This document shows, piece after piece, positions 1 through 64,000 of a stretch of 64,000 bases of DNA; within the stretch, counting starts at the first letter, position 1, and each line of letters starts with the position of its first letter. The notes under the pieces were generated by a model that worked only from the letters and a program-made list of their open reading frames with translations, was not told the origin of the DNA and did not search any database. Location: the NCBI GenBank assembly GCA_965207065.1, contig OZ242260.1:2688001-2752000 (forward strand), written 5' to 3'. The DNA comes from a bacterium (GTDB lineage: Bacteria; UBA8248). The position numbers and the translations under genes are program-made.

Positions 1-29
1 TTGGAGGGAAGTCTTGCGGTTTTGCTTTT

Positions 30-53
30 GTAGGGGCGGCTCGCGAGCCGCCC
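30..53. repeat. GTAG-type REP palindrome
   Basis: GTAG-GGGCGGCTCGCGAGCCGCCC; related copies at 3019, 42244 and 44228. Confidence 0.8.
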
Positions 54-181
54 TTATGGTTTATGAATCGACCCTGTGCAGAGTCGCTTCTTGCTTATGT
101 CCCCTCAATGGCGAAAAATGAGTATGGGCGAGGCGGCCTATGAGCGACCTCGGCCCAACTCGCCGTCTTTGAGGAAGTGTA

Positions 182-673
182 ATGTCGATGTCCTTTGGCT
201 ACTGGCTGCGTCTGGCCTGCGCCGTCTGGGTCGGCGTGATGGCCGGGTTTTTCTTCGCGTTCTCCTTCGTGGTGATGCCCGGCCTCTCGGTGATGGAGCC
301 GCTTGCCGCCCTGGCTTCCATGCAGGCGATCAACCTGGCCGTCAGGAACGCCGTTTTCGCGCTCGTCTTTTTCGGCGCCTTGATACTTTGCATCGGCGTT
401 GCGCTTCACGCGCTGATCCGCCGCGACGCCCCCGCGTGGCGGCTCGCACTTTCCGCCGCCCTCATCTACCTGGTCGGCGCCTTCGGCGTGACAATGCTTT
501 TCAACGTTCCCTTGAACGCCGAGATCGCGCCTTTGGATCCCGCCCGGCACGAAAACGCCGGGGCGATGGTCGCCTATATCTCGCAATGGACGCTCTGGAA
601 CCACGTCCGCACCCTCGCGAGCCTCGCGGCGTTCGTTCTGCTGCTGTTGAGCCTGCGGTCTTGGAAAGAATGA
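182..673 (+). CDS. DUF1772/anthrone oxygenase-like membrane protein
   Basis: Four hydrophobic segments; motifs AGFFFAFS..VMPGL, FNVPLN, W..WNHVRT; GAGGA RBS upstream. Confidence 0.8.
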   Translation: MSMSFGYWLRLACAVWVGVMAGFFFAFSFVVMPGLSVMEPLAALASMQAINLAVRNAVFALVFFGALILCIGVALHALIRRDAPAWRLALSAALIYLVGAFGVTMLFNVPLNAEIAPLDPARHENAGAMVAYISQWTLWNHVRTLASLAAFVLLLLSLRSWKE

Positions 674-854
674 TGGGTACTGACCCGTGCCTGCGTGGTG
701 AGTGGTTCCCGAACACAGGGACAACTCTCTCGAGTTCTCCCGCCCGTGCCCGAAGTAAGCTGTGAGACCGGCGCAGTATACCTCCGGTGCGGCAGAATCA
801 CCCCACCCCTGCGCCCGGGCCGGTTTCCCGCCGCCGTCTCCACTGAGGTAACCC

Positions 855-2165
855 GTGCTGGATATCCTCGCCGACCGCACCTATCGCCATCTTTTCGCAG
901 CACAGGTCACGGCCCTTGTGGGCACGGGGCTCGCCACGATTGCGCTGGGCCTTCTCGCCTACGACCTCGCGGATGAAGAGGCGGCGATGGTGCTCGGCGC
1001 CGTCTTCACCATCAAGATGGTGGCCTACGTCGGGGTCGCGCCCATCGCAGGCGCCTTCGCCGGCCGGGTCCCGCGCCGGGCGCTGCTCGTGGCGCTCGAT
1101 ATCGTGCGCGCCGCCGCGGCCCTCGCATTGCCCTTCGTGACGCAGGTCTGGCAGCTCTACCTCCTGATCTTCGTCCTTCAATCGGCCTCCGCCGCCTTCA
1201 CCCCGACCTTCCAGGCGACGATTCCGGACGTGCTGCCCGAAGAATCCCGCTACACCCGCGCGCTGTCGCTCTCACGCCTCGCCTACGACCTCGAGAACAT
1301 CTTCAGCCCGACCCTGGCGGCGCTGCTTCTGGCGGTGATGTCCTATGACGCCCTGTTCATCGGCACGGTGGCCGGATTTCTCGCCTCGGCTTTGCTGGTC
1401 CTCTCGGTGATTCTGCCGAGTCCTGCGACTGCGGCCACACGAGGCGTCTACGAGCGCACGACCCGCGGGGTCCGCATCTATCTCGCCACGCCCCGGCTCC
1501 GTGGACTCCTGGCGCTGAATCTCGCTGCGGCGGCTGCGGGCGCGATGGTGCTGGTCAACACCGTTGTGCTGGTGCGAAGCGGCCTGGGGTTGGGCGAGAG
1601 CGCCGTGGCATGGGCGATGGGCGCATTCGGAGGAGGTTCGATGCTCTCCGCGTTCGTCCTTCCGCGTCTGCTGGACCGGGCGCCGGAGCGGGTGGTGATG
1701 CTGACGGGCGCGGCGCTGATGATCACGGGCCTGTGTGCGCTTGCCGTGATCATCCCGAGCGTCGGGCTCTCCTGGCCCCTCCTGCTCGGCGCATGGGTCA
1801 CGGTAGGTATCGGCTATTCCGGCGTACTCACGCCGTCGGGGCGGCTTCTGCGGCGCTCCTCGAATCCCGGGGACCGGCCCGCCCTCTTCGCGGCGCAGTT
1901 CGCGCTCAGCCATGCCTGCTGGCTGATGACCTACCCGCTCTCGGGCTGGTTGATGACAGCCTTTGGAGCGTTCGCCGCACTCGCCGGATTGAGCGCGCTG
2001 GCTCTCCTCGGCGCGGTGCTCGCATTGCGCCTGTGGCCGAACTCCGATCCGCTCGAGATAGCGCATCGTCATGACGACCTCCCGCCCGGTCATCCGCACC
2101 TGCGCGGCGGGCGCGAACACGTTCATCCATATGTGATCGATGATTTGCACAGGCGCTGGCCATAG
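855..2165 (+). CDS. MFS transporter, NreB-like (Ni/Co efflux) with His-rich C-terminus
   Basis: 12-TM MFS pattern; RTYRHLFAAQV N-terminus; FALSHACWL motif; tail HRHDDLPPGHPH..HVHPYVIDDLH. Confidence 0.8.
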   Translation: MLDILADRTYRHLFAAQVTALVGTGLATIALGLLAYDLADEEAAMVLGAVFTIKMVAYVGVAPIAGAFAGRVPRRALLVALDIVRAAAALALPFVTQVWQLYLLIFVLQSASAAFTPTFQATIPDVLPEESRYTRALSLSRLAYDLENIFSPTLAALLLAVMSYDALFIGTVAGFLASALLVLSVILPSPATAATRGVYERTTRGVRIYLATPRLRGLLALNLAAAAAGAMVLVNTVVLVRSGLGLGESAVAWAMGAFGGGSMLSAFVLPRLLDRAPERVVMLTGAALMITGLCALAVIIPSVGLSWPLLLGAWVTVGIGYSGVLTPSGRLLRRSSNPGDRPALFAAQFALSHACWLMTYPLSGWLMTAFGAFAALAGLSALALLGAVLALRLWPNSDPLEIAHRHDDLPPGHPHLRGGREHVHPYVIDDLHRRWP

Positions 2166-2184
2166 GTGATCCTGAGTTCATCCG

Positions 2185-2289
2185 AGGAACGCATCACGAA
2201 TGGCCCCGGAAACCAACTAGGCGCTCGAAGATCGAAACAAGTCGCTCATGGAATTCATCCGCCGCACGTCTACGCGGGAGAACGGTTGA
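2185..2289 (+). pseudogene. 3' remnant of a paralog of the 2407..2802 gene
   Basis: Translates ETN*ALEDRNKSLMEFIRRTS versus ETMKALEGQNNALMELIRRTS in the intact gene; in-frame TAG at 2218-2220. Confidence 0.75.
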
Positions 2290-2406
2290 GGAGCGCGCGC
2301 AGCGAACTCTCCCTCATCGGTTGGGTACGACTCTTTGACTTATCCTCCGCACTGGGCGAGACTGGCCGGACTGGCTGCTCCACGAGGACAGACAGGAGAG
2401 AACCGA

Positions 2407-2802
2407 ATGACGGAATACGAAGCCGCAAACCTCGCCGTGCAGCAAGCCGCCCTTGCCCTGCAAAAAGACACGCTCGCACTGCAACAATCTGCCTTTGCCC
2501 TGCAGAAAGCCTCCCTCGCCCTGCAAGAAGCCTCCCTCGCCGTGCAGCAAGCTTCCGTATGGGTCGCCGCCCTCGTCGGGGCTGCGCAATGCAGCCTCAT
2601 CGGGTTTGGACTCTACATCATGCGCCAGGCCTCGATTCAACGCGACGCACTGCATCAGGAAACCATGGCGGCGCTCCAGGCTCAGCGTGATGCGCAAAGA
2701 GAACAGCATCGAGAAACCATGAAGGCGCTGGAAGGCCAAAACAACGCGCTGATGGAACTCATCCGCCGCACGTCCGCGCCTTCGGCGCAAGGAGATAGTT
2801 GA
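2407..2802 (+). CDS. Hypothetical heptad-repeat coiled-coil protein with one TM helix
   Basis: AGGAGAG RBS before ATG 2407; six L-A-[LV]-Q-x-x-x heptads, TM segment VWVAALVG..GLYIM, second coiled coil. Confidence 0.75.
   Translation: MTEYEAANLAVQQAALALQKDTLALQQSAFALQKASLALQEASLAVQQASVWVAALVGAAQCSLIGFGLYIMRQASIQRDALHQETMAALQAQRDAQREQHRETMKALEGQNNALMELIRRTSAPSAQGDS
2431..2556 (+). repeat. Six degenerate 21-bp tandem repeats (in frame)
   Basis: Units such as CTCGCCCTGCAAGAAGCCTCC at exact 21-nt periodicity. Confidence 0.85.
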
Positions 2803-2847
2803 AGGGGGAGCGGAAATCCTCCTGGCGCAGGCTGTTCGTTTTTGAGC

Positions 2848-2979
2848 GTCATTCCGGCTGATGCCGGAACCCAGCGACTTTATCTTTGTTTTTTGTCTTT
2901 TCGTTTTATCGTTTTTGATGGTCCTTCTGCGATACGGCCGACCCGGTCGGTTCTGGATTCCGGCATCCGCCGGAATGAC
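2848..2979. repeat. Palindromic element with GTCATTCCGG...CCGGAATGAC inverted arms
   Basis: GTCATTCCGGCTGATGCCGGAACCCAG / CTGGATTCCGGCATCCGCCGGAATGAC; second family member at 46607. Confidence 0.8.
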
Positions 2980-3018
2980 AACACGATAGATACATTACGG
3001 ATGATGAGGAAAGATTCC

Positions 3019-3046
3019 GTAGGGGCGGCTCGCGAGCCACCCCTAC
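3019..3046. repeat. GTAG-type REP palindrome
   Basis: GTAGGGGCGGCTCGCGAGCCACCCCTAC. Confidence 0.8.
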
Positions 3047-3153
3047 AGGTTCATCCCAATGGGAATGAGAAGGAAATAGCGCCAACAGGACAGACACGCA
3101 GTTCCGCCCCTACCCAGGCAAGGCGAAAGACCGATTCGCGTCCCTTATGAAAA

Positions 3154-3597
3154 CTACTTCTTGATCGACAAGAACTTCAGCACCACGCCGTCGGGGTCTT
3201 TACAGAAGAATATCTTGGAGCCCTGTATGGGGCCGCTGGGCACCGTGGCGGGTTCCGGCGAGCACATGGTGGTGCCGTCCGCCTGGAGTTTCGCATAAAG
3301 CGCCTCGGCGTCGTCCACCACGAAGCCTATCTGCAGGCAGCCCGTGTTGTTGGGGTCGGTGTCTATCGCCTCGCCGGCAGCGCCCTTGTACTCCATGAGT
3401 TCGAGGTGAAGCCCGTGGCCGCCCATGTGCACCACGCGAAGGTGCGCGCCGGGCACGCCCGTCACCTGGGCCGAGAACTCCGGCGTGCGCTCGGAATCGG
3501 ATTCCACCTCGAAGCCGAAGTTCTCGGCGTACCATTTCGAGGATGCGTCCGCGTCTTTTACCGTAAGCGATACGTTATGAAAGCGTTGAATCGTCAT
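3154..3597 (-). CDS. VOC (glyoxalase/bleomycin resistance) family protein
   Basis: HNVSLTVKD..S..WY..NFG; LELMEY; FFCKDPDG. Confidence 0.85.
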   Translation of the reverse strand: MTIQRFHNVSLTVKDADASSKWYAENFGFEVESDSERTPEFSAQVTGVPGAHLRVVHMGGHGLHLELMEYKGAAGEAIDTDPNNTGCLQIGFVVDDAEALYAKLQADGTTMCSPEPATVPSGPIQGSKIFFCKDPDGVVLKFLSIKK

Positions 3598-3681
3598 GAA
3601 TAAACTCTCCAGTCATTCGTGAAAAGGACGCTCCGCACCGCGCGTGAAGCGTCCCTGGTTGCATGCGTTTCCCGCCCTGCC

Positions 3682-4080
3682 TTAATCGGCTGCGGGCTTG
3701 GGTTTCAGGTCCAGCGATGCCGAGTTCATGCAGTAGCGAAGGCCGGTGGGCGCGGGGCCGTCCGGGAACACGTGGCCCAGGTGCGCGTCGCAGTTCGAGC
3801 ACACCACCTCCACGCGGCGCATCCAGAAGGAGTTGTCCTCCTTCTCGCCCACGTTTTCGGGCTTGAGCGGCTGGTAGAAGCTCGGCCAGCCCGTGCCCGA
3901 GTCGAACTTGGTCTCGGCGTCGAAAAGCTCCGCTCCGCAGCACACGCACGTATAGATGCCGTCATCGTGGGAGTCGCAATATTTCCCGCTGAAGGCGCGC
4001 TCGGTGCCCGCCTCCCGGGTGACGTGGTACTGCTCGGGCGTGAGTTGCTCGCGCCACTCCGCATCCGTTTTCTCTATCAT
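3682..4080 (-). CDS. msrB: Peptide-methionine (R)-S-oxide reductase
   Basis: [18 protein letters not shown], two Cxx[28 protein letters not shown]; start trimmed to ATG 4080. Confidence 0.97.
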
Positions 4081-4114
4081 TTCGATATTCCTCCCTTGCA
4101 GAGCGTCAACCAAC

Positions 4115-4298
4115 CACTCCCCCCTTGAGGGTCTGGCTTCCCGAGGGGAAAGCCAGACAGTGAGCTGAGGGCGTAAGCCCGAAAGTGAACTGGTGGGGGG
4201 TATGATTCGGAATGGCAATAGAACGCATTTTACCCCCCACCGATTCAGCCTTCGCAAATATCGCTCGGCTTCATCGACTCCCCCTCAAGGGGGGAGTG
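4115..4298. repeat. About 185-bp palindromic intergenic element, copy 1
   Basis: Arms CACTCCCCCCTTGAGG / CCTCAAGGGGGGAGTG; interior matches the reverse complement of 5921..6106. Confidence 0.85.
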
Positions 4299-4482
4299 AA
4301 CTTCAAAAGCGTGCGCGCAACCCAAAATCGATTCCGTATCTTTCTAGACAACCCTGTATGCGTCCCCTACGGATTTCAATATAGGCCGGTTTTCCAAAAT
4401 ACGCTCATCGGTTGAACACCTCTAACGGACAGAATCCTCAAAAACCGCGCGAAAGACAAGAGGCGCGCAGTAGATGGATTCC

Positions 4483-5658
4483 TCACAGGTGGGGCAGGGC
4501 TTTCAGGACGTTCACCTGGTTCGTGTTGCCCATGTGGAATAGCTGAATCGCGTCGCGGTGCACTTTCTCGACCGGCGCGTCCTTCATCACGCCCATGCCT
4601 CCCCATATCTCCACGGTCCGCATGGTCATGTAATTCAGCATCTCGACGGTGAGCACTTTCGTCGCCCGCGCGAGTTTCTGGTCATTCAGCCCATTGTCGA
4701 TGCCCCAGGCGGCGCGCCAGAGCAGCGTCCTCGAAGCTTCGAGCCGCGTGTACATATCAAGGAGGAGCGAGCCGATGAGGTCGTGTTCGATAATGGGTTT
4801 CCCGCCCTGCACGCGCTCGCGCGCGTAGCCCAGCGCCAGATCGTAAGCCCGCTGGGCGATTCCCAGAGCCGTGGACGTCGCCTCGAGGGTGCCGACGTTG
4901 ACGACGCTCCTCCTGCCTTCCTGGAACTTGTCCTCCTCGCCCAGGCGGTTCTCCAGCGGGACCCGCACGTCGCGGAAGATGAGGTCGTGCTGGGGATAAC
5001 ACCTGAGTCCCACCTTCTCGTGCAGCCTGCCGACCTCGAAGCCCTCGTGCGGCGGGAAGAGCATGAACCCCGTCACGCCCTTCGTCCACGGGACGCTCCT
5101 GTCGGTCCGGGCGAAGGCGGTGACGTACTTCGCCTGCGCGCCCATGGCGATGAACTGCTTCATCCCGTTCAGGACGTAGGAATCCCCGTCGCGCACCGCG
5201 CTCAGGGCGGGGCCGGCCGCCGGGTCCGCGTCGAAGGGGAGCGCGTTGTCGCTGCCGGCGTTGGGCTCCGTGATGGCGATGCCGATGCAATAGAGCGGGT
5301 CTTCCAGGTAGTCGGGGATAACACGGGCGAGTTGTTCTTCGCTCGCCACGGCGATGAGGCCCGCTATCGCCTTCCAGTTGTGGCTGTACACCTTGGAGAC
5401 GGCGGGCGAGCCGGAGGAGAGTTCGCTCATCACGATGCACTGGGTGAGAACGCTGGCCCCGTCGCCCCCATGCGCTTGGGGCACGCCCAGGGAATGAAAC
5501 CCGAGCGCGGCGCCGCGCTTCACCAGGTCGTAGGCGAACTTGTCCTCTCCGTCTGGCCGCTTTTCCAGTTCCGCCACGACGGGAAGCATTTCCTCCATCG
5601 CGAATTTCCGCGCGAGAAGCTGGAGGCTCTTTTGCTCTTCACTCAGTTCGAAATCCAT
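4483..5658 (-). CDS. Acyl-CoA dehydrogenase family protein
   Basis: MDFELSEEQ start; AITEPNAGSD; LNGMKQFI; YARERVQGGKPI; GGMGVMKD..VEKVHRDA. Confidence 0.93.
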   Translation of the reverse strand: MDFELSEEQKSLQLLARKFAMEEMLPVVAELEKRPDGEDKFAYDLVKRGAALGFHSLGVPQAHGGDGASVLTQCIVMSELSSGSPAVSKVYSHNWKAIAGLIAVASEEQLARVIPDYLEDPLYCIGIAITEPNAGSDNALPFDADPAAGPALSAVRDGDSYVLNGMKQFIAMGAQAKYVTAFARTDRSVPWTKGVTGFMLFPPHEGFEVGRLHEKVGLRCYPQHDLIFRDVRVPLENRLGEEDKFQEGRRSVVNVGTLEATSTALGIAQRAYDLALGYARERVQGGKPIIEHDLIGSLLLDMYTRLEASRTLLWRAAWGIDNGLNDQKLARATKVLTVEMLNYMTMRTVEIWGGMGVMKDAPVEKVHRDAIQLFHMGNTNQVNVLKALPHL

Positions 5659-5752
5659 GCGGGTTTCCTTATCGGTTTATTTCCCGGTACTCCGTTAGAT
5701 GAGAGGTTTCCTTTTTCTCCGTAATATGATGCCTCACTATCCATATCCCTAT

Positions 5753-6217
5753 GGGGCTGCTGAAAAAAGCCATTGTACAACCCCTACGAAGATATCTCTC
5801 CATCAAGGAGAATTTCAAATCCACTCCCCCCTTGAGGATCACTCCCGACCAAGGCGGGTTTGTTAAAAAATCCTGGAACTCTGGATTTGTCGTATGTAAC
5901 CGACCGACGAGAGAGAAAAATCACTCCCCCCTGGAGGGTCTGGCTTCCCGAGGGGAAAGCCAGACGAGGAAGCCGAGCGGTTTGTGCGAAGGCTGAATCG
6001 GTGGGGGGGAAAATGCGTTTTATTGCCATTCCGAATCATCCCCCCCACCGAATCGCTTTCGGGCTTACGCCCTCACCTCTTCGACTCCCCCTCCAGGGGG
6101 GAGTGAATCCAATTCTTGTTTCCCTGGCAACGACCCTCAAGGGGGTAGTGATATTTCGTTTTTCCCCGGTCGGCTCCATACGCCGAATCACGATATCAGA
6201 GCTTTTTCAACAGCCCC
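5753..6217. mobile_element. MITE-like element with terminal inverted repeats and a 5-bp target-site duplication
   Basis: TIRs GGGGCTGCTGAAAAAAGC / GCTTTTTCAACAGCCCC; CCTAT directly repeated at 5748-5752 and 6218-6222; no transposase. Confidence 0.7.
5921..6106. repeat. About 185-bp palindromic intergenic element, copy 2 (nested in the MITE)
   Basis: Arms TCACTCCCCCCTGGAGG / CCTCCAGGGGGGAGTGA; homologous to 4115..4298. Confidence 0.85.
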
Positions 6218-6218
6218 C

Positions 6219-7487
6219 CTATGAGCCGGCTTTCTCGCCGCAAATCGAGAGTGCTGCGGCGAGGTAGACTTTCGCTGCCGTCACCACGTCCTCGACGAGA
6301 ACGTGCTCGCCTACGGCGTGCATCAGTCCTTTTTGTGCGGCGTCGGGGTGCATCCGCCCGCCGGGGCCGTAGCAGATGCACGGGATGCCGTAGCGGTTGA
6401 AGTGGGTGGAATCGGCCGCGGGCCTCCTGATAATGGGCGCGGAGGCCTCGCCCGTCACCTCCTCGTGCGCTGCAAGCGCAGCCTGTACGAGCGGGGCGTC
6501 CGCATCTAAGAGCGTGGGCGGGTCGTTCACATAGAACGAGAGAGCGGCGCGTCCGGTTTCATCCGCCGCCTCATCGAGCACACTGCGCAGCTCACGCTTG
6601 ATGTCCTCGGTGCTTTGGCCCGGCACGGTGCGGATGTCCAGGTAAAGGCTCGCCTCGGCGGGGTTTCTCGAAAGCCGCCAGGGCCAGCCGCCCCGCACGG
6701 CGGCTATCGTCACGTTGGGATGCTCGCTCATGCAGGAATGTCTGGCTTCATAATCGGGTATCCATCGCTCGACCGCGGTTTGTATCTTGTGAATGGCGCG
6801 CACGGCGTTCGTGACCCCCGGGCGGTTCGAGAAAACGCTGTGGCTTATCGTGCCGCTCACCGTGATCTTCGCCCACACGACGCCCATGTTCGCGTTCGAG
6901 ACCTTGAGCCCCGTCGGCTCGGCCAGGATGGCGCAATCCGCCGTCACGCCGTGGAGAATAAGGTGGCGCGTGCCCGTCCCGTAGCCCGAGTAGGATTTGC
7001 CCGAGAATTCATCGATCGGCGCTTTTTCTATCTCGCCCACCACGCCCGCGAGGGTGAGGTCCCCGCGCAGGATGAGGTTTTCGCGGCAGATGGCCTCAAG
7101 CGCCGCCAGCGCGCCCGCAAGCCCGCTCTTCATGTTGTTCGCGCCCAGACCCCATATCCAGCCGTCCCGGTGGACGGCCCTGGGCTTGAATCCCTCGCCG
7201 CTCAGGTAGTCCTCGTTCCCGTCATAGGAGGTATCCATGTGGCCGGTGAAGAGGAGGTTCGCGCCGTCGCCCGCGCCCTCGCGCACGCCGACCGCGTTCG
7301 GCCTGCCGGGGTCTACCTCCTGCAAGCGGGTTTCCATTCCCGCGCGCGCCATGCGCCCCTCCAGATGGCGCGCCATTTGCGCCTCACCGCCCGTGGGGCT
7401 TGCAATATCCACCATCTCGCTCAGGAGTTCGCGCACGGTCTCTGCGGTGATGTGGCGCGCGCAGCGCTCGAAGTCGGGGTGCGGCAT
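6219..7487 (-). CDS. M20 metallopeptidase (ArgE/DapE-like deacylase)
   Basis: SPTGGE, LLFTGHMDT, WGLGANNMKSG, VVGEIE, ILAEPT, YGPG, H..GEHV. Confidence 0.88.
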   Translation of the reverse strand: MPHPDFERCARHITAETVRELLSEMVDIASPTGGEAQMARHLEGRMARAGMETRLQEVDPGRPNAVGVREGAGDGANLLFTGHMDTSYDGNEDYLSGEGFKPRAVHRDGWIWGLGANNMKSGLAGALAALEAICRENLILRGDLTLAGVVGEIEKAPIDEFSGKSYSGYGTGTRHLILHGVTADCAILAEPTGLKVSNANMGVVWAKITVSGTISHSVFSNRPGVTNAVRAIHKIQTAVERWIPDYEARHSCMSEHPNVTIAAVRGGWPWRLSRNPAEASLYLDIRTVPGQSTEDIKRELRSVLDEAADETGRAALSFYVNDPPTLLDADAPLVQAALAAHEEVTGEASAPIIRRPAADSTHFNRYGIPCICYGPGGRMHPDAAQKGLMHAVGEHVLVEDVVTAAKVYLAAALSICGEKAGS

Positions 7488-7570
7488 CGGTGTATCTTTC
7501 TCCTTTAACGTATCGAGTGCCCTAGCGTATCATGGGCGCGTCGCATTCCGGTATCTCAGCTTTCATCGAA

Positions 7571-7678
7571 GTGCGCCTTCTGAATCCCTCCAAAATCACA
7601 CGCAGATATGACTGTACCCGTGGCTCGGTCGGCCGGGTCATCTCGCGCCTCTCGATGCCCATCTAGGGCGAGCGCATC
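7571..7678 (+). pseudogene. 5' remnant of the MATE gene at 10066
   Basis: VRLLNPSKITRRYDCTRGSVGRVISRLSMPI*GERI aligns without gaps to MRLLKQATRTRGYDYTKGSVGWAITRLSVPICGERI; stop at 7664-7666. Confidence 0.85.
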
Positions 7679-7757
7679 ACGCGCGCGGTGAATTGAAGCA
7701 AGCCGTTTTTCTATAAGAAATAAATTCGGTTCATACGTTTGGCGGGGTCTTTTCCGA

Positions 7758-9953
7758 CTAGCCGCTTTCTGACTCGGTCTGGAAACGTGCGGCGAGCAGA
7801 TAACGATACAGCTTGAGGGCAAGCCCCTCTTCATGCTCGTCCAACCAGTGCAGGGCCGTCAGCGGTAGCACCATCGTCCGGCAGGGTTGGTCTGCAACTA
7901 CCGAGGTCGCTTTATCGTTCTGCGTACCGGCCGGCCAAATTGCGTCGCCCGGACTGTAATCATGAAGACGCGCGCCCGCGGAATCGTAAGCGGAAGCCCG
8001 GCCCGCAAGCAACAATTGGAGTTCTTCGCCTGGCGCATCCGATCCTGCGAGGGCTTCGCCGGCGGCGTACTGACGAGAGTCCAGCCAGCTTTTGAGTTCT
8101 TCGATGAGTTCCTCGAAATGAATTTGCCGTTCCAGGTAGCGCTCGAGGTCATCGGCAGTGTGCGCCAGCAGCGAGGCGCGCCGCTTGTCCGACAAGTTCA
8201 CGTCCGCCCTCCATGCCGCAATGACGGTCTCCTCGCAGCGCTCCAGCGCACTGTCCGCATTCGGCTCAATCACCAGCTCCTGAAATATAGAAGGCGGTAG
8301 GTTGCGCTCCAGCCCCTGTCGCAACTGTTCGTCCAATGCGCTCAGAACCACGGGAACTTCGGCCGCCTGCGCCGTCTGCAGGAACCTGGACAGGACGCTC
8401 ACCGCCGAGTAGTCGAAGCCGGAGACGGCGGCGAAGTCCAGCATCAGGCAGGCGGGACGCGAATCGCCACTGAGGGATTTTTTCAGTTGTTCGGCTAGTG
8501 GATAGGCGCTTCCGAAGAAAATGTAGCCGCGCAGCCGGTAGGCATGCACATGCTCGCCTTCGGCCAGCAGGATGGCTCGATCGGGGATGGGCCGGGTCTT
8601 GTTGCTTCTGCGTTCTCGTGCATTGAACCGGGATTCGACAAGGTCCACGCGACTGAGGCGCACGGCGAAGAACACGAGGGTGGCCAGCATACCGGCGCCG
8701 ACGCCCTCGAACAGTCCGAAGGAGATGATGACGACGAAGATCAACACGATAATGCCGTATTCCGACCAGGGGAGCCGCCTGCGGCTTCTCACGAGTCCTT
8801 CGTCTATCATGCCGAAGCCGGCAAAAAACAGAATTCCGCCTACGAGCGGCGTCGGAACCAGTTCCAGCATCCCGTCGCCCAGGAACAACGCGCCCCCGAT
8901 GAGGAGGGCGGCGACGATGCCGGTCAGGCGGGTGGCGGCTCCGAGAAGCTTGCTGCGCAGCGAGGCGGGCACGATCGTGCTTGCCACCGTCCCGCCGCCC
9001 AGTCCTGCGACCACGCTCGCGAGCCCGGCCGTCCTGAACTCCAGGTCCCAGTCCAGTTCGTGATTTGCGGCCAATTCTAGGCCGGCGAAATTCATGATCA
9101 CGACGATGAGCGCGATCAGCATCAACGTCAGCATGTTGGGAACCTGTTCCGCCATCGCCGCCCAATCCAGATGCACCAAATCGGCGATCCCCACAACCGG
9201 CCAAAGGGTTCCCTCCGCGGTGCTCTTGAACAACAGACCTGCCGATCTCGCCTCGTCACCGGAAATATCGAGAGTGGCCAGGGCGAAGTGGTATGCGCCG
9301 ACGGCCATCGCCACGCTCACCGGGAGGATCAGCGCATTTCCCCAGCGTTTTATGGCGAGGTACAGGGCGATTCCGAACGCTGCGCCGGGGGCCCACCTCC
9401 ATAACGTGGATGGCTCCAGAAGCGCCGGGATCGCACGCCAATCAGGCTCCGCTCCCATCAGGGACATGGCCGCCAGGCACACGGCCCCCCCGATTCCGGC
9501 CACGAATCCGCCCGCCACCGGGTAGGGGATGAAGCGCACCAGGTTGGCGAGCCGGAAGTGGCCGATAACGAGACAGCAGACGCCGGTGGCCATGGCGCTG
9601 AGCATGAGCGCGCCCGCCGTGGTGACGAACAGCGCATCGCCTTCGGCGTCCATCGTGGAGCCGATCAGCGCCATCACGATCACGAGCGCGGGAGAAAGCC
9701 CCGAAATCGCCCCGCGGTAGCCGCCTGCGAGGGCGATAATGAGGCAGGCGGCGAAGTTCCCGAACAAAATCAGGCCGACGCCCTGGGAGGTATATGGGGC
9801 CAATGCGCCCGAGAAAATGAAGCTGCCGAAGGCGATCTGGGCGACGAGCAGGCCCAGGCCAGAGGTGAATCCGGCGGAAAGCGCCGGAACTGTCTTTTGG
9901 GAGAGGACGTCCGCGCGAAGTTCGGACGCAATATCTCGGAACAAGGATTTCAC
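7758..9953 (-). CDS. SulP/SLC26 anion transporter with STAS and cNMP-binding-like domains
   Basis: RFIPYPVAGGFVAGIG; many TM segments; RLRGYIFFGSA and LMLDFAAVSGFDYSA (STAS); C-terminal cNMP-like region. Confidence 0.9.
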   Translation of the reverse strand: MKSLFRDIASELRADVLSQKTVPALSAGFTSGLGLLVAQIAFGSFIFSGALAPYTSQGVGLILFGNFAACLIIALAGGYRGAISGLSPALVIVMALIGSTMDAEGDALFVTTAGALMLSAMATGVCCLVIGHFRLANLVRFIPYPVAGGFVAGIGGAVCLAAMSLMGAEPDWRAIPALLEPSTLWRWAPGAAFGIALYLAIKRWGNALILPVSVAMAVGAYHFALATLDISGDEARSAGLLFKSTAEGTLWPVVGIADLVHLDWAAMAEQVPNMLTLMLIALIVVIMNFAGLELAANHELDWDLEFRTAGLASVVAGLGGGTVASTIVPASLRSKLLGAATRLTGIVAALLIGGALFLGDGMLELVPTPLVGGILFFAGFGMIDEGLVRSRRRLPWSEYGIIVLIFVVIISFGLFEGVGAGMLATLVFFAVRLSRVDLVESRFNARERRSNKTRPIPDRAILLAEGEHVHAYRLRGYIFFGSAYPLAEQLKKSLSGDSRPACLMLDFAAVSGFDYSAVSVLSRFLQTAQAAEVPVVLSALDEQLRQGLERNLPPSIFQELVIEPNADSALERCEETVIAAWRADVNLSDKRRASLLAHTADDLERYLERQIHFEELIEELKSWLDSRQYAAGEALAGSDAPGEELQLLLAGRASAYDSAGARLHDYSPGDAIWPAGTQNDKATSVVADQPCRTMVLPLTALHWLDEHEEGLALKLYRYLLAARFQTESESG

Positions 9954-9985
9954 CCTTTCGATCGTTCGTAATCGGTAGGCGGCAT
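9950..9985 (-). pseudogene. 11-codon remnant of the M20 gene 5' end, overlapping the SulP start (GTGA)
   Basis: MPPTDYERSKG* versus MPHPDFERCAR; upstream 60 nt homologous to the M20 upstream region. Confidence 0.7.
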
Positions 9986-10065
9986 CTGCGTCTCTCTCCC
10001 TTAACGTATCGGACGCTCTATCGTATCATGAGCTGATCGCTTTCCGGTATTATTTTCAGTGAGAG

Positions 10066-11478
10066 GTGCGCCTTCTGAAACAAGCCACGAGAACGCGCGG
10101 ATACGATTACACGAAAGGCTCGGTCGGCTGGGCCATCACGCGCCTCTCGGTTCCGATATGCGGCGAGCGCATCCTCCGCAATCTCGACGGCATTTTTGAG
10201 ATTTACTGGCTCGGCCGGATGGGGGCCGAATTCCTGGCGGCGGCGTCTCTGGGTTTCATCACCCTGTTGTTCATCCGTTCGGCCCCTTTCGGAATCAGGA
10301 TCGCAGGCCAGGCGCTCGTGGCCCAGCGCGTGGGCGCGGGCGATGGAGAGGGCGCCTCGGTCATGGCGGGGCAGACCATCTTCCTCGTCGGCGTCTTCAG
10401 TCTCATCGCCACGTTCCTGGGTCTATGGTTCGCTCCCCTCCTGATGGACTTGATGACGCGTGACCCCGCGCTGGCCGCCCTGGGCGTCGTCTACATCCGC
10501 GCGGGCTTCGCCGTGCTGCTCGCCGCCGAGGCGATGTTCGTGGTCGGCCAGATATTGCGGGGAACCGGCGAGCCGGGCATCACCATTGCGGGCGTCGTGG
10601 CCTCCACCGTTTTGACGCTCATCTTCATCCCCCTCTTGATGTTCGGATGGGGGCCGATTCCCGCTTTGGGGATAGCGGGCAGCTTTCTCGGCATCGGCGT
10701 GGGGCGGCTGGGCGGATTCGCAACCATGCTGACCTTCATCGTGAAGGGAAAATCGAGGCTCAGGCTGAGGTGGGCCGATTTGCGCCCGCGCGCGTCCGAG
10801 ATATCCCGCGTCGCGCGTCTCGCCTGGCCCGCCATGGTGCAGAACCTCCTCGAGCGAAGCGCGCTCCTGCTCATGGTGCGGATGCTTTCTCCCTTCGGGG
10901 CGAGTGCGCTGGCCGCGTGGAGCATCGGCAACCGCGTGACGATGATCGCCCGGATGCCGAGCTTCGGTCTGCAAAGCTCGGTGCGCACGCTGGTGGGCCA
11001 GAACATGGGCGCGGAGAAGCCCGAGCGCGTGACGCGCACGGTATGGCTTGCAGTCGCCGCGCTTGTGATGCTGATGGCGGCGGCGAGCATATTTTTATTC
11101 GCCTGGGCGCAGGAGGTCGTCTCGTTTTTCGGCATGGCGGGGAACGACACGGCCGTCATGGCGCTCAGAATCCTGTGCGCGGGCCTGCTCATGGAGTCCA
11201 TCCGCCGGGTGATGGCGGGCGCGTTCCAGGGAGCCTCGCGCTCGAAGCCGCCCATGCTGGTGGAGGGCGTCGTTCGCTGGGGTGTTCAGCTTCCCGCCGC
11301 CTATCTGCTCTCGTTCTGGTTTGCCGTGGGAGCGGGCGGCGTCTGGTTAGCGGTGAGCGGGGGCCAGATCCTGAGCGGTGCGCTCCTCCTCGTATGGTTT
11401 TTCCGGTGGTCACGGAGCGGGGATATCCGGGGTTTTATGGGCGTTCGGGGTTTGAAATCCGCGATCAAATCCACTTAA
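10066..11478 (+). CDS. MATE family efflux transporter
   Basis: DYTKGSV..I.RLSVP; LVAQRVGAGD; LRGTGE; LVGQNMGAEKPER; 12 TM segments. Confidence 0.92.
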   Translation: MRLLKQATRTRGYDYTKGSVGWAITRLSVPICGERILRNLDGIFEIYWLGRMGAEFLAAASLGFITLLFIRSAPFGIRIAGQALVAQRVGAGDGEGASVMAGQTIFLVGVFSLIATFLGLWFAPLLMDLMTRDPALAALGVVYIRAGFAVLLAAEAMFVVGQILRGTGEPGITIAGVVASTVLTLIFIPLLMFGWGPIPALGIAGSFLGIGVGRLGGFATMLTFIVKGKSRLRLRWADLRPRASEISRVARLAWPAMVQNLLERSALLLMVRMLSPFGASALAAWSIGNRVTMIARMPSFGLQSSVRTLVGQNMGAEKPERVTRTVWLAVAALVMLMAAASIFLFAWAQEVVSFFGMAGNDTAVMALRILCAGLLMESIRRVMAGAFQGASRSKPPMLVEGVVRWGVQLPAAYLLSFWFAVGAGGVWLAVSGGQILSGALLLVWFFRWSRSGDIRGFMGVRGLKSAIKST

Positions 11479-11589
11479 GCTGTCTGCGCCGCTTCGGGTG
11501 CTCTCTTGTATTTTCAATGAGAGATGATGTGATTTGTGGAGCGCGCGATTCGGGAAGCGAAGACGCTCCCCATGAGGAGTTTGTGGACG

Positions 11590-11979
11590 ATGAACAGGGC
11601 GTTGGCGGCGGGGCTTTTTCTCATAGCGGGGTTTGGGTTGATCGTGACGTTGACGAAAAGGCCCGAGCCGCCGGGACGGGTTCCCGCAACCGAGGATATG
11701 GCGCAGATCAAGAAGGGGAAATCGCTGTTCTCGCGCAACTGCATGCGCTGCCACGGGCCCGAAGCCAAGGGTTCGCGAATCGGGCCGCCGCTGGTGCACA
11801 AGGTTTACGAACCCTCCCACCACGGGGACGCCGCGTTCTTCATGGCCGTTTCGCGCGGGGTGAGGAGCCACCACTGGAAGTTCGGCGACATGCAGCCCGT
11901 GCCGGGTGTGAAACCCGAGGATGTGGCCCTGATCGTGCAATACGTGCGCTGGCTGCAGCGGAAGGCCGGTATTTTTTAG
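11590..11979 (+). CDS. Monoheme c-type cytochrome
   Basis: N-terminal anchor; CMRCH; GPPLVHKVYEPSHHGD; HHWKFGDM; GAGGAG RBS before ATG 11590. Confidence 0.9.
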   Translation: MNRALAAGLFLIAGFGLIVTLTKRPEPPGRVPATEDMAQIKKGKSLFSRNCMRCHGPEAKGSRIGPPLVHKVYEPSHHGDAAFFMAVSRGVRSHHWKFGDMQPVPGVKPEDVALIVQYVRWLQRKAGIF

Positions 11980-11997
11980 GCGAGGGAGCAAGACCTG

Positions 11998-13338
11998 GTG
12001 AACGAACGAGACGCGTTGCACGAGTTGAGGAGAAAACGCCTGCAGAGAATGGTGGCTCTGTGCGGTCGGGCGCACCCGTTCTACAAGCGCCGCTTTGCAG
12101 AGGCGAACCTCATCCCCGAGGCGGTCAAGGAACTCGACGACCTCCAGAAAATTCCCCTCACGAAAAAAGAGGATTTCATGGCGGCGCCCGAGGATTTCAG
12201 CCTCGACCCCGCCTGGCTGCCCGAGCTTCCCTTCGAGGAGCGCACCATGTGGAACGTGGCCTACACCACGGGCACCACGAGCGGGCGGCCTTCTCCTTTT
12301 TTCAACACCACGCACGATCAGTACCACATCATGCTCCAGGCGCGGGTGTGCAACGAGGCGGAGGGTCTCGGGGCCGGCGACGTCATCGCCAATCTCTACC
12401 CGCTATCGCCCATGCCCCTGGGCGGGTTCCTCTGCTGCGTGCGCTCGGCGGAAATCATGGGGCTTCCCGTGGTGAGCGCGCTCACGGGCAGCCCGCATCC
12501 CGAATACCCCGTAAGGCGCTCGCTCGATGAAGCCGTCGACGTGGTGGCTGCCTCGGGCGCCACCGTCATCTGGGGGGTGCCGAGTTTCGTCCGCCGCTTC
12601 CTGAGGAGGGCGCGTGAGCGCGGCGTCAAGCTCGACCGCGCGCGCATGGTGCTCACCACCGGTGAGGCGGTGAGCGACGCCCTGCGCGAGGAGTATATGG
12701 ATCACCTGCGCTGGTTCGGGGCGGATGACCCCCAAGTGCGGGTGCGCTACGCGGCGACGGAGATGCAGGGCGGCCTCGTGCAGTGCGCGAACGACGCGAT
12801 GCCGCACAACGTCGTGCCCGAACTCTACCTGCTCGAAGTCGTCGACCCGGAATCCGGCGAGCGCGTGCCGGAAGGAGAAGAGGGCGTGATAGCCCTCACG
12901 CACCTGCATCGCCGCGGCACGGTGTTTCTGCGCTATCTCATCGGCGACCTCATCGCGCTCAGGTGGGAGCCTTGTCCGGGTTGCGGGCGCCTGGGCGAGC
13001 GCATCGTGCGTCTGCCTAGGCGGACGGGCGACCTGCTCAAGGTGCGCGGGATGCTCATGAATCCGGATATCGTCTTCGACCTTCTCTCGAAAGAGCGCGC
13101 GATACGCGAGTTTCAGGTGAGGATCCGCAAGTCCGCGCCCGATGACGTGGATTCGATGGACGAGATGGTCATCCGCCTGGAAGCCGAGGATTCAGAGCGC
13201 GAGCGGCTCGGCGCCTCCGTGCCGGACAGGGTGCGGGGAGCGGTGATGATACGGCCGGTCCTCGAATTCGTGGCGCCGGGCGTTATCCACGACCCGATGC
13301 GCGACGTGAAGGCCCGCCGCCTCGTCGATGAGCGGTGA
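11998..13338 (+). CDS. Phenylacetate-CoA ligase (PaaK)-like adenylate-forming enzyme
   Basis: LQKIPLTKKED; YTTGTTSGRP P-loop; TTGE; YAATE; LRYLIGD; RTGDLLKVRG. Confidence 0.88.
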   Translation: MNERDALHELRRKRLQRMVALCGRAHPFYKRRFAEANLIPEAVKELDDLQKIPLTKKEDFMAAPEDFSLDPAWLPELPFEERTMWNVAYTTGTTSGRPSPFFNTTHDQYHIMLQARVCNEAEGLGAGDVIANLYPLSPMPLGGFLCCVRSAEIMGLPVVSALTGSPHPEYPVRRSLDEAVDVVAASGATVIWGVPSFVRRFLRRARERGVKLDRARMVLTTGEAVSDALREEYMDHLRWFGADDPQVRVRYAATEMQGGLVQCANDAMPHNVVPELYLLEVVDPESGERVPEGEEGVIALTHLHRRGTVFLRYLIGDLIALRWEPCPGCGRLGERIVRLPRRTGDLLKVRGMLMNPDIVFDLLSKERAIREFQVRIRKSAPDDVDSMDEMVIRLEAEDSERERLGASVPDRVRGAVMIRPVLEFVAPGVIHDPMRDVKARRLVDER

Positions 13339-13420
13339 GGCCAATCGCGATCGGGGCGGGGACTATTGAATAAGTCCTGATTTCGTGATTCGACGAATGA
13401 ATCGAACCAGGGGAGGGTCC

Positions 13421-13448
13421 GTAGGGACAGGTCGCGACATGTCCCTAC
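13421..13448. repeat. GTAG-type REP (GTAGGGACAG variant)
   Basis: GTAGGGACAGGTCGCGACATGTCCCTAC. Confidence 0.8.
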
Positions 13449-13497
13449 GAAACCGCAAGCAATCTTCCCGCATCGGTCGGTATTGACTCACCTCCCG

Positions 13498-13923
13498 CTA
13501 CCAGGCGAAGTTTCCCTTATCATCGAGAGGTGAGAAGGGATTCCAGGCGACTTCCCAATAATGCCCGTCCGGATCCTTGAAGTATCCCGAGTGGCCGCCC
13601 CAGAAGACGTCCTGCGCATGCTTGACGATTGTGCCGCCTGCGCGTTCGGCTTCGGCTAACACCACGGCGACGTCCTCACGCGTTCGGACGTTGTAGGCCA
13701 GGGTGATCGCGCCGGTCGCCGCGCCGCTGCCGGCCCGCGGCCCGATATCCTCGATGAGCTTCTCGCGGGGATAGAGGGCGAACCCGATTCCGTTGAGCGT
13801 GAAGCAGACGATGGAATCGGCTAACTCCTCGCTCGCAACGCGCCAGCCGAGCGCCTCGTAGAACGCCCGCGCGCGCGGAAGATCGTCCACGCCCAGGGTG
13901 ACGATGCTGAGACGCTGGTCCAT
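13498..13923 (-). CDS. VOC family protein
   Basis: RLSIVTLGVDDL.RARAFYEALGW; VFWGGHSGYFKDPDGHYWEVAWNP. Confidence 0.92.
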   Translation of the reverse strand: MDQRLSIVTLGVDDLPRARAFYEALGWRVASEELADSIVCFTLNGIGFALYPREKLIEDIGPRAGSGAATGAITLAYNVRTREDVAVVLAEAERAGGTIVKHAQDVFWGGHSGYFKDPDGHYWEVAWNPFSPLDDKGNFAW

Positions 13924-13982
13924 ATCGTCTCCTCCTTGGTTGTCGAAAGGCGGGAAGGTTTGCGGGTTTTGCTGTATTTAGC

Positions 13983-14687
13983 CTAGACGCCGAGATACCT
14001 CATGCGGGTTTCCTGGTCTTCGAGCAGGTCGGCGGAGGCGCCTTCCCACTGGATGATGCCTTTTTCTATCAGGTAGGCGCGCTTGGTGATGCTGAGCGCC
14101 ATGCGGAAGTTCTGCTCTACGAGCAGGATGGCGATGCCTTTTTTCTGGATCTCCACCAGCACATTCTCGATGGTTTCGACGTAGGCGGGCATCAGGCCCT
14201 CGGTGGGTTCGTCCACCATGATGAGTTTGGGCTCGGTGCCAAGGCCCCGCGCCATGGTGAGCATCTGCTGCTCGCCGCCGCTCAACTGGTTCCCCTTGTT
14301 GTTGATTCGCTCCTTCAAGCGCGGGAAGAGGGAGAAAATCCAGTCGAGATGCGTGTCCAGGTTCTTGGCACCGTCGATGGGGATGCGGCTGATCTTGAGG
14401 TTTTCGAACACTGTGAGGTTGGTGAACACCTGGCGATCCTCGGGTATCCATGAAACCCCCGCGAGCGAGACGGTGTGCGCCTCGGCCTGCGTGATGTCGG
14501 CTCCCTCCATGGTGATTTTACCGCTTTGGGGCGTCAGAAGCCCCATGACGGTCTTCATGGTGGTGGATTTTCCCGCCCCGTTCCTGCCGAGGAAGGCCAC
14601 CGCCTCGCCTTCGTCCACCTTGAGGCTCAAATCGTGAAGCACGTGGCTTAAGCCGTAAAACGTGTTGATGGAATCTACTTCGAGCAT
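13983..14687 (-). CDS. Branched-chain amino acid-type ABC ATP-binding subunit (LivF-like)
   Basis: GRNGAGKST; LSGGEQQML; DEPTEGL; LVEQN. Confidence 0.93.
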   Translation of the reverse strand: MLEVDSINTFYGLSHVLHDLSLKVDEGEAVAFLGRNGAGKSTTMKTVMGLLTPQSGKITMEGADITQAEAHTVSLAGVSWIPEDRQVFTNLTVFENLKISRIPIDGAKNLDTHLDWIFSLFPRLKERINNKGNQLSGGEQQMLTMARGLGTEPKLIMVDEPTEGLMPAYVETIENVLVEIQKKGIAILLVEQNFRMALSITKRAYLIEKGIIQWEGASADLLEDQETRMRYLGV

Positions 14688-15421
14688 TATTCCCTCAGGT
14701 ATACGCGCTGCACTTCTGCGTTCGCGCGGACTTCCTCCACCGTGCCCTCGGCGAGAAAGGCGCCGTTGTGCAGCACGGTGATTTTATCTGAAATGCCCAG
14801 CACCACCTCCATGTCGTGCTCCACGAGCACGATGGTGAGCGGATCGGCCAGGCTCTTGATGAACTCGCCCGTCTGAATCGTCTCCTCGGGGCTCATGCCC
14901 GCCGTCGGCTCATCGAGCAGGAGGAGCTTGGGGTCGGTGGCGAGGGCGATTCCGATTTCGAGATATCGTTGCTCGCCGTGCGCGAGCGTACCGCCCAGCT
15001 CGCCGCGTTTCTCCGTCATGTTGATGCGCTCGAGTATCTCGTCCGCCCTTTCGATCAACTCCTTGTGGTTACCTATCGTCGACCACAGGTTGAAAGTCAT
15101 CTTCCGTGATTGCACGGCGATGCGGATGTTCTCCAGCACGCTCAGTTTCGGGAAGATGTTGGTGATCTGGTAGGTGCGGCCAATCCCCAGGTGGGAGCGC
15201 TCATGAGCGGGGACTTCCGATACGTCTTCTCCATCGAAGAGCACCTGCCCCGACGTAGGCAGCAGATCGCCCGCGATCATGTTGAAGAATGTCGTTTTCC
15301 CCGCGCCGTTGGGGCCGATGATGGAGCGCAACTCGCCGGCGTCGACCGAATAATCCACGGCGTCCACGGCGACGAGGGCGTCGAAATGCTTGCTCAGGCT
15401 TCTGGTTTCCAGGATAGGCAT
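14687..15421 (-). CDS. ABC ATP-binding subunit (LivG-like)
   Basis: GPNGAGKTT; LLLDEPTAGMS; VEHDM; V..VYL C-terminus. Confidence 0.93.
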   Translation of the reverse strand: MPILETRSLSKHFDALVAVDAVDYSVDAGELRSIIGPNGAGKTTFFNMIAGDLLPTSGQVLFDGEDVSEVPAHERSHLGIGRTYQITNIFPKLSVLENIRIAVQSRKMTFNLWSTIGNHKELIERADEILERINMTEKRGELGGTLAHGEQRYLEIGIALATDPKLLLLDEPTAGMSPEETIQTGEFIKSLADPLTIVLVEHDMEVVLGISDKITVLHNGAFLAEGTVEEVRANAEVQRVYLRE

Positions 15422-15433
15422 TTTGTCTTTCCG

Positions 15434-16636
15434 TTATTCCGGGTCGGCGGCCGCCTCGGCCGCGGCTTGTTTCGCCAGATATTTCTTCTCGCGGTATTCG
15501 AGCGTCATGTTGCGGATGGTGCCCAGAATGCCCGAGGGCACGAAGAGCACGATCAGCACGAAGATGCCGCCCACCCACGCTTCCCAGTACTGGAAGATCG
15601 CCAGATACTTCACGAACTCCACGCTCATCAACTGCCTCAGGTACCAGTAGATGAACGACCCCACCGCAGGCCCCAGGAATGTCCCCGCTCCCCCGAAGAG
15701 GGTGATGATGACGATCTGACCCGAGGTGATGAAGTGGATGTTCTCGATCGGCACCGTCTCGCCGTAAATGATCGCCAGCGCGCCCGCGACTCCCGAGATG
15801 GCCCCGCTCATCGTGAACGCCATGAGCCGGACCTTCGCCACGTTGTAGCCGCAGATGCGCGCGCGGTCTTCGTTTTCGCGAATCGCTCTGAGCACGTGGC
15901 CGAACGGCGAGCGCAGTATCTGCCAGATGATGGCGATGAAGACGACGCTCAGAAAAAAGACGAAATAATAGGTGATGTTCGCGTCCATGATGCCCACGCG
16001 CAGGTTGATGGAGCCCAGCCGCATGTTTTCGAGGCCCCCCAGCCCGTCCGTTCCGCCGGTGAGGTCGTCGAACGTCTGCGCGGAGTAGTAGAAGATCATG
16101 CTGATGGAGAGGGTGACCATCGCGAAATACACGCCGCGCTTCGAACTGCAGATGGTGCCGATGAGCCAGGCGACGAAGGTGGAGACGATGACGCAGGTGA
16201 TGAGCGAGATTTCCAGGGGCAGCACCTTGAAGGCGCTGACCATCCAGTCGGGCGCGTAGGTGTCGGGTTTGATCCAGGCGTGCATGATGCCCACGGTGTA
16301 GCCGCCCACGCCGAAGAATGCGCAATGGCCCAGGCTGAGCATTCCGGTGTTGCCGAGCAGGATGTTGAAGGCGATGCCGAATAAAGTGTAGATGAGAATC
16401 TGAATCATCAACGGCGTGCTCGGTACGAAGCCGCGAATCTCCGCGAGAATCTCAGCGGATGTTTCCCAGTCGTTGTCCTCGAGCCAGATGATCGAATCGT
16501 TCAAGGTGGTGAAGAAAAACGGGTACACCAACAGGAGACCGGCGAGTATCAGTATTCCGTAGTTGTCGAAAACTTCCGATATCCAGGCCCAGAATTCCTT
16601 GGGGGTGAATCGGTTTTTTGGAGCTGCAGAGTCCAC
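15434..16636 (-). CDS. ABC permease (LivM-like)
   Basis: FNILLGNTGMLSLGH; RGVYFAMVTL; SPFGHVLRAIRENE. Confidence 0.92.
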   Translation of the reverse strand: MDSAAPKNRFTPKEFWAWISEVFDNYGILILAGLLLVYPFFFTTLNDSIIWLEDNDWETSAEILAEIRGFVPSTPLMIQILIYTLFGIAFNILLGNTGMLSLGHCAFFGVGGYTVGIMHAWIKPDTYAPDWMVSAFKVLPLEISLITCVIVSTFVAWLIGTICSSKRGVYFAMVTLSISMIFYYSAQTFDDLTGGTDGLGGLENMRLGSINLRVGIMDANITYYFVFFLSVVFIAIIWQILRSPFGHVLRAIRENEDRARICGYNVAKVRLMAFTMSGAISGVAGALAIIYGETVPIENIHFITSGQIVIITLFGGAGTFLGPAVGSFIYWYLRQLMSVEFVKYLAIFQYWEAWVGGIFVLIVLFVPSGILGTIRNMTLEYREKKYLAKQAAAEAAADPE

Positions 16637-16667
16637 TTAAAAATCTCTCCCGAGACGATAAGGATCT

Positions 16668-17648
16668 TTAATCAAAAGCGCCTTCCTGGCCGAACAACCC
16701 TCTTGGTCTCAAGAGAAGGATTACCGCCATCACGATGAAGAGCAGGATGTCGGACGCTTTTTCCCAGAAGTCGGGGCCAATCACCGTGCCCGTCCAGTTT
16801 TGAACCACGTATTGGGTTCTGCCCACCAGGGGCGTGAGCGCCCAGAGCTGACCCAGAATCAATCCCCCGATCACCGGGCCGATGAAGCTCCCCATGCCGC
16901 CGACGACGACCACGATGAAGGTCTGCACCAGAATCAGTTCGCCCATCGTGGCGTCCACCGCGAACAGGGGCGCTATCATGACGCCCGAGAATCCGGCCAG
17001 GGCTATCCCCAGACCGAACGTGAGCCGCCAGATACGCGACACGTTGATGCCCAGCACCTTCACCATCGTGTTGTTGTTGGTGCCCGCGCGGATCATCATG
17101 CCCAGGTTGGTTCTGTAGATGAGCACCCAGAGGAGGGCGACGAGGACCGCCGCGGTGATGATGGTGAAGCTCCTGTAGGCGGTGATGTCGAGCGTACCCG
17201 TCTTCAGGAGCGAGAACTGAAACATTGGCGGGATGTTGAAGGGTTTTCCCGGCCTGCCCCAGATTAAGCGGACGAAGTCCGGCAGGAAGATGGACATGCC
17301 GAACATGATGAGAACGCCCGAGAATCGCTCGTTTTCCGTATTGTATATATTGCTGATGACGTATTTCTCGAAAACCATCCCGATTCCGAACATGACGACG
17401 GGTACCATGGCGATTGCCATGATGAAACCCACGTTCGGTCCGAAAATCGGCGTGAAAATGAGGTTCGAGACCGTGTACCCCACATACGCGCCCAGCATAT
17501 AGAAGGCGCCGTGCCCGAAGTTGATAATGCCCATCAGTCCGAAAACGATCGAAAGGCCTAAGGCCAGCAGAACCCAGAAGGAACCTTGCACCAACCCCAG
17601 GAATAGATGCTGGACGAATTCCGAAAACTCTACGCCGCCGCTTGGCAA
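16668..17648 (-). CDS. ABC permease (LivH-like)
   Basis: LALGLSIVFGLMGIINFGHG; VVVVGGMGS; RPRGLFG; start placed at TTG 17648 after AAGGAG. Confidence 0.9.
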   Translation of the reverse strand: MPSGGVEFSEFVQHLFLGLVQGSFWVLLALGLSIVFGLMGIINFGHGAFYMLGAYVGYTVSNLIFTPIFGPNVGFIMAIAMVPVVMFGIGMVFEKYVISNIYNTENERFSGVLIMFGMSIFLPDFVRLIWGRPGKPFNIPPMFQFSLLKTGTLDITAYRSFTIITAAVLVALLWVLIYRTNLGMMIRAGTNNNTMVKVLGINVSRIWRLTFGLGIALAGFSGVMIAPLFAVDATMGELILVQTFIVVVVGGMGSFIGPVIGGLILGQLWALTPLVGRTQYVVQNWTGTVIGPDFWEKASDILLFIVMAVILLLRPRGLFGQEGAFD

Positions 17649-17730
17649 AACACGCTCCTTGAGAACGGGGAAGTCGTAAGAGGGCCAATGTCTAGGATGA
17701 AACGGCCCCATTGTCAAACGCCGTGAGAAA

Positions 17731-17763
17731 AGCCCGGGCGGCCGGATTTCCGGCCGCCCGGGT
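17731..17763 (-). terminator. GC-rich hairpin after the binding-protein gene (terminator or mRNA stabiliser)
   Basis: CCCGGGCGGCCGG-ATTT-CCGGCCGCCCGGG, followed by a T tract on the minus strand. Confidence 0.65.
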
Positions 17764-17798
17764 GGGCGTTTTCAGGGGGCGCTTCTGTGCGCCGTTTC

Positions 17799-19085
17799 CT
17801 AGGCCCTTCTCTCGCTGGCGGGTTCTTTCAGGCCTTTCGCTTCGCAGGAGACGGTGTTGCCCTCGCCGCTCGAGGAGCCGATGACCTCGATGTGGTCGAA
17901 TTTATCCTTCATCTCGGCCTTGGATTTTCCGCGCATCACAAACACTTCCGAGATGCAGACGTGGTCGCAGGGACGAATCTGGCACTCGCCCTTGCTGTAC
18001 TGGAATTTTATGCCTTCCAGCACTTTCGCGAGCTTGAAGTGATCACGGCGTTTGTAGAGCTTGGTCTCTTTCGCCGTGTCCAGGATCAGCCGCGTGAGGT
18101 CGTGGGCGAGCATTCCGTAACTCGAGCACGGGCGCTTGCGGCGCGCCAGGAACTTGTCGTTCAGCGCCTTGGCGGCCGGATACTTGCTTCCGAGAGAGGG
18201 GTGCCACATCATCGCCGCGTTGAAGCCGTCATACGAACCGGGGCCGGCGGCCTCGGGCATGGTGATCTCGGTGGCGCCGAGGACGATCTTCACCTTCTTG
18301 TCGAGACCGGCTTCGCGCGCCTGCTTGACGAAGGCGACCTGGCGCTGTCCCCAGTTGAGCGCGTAGACGACGTCGGGCTTTTCCTTCAGGATTCTCGGGA
18401 ACGTCGCCGAATAGTCCATCGATGTCGGGAAGGGCACCCAGGAGATGGAACTATTCTTGTTCCACGTGAGGTTGAAGTCCTTCGTCAGCTTCTCGAAGGC
18501 CGGGATGAACATCTTGGGCCAGATATAGTCGTCGAACACACAGTGGATCTTTTTGCCTAAATTGTTCTTGGCGATATACGTGAGCGAACTCGCGCATAGC
18601 TGGTACGGCGTGGTGTTCGCAGTGAAGAACAGGGGCGACATCTTCTTCGCGTTCCCCGGGGTGGACATGATGTGCTGGGGGTAGTTCGCATAGATGATAT
18701 TGCGCTTGCGGGAGAACTCGTTGAGGCGTACTTCTTCGGGGCCGACCATGGAGCCCGCAATGAAGTCGACCCTGTGGTTGTCAATCAGGTCGAGCGCGTG
18801 CGTGGTGGTCTGGTCCCATTTGAACTGATCGTCGCGGAAGAGCAGCTTGACTTCGCGCCCGTCCACGCCGCCTTCCTTGTTGACGTCCTCGATGGCGATC
18901 TTGACGCCTTCCACCTGGTCGAACGCCTCGGTGGCGTAGGGGCCCGTCGTCGGGTGGATGGAACCCCATTTGATAGGCCGGGCGCCGAGCCCTTCTCTCA
19001 GGAAGGGGGGCGCGGTCTGGGCGGCGACGATGCCGCCGATAAGGCCTGCGCCTTTCAGGAATTTTCTTCTGTCCAAACGACTCAT
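17799..19085 (-). CDS. ABC substrate-binding protein (LivK/Peripla_BP_6-like), Tat signal
   Basis: LDRRKFLKG twin-arginine signal; AIEDVNKEGGVDGR; heads a livHMGF-like operon. Confidence 0.9.
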   Translation of the reverse strand: MSRLDRRKFLKGAGLIGGIVAAQTAPPFLREGLGARPIKWGSIHPTTGPYATEAFDQVEGVKIAIEDVNKEGGVDGREVKLLFRDDQFKWDQTTTHALDLIDNHRVDFIAGSMVGPEEVRLNEFSRKRNIIYANYPQHIMSTPGNAKKMSPLFFTANTTPYQLCASSLTYIAKNNLGKKIHCVFDDYIWPKMFIPAFEKLTKDFNLTWNKNSSISWVPFPTSMDYSATFPRILKEKPDVVYALNWGQRQVAFVKQAREAGLDKKVKIVLGATEITMPEAAGPGSYDGFNAAMMWHPSLGSKYPAAKALNDKFLARRKRPCSSYGMLAHDLTRLILDTAKETKLYKRRDHFKLAKVLEGIKFQYSKGECQIRPCDHVCISEVFVMRGKSKAEMKDKFDHIEVIGSSSGEGNTVSCEAKGLKEPASERRA

Positions 19086-19379
19086 TGATACTCCTCCTTG
19101 TGGTGAATGAATGACATAAAGGCGTTGTATGCGCTGCTACGGATACCCCCAATTTTGATGCGATGAGAGGATCATAGAATCTCGCCTTCTAAGTGTCAAC
19201 AAGTGAAAAATGATGTGGTTTCATTTTTTCGTTTCGGGCGCTCTTGAGTGCGAGGCGGTCAAGGCCGGGGAGTTTTTGACATTCCAGGAAGCGTGTGTCT
19301 CTTATTCCGGGTAGTGTGGAAAGTGAAATTTCCGCCGGTGCACATTTATTCGAGCAATCATAAATTGAGGAGTATGAAA

Positions 19380-19811
19380 ATGTTCAAGAAGATTCATCAC
19401 GTGGGCCTCATCACCGACGACATGGAGCGCACCACCAGGATGTTCCAGGAAAAACTCGGCTGCGAGCCCAACCGCGTGCAGGTGGCCGATACCGGCTGGG
19501 CGCACGCCACGTTCCTGCGCATGGGCGACGTGGAAATCGAGATCATGCAGCCCTACGACCCGGAGAACCTCTACACGAAGATGCTCGAGCGAAACGGCGG
19601 GCCCTGCCTCTCGCACATCGCGCTCTCCGCGCCGGACACGGGCGCGGCGGGCAAGCATTTCACGGAGAGCGGCGTGCAGTTCCTCGAAGGCTTCGGCCCC
19701 GGCACCTACACGCCCAGAGGGTATGAAATACTCTTTCTCCATCCCGATGAGACCGAGGGCATCGTCATACAGGTGGCCTCTGACGCCCCCGCCAGGGAAA
19801 TGGGGTATTAA
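19380..19811 (+). CDS. VOC family, methylmalonyl-CoA epimerase-like
   Basis: KKIHHVGL; EIEIMQP; GPCLSHIAL; FLHPDETEGIVIQ. Confidence 0.85.
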   Translation: MFKKIHHVGLITDDMERTTRMFQEKLGCEPNRVQVADTGWAHATFLRMGDVEIEIMQPYDPENLYTKMLERNGGPCLSHIALSAPDTGAAGKHFTESGVQFLEGFGPGTYTPRGYEILFLHPDETEGIVIQVASDAPAREMGY

Positions 19812-19910
19812 CTTCGTCTTAATCTAAGGACGGAGAGCAGTTATTGTCCTGAGAAGTGGTAATGTGGAGAAGAAGTTGGTGATCCGTGCAGCGAATCGCT
19901 GCGCGCCGCC

Positions 19911-20642
19911 TCACACCCCGAGATAGTATTTCTTCACGAGTTCGTGACCGACGAGGGCTTCGGTGTTCTCGCCCGCGAAGGCGATCTCCCCGTGGACGAT
20001 GATGTAGCCCCTGTCGGCTATCTTGACCGCCTGGTTGAAGTTCTGCTCGGCCATGAGGACGGTGAGTTGGTATTCTTCTTTCAGTTCCCGGATTTTGGAG
20101 ATCACCCGGCTCACGAGGATGGGCGCGAGGCCGACGGAGGGTTCGTCCACCAGGAGCACCTTGGGCGCGGACATGAGCGCGCGGGCCACGGCCAGCATCT
20201 GCTGCTCGCCCCCGCTCATGCTGCCCGCAAGCTGGTTCTTGCGCTCGGCGAGAACCGGGAAAGCCTCGAAGGAGAAGGCCAGGTTGCGGTCGATGCCGCG
20301 GCGGGCCTCTTCGCGATAGGCGCCCAGGAGGAGGTTTTCCTCCACCGTGAGGCGCGGGAACAGGCGCCTGCCCTCAGGCACGAGCGCGACGCCCAGGTTC
20401 ACGATCTCCTCGGGTTTCTTGCCCGCCAGATCGATCCGCTCGCCGTCGGCTTCCAGGTAAATCGCGCCCTCATCGGGCTGGATGATGCCCATGATGCACT
20501 TGATGAGCGTGCTCTTGCCGTTGCCGTTTGTGCCGAGGAGCACCACGGTCTCCCCGTCGTTCACCTCGATGGAGACCCCGTGCAGCACGCGCACGGCGCC
20601 GTAGCCCGCGGATACGTTGTCGACGACGATGCTATGCGCCAA
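19911..20642 (-). CDS. ABC ATP-binding subunit (LivF-like)
   Basis: GTNGNGKST; VPEGRRLF; MSGGEQQML; DEPSVGLAP; start at TTG 20642. Confidence 0.92.
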   Translation of the reverse strand: MAHSIVVDNVSAGYGAVRVLHGVSIEVNDGETVVLLGTNGNGKSTLIKCIMGIIQPDEGAIYLEADGERIDLAGKKPEEIVNLGVALVPEGRRLFPRLTVEENLLLGAYREEARRGIDRNLAFSFEAFPVLAERKNQLAGSMSGGEQQMLAVARALMSAPKVLLVDEPSVGLAPILVSRVISKIRELKEEYQLTVLMAEQNFNQAVKIADRGYIIVHGEIAFAGENTEALVGHELVKKYYLGV

Positions 20643-21357
20643 GGTAGGCCCTTTCCACGTCCTTGTTGTTGACGATCTCATCGGGCGTCCCCTCGGCTAT
20701 CTTTTCCCCGGCGTCGAGGACGACGATGCGCTCCGAGAAGTTCATGACCGCCCGCATGATGTGCTCGATCATGATGACCGTGAGGCCTTCCTCGTTCAGA
20801 CGCACGAGGATTTCGAGAATGTCGTCCACCTCGGTGTTGGAGAGGCCGGCCATGGCCTCGTCCGATATGAGGAGCCTCGGCTTGGCCGCCATGGCGCGGG
20901 CGAGTTCGAGCTTGCGCAGTTCGATCTGGGTGAGTCCCCCGGTTCGCACGTCGGCCTTGTCCGCCATGCTCATGATCTCGAGTATCTCCATGGCCTCGCC
21001 CTGAAGTTCCGCCCCGTGGGAGTGCTGGTGGGCGGCGTATTCGAGAGGAATGCACAGGTTCTCGAGAACCGTCATGCTGACGAACGGCTTGGGAATCTGA
21101 AAACTGCGGGCGATGCCCAGGCGGGTTCGCTTGTAGGCGGGCATGGTGGTGATGTCCCGGCCTGCGAAGACGATGTTCCCCTCGTCGTTGTTGAGAGCGC
21201 CCGAGATGCAGTTGATCATTGTCGTCTTGCCCGAGCCGTTGGGGCCGATTAGGCCGAAGCGCTCGTTTTCCTTCACGTGCAGATCCACTTTGGTGAGTGC
21301 GCTGAATCCGCCGAAGCGCTTGGTGACGCCGTGTACGTCGAGGAGGTTTTCGTTCAT
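20632..21357 (-). CDS. ABC ATP-binding subunit (LivG-like)
   Basis: GPNGSGKTT; GIARSFQ; IEHIM; VERAYLG; start trimmed to MNENLL. Confidence 0.92.
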   Translation of the reverse strand: MNENLLDVHGVTKRFGGFSALTKVDLHVKENERFGLIGPNGSGKTTMINCISGALNNDEGNIVFAGRDITTMPAYKRTRLGIARSFQIPKPFVSMTVLENLCIPLEYAAHQHSHGAELQGEAMEILEIMSMADKADVRTGGLTQIELRKLELARAMAAKPRLLISDEAMAGLSNTEVDDILEILVRLNEEGLTVIMIEHIMRAVMNFSERIVVLDAGEKIAEGTPDEIVNNKDVERAYLGA

Positions 21358-22316
21358 CACGCCTCCTTGCCCACGAGTCGTGCGCGAATCTTGCCGAACA
21401 GGCCCACGAGGCCGTCGGGTGCGAACACCACGAAGCCAACGAGCAGGCTGCCCACGATGAGCAGGTTCATCTCGGCGGAGAGCGTGACGGTGGCTATCTG
21501 CTGGGCAGTACCGACCAGAACCGCGCCGACCAGCGGGCCGAGCCATGAGGTGGTGCCGCCGATCATGGGCATGGCGAGGCTGTTCACCGCGTAGTCGAGG
21601 TGAAAGGCCGATGTGGGTTCAATGTAGACGACGAAATAGGAAAACGGCGCACCCGCGATTCCCATCAGCGCGCCGCTCACCGTGGTGGCGAACAGCTTGA
21701 TTTTGAGAATGGGCACGCCCATGCACTCGGCCGCTTCCTCGTTGTCGCGGATGGCGGCCATTCCCCGCCCGACCCAGGATTTCTCGATGAGCCAGGCGAC
21801 GGCCACGGCGACCACGGCGAGCGCCGCCATGACGAAGAAGAGGAACTCGTCGTAGTTCGAGAACAGCGGCACGCTCCTTGGTTTCAGGATGGCCGTGCCC
21901 GCGCCGCCGCCCACGTAGTCCCAGTTCGAGACGACCATCTGGAGCACGACGGCCAGCGCGAGGGTGGCGATGGAGAAGAACACGCCCCTGAGCCTCAAGG
22001 TCAGGTAGCCGATGCCGAGTCCCAGGAGGCCCGAAACGATGCCGCCCGAAATGAGCAGCACGTAAAGGGGCGGCTTCCAGGTCTTGATGAGCGCGACGGC
22101 GGTGTAGGCGCCCATGGCGAAGAACGCCGCCGTGCCGAAATTCACATATCCGGTGTAGCCGCCCAGGATGTTCCAGGCGGTGGCCAGGACGACGTACTGC
22201 AAAACGACGTAGGCCGCCTTGTAGTAGAAGCGGTTCTCCATCTGGGTCGTGATAAGGAATGCCCCGACTACGAGTACGGCGGCCACGATCAGGAAGAGCC
22301 TCTTTTCGTTACTCAA
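21357..22316 (-). CDS. ABC permease (LivM-like)
   Basis: WNILGGYTGYVNFG; LRLRGVFFSIATLA; AIRDNEEAA. Confidence 0.92.
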   Translation of the reverse strand: MSNEKRLFLIVAAVLVVGAFLITTQMENRFYYKAAYVVLQYVVLATAWNILGGYTGYVNFGTAAFFAMGAYTAVALIKTWKPPLYVLLISGGIVSGLLGLGIGYLTLRLRGVFFSIATLALAVVLQMVVSNWDYVGGGAGTAILKPRSVPLFSNYDEFLFFVMAALAVVAVAVAWLIEKSWVGRGMAAIRDNEEAAECMGVPILKIKLFATTVSGALMGIAGAPFSYFVVYIEPTSAFHLDYAVNSLAMPMIGGTTSWLGPLVGAVLVGTAQQIATVTLSAEMNLLIVGSLLVGFVVFAPDGLVGLFGKIRARLVGKEA

Positions 22317-22319
22317 GGG

Positions 22320-23192
22320 CTACCTCCCGAAGAGGCCGGACGGCCGGACCGCCAGGCAGATAAGCAGAATGCCGAACGAGACGGCCAGCGCCCACGAGGG
22401 GCCGAAGAACGAAGAGGTGAAGCTCTCCGCTACGCCCAGGATGAGCGCGCCCACGAGCGTGCCCGTCATGCTGCCCAGCCCGCCGAGCACGGTGACCGCG
22501 AACACGCGGCCGATGTACTCGCGTCCGATGGTCGGCTCGACCGGGCCGATGATGATCAGCAGGGAGCCCGCGATCACGGCGGTGGCGATGCCGATGCCGA
22601 AGGCGACCGTCTTGATGCGAATCGGGTCGACCCCCATGAGTTGGACGGCGAGGCTGTCCTGCGCCACGCCCATGATGGCGCGGCCGAAAAACGTTTTTGT
22701 GAGAAACAGGTACAGGACGGTGGAGAGTATCCCCCCCACGAGGAAGGGCACGAACAGCCGATAGGCGATTCCCACCGGACCGATAGACGTGGACTTGCCG
22801 ATGTAGAACGCGCGGACGAGGCGGTAGTCCACCCCGAAGGTGATGATGAGTATGACCTCGATGAGGAAAAAGAGTCCGAAGAAAAACACCAGTCCGCGCA
22901 GGGATTCCGCCCCCGTCTTTTCGAAGCTGTTGTAGTAGATGCGGTAGACCGCGACGCCCACGAAATAGGCGGGAACCGCGAAGATAAGGCCCGCGAGCAC
23001 CGGGTCGAACCCGAAGTGCTCGTTTGCGTAGAAAGTCAGGTAGGAACCGAAGAGAATGAACGCCGGATGGGCGATGTTCACGACGTCCAGCAAACCGAAT
23101 GAGAGCGAAAGACCGGCGCTTAACGCGGCGTAGAAGCCTCCCAGCAGGAGGCCCGCGACGAGCGCATTCAACAAGAATTCGATGCTGAGCAT
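22320..23192 (-). CDS. ABC permease (LivH-like)
   Basis: GLSLSFGLLDVVNIAH; VLGGLGS; RPSGLFG. Confidence 0.92.
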   Translation of the reverse strand: MLSIEFLLNALVAGLLLGGFYAALSAGLSLSFGLLDVVNIAHPAFILFGSYLTFYANEHFGFDPVLAGLIFAVPAYFVGVAVYRIYYNSFEKTGAESLRGLVFFFGLFFLIEVILIITFGVDYRLVRAFYIGKSTSIGPVGIAYRLFVPFLVGGILSTVLYLFLTKTFFGRAIMGVAQDSLAVQLMGVDPIRIKTVAFGIGIATAVIAGSLLIIIGPVEPTIGREYIGRVFAVTVLGGLGSMTGTLVGALILGVAESFTSSFFGPSWALAVSFGILLICLAVRPSGLFGR

Positions 23193-23224
23193 GGATGCTC
23201 TCCTGCGACGAGCCGGACGCGGAC

Positions 23225-23247
23225 CGGGGGGAGAAAGTCTCCCCCCG
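23225..23247 (-). terminator. Hairpin after the binding-protein gene
   Basis: CGGGGGGAGA-AAG-TCTCCCCCCG. Confidence 0.55.
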
Positions 23248-23270
23248 ATCGCAGTTTTATGTCCGGTTCG

Positions 23271-24530
23271 TTACTTGCCTTTCGCGTATGGATAGATGAG
23301 GTTTCCAGACTTGAAGTCCTCGGGATACAGCACGATCATCTTGCCGGGTTTGCTGAACTCGCTCATCTTGTTGCTCTTGATGTTCTGCAGCTGCACCTGG
23401 AACGTCCGGGAGGTCGCCCACTCGCCGTTCTTGCCGAACTTCACGTTTCCGACCACGGTGGAATGTGTGTTGTTGCGAATGTAGGCGCCGACCTTCGCCT
23501 GGTCGAAGCTCTTGGTGGCCTCGATCGCATTTCCGAGCAACTGCACGTAGGCGTAGGCGAACGGCGGCAGGTAGTAGCCCAGGGGGTCGAGTTTCTGCTT
23601 GGGCGCTTCTTTCTGGTATTTCGCCAGGAAGGCTTCGATGCCGGGGAATTTCAGGGTCTTCTCTGGCGCCCAGAACCAGTAGTTCGTGATGCCGTTCAGC
23701 AGTTTGCCGAGGTTCATCTGGATGGCGGTGTACTGAAGTCCCACCATGCCGCCGCCGAAGAGCTTGGGTTCCAGGCCGATCTCATGCGCGGCCTTCACGA
23801 TGCCCACCGAGCCGCCCGGGTAGGAGCCCACGTAGAAGAGATCGGGATTCGCGGCCTTGACCGCGCGCAGAATCGGCGTGAAGTCGGACGTGCCGGGGAA
23901 GGGGTATCGTTGGTCGTAGACGACCTTCAAGCCGTATTTCTTCGCGTTCCGGCGGGCGCCGGCGACGGCGTTGCGCGCGAACTCGGAATCAGCCGAGAGC
24001 AGCGCGATCGTCTTGGGCTGGGGCTTTTGCTTCTTGGCGAGTTCGAAGAAGCCGCGCGACCAGTCCACTATCGGGTCGGGGCCGGCCGGCATGATCTGGA
24101 AGTAGTTGTTGTATTTGAACTTCGCGTTCGCATCCAGACCGAAAAGACCCATGAACACCATGCCGCGCTCCATCGCGATGGGCAGCGCGGGAACGATGAG
24201 GTTCGTTCCGTAGCCTGATACGATGAAGTCCACCTTGTCCACGTCGAGCAGCTTGGCGTAGATGCCCGGAACGTTGGCGGGCTTGGTCTGGTCATCGTAA
24301 TAGACCAGCTTGACCTTGCGGCCGAGCAGTCCGCCCTTGGCGTTCACGTCGTCGCGCCAGATCTGCATGGCCAGCAGCGCCGCCTTGCCTGCGGGGCCGA
24401 GCGGTCCGGTCAGCGCCATGCTGAATCCGATCTTCACTTCCTTGGCCGCATGCGCCGCGGGCGTGAAGGCGATGCTCACTGCGAGGAGCAGCGCAAACCC
24501 GAGAATGACGTGCCTGATTATCCTGCCCAT
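23271..24530 (-). CDS. ABC substrate-binding protein (LivK-like)
   Basis: Sec signal peptide AHA-A; KIGFSMALTG; VNAKGGLLGRKVKLVYYDDQ; start trimmed to ATG 24530. Confidence 0.92.
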   Translation of the reverse strand: MGRIIRHVILGFALLLAVSIAFTPAAHAAKEVKIGFSMALTGPLGPAGKAALLAMQIWRDDVNAKGGLLGRKVKLVYYDDQTKPANVPGIYAKLLDVDKVDFIVSGYGTNLIVPALPIAMERGMVFMGLFGLDANAKFKYNNYFQIMPAGPDPIVDWSRGFFELAKKQKPQPKTIALLSADSEFARNAVAGARRNAKKYGLKVVYDQRYPFPGTSDFTPILRAVKAANPDLFYVGSYPGGSVGIVKAAHEIGLEPKLFGGGMVGLQYTAIQMNLGKLLNGITNYWFWAPEKTLKFPGIEAFLAKYQKEAPKQKLDPLGYYLPPFAYAYVQLLGNAIEATKSFDQAKVGAYIRNNTHSTVVGNVKFGKNGEWATSRTFQVQLQNIKSNKMSEFSKPGKMIVLYPEDFKSGNLIYPYAKGK

Positions 24531-24688
24531 TTTTTTCTCCCTCTCGATTTCGACTATAGAGTTTCGGTTTCGAGACGCTGCGCCGCAAACGTGTCTGCGG
24601 CAATACATTCATACTTACTTATTTTGAGGTAGCGAAATTTATCATAATACGTCTTAGCTTACAATAACTTGACAATCATAAAGGGATA

Positions 24689-25474
24689 TCAGGGAGAAAA
24701 TCGCTGGAGAATGGCTTTTGCATGTACTCTAATTTCTGGTGTCCAGTTCTGTTCCCAGTCTGTCAGCAACTCCCCATAGGTGCAGGCAATAAATTTCACC
24801 TCGTCTTCCATTACTTCTTTTCTGAAAATATCGATTTCCTCCTTGTGATTAATTTTGGTTATTTCGTCGATGGGTCTGCCATTTTTTGGCCAACACTCGG
24901 GTTCTGCATAAATATAGAATAGGGTGGCCTTTTGGTCTTCGAATTTGCGCCCCGGTTGGATTTGCGTTCTCAAAGCAAAGGCGTGTTTGACGAGTTGGGT
25001 CGCGTCGAGATGCTCAAAGTGTCTTTCGTTTTTATGAAGCTTGTCTCTTACGTTCTCGTAACCCTTCATACGCTTGCCCCAAACTTGCCTCCAATACGCA
25101 CACGAAAAAGAAGCTTTCTTGTTTCTTCGAAAAGGCTCGAACCTTTTTGACTCGATGCCGATGAGTTCAGATGGCGTGATAACCAGGGCATCCAGAACGG
25201 GGTGGCGGCCGCCACGCCAAGGGAAGCGCACTGTCTTCTCAAGAGCCAACGAAACCGCTGATCCTTTCCATTGGTCACATTCAGGAAGGAGGGGCAGATC
25301 CCACGCTCGATTGAGAAAGAACCCAAAGGTATTGGCCGCGAGCGCGGCGGAGGATTCCGGACTGTCAAACTTCCCGCTCTCTATTTCGTTACCTGCTGCG
25401 GCGTTGAATATTAATTCGATTTCTTCACCCGGAACGCCGGGCAGCCATCTTTGGGAACTGTTAATTGTTGTCAA
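24689..25474 (-). CDS. Putative PD-(D/E)XK restriction-endonuclease-like protein (PGN_0703-like)
   Basis: SPESSAALAANTF; HPVLDALV..LIGIESKRFEPF (D..ExK); LDATQLVKHAFAL; visibly lower GC than the flanks. Confidence 0.6.
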   Translation of the reverse strand: MTTINSSQRWLPGVPGEEIELIFNAAAGNEIESGKFDSPESSAALAANTFGFFLNRAWDLPLLPECDQWKGSAVSLALEKTVRFPWRGGRHPVLDALVITPSELIGIESKRFEPFRRNKKASFSCAYWRQVWGKRMKGYENVRDKLHKNERHFEHLDATQLVKHAFALRTQIQPGRKFEDQKATLFYIYAEPECWPKNGRPIDEITKINHKEEIDIFRKEVMEDEVKFIACTYGELLTDWEQNWTPEIRVHAKAILQRFSP

Positions 25475-25590
25475 ATCGGCCGTCTCCTATATCGAGGGAT
25501 TGCCCCATGCAATCCCTCACTTATCGGTATATACCGAGAAACGGCGTTTTTATTCACCAAAAAATGAAATAATCGAGAGATTCGTTGGAT

Positions 25591-26868
25591 TTACGCCTTC
25601 ACCTTCTCGTTGGCGAGGTGCGCAATGGAGGAGGCGAGGATTTCTGCGCCCTTCACCATGTCGTCAAAGTGCGTGAACTCCTCGGGCGTGTGCGAGAGCC
25701 CGCCCACCGAGGGAATGAACACCATTCCGATCGGGCATATCGCCGCCATGCGGCAGGCGTCGTGCACCCCGCCGCTCGATAGCGTGAGCGCGGCGTGTCC
25801 CGTTTCTTTGGAAGCGCGGCGGAGCGCCTTTTGAATGTTGTTGGAGGTGGGGCAGACGGCCAGCTTCTTCACGTCGGAGAGGCGGCCTTCGACGCCCCGC
25901 TCCTTCTCGATGGCGGCAAGCGTTTTTTCCATCCGCGCGAGGGTGCGCTCCATCACCGCCTGGCTTCTGCTTCTGAGATCGAAAGAAAGCCTCGCCCCTC
26001 CGGGCACGATGGACACCCATCCCGGGAGCGCTTCCATCTCCCCGAAGGTGATTGTTACGCGCTGAGACTCGGGCGCGCGGTTCACGAAGTTCTCCATGCG
26101 CACCATGAAGTCCGCCGCCGCGATTCCGGCGTCCTTTCGGTAGGGCATGGGCTGTCCGCCCGAGTGTGCCGTGACGCCAGTGAAGTGAACCTCGCCCCTC
26201 GTGTATCCCACCACCCTGTCCACGATGCCGATGGGTATCTCGGCCGATTCGAGCACCGGCCCCTGTTCGATGTGAAGCTCCAGAAAGGCCTTGAGTGAAC
26301 CGTCTTTAATCCGGCACGAGCGTACGCGCGCAGGATTGCCGCCCACCGCCTCGATGGCCTCATAGAGTGATTTTCCCGTAGGCGGATGCTCCGTGTTCTT
26401 CAAATCTTTCACGCCCACGACACCCGTGGCGACGCTGCTGCCGAACACCGTCATCCCGCATGCGGATTCCTCACCCACGAAGGCCATCACCTCGATGGGG
26501 TGATCGTGGGCGAGTCCCGTTTCGTCGATGCGCCGGAACGCTTCGAGAGCAGTGAGCACGCCCGCGGGGCCGTCGAAGCGTCCGCCCGGGCTCTGGGAAT
26601 CGAGATGCGAGCCGGCCATCACGGCGGGAAGTCCGCGCACGCGGCCCTCTTTTCGTCCATACAGATTCCCCACGGCGTCGACCCGCGTCTCAAGGCCCGC
26701 GTTCTTCATCCAGCCCTCGACGAGGTCTCGCACCTCGTTGTAGACCGGCGTGAAGGCCACGCGGTCGAGGCCCGTTTTTCCGTATTTGCCGATCTTCGCC
26801 TGGGCGTTGAACTCACGCCTCATGCGGGCGCGGTTCGCGCGGAGGGGAAACGTTTCTTTAGACGGCAT
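25591..26868 (-). CDS. Zn-dependent hydrolase, allantoate amidohydrolase/N-carbamoyl-L-amino acid hydrolase family
   Basis: DAVGNLYGR; GSHLDS..GGRFDG; GEE; FLELHIEQGPVLE; AHSG; SGGVHDA; GLSHTPEE. Confidence 0.92.
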   Translation of the reverse strand: MPSKETFPLRANRARMRREFNAQAKIGKYGKTGLDRVAFTPVYNEVRDLVEGWMKNAGLETRVDAVGNLYGRKEGRVRGLPAVMAGSHLDSQSPGGRFDGPAGVLTALEAFRRIDETGLAHDHPIEVMAFVGEESACGMTVFGSSVATGVVGVKDLKNTEHPPTGKSLYEAIEAVGGNPARVRSCRIKDGSLKAFLELHIEQGPVLESAEIPIGIVDRVVGYTRGEVHFTGVTAHSGGQPMPYRKDAGIAAADFMVRMENFVNRAPESQRVTITFGEMEALPGWVSIVPGGARLSFDLRSRSQAVMERTLARMEKTLAAIEKERGVEGRLSDVKKLAVCPTSNNIQKALRRASKETGHAALTLSSGGVHDACRMAAICPIGMVFIPSVGGLSHTPEEFTHFDDMVKGAEILASSIAHLANEKVKA

Positions 26869-26898
26869 CAAGCGGCCTCCTTGGAAAACAAAACTGGA

Positions 26899-27651
26899 CT
26901 AAAAGAGATCCTTTGGCACAGGCACTTCTTCGTAGTCTTCGGGTTGCAGCGGGTTATCCGGCACTATCTCCAGCATCTCGAAATAGTGGTAGGTTTGCCG
27001 TAGGTGCTGGAAGGCGTGCCCGAGCGAGAGAATCATCAACTCATGTACGGTAATGGGTCCCATATAGCTCGACACTTTTTTGGCGAGCGCCTCGCCGCCG
27101 TCTGTCAGAAAGTCGGTGAGCTTGGCCTGAATTTCATCCCCATAGGCGCAGATATCTTCGTTGGTATCATAATCGTTCGCCATCGTTTCATACCGCCGCA
27201 CCATATCTTCGGTGTACTCTCCCGATGCGTGAGTCTGCATCACGAGGTCCGGACGCTCGAAGCTGTGCCATGTGAGCTGGCGAAGCGTGCGGGGTCTGCC
27301 GGGGGATACCCAGTCGAGCGTTTCGTATGGAATCTGGCGGATCACGCGGCGAAAGGCGTCGAACACCATCTCGAAATAGTGGAGCATTTTTTCAGACGAG
27401 AGGGGACCGGCGCCTTCCTGTTCGATGTCAAAGGCCTCGCGAAGGGCATCCACGTCGTAGCCCACTACCACATTTTCTCCGCGCACGGCGACGGGCAGGG
27501 CCTTGATACCCAGCGCCTTGAGTTCCGCCTGGGCTTCGGCGTCGTTCGTGCAGTCTCTGTTGACGACTTCCAGACCGCTGGACGAGAGAAACTCTCTCGT
27601 AAGGGCGCAGGTGTATCAGCCGTGCCGCGTGTAGACTTTGACAGCTTCCAT
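26899..27651 (-). CDS. Probable selenoprotein: glutaredoxin/NrdH-like domain (U-Y-T-C) fused to a DinB/YfiT-like domain, 250 aa
   Basis: GGGGAG RBS + ATG 27651; MEAVKVYTRHG-TGA-YTCALTREFL..ELKALGIKALPVAVRGENVVVGYD continues in frame into the DinB ORF (H...HAFQHLRQ); SECIS-like hairpin follows the TGA. Confidence 0.85.
27582..27600 (-). promoter_or_regulatory. Putative bacterial SECIS element
   Basis: mRNA ACGAGAGA-GUU-UCUCUCGU, a perfect 8-bp stem starting 15 nt after the in-frame UGA (27618-27616), with G first in the loop. Confidence 0.7.
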
Positions 27652-27824
27652 CGATTTTCTCCCCGATGAGCGCGAAAGTGATTTTTTATGGGCGAATCAT
27701 ACCAAAACGATTGGGGTGAGAAAAACTGCCTCGTGCGCTTTGGCGAACAAGCCCGCGTGTTTTACTATCCCGTGAGTTGCGGTGTGCTCGGTTTGAAGTG
27801 TTGACCTTGAACAAGGGAACTCCA

Positions 27825-29351
27825 ATGCCTAGATGGTTCGTGAAGGGTGATATCGACGGCTTTTTCGGCCTGTGGATGGACAACCTCATCAATCTTCTGC
27901 TCATCGTGAGTTTCTTGAAAGGGTTGCTGGGTTTTCCCGAGTCACTAATATTCGGGCGCGTATTGCCCGCTGCGGCCCTGAGTCTTCTGGGGGGCAACCT
28001 TTTCTATACTTGGCAGGCGCGGCGTCTGGCCGTACGCGAAGGCCGAGACGATGTGACCGCCATGCCTTACGGCCTCAACACGGTGACGCTGTTTGCGTTC
28101 ATCTTTTTCGTCATGCTGCCCGTCAAGCTCAAGACCGGAAGCGCCGAAGCGGCCTGGCAGGCAGGTCTGGCGGCCTGTTTCGTGAGCGGGGTGATCGAGA
28201 CAGTCGGTGCGCTGGTGGGCGGGTGGATCAGGCGGGTCGCGCCAAGGGCCGCTCTGCTCTCCGCACTTGGAGGCATCGCGCTCACTTTCATTGCGATGGA
28301 TTTCGCATTCAGAATCTGGGAGAATCCGCTCCTCTCCATGGTGCCCCTGGGAATCATCCTGGTCCATTATTTCGGCGGATTCAGATTTCCCTTCGGCGTG
28401 CCGGGTGGCCTCGTAGCGGTGGCGTTGGGAGTGGTTCTCTCCGCTGTCATCAAGGGGTTTCCGGTCGGTATCCCGGCGCCTGTAGGGCTGGCGCTTCCAT
28501 CCTCCGCCCTCGGGCCTTTGTCTGACGCTCTTTTCGGTCCGCTGGCCTGGGACTACCTCGCGGTTTCCATCCCCATGGGTCTGATGACGCTGGTGGGCAG
28601 CCTGATGTGCCTGGAAAGCGCAGCTGCGGCCGGTGACAGTTACGACACGGGTAGCTCCCTCGCGGTGAACGGCGCGGGATCGCTTCTCGCGGCGTGCTTG
28701 GGGAGTTGTTTTCCCACGACGATATATATCGGACATCCGGCCTGGAAGAGGGTTGGGGCGCGCGCTGGTTACAGCGCCTTGAACGGGACGGTGATGACGG
28801 TTCTCTGCTTTACTGGTTCGATAGCGGCGCTTTCGAAAATCATTCCGGGCGAGGCGCTCTTCGCCCTCATGCTCTGGATCGGGGTGATGATGCTCACCCA
28901 GGCATTTCAGGCTGTGCCGAAGAACCACGGGCCGGCCGTGGCTATCGGTTTGATACCCGCCATCGCCGCCTGGGGTTTGCTGATGGTGGAATCCTCCCTC
29001 AGGGGAGCGGGCACAACCTTGTGGAAAGTGGGACAGGACGCGTTCGCCAAAGTGGGTTTTCACCTGGTGGGGATGGTTACCTTGGAGCGTGGATTTCTAT
29101 TTACGTCCATCATCCTTACGGCCATCGTAGCGAAACTGGTAGATAAGGAACCGAAACAGGCGGGAGGATGGGCGTTGGCCGGCGCGGTATTGAGCTGGTT
29201 CGGGATAATTCACGCCTGGAGAATCACGCCCGGCGGCGTCGTTAGTTTTTTCGGCTGGGGGGCGGCGCCTGGCATAGCTGTCGGTTACTTGCTTATCGCG
29301 GTCTTGTTTTTCTTGTTCGGGCTGAAACCCTTGGATAAAGTAACATCTTGA
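27825..29351 (+). CDS. NCS2 family (xanthine/uracil/AzgA-like) permease
   Basis: WFVKGDIDGFFGL..DNL; TAMPYG; ESAAAAGDSY; FPTTIYIGHPAWK..GARAGYS. Confidence 0.85.
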   Translation: MPRWFVKGDIDGFFGLWMDNLINLLLIVSFLKGLLGFPESLIFGRVLPAAALSLLGGNLFYTWQARRLAVREGRDDVTAMPYGLNTVTLFAFIFFVMLPVKLKTGSAEAAWQAGLAACFVSGVIETVGALVGGWIRRVAPRAALLSALGGIALTFIAMDFAFRIWENPLLSMVPLGIILVHYFGGFRFPFGVPGGLVAVALGVVLSAVIKGFPVGIPAPVGLALPSSALGPLSDALFGPLAWDYLAVSIPMGLMTLVGSLMCLESAAAAGDSYDTGSSLAVNGAGSLLAACLGSCFPTTIYIGHPAWKRVGARAGYSALNGTVMTVLCFTGSIAALSKIIPGEALFALMLWIGVMMLTQAFQAVPKNHGPAVAIGLIPAIAAWGLLMVESSLRGAGTTLWKVGQDAFAKVGFHLVGMVTLERGFLFTSIILTAIVAKLVDKEPKQAGGWALAGAVLSWFGIIHAWRITPGGVVSFFGWGAAPGIAVGYLLIAVLFFLFGLKPLDKVTS

Positions 29352-29406
29352 GCGGACTGGTTCGAGTTCGTTACGGTAGAGACGCTTTTCGCCGTCTGGA
29401 GAGGAT

Positions 29407-30927
29407 ATGAAGATGCAAAATGAGTCGGTATTTGATTTGGTATCCATCGGTGGGGGTGTCGGCGGTCTGGTGGCGTCCGTTGGGGCTGCCCAACTGGGGG
29501 CCAAAGCCGCGCTCGTGGAGAAGGCGAAGCTCGGCGGAGATTGCCTGAACTATGGGTGCGTGCCTTCGAAAGGTCTTATCCGCTCGGCGCGGCTTGCTGC
29601 GCAGGCGCGCTCGATGCCCGAGTTCGGGATTGACGTGAGCGACGTGCGGGTCGATTTTCCCCGTGTCATGAAGCGGATGAAGGCGGCCCAGGCCCACATC
29701 GGCGAGCATGATGCGCCAGAGCGTTTCGAGGGCATGGGAATTGAGGTGATCTTCGGAGATGGCGCTTTCACCGGTCCCGATACGTTTCAGATTGGGGACA
29801 GGACGCTGCGGGCCAAGCGGTTTTTGCTGTCCATGGGCAGCTCTCCCTTCGTGCCGCCCATCGCCGGTCTCGATAGCGTGCCCTATCTCACGAACGAGAC
29901 CGTTTTCGATTTGGAGGAGTTGCCGAGACGCCTGGTTGTGCTGGGAGCGGGACCGATAGGACTGGAATTGTCACAGGCGTTTCAGCAACTCGGCGCAGAG
30001 GTGGAAGTGCTGCAAAGCGCACCTAAGCTCTTGCCGAGACTCGATAAGGAAATGGCTGAAATTCTGGCCGATTCCTTGACGGAATCCGGTCTCAAACTCC
30101 ATTTCAACGTGAACACGCAGAGAGTCGAGAAACGAGGGGAAGAGATTTTTTTAGAGGCCGATACGCCGTCTGGAAAAAGGGAGTGGGTGTGCGATCAACT
30201 GCTCATTGCGACTGGACGATCGCCCAACGTGGGTGGGATGGACCTGGAGAAGGCTGGCGTGATTTACACCCCGCACGGTGTGGAGACGGATGAATATCTT
30301 CAAACCGCGAATCCGCGCATCTTCGCCGCAGGCGATATCAGGGGCCAGTATCTCTTTACCCACATGGCGGAGTATGAGGCGGGTGTGGCGCTCAGGAACA
30401 TGCTCTTCAGCGCGCCATTTGGCATCTCGCTCCCGTTTCTGAAGAAGAAAACGAACTATGACGCCGTGCCGTGGACGATCTATACCACACCCGAGGCGGC
30501 GCATGTCGGTATGAGCGAAGCTGACGCCGAAGCGGCATTGGGGGCGAATCGCATCCAAGTGTTTCGCTTTCCGATGAACCGTGTGGATCGCGCCGTCCTG
30601 GACGGGGAAACGGAAGGAATCTGCAAGGTCGTGTGCGACGAGAAGGGAAGGCTCGTGGGAACTGATCTGGTCGGGCCAGCAGCGGGCGAGATATTACACG
30701 AGTTCGTGCTGGCCGTCCGCAAGAAGATGCACATCAAGGAGGTGGTGGATACGGTTCACGTCTATCCCACTCTGGCGCAGGTGAACAAGAGGGTGGCGGG
30801 TCGATATTATGCCGAAAGGCTCTTCACGCCGGCCTTCAGGAAGAAAATGCAACGCTTGTTCGGGCTTAAGGGTAGCTTGGAAGTGACCGACCCTGCTGAT
30901 CTCAACGGGCACGGCGCGGAGGAGTAG
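29407..30927 (+). CDS. Class I pyridine nucleotide-disulfide oxidoreductase (mercuric reductase/E3-like)
   Basis: IGGGVGG; LGGDCLNYGCVPSK; GAGPIGLE; IFAAGD; HVYPT; no C-terminal CC. Confidence 0.9.
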   Translation: MKMQNESVFDLVSIGGGVGGLVASVGAAQLGAKAALVEKAKLGGDCLNYGCVPSKGLIRSARLAAQARSMPEFGIDVSDVRVDFPRVMKRMKAAQAHIGEHDAPERFEGMGIEVIFGDGAFTGPDTFQIGDRTLRAKRFLLSMGSSPFVPPIAGLDSVPYLTNETVFDLEELPRRLVVLGAGPIGLELSQAFQQLGAEVEVLQSAPKLLPRLDKEMAEILADSLTESGLKLHFNVNTQRVEKRGEEIFLEADTPSGKREWVCDQLLIATGRSPNVGGMDLEKAGVIYTPHGVETDEYLQTANPRIFAAGDIRGQYLFTHMAEYEAGVALRNMLFSAPFGISLPFLKKKTNYDAVPWTIYTTPEAAHVGMSEADAEAALGANRIQVFRFPMNRVDRAVLDGETEGICKVVCDEKGRLVGTDLVGPAAGEILHEFVLAVRKKMHIKEVVDTVHVYPTLAQVNKRVAGRYYAERLFTPAFRKKMQRLFGLKGSLEVTDPADLNGHGAEE

Positions 30928-30932
30928 AGCCG

Positions 30933-31526
30933 CTACACGCCGAAATCCTTGATTTTTGGTTCATCAAGACCCAGGGCGTGACCGATTTCATGCAGCAGCA
31001 GGTCGCCTATTTTTTCTCTGTAGCGCTTCGGGTCTCGCCTGCATTCGCTTTTGACAACTGAAGCGTATATCTCAATCGCGTTCAATTGAGGAATCCACAC
31101 GGCCACGGGATAGCTTCCCACTGCGCGTACGATTTCAGGCGGCGGGAGGGTCAGCAGCCGGACGGGGATGCCCCGGGCTTCAATTTCACGCGCCATTTGC
31201 GGATGAATATCCTCCTTCATGACGTCGTCGAGGATTTGCTCCATCAGTATGATCTCTTCTTCGGACGCTTCCGGGAAGTAAGACTCCATGAAATCGATAA
31301 GTTCCGCCTCGTCCTCAGGAATCTCGGGTTCTTTGGGAGGGAAGAGGGCTTCTCTGTATTCGGAGAGTCTGGCGCTCCCCATAACCGCGAAGAAGATGAT
31401 CGCACCCAGCGCGATGACGCCCGCAAACCAGGCCAGACCAATAAGGGGTTTGATGTAGGGTTTCCACCACCAGGACTGCAGGAAATTCCAATCGCCCAAG
31501 AGATTCGTCATCGAGAAGGCATCCAA
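30933..31526 (-). CDS. Membrane-anchored minimal zincin (Zincin_1-like) protein
   Basis: N-terminal TM; IEIY; LLHEIGHALGLDE (HExxH); start uncertain (alternative 31511). Confidence 0.7.
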   Translation of the reverse strand: MDAFSMTNLLGDWNFLQSWWWKPYIKPLIGLAWFAGVIALGAIIFFAVMGSARLSEYREALFPPKEPEIPEDEAELIDFMESYFPEASEEEIILMEQILDDVMKEDIHPQMAREIEARGIPVRLLTLPPPEIVRAVGSYPVAVWIPQLNAIEIYASVVKSECRRDPKRYREKIGDLLLHEIGHALGLDEPKIKDFGV

Positions 31527-31647
31527 AAGGCAAATCGGGGAGAATTTCTAATTGGAGACGCTGGAACTGATCGATCTAGAGGATTCCGGGGGCGTGCATC
31601 CCCGCCATGCACAAACAGAAGGCCGTATGCGCATCCGAAAGATTCGT

Positions 31648-33051
31648 TCAACCCTCGAGGGTCATGAGCATGGGCTCTTCCAACGCATCGGCCACCCACC
31701 TCAAGAATTTGACGCCATCCGCTCCGTCAATAATGCGGTGATCGTAAGAAACCATGAGCGGAAGCATCAGGCGCGGTTCGAATTTCTTCTCGGCTTTCGC
31801 CCAAACCGGTTCCATCCGCGCCCGGGAGACGCCGAGGATGGCGACTTCGGGCCAGTTCACTATCGGGGTGAAATAGGTGCCGCCAAAGCCTCCGAGGTTC
31901 GTGATGGTGATGGAGCCGCCCTGCATGTCGTCAGGAGCGAGTTTTCGGGAGCGGGCGCGTTCCGCCGCTACACCTAGTTCCACTGATAGTTCGACGATGT
32001 TTTTCTTGTCCGCATTTCGAATCACCGGAACAAGCAAACCGTTTTCGGTATCCACGGCAACACCCACGTGAACATAGTTTTTGTAGATGATCTCATCGTT
32101 CGCCGTATCTACGCTCGCGTTGAATTGCGGGAAGACTTTGAGGGCCGATGCGATGACTTTAATGAGAATGGCGGTTACGGTGAGTTTGCCACCGGCGGCC
32201 TCTGCTTTTGGGGAGTATTTTCTTCTCAATGCGTCGAGTTCGGAAATATCGGCTTTTTCGCACTGAGTTACATGGGGGATGTTCGTCCATGCGCGAGAGA
32301 GATTCACAGACGTCGCACGCCGGATGCCCGACATGGGCTTGCGTTCAATTCCTCCCCAGCGGGCGAGGTCGGGCAGTTGAACGGGCACGTTCATCAATGC
32401 GGGAGCAGGCGTATCCGGTACGGCGGTACCTCCTTGCGCCGCCACGAATTCCTTGACGTCTTGCGCGGATATTCTGCCTCCAATCCCGCTGCCCGGCACA
32501 TCGCTTATGTCGACGCCCGCCTCGCGAGCGATTCTGCGTACGGAGGGCGCCGCGGGCGCGGGCTCTTTTTTGCTTTTTGGTACTGGAGTTTCGGCAGCCT
32601 CCGGCGCCGGCGCCTCTGACGGGGCATCGGTGGATTCCAGGGTAAATCTGGCAGGCGCGGGTTCAGTCGTGGCATCTTCGCCCGCTGTCTCTAAAGGCTG
32701 CGCAGGCTGGTCTATCAGCATGGGCTGGGTTTCTTCCGGACCCATTGACTCGGCGGTGTCTGATGAGATTTCCTCAAAATCCTTCTTATCCAAAGTGGGC
32801 TCCATGCTCGCGTCGCTTTCTTCGATGACGAGAATGGTTTCTCCCACTTCGGCGTCGTCGCCGGGTTTGAGATGAATTTCCGTTATCTTGCCCCCAACGG
32901 ATGAGGGGACTTCAATGAGCGCCTTGTCGGTTTCCACTTCGATGACCGACTGATCCACCGCTATGGTATCTCCCACGTTCACCAAAACGGCGATCACTTT
33001 TCCGGACGTAATATTTTCCCCGAGTTCGGGGAGTTTGAGTTCGATGGTCAT
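31648..33051 (-). CDS. aceF: Pyruvate dehydrogenase E2 (dihydrolipoamide acetyltransferase)
   Basis: One lipoyl domain (ETDKA); AAPSVRRIARE E3-binding domain; SYDHRIIDGAD; downstream of aceE. Confidence 0.92.
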   Translation of the reverse strand: MTIELKLPELGENITSGKVIAVLVNVGDTIAVDQSVIEVETDKALIEVPSSVGGKITEIHLKPGDDAEVGETILVIEESDASMEPTLDKKDFEEISSDTAESMGPEETQPMLIDQPAQPLETAGEDATTEPAPARFTLESTDAPSEAPAPEAAETPVPKSKKEPAPAAPSVRRIAREAGVDISDVPGSGIGGRISAQDVKEFVAAQGGTAVPDTPAPALMNVPVQLPDLARWGGIERKPMSGIRRATSVNLSRAWTNIPHVTQCEKADISELDALRRKYSPKAEAAGGKLTVTAILIKVIASALKVFPQFNASVDTANDEIIYKNYVHVGVAVDTENGLLVPVIRNADKKNIVELSVELGVAAERARSRKLAPDDMQGGSITITNLGGFGGTYFTPIVNWPEVAILGVSRARMEPVWAKAEKKFEPRLMLPLMVSYDHRIIDGADGVKFLRWVADALEEPMLMTLEG

Positions 33052-33072
33052 GGAACTCCCTCGGGATTTGAA

Positions 33073-35874
33073 TTAGGAAATCATCGGGTTGGTTTTTTCG
33101 GGGTCGATATCGAGGTCTTTCATCGCATTGTTCACGAGTTCGGGGTATATCTTCTTGTTACGCGCCAAGCTGTACAGAGTGGCAAGCACGATATAACGCG
33201 CGTCGATTTCAAAGAAATCTCTCAGGGAAGCTCTCGACTCGCTTCTCCCAAACCCCTCGGTCCCCAGCGAAACCATGGGCTTGGGCACCCATTTTGAAAT
33301 CGAATCGGGTGTAGCCTTCACATAGTCCGAGGCCGCCACGCAAACGCCGGGTGCGCGCGCGAGACATTGCGTCACGTAAGGGGTTTTCGGTGCGCAATCC
33401 GGGTGCAGCATGTTCCATCGCTCGACTTCGAGTGCGTCCCGCCTGAGCTCCTTGTAGCTCGTTACGCTCCAGACGTCTGTGGAAATCGTATAGCGCTTCT
33501 CCAACATTTCCTGCGCTTTGAGCACCTCGTTCATGATGGTGCCGCTGCCCAACAATTGCGCATTGAGACCCGAGTCCATCTCCGAGCGCTTGAAGAGATA
33601 CATGCCTTTCAATATTCCGTCCCGCGCCCCCTCCGGCATCGGCGGCATGGCGTAGTTCTCGTTGTAGGCGGTGAGGTAGTAGAAGATTTTCTCCTGTTCC
33701 TGGTACATCCTGCGAATTCCGTCCTGAATGATCACCGCCATCTCGAAGGCGAAAGCCGGATCGTATGTGAGCAGATTCGGTACGGGATACGCCAGATGGT
33801 GGCTGTTGCCGTCCTGGTGCTGGAGTCCTTCCCCGTTCAGAGTGGTTCTGCCGGCTGTCCCGCCGATCAGGAAGCCGCGCGCGCACATGTCCGCCGCCGC
33901 CCAAATCAGATCGCCGATGCGCTGAAAGCCGAACATCGAATAGTAGATGTAGAACGGGATGGTGTTCACGCCGTGGGTGGCGTATGCGGTTCCGGCGGCG
34001 ATGAAAGAAGCCATCGAACCCGCCTCGGTGATTCCTTCCTCGAGAATCTGTCCGTCTTGCGCTTCTTTGTAATACAAAAGGCTGTCGCGGTCGACGGGTT
34101 CATACAGTTGACCGGCGTGGGAGTAGATCCCGATTTGCCGGAACAGGGCTTCCATGCCGAATGTTCTGGCCTCATCGGGTACGATGGGAACGATGAGTTT
34201 GCCCAATCCCTCGTCGCGGAGCAGCTTGCTCAGGATTCTGACGAAGACCATGGTCGTCGAGACTTCGCGCCCGTCCGTTCCTTGCAAGAACTCCTCGAAC
34301 AAGTCGTCAGGCGGCGGCTTGAGCGGAGTGGATACGCTCCGCCTCGTGGGGACATACCCGCCGAGTTTTTCCCGCTTTTCTTTGAGGTACAGGATTTCGG
34401 GGCTATCGTCCGCCGGGCGGTAAAACGGCGCCTCGGCGACTTCTTCATCGGATATGGGTATCTCGAAGCGCGTGCGGAATTCCTTGAGTTCATCCTCGTT
34501 GAGTTTTTTCTGCTGGTGGGTGACGTTTCTGCCCTCACCACCCTCGCCCAAACCATAGCCCTTCACTGTCTTCGCGAGTATGACTGTGGGACGCTCCTTG
34601 CACTCCATGGCGGCCTGGTAGGCGGCGAACACTTTTTCGGGGTCATGTCCTCCGCGCCGCATTCTGTGGAGTTGGGCGTCGGTCATCATGTCGGCCATCG
34701 CCTGTAGCCGCGGGTCGCCGCCGAAGAAGTGCTCGCGCACGTAGTCGCCTTTTCGGAGCGTCTCGACGCTGTATTTCTGATACTGGCCGTCGACCGTCTC
34801 GTTCATCCGCTGGAGCAGGACGCCCTCGTCGTCCATATCGATGAGGGGATCCCAGTCGTCCCCCCAGATGACCTTGATGACGTTCCAGCGCGCGCCCCGG
34901 AAGGCGGCCTCGAGTTCCTGGATGATTTTCCCGTTGCCGCGCACCGGCCCGTCGAGGCGCTGGAGATTGCAGTTGATGACGAAGATCAGGTTGTCGAGCT
35001 TCTCCCGCGCGGCCAGGGTGATGGCGCCCAGCGATTCGGGCTCGTCCATCTCGCCGTCTCCCAGGAAGGCCCATACCTTCTGGCCCGTCGCGGGCTTGAG
35101 TCCGCGATCTTCCAGGTAATGGAGATAGCGCGCCTGGTATATCGCCATCAGGGGAGAGAGGCCCATCGATACGGTGGGGAATTCCCAGAAATCGGGCATC
35201 AGCCAGGGATGCGGGTAGGAGGAGAGGCCGCCGCCCTCTTTGAGCTCGCGCCGGAAGTTTTCGAGGTTTTTCTCCGTCAGGCGTCCTTCGAGAAATGCCC
35301 GGGAGTAGATGCCGGGTGCGCTGTGGCCCTGAAAGTAGACGATGTCGCCGCCGCAGGGGTCGTTCTTGCCCCGGAAGAAATGGTTGAACCCGATTTCGAG
35401 CAGCGTGGCGGCCGAGGCGTATGTGGAGATGTGCCCGCCGATAGAGGCGTCCTCCCTGTTGGCGCGCGCCACCATGGCCATCGCGTTCCAGCGGACGAGG
35501 CTCTTGATCCGCCGCTCGATATTCCGGTCCCCGGGGAAGGCTGGCTGCTTTTCCAGCGGGATGGTGTTGATATACGGCGTATTCGCCGAGAACGGGCGGA
35601 CGACGCCCGCGCGCACGGCATAAACCTGTAGATGGCGAAGGAGGGTCTTCGTTCGATCGGGGCCCCTGGTTTGCAGGACGTAATCGAGCGATTCGAGCCA
35701 CTCGTCGGTCTCTACCTTGTCGAGTTCCGTTTCAGCCTCGGGAAACGGCGCGCCCGCCGGGTCGGGCAGATACCTCGCGTCGCCGGAGTCGTCCCGCTGC
35801 GCCCCGTTCGAGGAGATGGACGGGCCATCCTCCCTTACGGGCGCTTCCCCGATATCCTGAGGATTCCTCTCCAT
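33073..35874 (-). CDS. aceE: Pyruvate dehydrogenase E1, homodimeric type
   Basis: ETDEWLESL; GGHISTYAS; YFQGH; FPTVSMGL; GDGEMDEPES; GEGLQHQDG. Confidence 0.97.
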   Translation of the reverse strand: MERNPQDIGEAPVREDGPSISSNGAQRDDSGDARYLPDPAGAPFPEAETELDKVETDEWLESLDYVLQTRGPDRTKTLLRHLQVYAVRAGVVRPFSANTPYINTIPLEKQPAFPGDRNIERRIKSLVRWNAMAMVARANREDASIGGHISTYASAATLLEIGFNHFFRGKNDPCGGDIVYFQGHSAPGIYSRAFLEGRLTEKNLENFRRELKEGGGLSSYPHPWLMPDFWEFPTVSMGLSPLMAIYQARYLHYLEDRGLKPATGQKVWAFLGDGEMDEPESLGAITLAAREKLDNLIFVINCNLQRLDGPVRGNGKIIQELEAAFRGARWNVIKVIWGDDWDPLIDMDDEGVLLQRMNETVDGQYQKYSVETLRKGDYVREHFFGGDPRLQAMADMMTDAQLHRMRRGGHDPEKVFAAYQAAMECKERPTVILAKTVKGYGLGEGGEGRNVTHQQKKLNEDELKEFRTRFEIPISDEEVAEAPFYRPADDSPEILYLKEKREKLGGYVPTRRSVSTPLKPPPDDLFEEFLQGTDGREVSTTMVFVRILSKLLRDEGLGKLIVPIVPDEARTFGMEALFRQIGIYSHAGQLYEPVDRDSLLYYKEAQDGQILEEGITEAGSMASFIAAGTAYATHGVNTIPFYIYYSMFGFQRIGDLIWAAADMCARGFLIGGTAGRTTLNGEGLQHQDGNSHHLAYPVPNLLTYDPAFAFEMAVIIQDGIRRMYQEQEKIFYYLTAYNENYAMPPMPEGARDGILKGMYLFKRSEMDSGLNAQLLGSGTIMNEVLKAQEMLEKRYTISTDVWSVTSYKELRRDALEVERWNMLHPDCAPKTPYVTQCLARAPGVCVAASDYVKATPDSISKWVPKPMVSLGTEGFGRSESRASLRDFFEIDARYIVLATLYSLARNKKIYPELVNNAMKDLDIDPEKTNPMIS

Positions 35875-36289
35875 CGATAGGGCATCTCCCGTGGCGTGTG
35901 GCGGTGTGGATATGCCTGAATATATCACGTTCAGCCGGCGAACGGAAACGCCCCGTCCCGGGAGGCGGGGCGGTCCGGCGGGGTTGGCCGGCCGGGGAGC
36001 GGGCGTTGACCGGCGGGATGCGGCGCGGGAGGAAATGCGGGCAGTTGCGGGGAAATGCGCGTGCGCCGAAAAACTTTTTTGGCGATGAATCTTAGTGCGG
36101 TGCGCTCAGATATATATTATAACCCTTTTGATTACAATGATTTCCGGGAGCATGGCATTTCAGCAATTTATCGAAAAACCCCGTGAATTTATCGATATTT
36201 ACGGATAATTGGATTATTTTCATTTTCTTCGTCATCCTTGCGCCCAAGCGCGCCTCCGCCCTCATCGAGGACCCCGGCCCGGAGCCGGG

Positions 36290-37070
36290 GCGGGGTTGAG
36301 AAAGCCCGTTCCGGAAGCGGGCGGCATGGCGGTTCACGCGGCGCGGGCGGGCGCCGCGATGGTTTTGCAGCCCGCCGTGGTCCTCCTTCGTCAGAAGGGG
36401 CGCGGTCGCCTCGGAGGGGCGCGGGGGCCTGTCCGCTGCCGTGAACCATTCGGTGATTGGCATTCCCGCCCTCGGCTCGAAACCACCCTTGACAGGGGGT
36501 GAAAGCGATGCCCCGGGCGAGGACTTTTTCAACAGCCCCGACGCGCCGGGATTCGCCGCCTTCGCTCTCGCCCCGTTCCCTGATTCCATGAGAAACCTCC
36601 GCGCTTTCCATTCCGCAGGATGCGGGAAAATCGTTTTCCGGCGCCGCGCGCACGATAGCGGAATGCGGGGTTTCAGGGCGTGTGGCAAATGCGGGGAAAT
36701 GCGGGGAGGCGCGGGGCGAGAGGAACGCGCCCGCTCCCAAAGCCGGGTTATTCAACAACCCCTTGTCGGGGGGGTATAAAAAGGTGTTGCGTCCCCGCTG
36801 GGTAGAGGGGGCTTTGCTTTTTCTTGACCCCCTGACAAGGGGAGGTAGGGGGGTTGGCAGGTAGCGGTTCCTCCTCGGTCGGAACCTGCTCCTCGGGAGC
36901 GCCCCATACATATATGTCCGGCCCTGCACCTGCGTTGATTCGTAAACGTGTAGCGGACAGGCCCCCGCGCCTGTCCGAGGTTGCGACCTGTCCCTACCCC
37001 CCCCCGCATCAATTCCTGCACCCCGTCCGCGTCGAACCTTCGTTCGTCGGGGATTTCAACAACCTCTTGC
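36290..37070. repeat. Mosaic of MITE-end-like and REP-like repeats in the aceE-TRAP intergenic region
   Basis: TTTTTCAACAGCCCC near 36525, TTATTCAACAACCCC near 36748, ATTTCAACAACCTC near 37053; GTAG..GTCCCTAC REP at about 36950-36997; CCCC-TGACA-GGGG arms. Confidence 0.65.
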
Positions 37071-37291
37071 GGGTCGGAGCCCGTGCAGGAACTCGGGAGT
37101 GTCGATTCCCCCGGCTTGACCAATCTTCGTGAATTTTGCGGTTGCGCCGGAATAGCGCTTGGCATAGTATATTTACTTGCGTCACAACACATTGCCGATG
37201 AGTTTGAAAGGGTGGTTGGCCGTTCGTATTCGTCCGGCGAACCGGTAGCTGATGATGTGGGAATTAACCAACTCTCATAAAGGAGAACCCC

Positions 37292-38407
37292 ATGAAACGT
37301 CGTGACTTTATTGCCGGGACCGCGGCAGGGACCGCCGCTGCGGTCGTGGCAGGCAGCGGGTTGGCCCGGGCGCAGAAGGCGCCCGCCGTAATGAGGAAGC
37401 GCCTCGAGATCGCCATCGTCACCACCTGGCCGCGCGATTTTCCGGGGCTCGGCACCGGAGCGCAGCGTTTCGCCAAACGGCTCCAGGATATGAGCGACGG
37501 CCGCATCAAGGTGAGCTACTTCGCCGCGGGCGAGCGCGTCGGCGCCTTCGACTCGTTCGACGAGGTGGCGTCGGGCAACGCGCAGGCCTATCACGCGGCC
37601 GACTACTACTGGAAGGGCAAGCATCCGGGTTGGGCCTATTTCACCGCCGTTCCGTTCGGCCTCACCTACACCGAGTTCAACGCCTGGATCCGTTTCGGCG
37701 GCGGGCAGCAGCTCTGGGACGAACTGGCCGCAGGGTTCGGGCTCAAGGGCGTCATGTGCGGCAACACGGGCGTCCAGATGGGCGGCTGGTTCCGCAAGGA
37801 GATCAACAGCCCCGACGACCTGAAGGGCCTCAAGATGCGTATCCCGGGCTTGGGCGGCGACGTCATGGCGAAGCTCGGCGCCTCGCCGGTATCCCTGCCG
37901 GGCGGGCAGATCTACGAGAACCTGGTCTCGGGCGCCATCGACGCCACCGAATGGGTGGGGCCGTGGAACGACGAGTTCATGAAGTTCTACGAGGCGGCCA
38001 AGTACTACTACTATCCGGGCATGCACGAGCCCGGCTCGATGCTGTCCGCGGGCTTCAACAAGAAGTTCTGGGATTCGCTCTCGAAGGCCGATCAGACGAT
38101 GATCGAGGCCGCGGCCGCCATGGAGAACGACGTGATGATGGCCGAGTACAACGCCAAGAACGGCGCTGCGCTGGCGCGGCTCACGCGCGATCAGGGCGTG
38201 CAGGTGCGCAAGTTCAACGACGACATCTACGACGCATTCGGCAAAGCGGCCGAAGAAGTCTTCGCGGGGGTGGTGACCCACAGCCCGCTCGCCAAGCGCA
38301 TCCATGAGAGTTTCGACAAGGCGCGCCGGGAGATCGGCGCATGGTCGAATCTCGCCGACCAGGCGTTCGTGGCGCAGCGCAACCGCGTGCTGGGCGTCTC
38401 GAACTAG
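37292..38407 (+). CDS. dctP: TRAP transporter substrate-binding protein (TakP-like), Tat signal
   Basis: MKRRDFI; AADYYWKGK; GNTGVQMGGWFRKEI; KMRIPGLGG; IDATEWVGP. Confidence 0.93.
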   Translation: MKRRDFIAGTAAGTAAAVVAGSGLARAQKAPAVMRKRLEIAIVTTWPRDFPGLGTGAQRFAKRLQDMSDGRIKVSYFAAGERVGAFDSFDEVASGNAQAYHAADYYWKGKHPGWAYFTAVPFGLTYTEFNAWIRFGGGQQLWDELAAGFGLKGVMCGNTGVQMGGWFRKEINSPDDLKGLKMRIPGLGGDVMAKLGASPVSLPGGQIYENLVSGAIDATEWVGPWNDEFMKFYEAAKYYYYPGMHEPGSMLSAGFNKKFWDSLSKADQTMIEAAAAMENDVMMAEYNAKNGAALARLTRDQGVQVRKFNDDIYDAFGKAAEEVFAGVVTHSPLAKRIHESFDKARREIGAWSNLADQAFVAQRNRVLGVSN

Positions 38408-38449
38408 GCGACCGGCGCATAGCATGACGGACCGCTACGGTTTTTTACG

Positions 38450-39457
38450 GTGACGGAAGATCGGTTGAACGAGGACGAAAGACGGCCCGGCATCGCGGAC
38501 GCGCTCTACCGCGCGTTCGCGCTGTCGCTGGCCGTGACGACGTTCGTGTTTCTCTTCAACAACTATCTGGTCTACTGGTTCGGCTGGCCGGGCGTCGCGC
38601 GCATCATGGGCGGCGCCCCGCCCGGCGGGGCCGCGGCCATGCTGGCATGGCTTCAGAGCGCCGGCTACGTCATTCCGGTCGCCGCCATCACCGTCTTCGC
38701 GCTCCGGAACCGCGAGAGGCCGTTCGCCTCGGACGCGGCGCTTCTCTATTCCGTCACCGCCTATGTTATCTCTGCGGCCTTCTGGTCGACGTTCTTCATC
38801 GGGATCGTCGACGGCGTCATATCGTTCCTGCGCGTGGAAGGCCTCCTGCCCGCGGTGTTCGGCAAGGCGCTGGCCCGGCAACTGGGCGTCTCGAGTTTCC
38901 GCGGCCTCTACGTGCACTTGCCGCTCATGCTCGCGGCGGCCGTAGTGGCCTGCTTCAGGCGGGGGCTCGATTTCATCTGGCTCGCGCTTCTCGTGGTCGT
39001 CGCCGAGTTCCAGATAGTCATCGCGCGCTTCATCTTCTCTTATGAGCAGGCGTTCATGGGCGATCTGGTGCGTTTCTGGTACGCAGCACTTTTCCTGTTC
39101 GCCAGCGCCCACACCCTGGTCGCCGGAGGCCACGTCCGCGTGGACGTGCTCTACACGCATTTCAGCGATCGGCGCAAGGCCCTGGTCAACGCGTGGGGCT
39201 CCATACTGCTCGGCGTGCCGCTGTGCTGGACCATCCTCGCCGTCGGCATGTCGGGCAAGGCGTCCGTCATCAACAGCCCGTTGCTGTATTACGAAACCTC
39301 CCAGAGCGGGTACGGTCTCTACGTCAAGTACCTGATGGCGGGTTTCCTCGCCGTCTACGCTGTGTCCATGATGACGCAGTTCCTGGCTTACTACCTCGAC
39401 GCCATGGCGGTTCTCCGCGGGCAGTCGCCGAGCCGACCCGCACACGAGCCGGCCTGA
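38450..39457 (+). CDS. dctQ: TRAP small permease, N-terminally extended
   Basis: GGHVRVDVLY motif; 335 aa with extra TM segments. Confidence 0.85.
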   Translation: MTEDRLNEDERRPGIADALYRAFALSLAVTTFVFLFNNYLVYWFGWPGVARIMGGAPPGGAAAMLAWLQSAGYVIPVAAITVFALRNRERPFASDAALLYSVTAYVISAAFWSTFFIGIVDGVISFLRVEGLLPAVFGKALARQLGVSSFRGLYVHLPLMLAAAVVACFRRGLDFIWLALLVVVAEFQIVIARFIFSYEQAFMGDLVRFWYAALFLFASAHTLVAGGHVRVDVLYTHFSDRRKALVNAWGSILLGVPLCWTILAVGMSGKASVINSPLLYYETSQSGYGLYVKYLMAGFLAVYAVSMMTQFLAYYLDAMAVLRGQSPSRPAHEPA

Positions 39458-39459
39458 CC

Positions 39460-42111
39460 GTGGAGCTTTTCTTTCTCGCACTGCTGGTCCTGGCCATGGC
39501 CTTGGCGCTGGCGTCGGGCTACCCGGTGGCCTTCGCGCTGCCCGGCTCGGCCATCCTGACCATCGCCCTCGCGTCGATCACCGGCTACATTTTCGCCGGG
39601 GACGCCAGCGCCTTCTTCGCGCAGGACGGCCCCGTTCAGTGGCTGACGGCCGGCGTCACCAATTTCCGGGGCGTCTACTGGGAGGTCGAGCGCGACACCA
39701 TCATCGCCGTGCCCCTGTTCGTGTTCATGGGCATCATGCTGCAGCGCTCGAAGATCGCCGAAGACCTGCTGGTGACCATGGCGCGCCTGTTCGGGCCGGT
39801 TCCGGGGGGGCTCGGCATCTCGGTGGTGCTGGTGGGCGCGCTGCTGGCCGCCACCACCGGCATTCTCGGCGCCACGGTGGTGGCCATGGGCCTCATCTCG
39901 CTGCCGGCCATGCTGCGCAACGGCTACTCGCGCCGGCTCGCCACCGGCACCATCTGCGCGTCGGGCACGCTGGGGCAGATCATCCCGCCCTCGGTGGTGC
40001 TCATCATCCTGGCCGACCAGCTCTCGAACGCCACCGATCAGGCGGGCACGCTGCGGCTGGTGGACTTCAAGGCCTCCACCGGCCAGTTCATCATGCCCAC
40101 GGAATTCAGCATCACCTCGGCCAGCGCGGGCGACATGTTCCTGGGCGCCATCGTGCCCGGCCTGGTGCTGGTGGGCCTCTACGTCGCCTACATACTCGCG
40201 GCCGCCCTCATCCGGCCGAACACCGCGCCGGCCATCCCCATGGAAGGCGACTTCGACCGCCAGTTCGCCGCCCGCGTGGTGATGGCGCTGATTCCGCCCC
40301 TGGCGCTCATCCTGGCCGTGCTCGGCTCCATCATCGCGGGCATCGCCACGGTCAACCAGGCGGGCGCCATCGGCGCCGTCGGCGCCACCATCATGGCGGG
40401 CTACCGGTTGAGCGAGGGTCAGCGCGGGTGCTACACGCCGGCCATCATCGCGGGCCTGTCCCTGCTCGCGCTCTTCATCCTGCTGGTCACCGTCGACCTG
40501 AACATACGCACCATCCACGGCGCCTACGAGGCTATCGGCGTGACGTTCGCCGGAATCGCGGTCGCCGGCCTGCTGGTCTCCGTGGCCTGGAGCGGCTGGC
40601 GCGCCTACCGCACCGAGAACATGCTCGCGGGCGTCATGGTCGAGACCGCCAAGACCACCGCCATGGTCTTCATCATCCTCCTGGGCGCGGCCATGCTCAC
40701 CTCCGCCTTCCGGGGCTTCGGCGGCGAGGAGTTGGTGAAGGAGTTCCTCACCACCCTGCCCGGCGGCTTCTGGAGCCAGTTCATCGTCGTCATGGCGGTG
40801 ATCTTCATCCTCGGGTTTTTCCTCGATTTCATCGAGATCGCGGTTGTGGTGGTGCCCATCGTGGCCCCCATCCTGCTCTCGGACCCCTCGGCCAACGTCA
40901 CCGCGGTCTGGCTCGGGGTGATGATCGGCGTCAACATGCAGACCTCTTTCCTGACGCCGCCGTTCGGTTTCGCGCTGTTCTACCTGCGCGGCGTGGCGCC
41001 GCCCGCCGTGCTGACGACGGACATCTACCGGGGCGTGGTCCCCTTCATCGTGCTGCAGCTCATGGCCCTGGGCATCGTCGGCTTCTATCCGCCCCTGGTG
41101 AACTACCTGCCGACGCGCACGTCGCTCACGGGCGAGACCGCGCCGCCCCCGCGCAACCCGCGCTTGCAGGCCTGCCTGGAGCAGCACCTCTTCGAGCAGT
41201 ACGACCGCGACGGCGAGAAGATACGCGCAAGCATTGGAGCCGCGCAAAAACTCGATACCGGCTATCTGCCCAAAAAAGTCCGGGGGAAACTGACCGGCGG
41301 CATGGAGAAGGCGGCCCGTACCTTCGACCTGGTCGCGCAAGTGCGCCGTGCGAGTGCGGAGCGCATAAGGTTCGGGGAGACATACAAGCCCTTGCACACC
41401 GTCATCAGGCGCGTCAACGCGGACGAGAGGCGGATCGACCGCGAGATCCGCGAGATCCGCACCACCATCCGGCGCATGGGGCGGGATGCGGACGGGGCGG
41501 CGGCGCTGCGCCACGAGATCGAGGAGTTGACGAAGCTTAGGGCGCGCACCGAGGCGAGACGTCCCGAGGGCGGGAAGAAGATGCGCCGGCGATACCAGAC
41601 TCTCGAAAAGACGGAGACCCGCGCCCGCCGCACATACCGGCGCAACGTCGACGACGCCTACGCCTCCGTGACCACGGTGCGCGAGATGCTGGCGAAGGTG
41701 GCCGCCCTGGAAGAAGCCGGCGCCAGGCTCAAGGGGCTGCCCGAAATCCTGCAGACGCAGACGGCCAAAAAGGCGGGTTCCGCCATCCGCGAGGCCGAGC
41801 GCGCGTTCAGAAAAGTTCCCGGTACCTACGATCTGCGCTCGGGTCTCTCCAGGGCGCGCGCGGACGCGAGACGTGGCAAGTCCGGCAAGAAGCGCGCCGG
41901 GAAGCGCCTGAATGACGTGATCGCCCTGTTCGAGCGCGAGGTGGCCTGGCGAACCCGCGCCGCCCGGGAACTGGACCGCGGTCTGGCGGCTTATGAGGCC
42001 GTGCTGCGGGAAACCATCGGCGTCCGGCAGCTGGAGCGGCTGCCGAGCCGGCTCGCGAAACCCGTGGCGGCCTGCATGTCGAACCACCGCGACATCTCGC
42101 TCAGCTTCTAG
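39460..42111 (+). CDS. dctM: TRAP large permease with a long soluble C-terminal extension
   Basis: GYPVAFAL; AVPLFVFMG; GTLGQIIPPS; QTSFLTPPFG; start GTG 39460; charged helical tail of over 300 aa. Confidence 0.9.
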   Translation: MELFFLALLVLAMALALASGYPVAFALPGSAILTIALASITGYIFAGDASAFFAQDGPVQWLTAGVTNFRGVYWEVERDTIIAVPLFVFMGIMLQRSKIAEDLLVTMARLFGPVPGGLGISVVLVGALLAATTGILGATVVAMGLISLPAMLRNGYSRRLATGTICASGTLGQIIPPSVVLIILADQLSNATDQAGTLRLVDFKASTGQFIMPTEFSITSASAGDMFLGAIVPGLVLVGLYVAYILAAALIRPNTAPAIPMEGDFDRQFAARVVMALIPPLALILAVLGSIIAGIATVNQAGAIGAVGATIMAGYRLSEGQRGCYTPAIIAGLSLLALFILLVTVDLNIRTIHGAYEAIGVTFAGIAVAGLLVSVAWSGWRAYRTENMLAGVMVETAKTTAMVFIILLGAAMLTSAFRGFGGEELVKEFLTTLPGGFWSQFIVVMAVIFILGFFLDFIEIAVVVVPIVAPILLSDPSANVTAVWLGVMIGVNMQTSFLTPPFGFALFYLRGVAPPAVLTTDIYRGVVPFIVLQLMALGIVGFYPPLVNYLPTRTSLTGETAPPPRNPRLQACLEQHLFEQYDRDGEKIRASIGAAQKLDTGYLPKKVRGKLTGGMEKAARTFDLVAQVRRASAERIRFGETYKPLHTVIRRVNADERRIDREIREIRTTIRRMGRDADGAAALRHEIEELTKLRARTEARRPEGGKKMRRRYQTLEKTETRARRTYRRNVDDAYASVTTVREMLAKVAALEEAGARLKGLPEILQTQTAKKAGSAIREAERAFRKVPGTYDLRSGLSRARADARRGKSGKKRAGKRLNDVIALFEREVAWRTRAARELDRGLAAYEAVLRETIGVRQLERLPSRLAKPVAACMSNHRDISLSF

Positions 42112-42243
42112 GGGGGTAAGCGCGAGCGCCCGACCTTGAACATCAACGAACTCACTTACGACGCGCCCCCTTGAGATCAGCCTCACCCTGCAGATTCTTC
42201 CTTGGGCCTCTCTCGCTTCGAAATGGACGAACACGCGGCTTTC

Positions 42244-42267
42244 GTAGGGGCGGCTCGCGAGCCGCCC
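42244..42267. repeat. GTAG-type REP
   Basis: GTAGGGGCGGCTCGCGAGCCGCCC. Confidence 0.8.
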
Positions 42268-42417
42268 GATTGGGTTTGTTACGCAACACGATCTTTTTTT
42301 CTTGCCTTTTTCGAGAAGATTACTCCTTGCGCATCGCCTCTTGATGGGCGAAAACATATCGGCGCGTTATGATCGTGGTATGATGTTCGTCGTTCGGAGC
42401 GAACTAGGAAAACTGAC

Positions 42418-43518
42418 ATGGAAAAATTGAAAACCGTCGAGATCAAGGGTTTCCGGTCCATTAAGGAGATGAAGCTGGAACTCCGATCGCTCAATGTTCT
42501 AATCGGCGCCAACGGCTCAGGGAAGAGCAATCTCATCGCCTTCTTCAAGTTGGTGAACGAGCTAATGGGCGGACGGCTTCAGCAACATATCGGCGCGACG
42601 GGGCGAACCACGGCCAATTTACACTTCGGCCCTAAGGTAACTCCCCAACTGGAAGCGGAAATGGTGTTCGAAGTGGGAAATGGAACGGACACCTATTTGA
42701 TGCGCCTGTTTAACGCCGCCGGTGATTCCCTGATTTTCGCCGAAGAAACGCTTTCTTTCCTCCAAACAGGCTATTCCAGCCCAAAGATCGTACCTCTAGG
42801 CAGCGGTCATCAGGAAACGCGGATAGGAGAGAAGGCGGACGAAGGTGACCCGACGGCGAAAACGCTCAGGTATTTACTGAATCGCTGCCGCGTCTATCAC
42901 TTCCACGACACGTCGCCGACTTCAAGAATCATGGGATATAGTTACATTGGTGACAATCGCTGGCTGATGCCCGATGCGGCGAATCTGGCGGCGATATTGC
43001 ATGAACTAAAATGTTCCAATGAAAAGGTGTATCACCGAATAGTATCAACTATTCAACAGGTGGCCCCGTTTTTCGATGACTTCGACTTAGAGCCGAAAAA
43101 TTCCAAAGAAATTATCCTCAACTGGCGGCACCGCGCGTCCGATCTCGTCTTTGGTCCCCATCAACTATCAGACGGAACGCTGCGGGCCATCTGCCTGATT
43201 TCCCTGCTGTTGCAGCCCAAAGAAAACCTCCCCTGTCTGATCGTGGTGGATGAACCGGAACTGGGATTACACCCCTATGCGCTCAACGTGATTGCCTCGT
43301 TGTTTCGCGCCGCAAGTCACCATAGACAGGTTCTCGTCAGCACGCAGTCCAGCGCGTTTCTCGACAGCTTCGAACCGGAGGACATCGTGCTCGTCGAGCG
43401 TAAGGGCGAGGCTACGGAATTCGGGAGAGCGGACGCCGACAAGCTCGACGCATGGCTGGAGGATTACTCGCTCGGGGAAATCTGGGAGAAGAACATCCTC
43501 GGCGCGGGCCCACACTAA
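42418..43518 (+). CDS. ABC/SMC-like AAA ATPase (AAA_21-type)
   Basis: IKGFRSI; LIGANGSGKSN; LSDGT signature; VVDEPELGLHP; STQS; lower GC. Confidence 0.9.
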   Translation: MEKLKTVEIKGFRSIKEMKLELRSLNVLIGANGSGKSNLIAFFKLVNELMGGRLQQHIGATGRTTANLHFGPKVTPQLEAEMVFEVGNGTDTYLMRLFNAAGDSLIFAEETLSFLQTGYSSPKIVPLGSGHQETRIGEKADEGDPTAKTLRYLLNRCRVYHFHDTSPTSRIMGYSYIGDNRWLMPDAANLAAILHELKCSNEKVYHRIVSTIQQVAPFFDDFDLEPKNSKEIILNWRHRASDLVFGPHQLSDGTLRAICLISLLLQPKENLPCLIVVDEPELGLHPYALNVIASLFRAASHHRQVLVSTQSSAFLDSFEPEDIVLVERKGEATEFGRADADKLDAWLEDYSLGEIWEKNILGAGPH

Positions 43519-44201
43519 TGGTCCGGCTCCACCTTTTTGTCGAAGGTCAAACCGAGCAGACATTCGCCGATATGGTCTTGAAACCACACTTGGCGAATTT
43601 CGATGTCTTCATGCAAAAACCGGCTCTGATCGCACACGCTCATAAAAAAGGGAAGGTTCATCGAGGGGGCGGAAGAAATTTCCTGGCGATGCAGAAGGAT
43701 ATCCTGACCCGTCTCAAGGAGGATCCGGGGAGTGACGTGTTTTTCACCACGATGATCGATCTTTACGGCCTGCCTGCTAATTTTCCCGGTATCGAGGAAG
43801 CTGAAAAATTGCGCCATCTCCCTTATGAACGTGTGGTAGCCCTCGAAACGTCCTGGGTTGACGATACCGAAGATAAGCGCTTCATCCCCTTCATTCAGTT
43901 GCATGAATTCGAGGCTTATTTGTTTTGCGACGTGTCCCGATTCGATTTCTTCTTTGATAATGCGGATTCCGAAGTCTCTGCTTTGCTGAAAATAGCCGAT
44001 CAGTTCCAGTCACCGGAACTGATCGACGACGGCCAACACACGGCCCCATCGAAGCGAATCAGCGGCCAATTTCCTGAATATGAGGACTCAAAGCCTACGA
44101 TTGGATCACAGATGGCCGAACGAATTGGCCTGGAAAATATACGCTCCCAATGCTCTCACTTCAATGGGTGGATTGAGCGGCTGGAGAAACTCGGGACGTA
44201 G
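43518..44201 (+). CDS. DUF4276 family (TOPRIM-like) protein
   Basis: LFVEGQTEQTF; TTMIDLYGLP; FIPFIQLHEFEAYLF; SPELIDDG..TAPSKRI; TAATG coupling to the ATPase. Confidence 0.85.
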   Translation: MVRLHLFVEGQTEQTFADMVLKPHLANFDVFMQKPALIAHAHKKGKVHRGGGRNFLAMQKDILTRLKEDPGSDVFFTTMIDLYGLPANFPGIEEAEKLRHLPYERVVALETSWVDDTEDKRFIPFIQLHEFEAYLFCDVSRFDFFFDNADSEVSALLKIADQFQSPELIDDGQHTAPSKRISGQFPEYEDSKPTIGSQMAERIGLENIRSQCSHFNGWIERLEKLGT

Positions 44202-44227
44202 CTACCTTGAGACAATGGCGAATAGCA

Positions 44228-44252
44228 GGGTCGGTTCGCGAGCCGCCCCTGC
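44228..44252. repeat. Degenerate REP in inverted orientation
   Basis: GGGTCGGTTCGCGAGCCGCCCCTGC. Confidence 0.7.
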
Positions 44253-44263
44253 ATTACCAGCCC

Positions 44264-45169
44264 TTACCCGCCGCTATCCTCCCTCTCCTCGAACACCTTA
44301 TACACCGCCGCGCTGTCGAGGGAGCCGAATCCCAGTTCCTGTCCTTCTGTGTAAAAGGGCAGGCAGAGATCGCCGAGCGGCATGTTGGCGCTCACACTCT
44401 CTCCTAAGGCGAGGCCGAGCTTGATGTCCTTGGTCAGCACGTCGAGCGTACTCACGGGGTTCGAGAAGTCTCCGCTCACCATCCGGGGGCCTCGGTTTCT
44501 GAGCTGCCTGCTGTCGGCGGCGCTCCGCATGAAGGCGTCCAGCAGGAGTTCCCCTTTCACGCCCGCTCTCAGGCCCATGCGCAGCGTCTCGGCGATGGCG
44601 CACCGCTGCAGACAGGTGAGGTAGTTGATGAGCACCTTCATCGTCGCGCCGTCGCCCGCGGCACCGCAATGAATCTGATCGGACAACAGGCGGCCGAGCA
44701 TGTCTTTCACGAGCGCGTGCGTCCGTTCCTCCCCGCCCACGAGAAAGAGGCCCGAGCGGTTCTTCACGTTCTCGCTGTTGCCGCTCACGCACGCCTCCAT
44801 GAAGTCGAAGCTGCGCTCTGCGCACAGCCGCGCCATCTCGCGCGTGTCCTCGGGGTCCGCCGTGGTGGTGTCGACCACGGCCTTTGGTTTCTTGTCGGGA
44901 TCGGCCGTGAGATATCCACCCGCACCCCGGGCGCATTCGAGCGATATCTTCGAGTTTGGCACCGAGATGAATACGAAATCGGCCGTCTCGGCCACTTCCT
45001 TGGGAGAGGCGAGCACGGAGCCTCCCAGCGTCTTGAATTCATCCTGCGCCGCCGGGACCGGGTCCGCCCCCACGAGCCGGTAGCCGTCCTCGATCAGGTT
45101 CCTGGAAAACGCCCGGCCCATGAGGCCCAGGCCGATGAAGCCGATGGTTTCTTCTCTTTGCGTGTTCAC
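44264..45169 (-). CDS. 3-hydroxyisobutyrate/beta-hydroxyacid dehydrogenase family protein
   Basis: IGFIGLGLMG; EACVSG; GATMKVLIN; KDIKL. Confidence 0.9.
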   Translation of the reverse strand: MNTQREETIGFIGLGLMGRAFSRNLIEDGYRLVGADPVPAAQDEFKTLGGSVLASPKEVAETADFVFISVPNSKISLECARGAGGYLTADPDKKPKAVVDTTTADPEDTREMARLCAERSFDFMEACVSGNSENVKNRSGLFLVGGEERTHALVKDMLGRLLSDQIHCGAAGDGATMKVLINYLTCLQRCAIAETLRMGLRAGVKGELLLDAFMRSAADSRQLRNRGPRMVSGDFSNPVSTLDVLTKDIKLGLALGESVSANMPLGDLCLPFYTEGQELGFGSLDSAAVYKVFEEREDSGG

Positions 45170-45268
45170 ACTTTTCTCCCTGCGTCGATGCTTTCATGGT
45201 GATGTGTGGGTGGTTTATTCATTTGGGAAACGTCGTCGGGACCCGAAGGTTGCCGGTAAGTATGAAAT

Positions 45269-46318
45269 TCAGCTTTCCTGATTCGGTAAAAGCACCACCT
45301 TGATGGCCCCGTCTTTTCGCTCGCGCATCATCTCGATGCCCCGGTGCACCATGGAAAGCGGTATCTGGTGCGTGATCATGGGTTTAATGTTCAACTCACC
45401 GCGCGCGGCGAGGTCGATGCAGACCTCGAAGGTGTCGGGGTGTCCGCGTGAGCCGATGATCTCTTTTTCCAGATGCTGGAGGTGTTCGAGCGGTATGGGC
45501 GCATCCACCGAGAACGCGCCCACGACGACGATGCGCCCGCCCTTGCGCGCCATCTCGAAGGCCTGCGCCATCGTCTTGTTCTGCGCCCCGCCCACGACTT
45601 CGAGCACGGCGTCCGCCCCGTGCCCGCCGGTCAGGTCCTGCACGGCGGTAACGGAATCGTACGCGCGCACGTCTATCGTCTCATCCGCCCCCATCTCCCG
45701 GGCGACTTCGAGCCTTTCCGCCACCGCATCGATGGCGATGACGCGGGCGCCGACGTATTTCGCAGCGGCCAGCGCGCACATGCCCACAGGCCCCATCCCG
45801 ATGATGGCCACGGTCTCGCCGGCTTCCAGCCGCGCGCGGTTCATCACCACGTGGTAGCCCGTCCCCAGCGTCTGCATCACCGAGGCAGTAGCGTCGTCCA
45901 GATCATCAGGCAGGGGCAGCACGGACTTGGCGGGCGCCACGACATGCCGGCTGTAGCCGCCGTCGGCGTTCATGCCGATGGAGCGCGAGTTGTTGCACAG
46001 GTTCACCCGGCCCATCTTGCAGAAATAGCATTCCCCGCAGTGCACGTGGTTCTCGATGCAGGCGCGCGCGCCGACTTCCACGCCTTCTACGCCCGGACCC
46101 AGCGCGCTCACCACGCCCATGAGTTCATGGCCCGGCACGACGGGGTATTTCGCGCGCCGCACGTGTCCGTCCATCAGGTGGAAATCGCTGCCGCATATCG
46201 CGCAGGCGCCGACTTCGACGAGCACCTCGCCGGCGCCGGGTTGGGGAACGGGGCGCTCCACGAGTTCGAGCCTCCCCGGTTCATGCAAAAGCGCCGCGAG
46301 TGAATTTTGCGCGTTCAA
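45269..46318 (-). CDS. Zn-dependent MDR alcohol dehydrogenase (threonine/sorbitol DH-like)
   Basis: AICGSDFH; PGHE; CGECYFC..NLC; GMGPVG; GGAGG RBS before TTG 46318. Confidence 0.92.
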   Translation of the reverse strand: MNAQNSLAALLHEPGRLELVERPVPQPGAGEVLVEVGACAICGSDFHLMDGHVRRAKYPVVPGHELMGVVSALGPGVEGVEVGARACIENHVHCGECYFCKMGRVNLCNNSRSIGMNADGGYSRHVVAPAKSVLPLPDDLDDATASVMQTLGTGYHVVMNRARLEAGETVAIIGMGPVGMCALAAAKYVGARVIAIDAVAERLEVAREMGADETIDVRAYDSVTAVQDLTGGHGADAVLEVVGGAQNKTMAQAFEMARKGGRIVVVGAFSVDAPIPLEHLQHLEKEIIGSRGHPDTFEVCIDLAARGELNIKPMITHQIPLSMVHRGIEMMRERKDGAIKVVLLPNQES

Positions 46319-46461
46319 GGGGAATCCTCCGGTGGTGATTTTGGGTTTTCGGCAATTTGGCGACGCACTATAAGGTTTTATCCCGCGCTTCGCCAGAGGA
46401 GGGGGTTTCCCAGATGGGGTTGTTGAAAAGGCCGTATGGAGAGCCTGCAAGTAGATGGGTT

Positions 46462-46586
46462 GTAGGGACAGACCCCTGTGCCTGTCCGAGGTCGTGACCT
46501 GTCCGGGCCTCCGAGCTTATCCCTGCGAAGCGCAACCACGGGGATGGATATATCCGATTTGGGCGGCCACGGGGGGCCGCCCCTAC
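46462..46586. repeat. Inverted pair of GTAG REPs
   Basis: GTAGGGACAGACCCCTGTGCCTGTCC... and GGGCGGCCACGGGGGGCCGCCCCTAC. Confidence 0.7.
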
Positions 46587-46606
46587 GGGTGAATGTGGTT
46601 TTGATC

Positions 46607-46736
46607 GTCATTCCGGCGAAAGCCGGAATCCATTTTTACGCCTTTTGTATTTCGTCAGGGTCCCCGCGCATCGACGGGGAAGGAAACGCCGCTGTTCATT
46701 CCCCCGCACCCGCAAATGGATTCCGGCTTTCGCCAG
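46607..46736. repeat. GTCATTCCGG-type palindromic element
   Basis: GTCATTCCGGCGAAAGCCGGAATCCATTT / AAATGGATTCCGGCTTTCGCC. Confidence 0.8.
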
Positions 46737-46817
46737 ATTTATTCGAAGCAGGCCTCCGCGCCTTGCGGAGCGCGGGTCGGGATTGTAGGATTCGCGCGTC
46801 TTCAAGGAGAAAGCTAA

Positions 46818-47909
46818 ATGGTGATTCACAAGAAAGAGGTCGGTATCGGTCTGATTGGCGCGGGCAAGATCGGCTCGCTCCGCGCCCATCTGGCGGCGAC
46901 TTCACCCGTGGTGAATTTCTTCGCCATATCGGACATCGACCCCCAGCGCGCCGAGGCCGTGGCCCAGCAGAACGAGGCGGCCTTTCATACCTCGGATAAC
47001 CGTGAGGTCATCGAACACCCCCAGGTGGATGCCCTCATCGTCTCCACGCCCGAGGGCGAGCACACCGAAGCCATCTGCATGGCGCTGGAAGCCGGAAAGC
47101 CCGTACTGGTCGAAAAGCCCATCGCGCTCACGCTGCCGGATGCCGACAGGATCATGGAGTCGAAGGAGAAGGGCGGCGCGGAGCTCTACATCGGCTACAC
47201 GCAGCGGATCAGGCGAAAATTCCTGGCCATCAAGGAGCACATCGACGCGGGCCGCCTGGGCGAGGTGATGACCGCGCGCATGACCATCTACAACACGCGC
47301 CCCACGGCGCGGCAGGTCTACCTGCGCGCTCCGCACGCGAATCCCTTCACGGACGAGATCACCTACATGGCGGACATGGCGCTCTGGTTCTTCCAGCCCA
47401 GAAAGCCGGTTCGCGTCTACGCGCAGGCGGGCAGCGAAGTGTTTCACGATCATCCCGACCAGATGGGCGATTACGGCTGGGCGGTCGTCACCTTCGACGA
47501 CGGGGCGGCGGCGTGCCTGGGCGGGAACTGGGCGCTGCCCGAGCACTGGCCCGCCACGGTGGCGACCATCAGCATGGACATCTTCGGGAGCGAGGGTGCG
47601 GTCCGCATCGACGACGGCCACAAGGACGTCATGATGGTGGGCAACGAGCGCGTCCCCTCGCCCTATGCGCCGGACTCCTCGGTTGAGGTCGCCTTCCTGG
47701 GCTCCGCCATGCCGGGGGACTGGGCGGTGGGCGATTTCGTGGGGCCCATGCGGGACGAAACGAGGCTGTTCCTGGAGCGTGTCACCACCGGCAAGGACGT
47801 TCCGCTCTGCGACGCGGAAACGGGCCGCGCCGTGCTCGAACTCACGCTTGCGATGGAAGAGAGCGCCCGCCGGGGCGGCGAGGTCATCGAACTGCCGTTT
47901 AAGGGATGA
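46818..47909 (+). CDS. Gfo/Idh/MocA family oxidoreductase, paralog 1
   Basis: IGLIGAGKIG; VSTP..H; VLVEKPI. Confidence 0.9.
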   Translation: MVIHKKEVGIGLIGAGKIGSLRAHLAATSPVVNFFAISDIDPQRAEAVAQQNEAAFHTSDNREVIEHPQVDALIVSTPEGEHTEAICMALEAGKPVLVEKPIALTLPDADRIMESKEKGGAELYIGYTQRIRRKFLAIKEHIDAGRLGEVMTARMTIYNTRPTARQVYLRAPHANPFTDEITYMADMALWFFQPRKPVRVYAQAGSEVFHDHPDQMGDYGWAVVTFDDGAAACLGGNWALPEHWPATVATISMDIFGSEGAVRIDDGHKDVMMVGNERVPSPYAPDSSVEVAFLGSAMPGDWAVGDFVGPMRDETRLFLERVTTGKDVPLCDAETGRAVLELTLAMEESARRGGEVIELPFKG

Positions 47910-48009
47910 AAAGGTGAAGCGAGGAGCATCGGGGTGATGAGCGGCTCCATCTCCCGCCGAGGCGCTGTCGTCGCCGGAAGCCTGAAAGCGCCGGGATCCT
48001 GGAGGGCGG

Positions 48010-48426
48010 ATGATGAGTAATCTCGATGAAACCCGGTGGATGCAAAGGCTGGAAAGCTTCGAAAACGCTCTCTCGCAACTGACGGATGCCTGCGCCATTA
48101 CGGAGTATAGCGATCTGGAGCGAGCCGGTCTGGTCCAGACATTCGAGTTCAGTTTTGAGCTCGCCTGGAACACCCTTAAGGATTTGCTGTTTTTCGAGGG
48201 TTATGACGAAAAGGTGCCCCGTTCGATTATCCGAAAGGGTTTCGAGGCCGGGTATCTCGGAGAGGATGACAGCGAGGCCCTGCTCGACGCCTTGGACAAG
48301 AGGAATCTGCTGAGCCATACCTATCGCAAGGAGATTGCGCTCGAAGCGGAAGCCCTGATCAAGAACAGCTATCACCCGACCTTGTTGCGGCTTCGCGCAA
48401 CCCTGAACGAGAAACGGCGGCGATGA
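48010..48426 (+). CDS. HEPN-domain protein (HI0074 nucleotidyltransferase substrate-binding family), putative toxin
   Basis: GLVQTFEFSFELAWNTLKD; RNLLSHTY (RX4HXY). Confidence 0.88.
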   Translation: MMSNLDETRWMQRLESFENALSQLTDACAITEYSDLERAGLVQTFEFSFELAWNTLKDLLFFEGYDEKVPRSIIRKGFEAGYLGEDDSEALLDALDKRNLLSHTYRKEIALEAEALIKNSYHPTLLRLRATLNEKRRR

Positions 48427-48752
48427 CGGGCGCTCTCAAGGACAGGCATCGCGCGGCGATCACCGCCGCTTTCGCCGCCAACGACAAGGTGGAGCGGGCC
48501 GTTCTGTTCGGTTCCAGGGCCACGGGAACCAACACCGTGACGTCGGACGTGGACATCGCGCTGTTCGGCAGCCGCCTCACCCTGACCGACCAGGCTCGCC
48601 TCGCCGCCGACATCGAAGAAATTCCCATGGCGCAGGTGGTCGATCTGGTTCTCTACGATTCAATAGACAACCCGGTGCTGCGTCGGCATATCCGGGAGCA
48701 AGGGATCGAGTGGTACCGCAGGCAGGAGGCGAGCCGTTCGAGCATAAGATGA
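48423..48752 (+). CDS. Minimal nucleotidyltransferase (MNT), putative antitoxin
   Basis: LFGSRATGTNTVTSDVD (GS-X10-DXD); VDLV; ATGA overlap with the HEPN gene. Confidence 0.88.
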   Translation: MTGALKDRHRAAITAAFAANDKVERAVLFGSRATGTNTVTSDVDIALFGSRLTLTDQARLAADIEEIPMAQVVDLVLYDSIDNPVLRRHIREQGIEWYRRQEASRSSIR

Positions 48753-48854
48753 GGCGGTTCGTCGCGCAGCTTCTTGCGCTACAGGAACAAGGCGCGAGAC
48801 GCGACGCCGCCGGACGAAGTGAAACCAGTTCTGTATATCTAGAAGGATAATAAA

Positions 48855-49943
48855 GTGAAGCAGATCGGATTGGGCATCATTGGTTCAGGGCGTATGGGGA
48901 GGCTGCGCGCGCATCTGGCGTCGGGTTCGCCCGAAGTCAAATTCCTGGCGCTATCGGATAGAGACCCCGCGCGCGCCAAACTCATCGCGGAGGAGACGCA
49001 GGCCGATTTCCACACGGGCGATAATGAAGAAGTGCTCGCGCACCCCGACGTGGACGCCGTCATCGTCTCGACGCCTGAGTTCGATCACGCAGACGCCGTC
49101 TGCCGGGCGCTGGAGCTCGGAAAGCCCGTGCTGTGCGAGAAGCCGATATCGCTGTCGCTCGATGATGCGGACAGGATTCTCGCGGCGTATGAGAAATCGA
49201 ATACCGAGCTTTTCATCGGCTACACCCAAAGACAAAGGCGCCGTTTCCTGAACGCCAAGGAGCAGATCCAGCGCGGCCGCCTGGGGCATCTGCAGACCGC
49301 GCGCGCCACGCTCTATAACGTCACCACCAACGGGGCGGAGATATACAAGCGCGCCGCCCATGCCGGCCCCGTCACCGACACGCTCACCTACATGGTGGAC
49401 ATCTGCCTGTGGTATTTCGAGGGCAGAAAGCCCAAGCGCGTCTACGCCCAGGGTGGCAGCAAGGTGTTCCCGCACCATCCGATGGGCTGCGGCGACTGGG
49501 CCTGGGCGATCCTCACCTTCGAGGACGGCGGCACCGTGAACTTCGGCTGCTCGTGGATCCTGCCCGACAACTGGCCGGCGAACATCACCTCCATCGACCT
49601 GGAAGTCATGGGCACGGAGGGGGCCATCGCGATAGACGATTCGCACAAGAACGCCGTCATGGCGACGAACAAGGGCGTGCCCTCGCCCTACGTGGACGGC
49701 ATGACGTCCGACGTGGTGTTCCTGGAATCCATGATGGCGGGCGACTGGCTGGTGGGCGATTTCTGGGGGCCGATGCGCGATGAGACGAGGCTGTTCCTGG
49801 AGCGCGTGACGATGGGCCGGAGCGTCTCGCTCGCGCTTCCCGAGCACGCCCGCACGGTGCTCGAGGTGACGCTCGCGATCGAGCACAGCGCCAAGGAAAA
49901 CAGGCCCATCGATTTCCCGCTGACGGGCGTCCATTCCCATTAA
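48855..49943 (+). CDS. Gfo/Idh/MocA family oxidoreductase, paralog 2
   Basis: GLGIIGSGRMG; VLCEKPI; shares GDW.VGDF.GPMRDETRLFLERVT with paralog 1. Confidence 0.9.
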   Translation: MKQIGLGIIGSGRMGRLRAHLASGSPEVKFLALSDRDPARAKLIAEETQADFHTGDNEEVLAHPDVDAVIVSTPEFDHADAVCRALELGKPVLCEKPISLSLDDADRILAAYEKSNTELFIGYTQRQRRRFLNAKEQIQRGRLGHLQTARATLYNVTTNGAEIYKRAAHAGPVTDTLTYMVDICLWYFEGRKPKRVYAQGGSKVFPHHPMGCGDWAWAILTFEDGGTVNFGCSWILPDNWPANITSIDLEVMGTEGAIAIDDSHKNAVMATNKGVPSPYVDGMTSDVVFLESMMAGDWLVGDFWGPMRDETRLFLERVTMGRSVSLALPEHARTVLEVTLAIEHSAKENRPIDFPLTGVHSH

Positions 49944-49955
49944 GTCCCATTCGCG

Positions 49956-50327
49956 GTGAATTTCGAAGAAAAAATTCTACTCTCGCATCAAAGTTACGAA
50001 CTCGGAAAAACCGCCTCGGGCGAGCGCTACACGCTCGCCGGCGATCTCGATGCGGAGGGAGCGGCCCGCGTCCTGGAGGCGATGGAAGCTCAGGTATTAA
50101 GCACAGACCTCACGAGCCTGGATTTGGAGGATTTGGAACTTTTGGACGGAGTTGCCGTCGCCCGGATGGTGGACCTCACCCGCCTCCTTTTGAGCGCCTC
50201 CGGGCGAGTGCAAGTATTAAAATCTCCGCAGTCTCTGGCGCACACCCTCTACCGGGTGGGGATGCTGGAGGGCGATTCGCGGCTTGAACTCATCGAACCC
50301 CGCGAGGAAGAGGGCGCGCCCAACTGA
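49956..50327 (+). CDS. STAS-like domain protein
   Basis: LAGDLDA; LDLEDLELLDGVAVA; P..LAHTLYRVG. Confidence 0.6.
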   Translation: MNFEEKILLSHQSYELGKTASGERYTLAGDLDAEGAARVLEAMEAQVLSTDLTSLDLEDLELLDGVAVARMVDLTRLLLSASGRVQVLKSPQSLAHTLYRVGMLEGDSRLELIEPREEEGAPN

Positions 50328-50380
50328 GGAAGATTGTGTTGCGCTCTCTCTAATCATAATTCTTGATTTCTGGAGTCTCC

Positions 50381-51265
50381 ATGAGTCCCGTATCACCTGA
50401 CGACCCCTATGAGAGAAAGCGCGTTAAGGTCTTGGACGCGGAGATGGCGTATATCGAACAAGGCGAAGGCGCGCCCATCGTGCTCCTCCACGGCAATCCG
50501 GCCACTTCCTATCTCTGGCGGAACGTAATCCCCCATCTCGAAAGCCTGGGCCGATGCCTCGCGCCCGACCTCATGAACAGCGGGGCGTCGGACAACATTC
50601 CGGGCGGCGGCTGCCGCTACCGGGATCACATCCCTTATCTGGATGCCTGGTTCGAGGCGGTGGGGGCAACGGAAAACGCGTTCTTCGTGCTCCACGACTG
50701 GGGCGCGGCGCTGGGCTTCAACCGCGTCTCGCGTTTCCCCGGGCAGGCCATCGGTCTTGCCTATATGGAGTCCATGGTGCGCCCGCGCCTCTGGACCGAC
50801 ATGCCCGAAGACAGGGTCGCGCAGTTCAAGACGCTGCGAGGCGAGGCGGGGCTTCAGATGGTCATGGAGGATAATTTCTTCGTCGAGACCATGTTGTTCG
50901 AGCGCGGAATCGTGCGCGATTTGAGCGAGGCGGAAAAAGCGGTGTATCGCGCGCCCACGGAGGACCCCCAGAAGAGAAGGCAGACTCATCAGTGGGCGTG
51001 TGAGATTCCCTTCGAGGGGGAACCTCGTGACAACTTCGAGATCGTGAAACGATACAGCGATTACATGCGCGCGAGCGAGAATCTCCCCAAACTGTTCATC
51101 AACTGCGAGTACGGCCACGCGCTGGCGGGGGCCGCGCGCGACTTCTGCCGCACGTGGCCGAACCAGGAGGAGACAACGATACCCACGCGCCACTACGGGC
51201 AGGAAGACTGTCCTGATGAGATCGGCCGCGCCGTGGCGGCGTTTATCCAGAAGGTGAGGGGGTGA
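50381..51265 (+). CDS. Haloalkane dehalogenase (HLD-II, DhaA/LinB-like)
   Basis: LLHGNPATSYLWRNVIPHL; APDL; VLHDWG; YMESMV; NFFVE; HYGQED. Confidence 0.9.
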   Translation: MSPVSPDDPYERKRVKVLDAEMAYIEQGEGAPIVLLHGNPATSYLWRNVIPHLESLGRCLAPDLMNSGASDNIPGGGCRYRDHIPYLDAWFEAVGATENAFFVLHDWGAALGFNRVSRFPGQAIGLAYMESMVRPRLWTDMPEDRVAQFKTLRGEAGLQMVMEDNFFVETMLFERGIVRDLSEAEKAVYRAPTEDPQKRRQTHQWACEIPFEGEPRDNFEIVKRYSDYMRASENLPKLFINCEYGHALAGAARDFCRTWPNQEETTIPTRHYGQEDCPDEIGRAVAAFIQKVRG

Positions 51266-51393
51266 ATGGGGAATCGCTTCACTGAACGGTGTATGGACTG
51301 AATTGTAGGATTATAGAAACAATGGCTTTCAAACTTTCACATCGAATTCCTCTCATATTTTAGGCGAGAGATCTGAAACGCAAGGAGTATAAA

Positions 51394-51774
51394 ATGCCCA
51401 TATACAGATTCGAAGATTTGAAGGACGTGCGCCAGAACCCCGGCCTCTCCTCGGGGCACGGGGAGACCATCAAGGGGGAGAAGATGTATTTCTGCCACCG
51501 CATCTGGGAGGCGGGCACGGAGGCGAAGCCGCATTACCACGCCTGCGAGCAGTTCATCTACATCATGCGAGGAAGGCAGAAGTTCACGATGGGTGGCGAG
51601 GAGTACGAACTGGGACCCGGCGACGTCATCCACATACCCGCGAACGAGGTCCACGCGGCGGAGATGATCGAAGAAGTCGAGGCCATCTACGTCAAGGACA
51701 CCACCTGGAGCCTGAAAGGCGTGGCCGCCGGCGAAGCCGCCCCCACCGCCCCGCCGCCCGATGATCCGTTTTAG
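51394..51774 (+). CDS. Cupin domain protein
   Basis: PHYH..EQFIYIMRG; GPGDVIHIPANEVH. Confidence 0.9.
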   Translation: MPIYRFEDLKDVRQNPGLSSGHGETIKGEKMYFCHRIWEAGTEAKPHYHACEQFIYIMRGRQKFTMGGEEYELGPGDVIHIPANEVHAAEMIEEVEAIYVKDTTWSLKGVAAGEAAPTAPPPDDPF

Positions 51775-51791
51775 GTATAGCCACCTGCATT

Positions 51792-52058
51792 GTAGGGGTC
51801 GCATATATGCGACCCTCATAGAGAAGAGAAGGCCATGGGCATCGCAATCCTTCTTCCCTTGTTGAGGTGCGTTCTTACGAAATCGGCGAATGTCAGACGG
51901 CGGGCCGCATATATGTCAGACATATATGTCTGACCCTACATGAACATCGTGTTTTTAGGGTTGCGGACCCAGCCTGTAACCACGTCAGACATCACCAGGG
52001 AGAAGAAAGGGTAGGGACAGGTCGCGACCTCGGACAGGCACAGGGGCCTGTCCCTACA
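51792..52058. repeat. Cluster of GTAG REP variants between convergent cupin genes
   Basis: GTAGGGGTCGCATATATGCGACCC; GTCAGACATATATGTCTGACCCTAC; GTAGGGACAGGTCGCGACC..GTCCCTAC. Confidence 0.75.
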
Positions 52059-52077
52059 GCCGATATCATCCGATTAC

Positions 52078-52494
52078 CTACACGGTCCCGTAAAGCTCCT
52101 CCGCCTTGGCGTCGAGGTGCTTGATGATGTCCGCCAGATCGTCCGGATAGTGGTGGTCGGCGCCCAGGTCGGGGTCTTCGGCGGGTGATTTCGCCACGAA
52201 CATCACCGCTTTTTCCGTCAGCGTCCTGCCGCCGTGGAGCGTCCCTCTGGGGATGTGAAGTATGTCGCCGGGGCCGATGATTCGCTCCTCATCGCCGAGT
52301 CTCATGTATCGCTTGCCCTCGATGATGTAGACGTATTGTTCCTCGTTGTTGTGCCAATGAGGTTTGGAGCCCGTGCCCCTGCGGTAGGTGACCACCCCCG
52401 CCTTCATGAACTCCCCGGCCAGGGGCTTGTACTCGCCCGGGTTTCCCGTGCTGAGCTGTACGTTCTCGATGGTCTCTGTGCTGTAAAATGGCAT
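52078..52494 (-). CDS. Cupin domain protein
   Basis: PHWHNNEEQYVYIIEG; GPGDILHIPRGTLH. Confidence 0.9.
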   Translation of the reverse strand: MPFYSTETIENVQLSTGNPGEYKPLAGEFMKAGVVTYRRGTGSKPHWHNNEEQYVYIIEGKRYMRLGDEERIIGPGDILHIPRGTLHGGRTLTEKAVMFVAKSPAEDPDLGADHHYPDDLADIIKHLDAKAEELYGTV

Positions 52495-52648
52495 TTTATG
52501 CGCTCCTGCAAGTGTTGTGCATACGAGATAGTTGCCAAAAGGACCCGCGAATCATAACCCGATTCCAAGAAAAGCGTCATCTCGCGTATACTTTCATCAT
52601 CCGAGAGAGTTGTTTTATTCCAGATTCTTGCATTTGAGGAGAGAGCGC

Positions 52649-53827
52649 ATGGTCGTCAACGCGGTACGCAAGGTTCCATGGTTCACATACTTTCCCGACA
52701 ATTATCGCTGGTCTTTCATCGTCTCCATCGGCCTGATGCGCGTGGCGGGCGGCGGGGCCGATACGGCGGAAATTTTTGAGGTCTGCAGGAATCTGGATAG
52801 AGACGTCGGCAACGACGATCTCTGGTTCGATGAGTGGGCAGGCATGGGTGATCGTTTGCGGGCGATGGGGATGGCGGCTTTGCGGCGCGGCCACGACCTC
52901 ACGGCGGCGGGCCATTTTTCCCGTTCCGCCACCTATCACCAGATGGCCGATCGGTTCCGTTTCCCGAAGGACAAGGTATCGCAGGGCGTGTACCGCAAAT
53001 CCATCGACAGCTTCAAGCGCTACGTCCGCCTGAACGACAGGCCGAAGACGGAGATCGTCGAGATTCCCTATGAGGGGGGCAAATCGCTGCCCGGCTATTT
53101 CATCCACGCAGAGAATACGCGTAAATCAAAACCGCCCGTGGTCGTGCTCTACACAGGTTTCGACGGCACCAAGGAATCGCCCATGGTAATCTCGGCGTTG
53201 GAACTCGCCCGGCGCGGCATGAGCGTGGTGGTGCCCGACACACCGGGCGTGGGCGAGGCCATCCGCTTCCGCAAGATTTACCTGAGGCACGACTACGAGG
53301 TGGCGGGCTCTGCGGTTCTCGACTGGCTGGAGAAGCGTAAAGACGTGAACGCGAAGCGCGCCGGCATCATGGCGTCGAGTCTGGGTGGATACTACGCGCC
53401 CAGGACCGCCAGCATGGAGCGCCGCTTCAAGGCTTGCGTCGCCCACGGCGCGATTTGGGATTACCACGCGATCTGGAAAAGGCGCATCGACGCGGCGTTC
53501 AAGATTCAGCTCCCCTCGCCGGGCAACCACCTGGCGTGGAGCTTCAACGTCAAGACGGCGGAGGAGGCCCTGGCGAAGCTGGAAGGCTTCCGGCTCGACG
53601 GCGTGGTGCAGAAGATGAAGTGCCCCTTCCTGCTGGTGCACGGGGAAGACGATCAGCAAATCCCGCTCGCGGACGCGAAATCGCTCTACAAGGCGGCGGG
53701 TTCCAAGGACAAGACGCTCCGGGTCTACAAGGGGACCGACGGCGGTTCCCAGCATTGCCACATGGATTACATCACGCCCGTCGTTGGGCACATGGCGGAC
53801 TGGATGGCCGAGAAACTGGGCGCGTAA
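52649..53827 (+). CDS. Alpha/beta hydrolase, FrsA/2,6-dihydroxypseudooxynicotine hydrolase-like
   Basis: VEIPYEG..LPGYF; GFDGTKE; DTPGVGE; ASSLGGYYAPR; HGEDD; QHCH. Confidence 0.82.
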   Translation: MVVNAVRKVPWFTYFPDNYRWSFIVSIGLMRVAGGGADTAEIFEVCRNLDRDVGNDDLWFDEWAGMGDRLRAMGMAALRRGHDLTAAGHFSRSATYHQMADRFRFPKDKVSQGVYRKSIDSFKRYVRLNDRPKTEIVEIPYEGGKSLPGYFIHAENTRKSKPPVVVLYTGFDGTKESPMVISALELARRGMSVVVPDTPGVGEAIRFRKIYLRHDYEVAGSAVLDWLEKRKDVNAKRAGIMASSLGGYYAPRTASMERRFKACVAHGAIWDYHAIWKRRIDAAFKIQLPSPGNHLAWSFNVKTAEEALAKLEGFRLDGVVQKMKCPFLLVHGEDDQQIPLADAKSLYKAAGSKDKTLRVYKGTDGGSQHCHMDYITPVVGHMADWMAEKLGA

Positions 53828-53921
53828 GGCCGGACAGGAGTTTAATGTGGCGCGACTGAGCCGGCTATACGTGCATACCTGCACGAGCGCAGGCGTTTGA
53901 CGCGTGATTGAGGAGTCATAG

Positions 53922-54743
53922 GTGGCGAAGCTGGAAATCGAGAGCCGGGGAAAAGTCGAGGTCTATTACGAGGAAGAGGGCGCGGGTGAGCCTTTGGTGA
54001 TGGTGGGCGGCTTGACGGCCACGGTGGAGGTCTGGGGCAAGCTCCGGGGTCTGCTTGCGGCGAAGTACCGCCTCGTCATGCCGGACAACCGGGGGACGGG
54101 CCGAACGAAGGCGCATCAGGACGACGGCGACCGCGCCCCGGCGCGCATGGCGGAAGACTTGCTGGGGCTGGTCGACGGGCTGGGCCTGGATTCTTTCCAC
54201 CTGATGGGCGGCTCCTACGGCGGGACCATCGCGCTCTCATTTGCGGTGAAACACCCCCAAAGAATAAAAAACCTCATCGTCGCATGCTCTCATTTCGGGG
54301 GAGACGATAAGGTCGCATCCGCTCCGGGCGTTCGCGAGACGCGCGCTAGGGGCGGTGCGCCGGATGCGAATGATGAAGAACGCCGCGCGGCCCTGGAGAC
54401 GCTCTTTCATCCCGAGACGATAGACGAACGTCCCGAGGTGGTCGCTTTCTATGACGGCTTCAAGCGCCGTTTCCCCATCAGCAAAGAGGAGATAGCAAGG
54501 CGCAACAAGGGGATGGCGGAATTCGACGTATCAGAACAGATTAAATCTCTGGATGTGCCTACGCTCGTCATCACGGGCGAGAGCGACGTTCTCGTGCCTA
54601 CCAAGAATTCAAGACTCATGGCCGGGCGGATTCCGGGCGCCGAGCTGGTAATAGTCGAGAACACGGGCCATCACTTCTATTCCGAACGCCCGGAAGCCTC
54701 GGCCGAGGCGATTCTCAGGTTTCTGTCAAGGACTACAACCTGA
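53922..54743 (+). CDS. Alpha/beta fold hydrolase
   Basis: DNRGTGRT; GGSYGG; PTLVITGESD; GHH. Confidence 0.88.
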   Translation: MAKLEIESRGKVEVYYEEEGAGEPLVMVGGLTATVEVWGKLRGLLAAKYRLVMPDNRGTGRTKAHQDDGDRAPARMAEDLLGLVDGLGLDSFHLMGGSYGGTIALSFAVKHPQRIKNLIVACSHFGGDDKVASAPGVRETRARGGAPDANDEERRAALETLFHPETIDERPEVVAFYDGFKRRFPISKEEIARRNKGMAEFDVSEQIKSLDVPTLVITGESDVLVPTKNSRLMAGRIPGAELVIVENTGHHFYSERPEASAEAILRFLSRTTT

Positions 54744-55570
54744 TGAAGGTTCCCGCTTTTGAGACGCTGCTGTTCGAGGTGCGCGGCCACGTCGCGATCG
54801 TGAGCCTGAACCGCCCCGAGCGGCTGAACGCCATGAACCGCGTCATACTGCGCGAATTGAACGAGGCGTGCGATTTCATCGAGGCGGAAGACGCCCTGTT
54901 CGTCGCCGTTCTCACCGGAGAAGGCAAGTCGTTTTCCTCAGGCTTCGATCTCAAGGAACAGGCCGAGAACACGCCGGTCGGTTTCGCCGAGTGGCGGCGC
55001 GCGCTCAGGCAGGATTTCGACGCCGTCATGCGCTTCTGGAACTTATCGAAACCCACCATCGCCGCCGTGCGCGGTCACGCCTTGGCGGGAGGCTGCGAGT
55101 TGGCTTTGGCGTGCGACGTCACCGTGGCGGCGGAGGACGCCGTGTTCGGCGAGCCCGAGCTCAAATTCGGCGCGGGGATTGTCGTCATGCTCCTGCCCTG
55201 GCTCACGAACCCCAAGCTGGCGAAGGAGATCATCCTGACAGGAGAAGACGGCGTATCTGCCCAGGACGCCCACCGCATGGGGCTGGTGAATCGCGTGGTT
55301 CCCGAAGCCCAGGTGATGGATACTGCGATGTCACTGGCCGGGAAAATGACGCGGGTGGACCAGAGCCTCTTGCGGGCCACCAAGCTTGCGCTCAACCGCA
55401 CATACGAGATCATGGGGATGGGCCGCGCCCTCGAGGCCGCGCTCGACCTGGATCTGATGATCGAGGGCAGGGGCACGGAGGATAAGGCCCGCTTCCTGGA
55501 GATTGCGCGGACCGAGGGCCTCCGCGCCGCCGTCGCCTGGCGCGACGCCAGGTTCGAGGGTTCGGAATAA
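54743..55570 (+). CDS. Enoyl-CoA hydratase/isomerase family protein
   Basis: LNRPERLNAM; FSSGFDL; KPTIAAVRGHALAGGCEL; FGEPE. Confidence 0.93.
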   Translation: MKVPAFETLLFEVRGHVAIVSLNRPERLNAMNRVILRELNEACDFIEAEDALFVAVLTGEGKSFSSGFDLKEQAENTPVGFAEWRRALRQDFDAVMRFWNLSKPTIAAVRGHALAGGCELALACDVTVAAEDAVFGEPELKFGAGIVVMLLPWLTNPKLAKEIILTGEDGVSAQDAHRMGLVNRVVPEAQVMDTAMSLAGKMTRVDQSLLRATKLALNRTYEIMGMGRALEAALDLDLMIEGRGTEDKARFLEIARTEGLRAAVAWRDARFEGSE

Positions 55571-55890
55571 AAGTTCCCCGCTAAATCCCGATTCGGCTAT
55601 GATGCGTGGTTGAATCGGGCAATCACCTCGCACGCTCCCAAAGAGGCTTCGCCCCGATAACAAAAAAGCCACCAAGGTCCGCATCATCAACAAACATCAT
55701 TGAGAGAGGCGTGGTGGCTATGTTGGATTCAATATACGGGTCGAGTCGTAGTGATATCAAGCGAAATCAAAATCGAAGTTTGCACTATTTTTGGATGAGT
55801 TTGATAAAGAAGTTGTCTGCATTTCGTGTTCGGTATACATAGCTACTTTGATTTGATATTTTTTGTTCACTCTAGGAGGGAAGTTAAAAG

Positions 55891-56451
55891 ATGCACCCAC
55901 TCATCAAGAACAGAAGAAGCCTGCGCGCGTTCAACGGCGTGCCGCCCGAGCCGGAAAAAATCGAAGCCCTGCTCGAGGCGTTCCGCTGGGCGCCGTCCTC
56001 GAACAACCGCCAGCCCTGGCGCGTCATTGTGGTGGAATCAGAAGCAGCGCAGGCGAAGTTCAACGAATGCCTGAGCGAGGGGAACCGCCAGTGGGCGGTG
56101 GCCGCCCCGCTCAAGATGATCATCTTGGGAAACCCGGAAGAACAGCCTGAGCGCAACGGGCAGGATCGCTACCTGCTCGACGTGGGCATGGCGCTCGAGA
56201 ATCTCCTGCTCCAGGGCAGTGATTTCGGGCTGACCGTGCACGCCATGGCGGGCTGGGACGAGGCGAAGGTGCTCGAGAGTTTTGGCATTCCCGAGCCGTT
56301 TCGCGTCGCGGCCCTCTTCGCCGTGGGCTATCCGGGCAAGACCGAGGAACTTCACCCCGACGTACAGGCGAAGGACAACAGGCCGCCCGCGCGCAAAGAC
56401 CCCGCCGAGATTTTCTTCCGGGATTCGTTCGGCAATGCGTCTAAGTCTTGA
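55891..56451 (+). CDS. Nitroreductase family protein
   Basis: IKNRRSLRAF; WAPSSNNRQPW; DVGMALENLLL; AVGYP. Confidence 0.93.
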   Translation: MHPLIKNRRSLRAFNGVPPEPEKIEALLEAFRWAPSSNNRQPWRVIVVESEAAQAKFNECLSEGNRQWAVAAPLKMIILGNPEEQPERNGQDRYLLDVGMALENLLLQGSDFGLTVHAMAGWDEAKVLESFGIPEPFRVAALFAVGYPGKTEELHPDVQAKDNRPPARKDPAEIFFRDSFGNASKS

Positions 56452-56606
56452 AGTAGGTTTTTTGCGGCGCATTTCGCGTTTGACCCCATCGTCCCAACCC
56501 CCTAGAATCCAGCGGGTTTGCGGGATGAGGCGCCCGGCTTTGTGATTTTCAGGGGTTCATGTCGCCTGCTTCATTGTCGCCTCTCTTGACGGGGTAAGGG
56601 ACTGCC

Positions 56607-57278
56607 TTGTTCTCATCCGACTTTATTCAGCAGTTGCTGATCGCGGTGCCGGCCATTCTGCTGGCGCTTACCTTTCACGAGGTGGCGCACGGCTGGATGG
56701 CCGACAAGCTGGGCGACAACACCGCGAGAATGCTGGGCCGACTGAACCTGAACCCCATCGTGCATCTCGATCCGCTGGGGACGCTCGCCTTCGTCATCTC
56801 CATGGTGGGGGGCGTGGGCTTCGGCTGGGCGAAGCCGGTGCCGGTGAATCCGGGCAACTTCCGCCACCCAAGGCGCGGGATGATGTGGGTGGCCCTCGCG
56901 GGACCGGCGACGAATTTCATACTGGCGATCATCAGCGGTTTTTTGTTTTCCCTGCTGCGCGGCTCGGGTATGGGCTACACCTTCGTGGGCGAGCCGCTCA
57001 TGTTGATGCTGCGGGCGAGCTTCACCATCAACACCGCGCTCGCGGCGTTCAACCTGATTCCCATCCTCCCCTTCGACGGGGGCAGGATCGTCATGGGGCT
57101 TTTGCCGAGAAGATTGGCGTGGCAATACTCGCGCAGCGAGCCGTTCGGCTTCTTCATCGTGCTGGGCCTGCTGCTGCTGGGCGTACTGCACACGATCATG
57201 ATGCCGATTTTCGTCGCCCTGGCTACGGCCGAGCAGGTTTTTGTGTTAAATCTTCTCAGAATCTTCGGATTGGCGTAG
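56607..57278 (+). CDS. Site-2 protease (M50) family protein
   Basis: HEVAHG; NPIVHLDPLG; GWAKPVPV; FNLIPILPFDG. Confidence 0.93.
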   Translation: MFSSDFIQQLLIAVPAILLALTFHEVAHGWMADKLGDNTARMLGRLNLNPIVHLDPLGTLAFVISMVGGVGFGWAKPVPVNPGNFRHPRRGMMWVALAGPATNFILAIISGFLFSLLRGSGMGYTFVGEPLMLMLRASFTINTALAAFNLIPILPFDGGRIVMGLLPRRLAWQYSRSEPFGFFIVLGLLLLGVLHTIMMPIFVALATAEQVFVLNLLRIFGLA

Positions 57279-57314
57279 CGGGTTTTTTGTAGTGAGTGGA
57301 AGAAGGATACACGG

Positions 57315-58337
57315 ATGACGGACAGCCAGAACCGGAAAAACCGGCCGACGCGGTTTCTCTCCGGCGTGCAGCCCTCGGGAAAACTGCACCTGGGCAATTA
57401 TTTCGGCGCGCTCAAGCAGCACATCGCGCTCCAGGACGAGGCCGAGGCCTTCTACTTCATCGCGAACTACCACGCCATGACGACGGTGCAGGACAGAGAC
57501 CTGCTTGCGGAGCAGACGCTTGCCGTGGCGATGGACTATCTCGCTTTGGGTCTGGACCCTGAAAAGGCGGTCTTCTTCCGCCAGTCCGACGTGCCCGAGG
57601 TGAACGAACTCGCCTGGATGCTCTCCGCCGTCACGGGCAAGGGGCTTCTGGACCGCGCCACATCGTTCAAGGACAAGGTGGCGAGAGGCATCACTCCCTC
57701 GATGGGACTCTACTATTACCCGATGCTCATGGCCGCCGACATCCTGATCTACCGCTCCACCATCGTGCCGGTGGGAGAGGATCAGGTTCAGCACCTCGAG
57801 ATGACGCGGGACATGGCGCTGGCGTTCAACAACACCTATGGGGAGATATTTCCCCTGCCCACCGTCAGGCTCGACGCAGGCGCGAAGGTGCCGGGCCTCG
57901 ACGGCCAGAAGATGAGCAAGAGCTATGACAACACGATAGAGATTTTCGAGGAGGGGAAGAACTTAAGGAAGCGCGTGATGTCTATCGTCACCGACTCCAC
58001 CCCGCTCGAAGAACCGAAAGACCCTGACGCCTGCAACGTGTTTTCCCTGTTTGAACTGTTCTCCGGTGAAGCGGAACAGGAAGAGTTGCGGGTTCAATAC
58101 CGGACGCCCGGGTTCGGCTACGGCAATGCGAAGCAGATTCTCTTCGAGAAAATGGATGCGTATTTTGGGCCTTACCGGGAAGAGAGAAAACGCCTGGAGC
58201 AGGATGTCGGCTATGTAGAAGGCGTCCTGGCCGAAGGGGGCGCCAGGGCCAGAGCGGAGGCGCAAGAGACGATGCGCCTCGTCAGGGCGGCGGCGGGAAT
58301 ACCCGGGATGCCCGTATCGGCGGTGAATCAAACGTAG
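57315..58337 (+). CDS. trpS: Tryptophan--tRNA ligase
   Basis: SGVQPSGKLHLGNY; YPMLMAADIL; VPVGEDQ; KMSKS. Confidence 0.97.
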   Translation: MTDSQNRKNRPTRFLSGVQPSGKLHLGNYFGALKQHIALQDEAEAFYFIANYHAMTTVQDRDLLAEQTLAVAMDYLALGLDPEKAVFFRQSDVPEVNELAWMLSAVTGKGLLDRATSFKDKVARGITPSMGLYYYPMLMAADILIYRSTIVPVGEDQVQHLEMTRDMALAFNNTYGEIFPLPTVRLDAGAKVPGLDGQKMSKSYDNTIEIFEEGKNLRKRVMSIVTDSTPLEEPKDPDACNVFSLFELFSGEAEQEELRVQYRTPGFGYGNAKQILFEKMDAYFGPYREERKRLEQDVGYVEGVLAEGGARARAEAQETMRLVRAAAGIPGMPVSAVNQT

Positions 58338-58344
58338 AGGTTGA

Positions 58345-61212
58345 ATGAGAGAGAAAATGACGACGAACTACAAGGAACTGTTGAACCTGCCCAAGACCTC
58401 TTTTCCCATGAAGGGGAACCTGCCCGTGCGCGAGCCGCAGATGCTCGAGTCCTGGGCGGAGCAGGAGGTTTACGAGAAGATCAGGGACGCATCGCAGGGA
58501 CGCAAGAAATATGTTCTTCACGACGGCCCCCCCTATGCGAACGGGCATATTCACCTGGGCACGGTGCTGAACAAGATTCTGAAGGACGTCGTAGTGAAAT
58601 CGAAGCAGATGGCCGGTTTCGACGCCGTCTACGTGCCGGGATGGGACTGCCACGGCTTGCCCATCGAGCATCAGGTGGACAAGGAGCTCGGCCGCAAGCG
58701 CTTCGAAATCGACGAAGTGCAGAAGCGCAAGATGTGCCGTGAATACGCCGAGAAATACATCGACATCCAAAGGGATGAGTTCAAGCGCCTGGGCGTCTTT
58801 GGGGATTGGGAGCGGCCCTATCTCACCATGAGCTACGACTACGAGGCCGCCACCGTGCGCGAGCTGGCGCGCTTCATCGAGCGCGGCGGCGTGTATCTGG
58901 GCCTAAAGCCTGTGCACTGGGCGCCGGGTCTGAGGACGGCGCTGGCCGAGGCCGAAGTGGAGTATGAGGATATCACCACGCCGAGTATATATGTGAAATT
59001 CCCGGTCGCCGAGGAGCAACTATCGGGCTGGGCGGAAAAGATCGCCGGCTTGGGCGAGGCTGCCGAAGGTTCGCGGGTAAGCGTCCTCATCTGGACGACG
59101 ACGCCCTGGACGCTGCCCGCCAATCTGGCGCTGGCGTTCAGCGAGTCCCTGGAATATGGCGTTTTCCGTCATGGGGAGGAACTCCTCATCTTCCATGAGC
59201 ATTTTCTGCCCCAGCTCAAGGCGTTGGCCGAAAAAGAGGGAGCGAGCGCATCTTTCGAGAAGGTGGCGAGTTTCCAGGGTGGCCAAATCGAGGGCTTGCG
59301 CGCGCGGCATCCCTGGGTGGAGCGCGATTCGCTCGTCGTGAAGGCCGATTACGTTACCCTCGATCAGGGAACGGGCGTCGTGCACACCGCTCCCGGCCAC
59401 GGGCGCGAAGACTACGAAACCGGCCTCAAATACGGCCTCGAAGTCTACAGCCCCATAGCGGATGACGGGAAATTCACCGACGACGTGGCGCATTTCGCAG
59501 GCCAGTTCGTCTTTGACGCCGACCCGAACATCATCGCGCATCTGCGCGAATCGGGACGTCTGTTCGCGGTGGAGGATTACACCCACCCCTATCCGCACGA
59601 CTGGCGAAGCCACAGGCCGACTATCTTCCGCGCGACGCCGCAGTGGTTCATCTCGATGGAGCACGGCGATTTGAGAAAACGCTCGCTCGAAGAGATTCGA
59701 AAAGTCGCCTGGGTGCCGCCCTGGGGCGAGGAGCGCATCTACGGCATGATCGAGAACAGGCCGGACTGGTGCATCTCGCGCCAGCGCTCCTGGGGAGTGC
59801 CCATCGTGGCCTTCCATTGCGAGGGTTGCGCGCACGTGGTCGTGGACGCGCAGGTGGCGCACCGCGTGGCGGACCTGATGGAAGAAGGCGGCGCGGACGT
59901 CTGGTTCGAAAAGAAGCCTGCCGATCTTCTGCCGCCGGGTTTCACCTGTCCTGAATGCGGCGGCGCTTCATTCAGGAAAGAGACCGACATTCTCGACGTC
60001 TGGTTCGATTCGGGCGTGAGCCAGGCGGCCGTTCTGGAGAAAAGAGAGGAACTGACGTGGCCTTCGGACATGTATCTGGAAGGCAGCGATCAGCACCGCG
60101 GCTGGTTCCACAGCTCCCTTCTCGCAGCCGTGGGCGTGCGGGACGCGGCGCCCTACCGCGAGGTGCTCACCCACGGCTACGTGGTGGACGGCAAGGGCAA
60201 GAAGATGAGCAAATCCCTGGGCAATACGATCGCGCCCGAGAAGATCATCAAGAGATATGGCGCCGAGATACTAAGGCTCTGGGTCGCCGGGGAGAATTAC
60301 AGGGAAGACATCCGCATTTCCCCGCAGATTCTGGACCGCATGGCCGAGGCCTACCGCCGGATAAGAAACACCTGCCGCTTCCTGCTGGGCAATCTGAGGG
60401 ACTATGAGAGTTTCGACCCCGCGCAAGACGCTGTTCCGTTGCCCGAACGCATGGAGATCGACAGGCTCATCATCAGCCGCCTGGACAAGCTCGTCGAGCG
60501 CGTCCGGCAGGCCTATGCTGAATATGAATTTCACGCCGTCTACCATGCGCTCAACAACTTCTGCGCGGTCGATTTGTCTTCGTTCTATCTCGATGTGCTG
60601 AAAGACAGGCTCTACATCTCCATGCCCGATGACGTGGACAGGATTTCGGGCGTCAGCACCATGCACGAAATCCTGGATGCGCTGCTCAGGATGATGGCGC
60701 CGATCCTGCCCTTCACGGCGGAAGAGGCCTATCAGCTCACGCCGAAACTCCACGGCGAGAGCATCCATCTGGCGTCCTTGCCCGAGACCGACCCCGCGCG
60801 GCGCGACGAGGCATTGGAAGAGCGGTGGGAGCCGCTCATGCGCGCGCGAGGCGAGGTGCTCAAGGCGCTCGAACTCGTCCGCCAGAATCAGGAAAAGGGC
60901 AAGGGAAGTTCACTCAATTTCAGCGTGAGGCTTTTTACGGAAGAGAAGATGCGCGAGAAGCTCACGGCCCTGGAGCCCGAGATGGGAGACGTGTTTATCG
61001 TATCGGGCGCCGCGCTCGCAGGCGCAGGCGAGGCGCCCTCGGGCGATGCCTACCGCAGCGAGGAGGTAGATGGACTGGCCGTCGAGGTGAGCGAGGCGCG
61101 AGGAGCGAAATGCGCCATGTCGTGGAAAATCTCGGAAGACGTGGGTTCGGACCCCCGCTTTCCCGACCTCTCGGCGCGTTGCGCACGCATCGCCGCGCAG
61201 GTGCTTTCGTGA
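58345..61212 (+). CDS. ileS: Isoleucine--tRNA ligase
   Basis: [55 protein letters not shown]; alternative start 58357. Confidence 0.97.
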
Positions 61213-61718
61213 GCCGAAGGCCGGGGCTCAAACCGTTTTTCCTCATCGCCGTTCTTTTCGCCCTCGCCGATCAGGTGATCAAGCAGATCGTCGATAAAAC
61301 CTTCTCCCTCGGCGATTCACTGGCGGTGATCCCGGGTTTTTTCAATCTCGTATACCTGAGAAATTCAGGCGGGGCGTTCAGCATCCTCGACGGCCTGCCT
61401 CCCCTGTGGGGGCGTCTTTTCTTCATCTGCGCCACCCTGGCCGCGTTGGCGTTCGTCTTCTATCTATACCGCTCTCACCCGCCGGGAAATCTCTGGGGAA
61501 GAGTCGGTATGATTCTCGTTTTCGGCGGCGGTCTGGGGAATCTTGTCGACCGGGTCGCCTATGGAGAGGTGATCGATTATCTCCTGTTCTATTATGGGCG
61601 ATACCATTGGCCCGCCTTCAACCTGGCGGACTCAGGGATCACGGTCGGAGTCGGGCTGATGATAGTCGACATGCTTCGGAGTCCGCCCGAGACCGCATCG
61701 ACGGGGGAGAGCGGGTAG
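61209..61718 (+). CDS. lspA: Lipoprotein signal peptidase II
   Basis: [34 protein letters not shown] overlap with ileS. Confidence 0.95.
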
Positions 61719-61762
61719 GCGAGGCTTCGCGCGAACCGGTCGATTTTTCTGGAGGGGTGGAG

Positions 61763-62305
61763 ATGCTGGGCCCTTTCCCGTTCTCGGGGACGCATTCGAG
61801 CCGGAACAATCCCTCCATAGGCTCGGCGACCAGGGCGCGCGGCTATGCGCGCCATTATTTATGGAACACCTCTATTTTCTGGGGACTGGTTTCCCTGGCG
61901 TGTATTTCGTGCCTGGGATTCCTGATCGCGCAGCGCCCCATTCAACAAGAGACGCTCTTCTACGCCGCCGCATCCGTTCTGGGTGTTTTTCTCGCCTATG
62001 CGTTCTGGAGAACCTCGCGCGCGCTCACGGACCTGATGGGTGATCCCGTGAGTTTCGAGGGCCGGGTGGCGTCCAAATCGTCCTATATCTTCTGGAACAA
62101 GCTCGCTTTTCTGGAGGAGAAGTATCACCTCCGAATCGTTCGCGGGGTGGGGATGCGCCCGCTGACGCTCGGGAGCGGGAAAATCATCAAGGAAGGCTGG
62201 TTTCTGGCCGCGCAGGGCTACCACGAACTCCTGGCGCCGGGCGATCAGGTCCGGGGGACGCTGTATCCCAGAAGCCGCATCATCGCCGCCCTCGTCAAGG
62301 TGTGA
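61763..62305 (+). CDS. Hypothetical protein with two TM segments
   Basis: GGAG RBS; two hydrophobic helices then a beta-rich domain; fills the lspA-rluD gap and overlaps the next start. Confidence 0.65.
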   Translation: MLGPFPFSGTHSSRNNPSIGSATRARGYARHYLWNTSIFWGLVSLACISCLGFLIAQRPIQQETLFYAAASVLGVFLAYAFWRTSRALTDLMGDPVSFEGRVASKSSYIFWNKLAFLEEKYHLRIVRGVGMRPLTLGSGKIIKEGWFLAAQGYHELLAPGDQVRGTLYPRSRIIAALVKV

Positions 62306-63267
62306 GTATGGCAAAGAGGGGCGAGAGAACCTGGGCGCTGACCTGCCATGAGGGTGCGAAGCGGGTCGATTCGTTCCTGGCCCTTAGACTGAAAGAACTC
62401 TCCCGCTCGCGCGTGCAGGGACTCATCCGGGACGGCATGGTCTCAGTCGACGGGAGAATCGAGACGAAAGCGGCGCATGCCCTCCCGGGCGGCGCACGCG
62501 TCGTGGTGACGCTCCCGCCTCCCGTGCCCTCTCACATCGAGGCCGAAGATATTGCGCTCGACGTTCGCTACGAGGACGCGCACCTTCTCGTGGTCAACAA
62601 GCCGCCCGGCATGGTGGTTCACCCCGGCGCGGGCCAGCGCAGGGGAACCCTGGCCGCCGCTCTTTTGCATCACTGCAGAGGGCAGCTTTCGGGCATCGGC
62701 GGGGTGGAGAGGCCCGGCATCGTTCACCGGCTCGACAAGGATACGTCCGGCCTGCTGATAGCGGCGAAAACGGATGCGGCCCACGGAAGACTCTCCGCCG
62801 ACCTCAAGGCGCGCCGGATTCACCGGCGCTACCTGGCCATCGTCCGGGGCATTCCCGCGCAGGGGGAAGGGACGATAGACGCCCCCATAGGCCGCCATCC
62901 CACACACAGAACGGCCATGGCGGTTGTGGAAAGCGGCCGCCGGGCGGTGACCCATTACAAGGTCCGGGAAGTGCTGGGAGACGAATCGCTTTTGGGTATT
63001 ACGCTCGAGACGGGCAGAACGCACCAGATCAGGGTGCACATGAGCCACATCGGGCATCCCGTCCTGGGCGATCCGGTGTACGGCCTGGGCCGGTTGCCGA
63101 GAGGCCCTCGCAAGAAAATAAAATCGAATCAAAAAAGCCTCATCGGGAGACAGGCCCTCCATTCCCACAGGCTGGCTTTTCGCCACCCCACCGACGGGGA
63201 TGAGCGGGAGTTGATGGCCGAACCCCCGGCGGATTTCCTGAAACTGCTGGAAGATTTACGGGGGTAG
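62302..63267 (+). CDS. rluD: RluA-family pseudouridine synthase (RluD-like)
   Basis: S4 domain SRSRVQGLI; NKPPGMVVHPG; RPGIVHRLDKDTSGL; TGRTHQIRVH. Confidence 0.88.
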   Translation: MSMAKRGERTWALTCHEGAKRVDSFLALRLKELSRSRVQGLIRDGMVSVDGRIETKAAHALPGGARVVVTLPPPVPSHIEAEDIALDVRYEDAHLLVVNKPPGMVVHPGAGQRRGTLAAALLHHCRGQLSGIGGVERPGIVHRLDKDTSGLLIAAKTDAAHGRLSADLKARRIHRRYLAIVRGIPAQGEGTIDAPIGRHPTHRTAMAVVESGRRAVTHYKVREVLGDESLLGITLETGRTHQIRVHMSHIGHPVLGDPVYGLGRLPRGPRKKIKSNQKSLIGRQALHSHRLAFRHPTDGDERELMAEPPADFLKLLEDLRG

Positions 63268-63474
63268 CGCTTTCTCATTTAGCGGTTCGTGTACAGGCCG
63301 CCCGAGTCGTGCAGCGGGCTCATTTCGTCTCATTCCTTGCCTACCGCGTTCGAGATATGCCATAAGAACCCCTGACGCAAGGAAATAGCATTTCTGATAT
63401 TTCAGTTCTTCACCCTGTGTTAGAGGTGCTTTAGAGGCGGAGAACTCACATCTCTTTGAAAATTGAGGGTTTAC

Positions 63475-64000
63475 ATGAAAGATGTCGTCATTCTCAGCAG
63501 CGTTCGTTCTCCGGGCGGGGCCTTCGGCGGCGCGCTCAAGGGCATGACCGCACCGGAGTTGGGCGTACACATCGCGCAAGAGGCGGTTCAAAGATCGGGC
63601 GTGGAGCCGGAACATTTCGACGAAACCATCATCGGCCACGGCTGGCAGGCGGGCGTGGGGCCCAATTCCGCGCGGCTCATCTCGGTGAGCGCGGGGCTTC
63701 CCAAGGAGACGCCCGCCTATACGATCAACAAGCGCTGTGGCTCCAGCATCAAGGCCGCCGCCCTGGCCGCACAGGCGATTCGCGCGGGCGATGCGGAGGT
63801 CGTCCTCGCAGGCGGCGTGGAGAGCACCTCCAACGTGCCTTTCGTGAACCCGGGAGCGCGGTGGGGGAACCGCTTCGGGCACGCGCAGTTTCTGGACCTG
63901 ATCTACAAGGACGGCTATGAGGATCCCCTTTCGGGACAGCTCATGGGCGTGACGGCGGAGAATCTGGTGGAAAAATACAACCTGAGCCGCGAGGAGCAGG
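63475..64000 (+). CDS. Thiolase (acetyl-CoA C-acyltransferase), runs off the window end
   Basis: Translated by hand: MKDVVILSSVRSPGGAFGGAL..QAGVGPNSAR..TINKRCGSS..AGGVESTS. Confidence 0.93.
   Translation, partial: MKDVVILSSVRSPGGAFGGALKGMTAPELGVHIAQEAVQRSGVEPEHFDETIIGHGWQAGVGPNSARLISVSAGLPKETPAYTINKRCGSSIKAAALAAQAIRAGDAEVVLAGGVESTSNVPFVNPGARWGNRFGHAQFLDLIYKDGYEDPLSGQLMGVTAENLVEKYNLSREEQ

Follow-up and report, generated by a model that had tools for sequence, protein, structure and literature searches.

A predicted bacterial selenoprotein joining a glutaredoxin-like domain to a DinB/YfiT-like domain

Characterised proteins of the DinB/YfiT superfamily use a free low-molecular-weight thiol. 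Solved members of the superfamily include YfiT of Bacillus subtilis (1rxq), DR0053 of Deinococcus radiodurans (6iz2), the mycothiol S-transferase of Mycobacterium tuberculosis (8f5v), and the mycothiol-dependent maleylpyruvate isomerase MDMPI (2nsf). The histidines of YfiT that follow the spacing H...H-x3-H presumably bind metal. Among the glutaredoxins, the nearest solved fold to that described here is cGrx1 of Clostridium (Alkaliphilus) oremlandii (7c10/7c12), a protein whose U-x-x-C motif natively begins with selenocysteine (Sec) and which is proposed to reduce MsrA (PMC7642778). The criteria for a bacterial SECIS element (bSECIS), as quoted in PMC13188914, are an apical loop of 3-9 nt with G in its first two positions, a stem of 4-16 bp, a distance of 16-37 nt from the UGA, and a minimum free energy of at most -7.5 kcal/mol.

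We analysed a stretch of 64,000 nucleotides of bacterial DNA (assembly GCA_965207065.1, contig OZ242260.1, positions 2,688,001 to 2,752,000), hereafter the window, which contains a gene that appears to join these two kinds of protein.

Reading frame, in-frame TGA and hairpin

ORF calling with translation table 11 listed only a GTG-started ORF of 195 amino acids at the locus (Table 1). A first-pass annotation made from the sequence had proposed that this DinB-like ORF extends upstream in frame to an ATG preceded by GGGGAG and that a single TGA, at codon 12, is its only interruption. Recomputation from the window sequence gave the same single TGA, and all sequence statements of that annotation held. 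The annotation had also expected gene callers to cut the protein short; 41 of 43 database homologues were indeed only 154-233 amino acids long, the other two being 250 amino acids long with W at codon 12, and the databases list the shortened protein as "DinB family protein". Among relatives, conservation covers codons 1-11 and does not extend to the sequence 5' of the ATG. At codons 4, 5, 7, 8, 9, and 11, the amino acid was constant in 36 distinct orthologues, with a synonymous diversity of 0.2-0.69.

Table 1. Features of the selenoprotein locus, in window positions
Feature	Position	Strand	Basis or remark
Predicted complete selenoprotein CDS	26899..27651	-	250 codons and TAG stop; Sec predicted at codon 12
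Ribosome-binding site GGGGAG	27659..27664	-	7 nt 5' of the ATG
ATG start codon	27649..27651	-	
TGA codon 12, probably read as Sec	27616..27618	-	First residue of U-x-x-C; aligns with invariant first Cys of CxxC
C15	27607..27609	-	Cys of the U-x-x-C redox motif
SECIS-like hairpin inside the CDS	27582..27600	-	Codons 18-23 and first base of codon 24; 8-bp stem, GUU apical loop
Glutaredoxin/NrdH-like thioredoxin-fold domain	27427..27651	-	Residues 1-75; Pfam PF00462, model, Foldseek
DinB/YfiT-like four-helix-bundle domain	26902..27396	-	Residues 86-250; Pfam PF12867, Foldseek
Putative metal ligand H129	27265..27267	-	
Putative metal ligand H212	27016..27018	-	
Putative metal ligand H216	27004..27006	-	
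TAG stop codon	26899..26901	-	End of frame
GTG-started 195-aa ORF	26899..27486	-	Only table-11 ORF listed at the locus
M20 hydantoinase/carbamoylase-family amidase	25591..26868	-	Downstream gene; TIGR01879, 348.8 bits, cut-off 204
Conserved 524-aa protein	27777..29351	+	Divergent neighbour; no Pfam or NCBIfam match
FAD pyridine-nucleotide-disulfide oxidoreductase	29407..30927	+	MerA / dihydrolipoyl dehydrogenase class; Pfam Pyr_redox_2 and Pyr_redox_dim

Exactly one TGA was present in each of the 39 matches within the phylum that cover codon 12, over an identity range from 96% to 48%. The TGA occupied the same codon in all 30 loci of relatives examined first and in 13 of 13 further loci, and it was found in 22 of the 22 metagenome relatives for which upstream sequence was available, at 29-50% identity. 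A TGA unique to this strain would have spoken against the reading of the first-pass annotation; instead, the codon is kept throughout a bacterial family as well as by metagenome relatives that are only distantly related. U12 aligned with the first Cys of the invariant CxxC in 35 full-length Cys homologues, in agreement with the earlier placement of the TGA at the nucleophilic Cys, and one Cys fragment was 83% identical to a Sec form. Homologues with Cys and homologues with TGA at codon 12 therefore both exist, and the fusion of the two domains is common to hundreds of genomes. The recurrence of the TGA at the same codon, in the first 30 loci and in every later sequence that reaches it, is far more than chance would give.

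An independent DNA run from another study, which spans the whole stretch, agreed at the TGA, with no difference at its three positions; the sequencing error considered in the first-pass annotation was not found. Contigs from RNA libraries (X15-X17) cover 27107-27410, 26729-26900, and 27670-27849, so that the TGA and the hairpin lie outside all of them; X16 and X17 appear to be a single data set filed twice, and such contigs cannot show transcription, strand, or ends.

The genome encodes the components of Sec insertion that the first-pass annotation had named, each above its curated cut-off: selA (579 bits), selB (386 bits), selD (334.5 bits), which itself has an in-frame TGA, and tRNA-Sec (selC; 75.9 bits).

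The stem of the SECIS-like hairpin begins 15 nt past the UGA, and 23 nt separate the G of the loop from the UGA. The 23-nt stretch at 27580-27602 folded at -10.1 kcal/mol (z -3.78), and none of 200 shuffles was equally stable. The whole region after the UGA folded modestly better than its shuffles (z -1.45 for 66 nt and -1.76 for 49 nt); only the hairpin itself, not the 49-66 nt region, stands out beyond them. The hairpin agrees with all four bSECIS criteria as quoted in PMC13188914.

An alignment of 54 sequences showed that 96.8% of cells were paired, and one stem pair was G-C in 31 sequences, A-U in 23, and mismatched in none. The covariation score was 0.185, compared with 0.122 for shuffled alignments, and was reached in 0 of 500 shuffles; this covariation rests on essentially one pair and a few evolutionary events, because the encoded peptide is conserved and most stem positions are invariant. 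Synonymous diversity in the hairpin was 0.154, compared with a gene mean of 0.40, and was the second-lowest of 245 windows. The hairpin, whose absence would have counted against the first-pass annotation, is kept among relatives and covaries at one pair. It consists of the codons of a conserved peptide, T-R/K-E-F-L-S, and the choice of Leu codon (CTC or CTT) tracks the Arg/Lys codon across the stem, making it a compact example of a SECIS in which RNA structure and peptide motif constrain each other. A search of Rfam returned no match in 26500-28000 at E <= 10; this result is uninformative, since to our knowledge Rfam has no general bacterial SECIS model.

The simplest other account of the TGA is a true stop, with a 195-aa DinB protein starting at GTG 27486 as the product and the upstream glutaredoxin-like frame as a decaying remnant or a short leader. 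Table-11 ORF calling and the records of 41 of the 43 database homologues agree with this account; however, codons 13-55 encode a glutaredoxin domain that is significant by Pfam, confidently folded in the model, and preserved as protein sequence even in relatives with only 29% overall identity. A remnant would also gather frameshifts and more stops, whereas each of the sequences shows a single TGA, always at this codon, and we regard a true stop as highly improbable. There is similarly little chance that the TGA is read as an ordinary amino acid, either by near-cognate insertion of Trp, Cys, or Arg or under a reassigned code. The two database entries with W at codon 12 would fit such decoding, but this W arose because the gene caller applied an alternative translation table, and the DNA of the locus L057 has TGA there. 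The complete Sec system, the alignment of the codon with a catalytic Cys, and the hairpin that follows and fits the SECIS model all argue for Sec instead, and a Trp in the attacking position would leave the CxxC without redox activity. An error in sequencing, or a nonsense mutation peculiar to this strain, would make the gene a pseudogene. This reading has in its favour only the bare presence of an in-frame stop; it was refuted by the independent DNA run and by the TGA in all 39 genome matches and all 22 metagenome relatives, and we give it practically no weight. These comparisons indicate that UGA codon 12 is very probably decoded as Sec and that the CDS in Table 1 is almost certainly an intact selenoprotein gene of the expressed type.

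Domains and family of the read-through protein

The Pfam Glutaredoxin model (PF00462) matched residues 4-56 of the read-through protein at 33.5 bits (gathering cut-off, 22.9). All of the redoxin motifs pointed out in the first-pass annotation were found, namely U12-x-x-C15, E-F-L, the cis-Pro P53, and G-Y-D, and P53 was at least 90% conserved in a family alignment of 123 sequences. Structure prediction gave a confident model (pLDDT 96.4, pTM 0.91) of a glutaredoxin fold joined to a DinB/YfiT four-helix bundle. In this model, the redoxin domain has the order beta-alpha-beta-alpha-beta-beta-alpha, and U12-x-x-C15 precedes the helix at 13-24. The pTM suggests that the arrangement of the two domains is fixed, with no flexible tether. 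Foldseek aligned the redoxin domain with cGrx1 at a TM of 0.89-0.90 and with NrdH at 0.83; identity to cGrx1 was 39-41% over approximately 71-74 columns, and the profile match had an E value of 2e-17.

The N-terminal domain also matched the NCBIfam families Uxx-star (NF041212), UXX-star families 1-3, and YruB/NrdH, all at 22-44 bits. All scores against the curated selenoprotein families of NCBIfam were below the cut-off (e.g., 38.4 vs 66 and 44.4 vs 88.55), and no NCBIfam selenoprotein model covers the DinB half.

The match of the C-terminal half to Pfam DinB_2 (PF12867; residues 93-219) scored 25.1 bits, only 0.3 above the gathering cut-off of 24.8, and the sequence-profile matches to DinB/YfiT proteins had E values of 1.9e-7 to 3e-3. 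The His triad suggested earlier, His129 and His212-x3-His216, is present and conserved: H129 and H216 were at least 90% conserved in the 123-sequence alignment, and all three residues were invariant or nearly so in both the Cys and the Sec sub-alignments. The spacing H...H-x3-H is the one shared with the DinB/YfiT superfamily.

The glutaredoxin-DinB fusion has at least 580 genomic relatives, including cultivable strains of Paraburkholderia, Caballeronia, Ramlibacter, and Acidovorax, which make genetics feasible. The family tree, from a quick IQ-TREE run, includes neither the 111-aa fragment P0096 nor any truncated database protein. The literature and the curated models that were searched contained no description of the fusion; it is a widespread two-domain family, so far uncharacterised. 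The bacterial selenoproteome thereby gains a well-supported family that annotation now shortens, with 39 mis-called genes from the phylum search alone and more in soil and sediment metagenomes. That Sec can stand in for Cys singles out the first CxxC residue as critical for catalysis and offers a handle on the function of this branch of DinB proteins.

Gene neighbourhood and candidate reductants

The ATG of the M20 amidase gene lies 30 nt past the stop of the selenoprotein gene, and it immediately follows the selenoprotein gene in 11 of 12 orthologous loci, taken from 6 genera. The gap contains no terminator-like site, and the two genes are probably co-transcribed. A promoter scan found no promoter. 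The amidase was rejected as a universal partner: it adjoins the fusion gene in the Nitrospinaceae-like family alone, and none of the 80 proteobacterial Cys-form loci or the 30 metagenome loci has it there. A VOC/glyoxalase neighbour was likewise rejected as a general partner, as its 13 loci all belong to one closely related lineage, and a search for a gene partner kept across the whole fusion family found none. Sec forms adjoin amidohydrolases of three different families in three lineages. Cys forms sit in islands of catabolic genes, where Bug/TctC binding proteins accompany 30 of 80 loci and MmgE/PrpD proteins 10 of 80, and one 721-aa protein joins a PrpD-like domain to the glutaredoxin-DinB pair.

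The divergently encoded 524-aa protein was present in 7 of the 12 loci at 66-79% identity. It is possibly an NCS2/AGZA-like permease; its Atlas feature matches (0.99) were to clusters auto-named NCS2/AGZA permease and are a lead only. The FAD oxidoreductase, which scored 496 bits against NF004991 (below the cut-off of 620), was near the selenoprotein gene in 5 of the 12 loci and is a candidate but unproven reductase partner.

No glutathione synthetase was found in the genome above the cut-off of the single family model used (TIGR01380; 73 bits vs 299), and a thioredoxin reductase (TrxR) was found at 358.5 bits. Glutathione is the reductant of glutaredoxins and thioredoxin reductase that of NrdH; these gene-content results point, though only indirectly, to recycling of the NrdH-like type. 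A second small ORF resembling a Sec-containing glutaredoxin lies approximately 460 bp from trxB.

Possible function and comparison with known systems

We consider it likely that this two-domain protein is a redox-active enzyme, and that Sec insertion and this activity hold jointly seems likely to the same degree. Directed by SelB, tRNA-Sec, and the hairpin in the CDS, the ribosome would read UGA codon 12 as Sec and release a 250-residue product, in which the selenol of U12-x-x-C15 would be the attacking residue of a redoxin domain packed rigidly, as predicted by the model, on the C-terminal bundle with its putative three-histidine metal site. The metal centre might bind and activate a substrate, either an electrophile or an oxidised sulfur or selenium compound; the tethered selenolate would attack it, and C15 would resolve the adduct to a selenenylsulfide. 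An NADPH-dependent flavoprotein, either the thioredoxin reductase or the nearby disulfide reductase, could then recycle the enzyme, and the tethered redoxin would take the role of the free bacillithiol or mycothiol of characterised DinB transferases. We put forward this specific mechanism tentatively, as the leading possibility. The first-pass annotation had raised the possibility that the protein conjugates thiols to electrophiles and removes them again. Still more speculatively, glutaredoxin-DinB fusions could form a new class of enzymes: a covalently attached redoxin would stand in for the diffusible thiol, bacillithiol or mycothiol, on which all characterised DinB transferases depend, and CxxC would have become UxxC in one large subfamily. 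If true, the fusion would be a self-contained metal and selenol catalyst for organisms without bacillithiol or mycothiol and, in this genome, apparently without glutathione synthetase, and the adjacent amidohydrolases would process its product in a mercapturate-like or a ureide/amide pathway.

A genuine selenoprotein could also work in other ways. Instead of attacking the substrate at the metal site, the redoxin may gate the DinB domain as a redox switch or sensor, or donate electrons to a separate client; domains like those of NrdH and glutaredoxin are usually electron donors to other proteins, as in the proposal for cGrx1 and MsrA (PMC7642778), and the gene contexts differ between lineages. 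Against this stand the CxxC, invariant across the fusion family, the His triad, invariant or nearly so, and the fixed interdomain arrangement that the pTM of 0.91 would indicate, and we see such a role as conceivable, though less likely than not. A thiol-dependent isomerase or lyase acting on an organic acid or a ureide/amide catabolite, with the protein's own Sec or Cys adding reversibly in the manner of MDMPI, seems rather unlikely. MDMPI is among the Foldseek matches, the Cys forms lie in catabolic islands with the 721-aa PrpD-like fusion, and the Sec forms adjoin amidohydrolases; however, the structural match to MDMPI is weaker than that to DR0053 (TM of 0.45 vs 0.83 of the target), each context is particular to its lineage, and loci of close relatives do not count as independent evidence.

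Returning to the redox-active enzyme that we favour, its helical domain shares the four-helix bundle with DR0053 and also with YfiT and the mycothiol S-transferase (TM of 0.70 and 0.65 of the target, respectively). Neither these proteins nor MDMPI have an N-terminal redoxin domain or Sec; they are single-domain proteins or carry fusions to other domains, and the characterised ones depend on a free thiol. Their sequence identity to the window protein is only 13-17%. We do not file the window protein under the bacillithiol/mycothiol S-transferases (BstA/YfiT, MST), which conjugate electrophiles with a free low-molecular-weight thiol that the organism itself makes. Canonical glutathione S-transferases are built on the same logic: their thioredoxin-fold domain handles the thiol, and an all-helical domain for the substrate comes after it. 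They were low-quality full-length Foldseek matches (rmsd 10-16 Å, TM 0.28-0.35), and such values mean that there is no real structural correspondence; the likeness is one of analogy, not homology, because in the window protein the helices form a DinB bundle with a putative His3 site. On the redoxin side, Uxx-star proteins carry Sec near the C-terminus, going by the family name, whereas it is predicted at codon 12 here. cGrx1 is described as recycled by glutathione (PMC7642778), whereas glutathione synthetase was not found with TIGR01380 in this genome. Finally, cGrx1 is a stand-alone protein of approximately 75-84 residues with the motif U-P-x-C, whereas the window protein is predicted to combine U-Y-T-C with a DinB domain of 165 residues.

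Probable selenocysteine recoding at codon 12

The gene for the glutaredoxin-DinB fusion (Grx-DinB) carries Sec-type recoding signals and encodes a redoxin fold with U-x-x-C, then a DinB fold whose His triad is conserved. Reading the DNA confirmed the in-frame extension proposed in the first-pass annotation, which runs to an upstream ATG preceded by GGGGAG and is interrupted by a lone TGA at codon 12. ORF calling with table 11 returned only a 195-aa ORF with a GTG start (26899..27486).

Features of the Grx-DinB locus (window positions)
Feature	Position	Strand	Remarks
Grx-DinB coding frame	ATG at 27651, TAG at 26901-26899	minus	250 codons, read from DNA
GGGGAG 5' of the Grx-DinB ATG	27664-27659	minus	7 nt spacing to ATG
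TGA, codon 12 of Grx-DinB	27618-27616	minus	sole in-frame interruption, read from DNA
SECIS-like hairpin	27600-27582	minus	19 nt; 8-bp stem, GUU loop
M20 amidase	25591-26868	minus	
REase-ARP-like ORF (restriction endonuclease fold)	24689-25474	minus	between M20 amidase and branched-chain-type ABC transporter genes
Conserved 524-aa ORF	27777-29351	plus	divergent, upstream of Grx-DinB; 66-79% identity in relatives
FAD disulfide oxidoreductase, MerA/Lpd class	29407-30927	plus	past the 524-aa ORF

A TGA at this position might also be a strain-specific mutation or a sequencing error. When all 51 genomes of the phylum were searched with stops read through, 42 match rows were obtained, and the 39 covering codon 12 (38 orthologues, 96-55% identical, plus a paralogue at 48%) each contain exactly one TGA; of the remaining three, two begin at a contig end and the third is a paralogue with the DinB half only. 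Within the window's family, 38 of 41 genomes yielded the gene, and reading the DNA placed the TGA at the identical codon in 30/30 loci and then in 13/13 further loci. A metagenome scan queried with more distant family members yielded 30 loci, eight of which begin inside the gene; the 22 that include sequence upstream of the match (29-50% identity to the window protein) all have TGA at the homologous codon, within R-P-G-U-F-T-C or, in two loci, K-S-G-U-S-A-C. This conservation argues against a strain-specific mutation. Sequencing error was ruled out by a DNA run obtained independently in another study; it covers the whole 1.3-kb stretch, with no differences listed at the TGA.

Two paralogues were examined as loci. 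A full Sec-containing one (G023:C20:672-1436, L059; 48% identity) has no M20 neighbour, and a DinB-only one at a contig end (G056:C349:17332-17916, L068) covers query residues 61-250 at 45% identity and contains no TGA.

HMMER, run in full against 1.84 billion representative proteins, identified 466 relatives at E <= 1e-3. Thirty-five full-length Cys forms (247-276 aa) share the fusion and an invariant C-x-x-C, most commonly as Q-P-G-C-S/T-S-C, the first Cys of which aligns with U12; a 111-aa Cys fragment (P0096), 83% identical to a Sec form, also has C opposite the TGA. Many other relatives are truncated and start right past the motif (e.g., M-T-K-E-F-L-S), which is the typical product of gene callers at a Sec codon; the anticipated truncation by standard callers was thus observed both here and in the homologues. 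The peptide encoded ahead of the TGA is under selection at the protein level: among 36 distinct orthologues, codons 4, 5, 7, 8, 9 and 11 showed no amino-acid changes at a synonymous diversity of 0.2-0.69, and similarity among relatives stops abruptly 5' of the ATG.

The stem of the SECIS-like hairpin starts 15 nt past the UGA, and the UGA-to-loop gap is 23 nt. The 23-nt stretch 27602-27580 has a folding energy of -10.1 kcal/mol (z = -3.78), with 0/200 shuffles as stable; the stability of longer stretches around it was only modestly above that of shuffles. The legend to Fig. 2 of PMC13188914 gives a bacterial SECIS model with a loop of 3-9 nt, a stem of 4-16 bp, a G within the first two loop positions, a spacing of 16-37 nt and an MFE <= -7.5 kcal/mol, and the Grx-DinB hairpin lies within every limit of that legend. 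Across 54 distinct sequences, 96.8% of the stem cells were paired, and pairing fell to 38-79% when the 3' stem partner was slid by 1 to 3 columns. At one stem pair, 31 sequences have G-C, 23 have A-U and none is mismatched, the switch following the codons (Arg AGR with Leu CTC; Lys AAR with Leu CTT); a second pair includes seven G-U wobbles. The covariation score (0.185 versus a shuffled mean of 0.122), reached by 0/500 shuffles, is carried mainly by one pair and few evolutionary events; since the encoded peptide is also conserved, most stem positions do not vary. Codons 18-23 had a synonymous diversity of 0.154 (gene mean, 0.40), the second-lowest among 245 six-codon windows.

The window's genome contains selA (579 bits), selB (386.1 bits), selD (334.5 bits) and tRNA-Sec (75.9 bits), all above curated cut-offs. 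Genuine Sec insertion at codon 12 is very probable, and the earlier reading of Grx-DinB as a Sec-containing fusion stands on the Sec machinery, the conserved TGA, the Cys pairing and the hairpin.

Other candidate Sec genes were observed. Since the selD gene (G000:C1:543537-544499, minus strand; L001) has one in-frame TGA of its own, it is read as a Sec-containing SelD. A second, stand-alone glutaredoxin-like ORF of ~80 aa (G000:C1:1213080-1213292, minus strand; L189:1480-1740, minus strand), matched weakly by the Grx-DinB query (E 0.0046), has an in-frame TGA in U-A-P-C followed by K-E-F-L-S as in Grx-DinB, ends in another TGA and is separated by ~460 bp from trxB (1211724-1212617), which encodes thioredoxin reductase; the ORF is probably a further selenoprotein missed by annotation. 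In a genome of the same order, a stand-alone glutaredoxin-like gene (L069, G026:C5, minus strand) has TGA for the first residue of its CxxC motif (T-P-T-U-P-H-C; near reverse-strand position 3033) and an A-K-E-F-L-S-encoded hairpin placed as in Grx-DinB, so an E-F-L-encoded stem may be a common SECIS solution among Grx-like selenoproteins.

Domain architecture and family distribution

The proposed fusion of glutaredoxin and DinB/YfiT domains was recovered with Pfam: the read-through protein matched Glutaredoxin at residues 4-56 (33.5 bits; gathering cut-off, 22.9) and, marginally, DinB_2 at residues 93-219 (25.1 bits; cut-off, 24.8). NCBIfam matches of the N-terminal half to small glutaredoxin-like families (YruB, NrdH, Uxx-star) were all sub-threshold, and the DinB half had none. 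An AlphaFold2 model built from a 123-sequence alignment was confident (mean pLDDT 96.4, pTM 0.91) and placed a redoxin-like beta-alpha-beta-alpha-beta-beta-alpha unit (residues 1-75) before a helical bundle; the two-domain arrangement is confidently fixed in this prediction. The suspected His triad is present as H129, H212 and H216 (H...H-x3-H), which show no or almost no variation in the Cys and Sec alignments each; H129 and H216 are conserved at >= 90% in the 123-sequence alignment.

A pattern scan in which each species was represented by a single genome gave at least 580 confirmed Cys-form relatives. The best 80 of these, kept as loci, are mostly from Burkholderiales (among them Ramlibacter, Paraburkholderia, Caballeronia, Acidovorax and Variovorax), with some from Alphaproteobacteria. 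Cys forms are named only "glutaredoxin" or "hypothetical protein" in source databases and "DinB superfamily/Glutaredoxin domain-containing protein" automatically in the Atlas, and every NCBIfam model scored below its cut-off. Named Sec-form relatives are labelled Nitrospinota, Nitrospinaceae and Tectomicrobia, and sponge metagenomes are among the runs containing the window's stretch. Sec forms appear to be a distinct subfamily, because a single branch (SH-aLRT 100) separates all 31 Sec rows in a quickly inferred maximum-likelihood tree (66 full-length rows), from which P0096, a Cys variant resembling the Sec subfamily, was left out and whose Cys rows were drawn from predicted-protein databases, where Sec forms stand truncated.

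Gene neighbourhood

An M20 hydantoinase/carbamoylase-family amidase gene (TIGR01879, 348.8 bits) lies within a few tens of bases 3' of Grx-DinB at 11 of the 12 orthologous loci, which span six genera, and no terminator-like site was found between the two genes in the window. Its best equivalog-level likenesses, allantoate amidohydrolase and ErtE, are both below cut-off. The 524-aa ORF was found in 7/12 loci and the FAD disulfide oxidoreductase in 5/12. The former has no Pfam or NCBIfam family match; by language-model features (score 0.99) it falls among clusters whose automatic name is NCS2/AGZA xanthine/uracil-type permeases, and it is a possible NCS2/AGZA-like permease. A 372-aa minus-strand ORF that overlaps it (27945-29063) is far less conserved and probably spurious. 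On the opposite strand beside the FAD oxidoreductase (31648-35928, minus) are a pyruvate-dehydrogenase-type E2 (31648-33051) and a 951-aa ORF (33073-35928) that may be E1; the oxidoreductase may be E3 of such a complex and not a partner of the selenoprotein. The REase-ARP-like ORF looks like a lineage-specific insertion, since relatives (L064-L067) hold fragments of it or nothing.

Because neighbours differ among lineages, Grx-DinB has no universal gene partner. The M20 gene was found in 0/30 metagenome loci and in 0/80 proteobacterial Cys-form loci (the best 80 of at least 580); among the latter, Bug/TctC binding proteins occur in 30 loci and MmgE/PrpD proteins in 10. An MmgE/PrpD-family domain (residues about 22-400) is fused to a Grx-DinB unit (471-716) in the 721-aa protein P0164, and the two may be functionally linked. 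Thirteen closely related loci have LytB-VOC/glyoxalase upstream and Amt-GlnA downstream, while L162 and L164 have an amidase-signature enzyme as neighbour, and L165 and L167 an S15 peptidase. The recurring amide hydrolases and nitrogen-assimilation genes are only a hint.

Comparison with known systems

Foldseek against the PDB matched each half separately, and no solved structure matched both domains jointly; GST matches, at an rmsd of 10-16 Å, were rejected. The redoxin half resembles the small redoxins BC3987 and NrdH and cGrx1 (7c10/7c12; TM 0.89-0.90, 39-41% identity), which according to PMC7642778 is a native selenoprotein with Sec first in U-P-x-C, crystallized as a Cys variant. The DinB half resembles DR0053 (6iz2, TM 0.83), YfiT (1rxq, TM 0.70), mycothiol S-transferase (8f5v, TM 0.65) and also maleylpyruvate isomerase (2nsf).

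UxxC Sec-glutaredoxins are already a recognised selenoprotein family (table in PMC13188914), and none of the literature matches listed described a DinB-type selenoprotein or a fusion of the Grx-DinB type; DinB, YfiT and PF12867 are absent from the main text of the 2026 review and the BSepDB paper, where such proteins may be counted as plain "Grx". On these grounds, Grx-DinB represents a previously unannotated selenoprotein architecture inside an uncharacterised, widespread fusion family.

In the proposed mechanism, the U12 selenolate would attack a substrate that the putative metal site of the DinB domain binds or activates, C15 would resolve the adduct to a selenenylsulfide, and an NADPH flavoprotein would recycle the latter. 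Indirect pointers to NrdH-like recycling are that thioredoxin reductase is present in the window's genome (358.5 bits), that glutathione synthetase scored at best 73 bits against a cut-off of 299 (TIGR01380 only), and that the U-A-P-C ORF lies near trxB. In characterised DinB enzymes, the thiol is free bacillithiol or mycothiol; in Grx-DinB, the tethered redoxin may fill this role.
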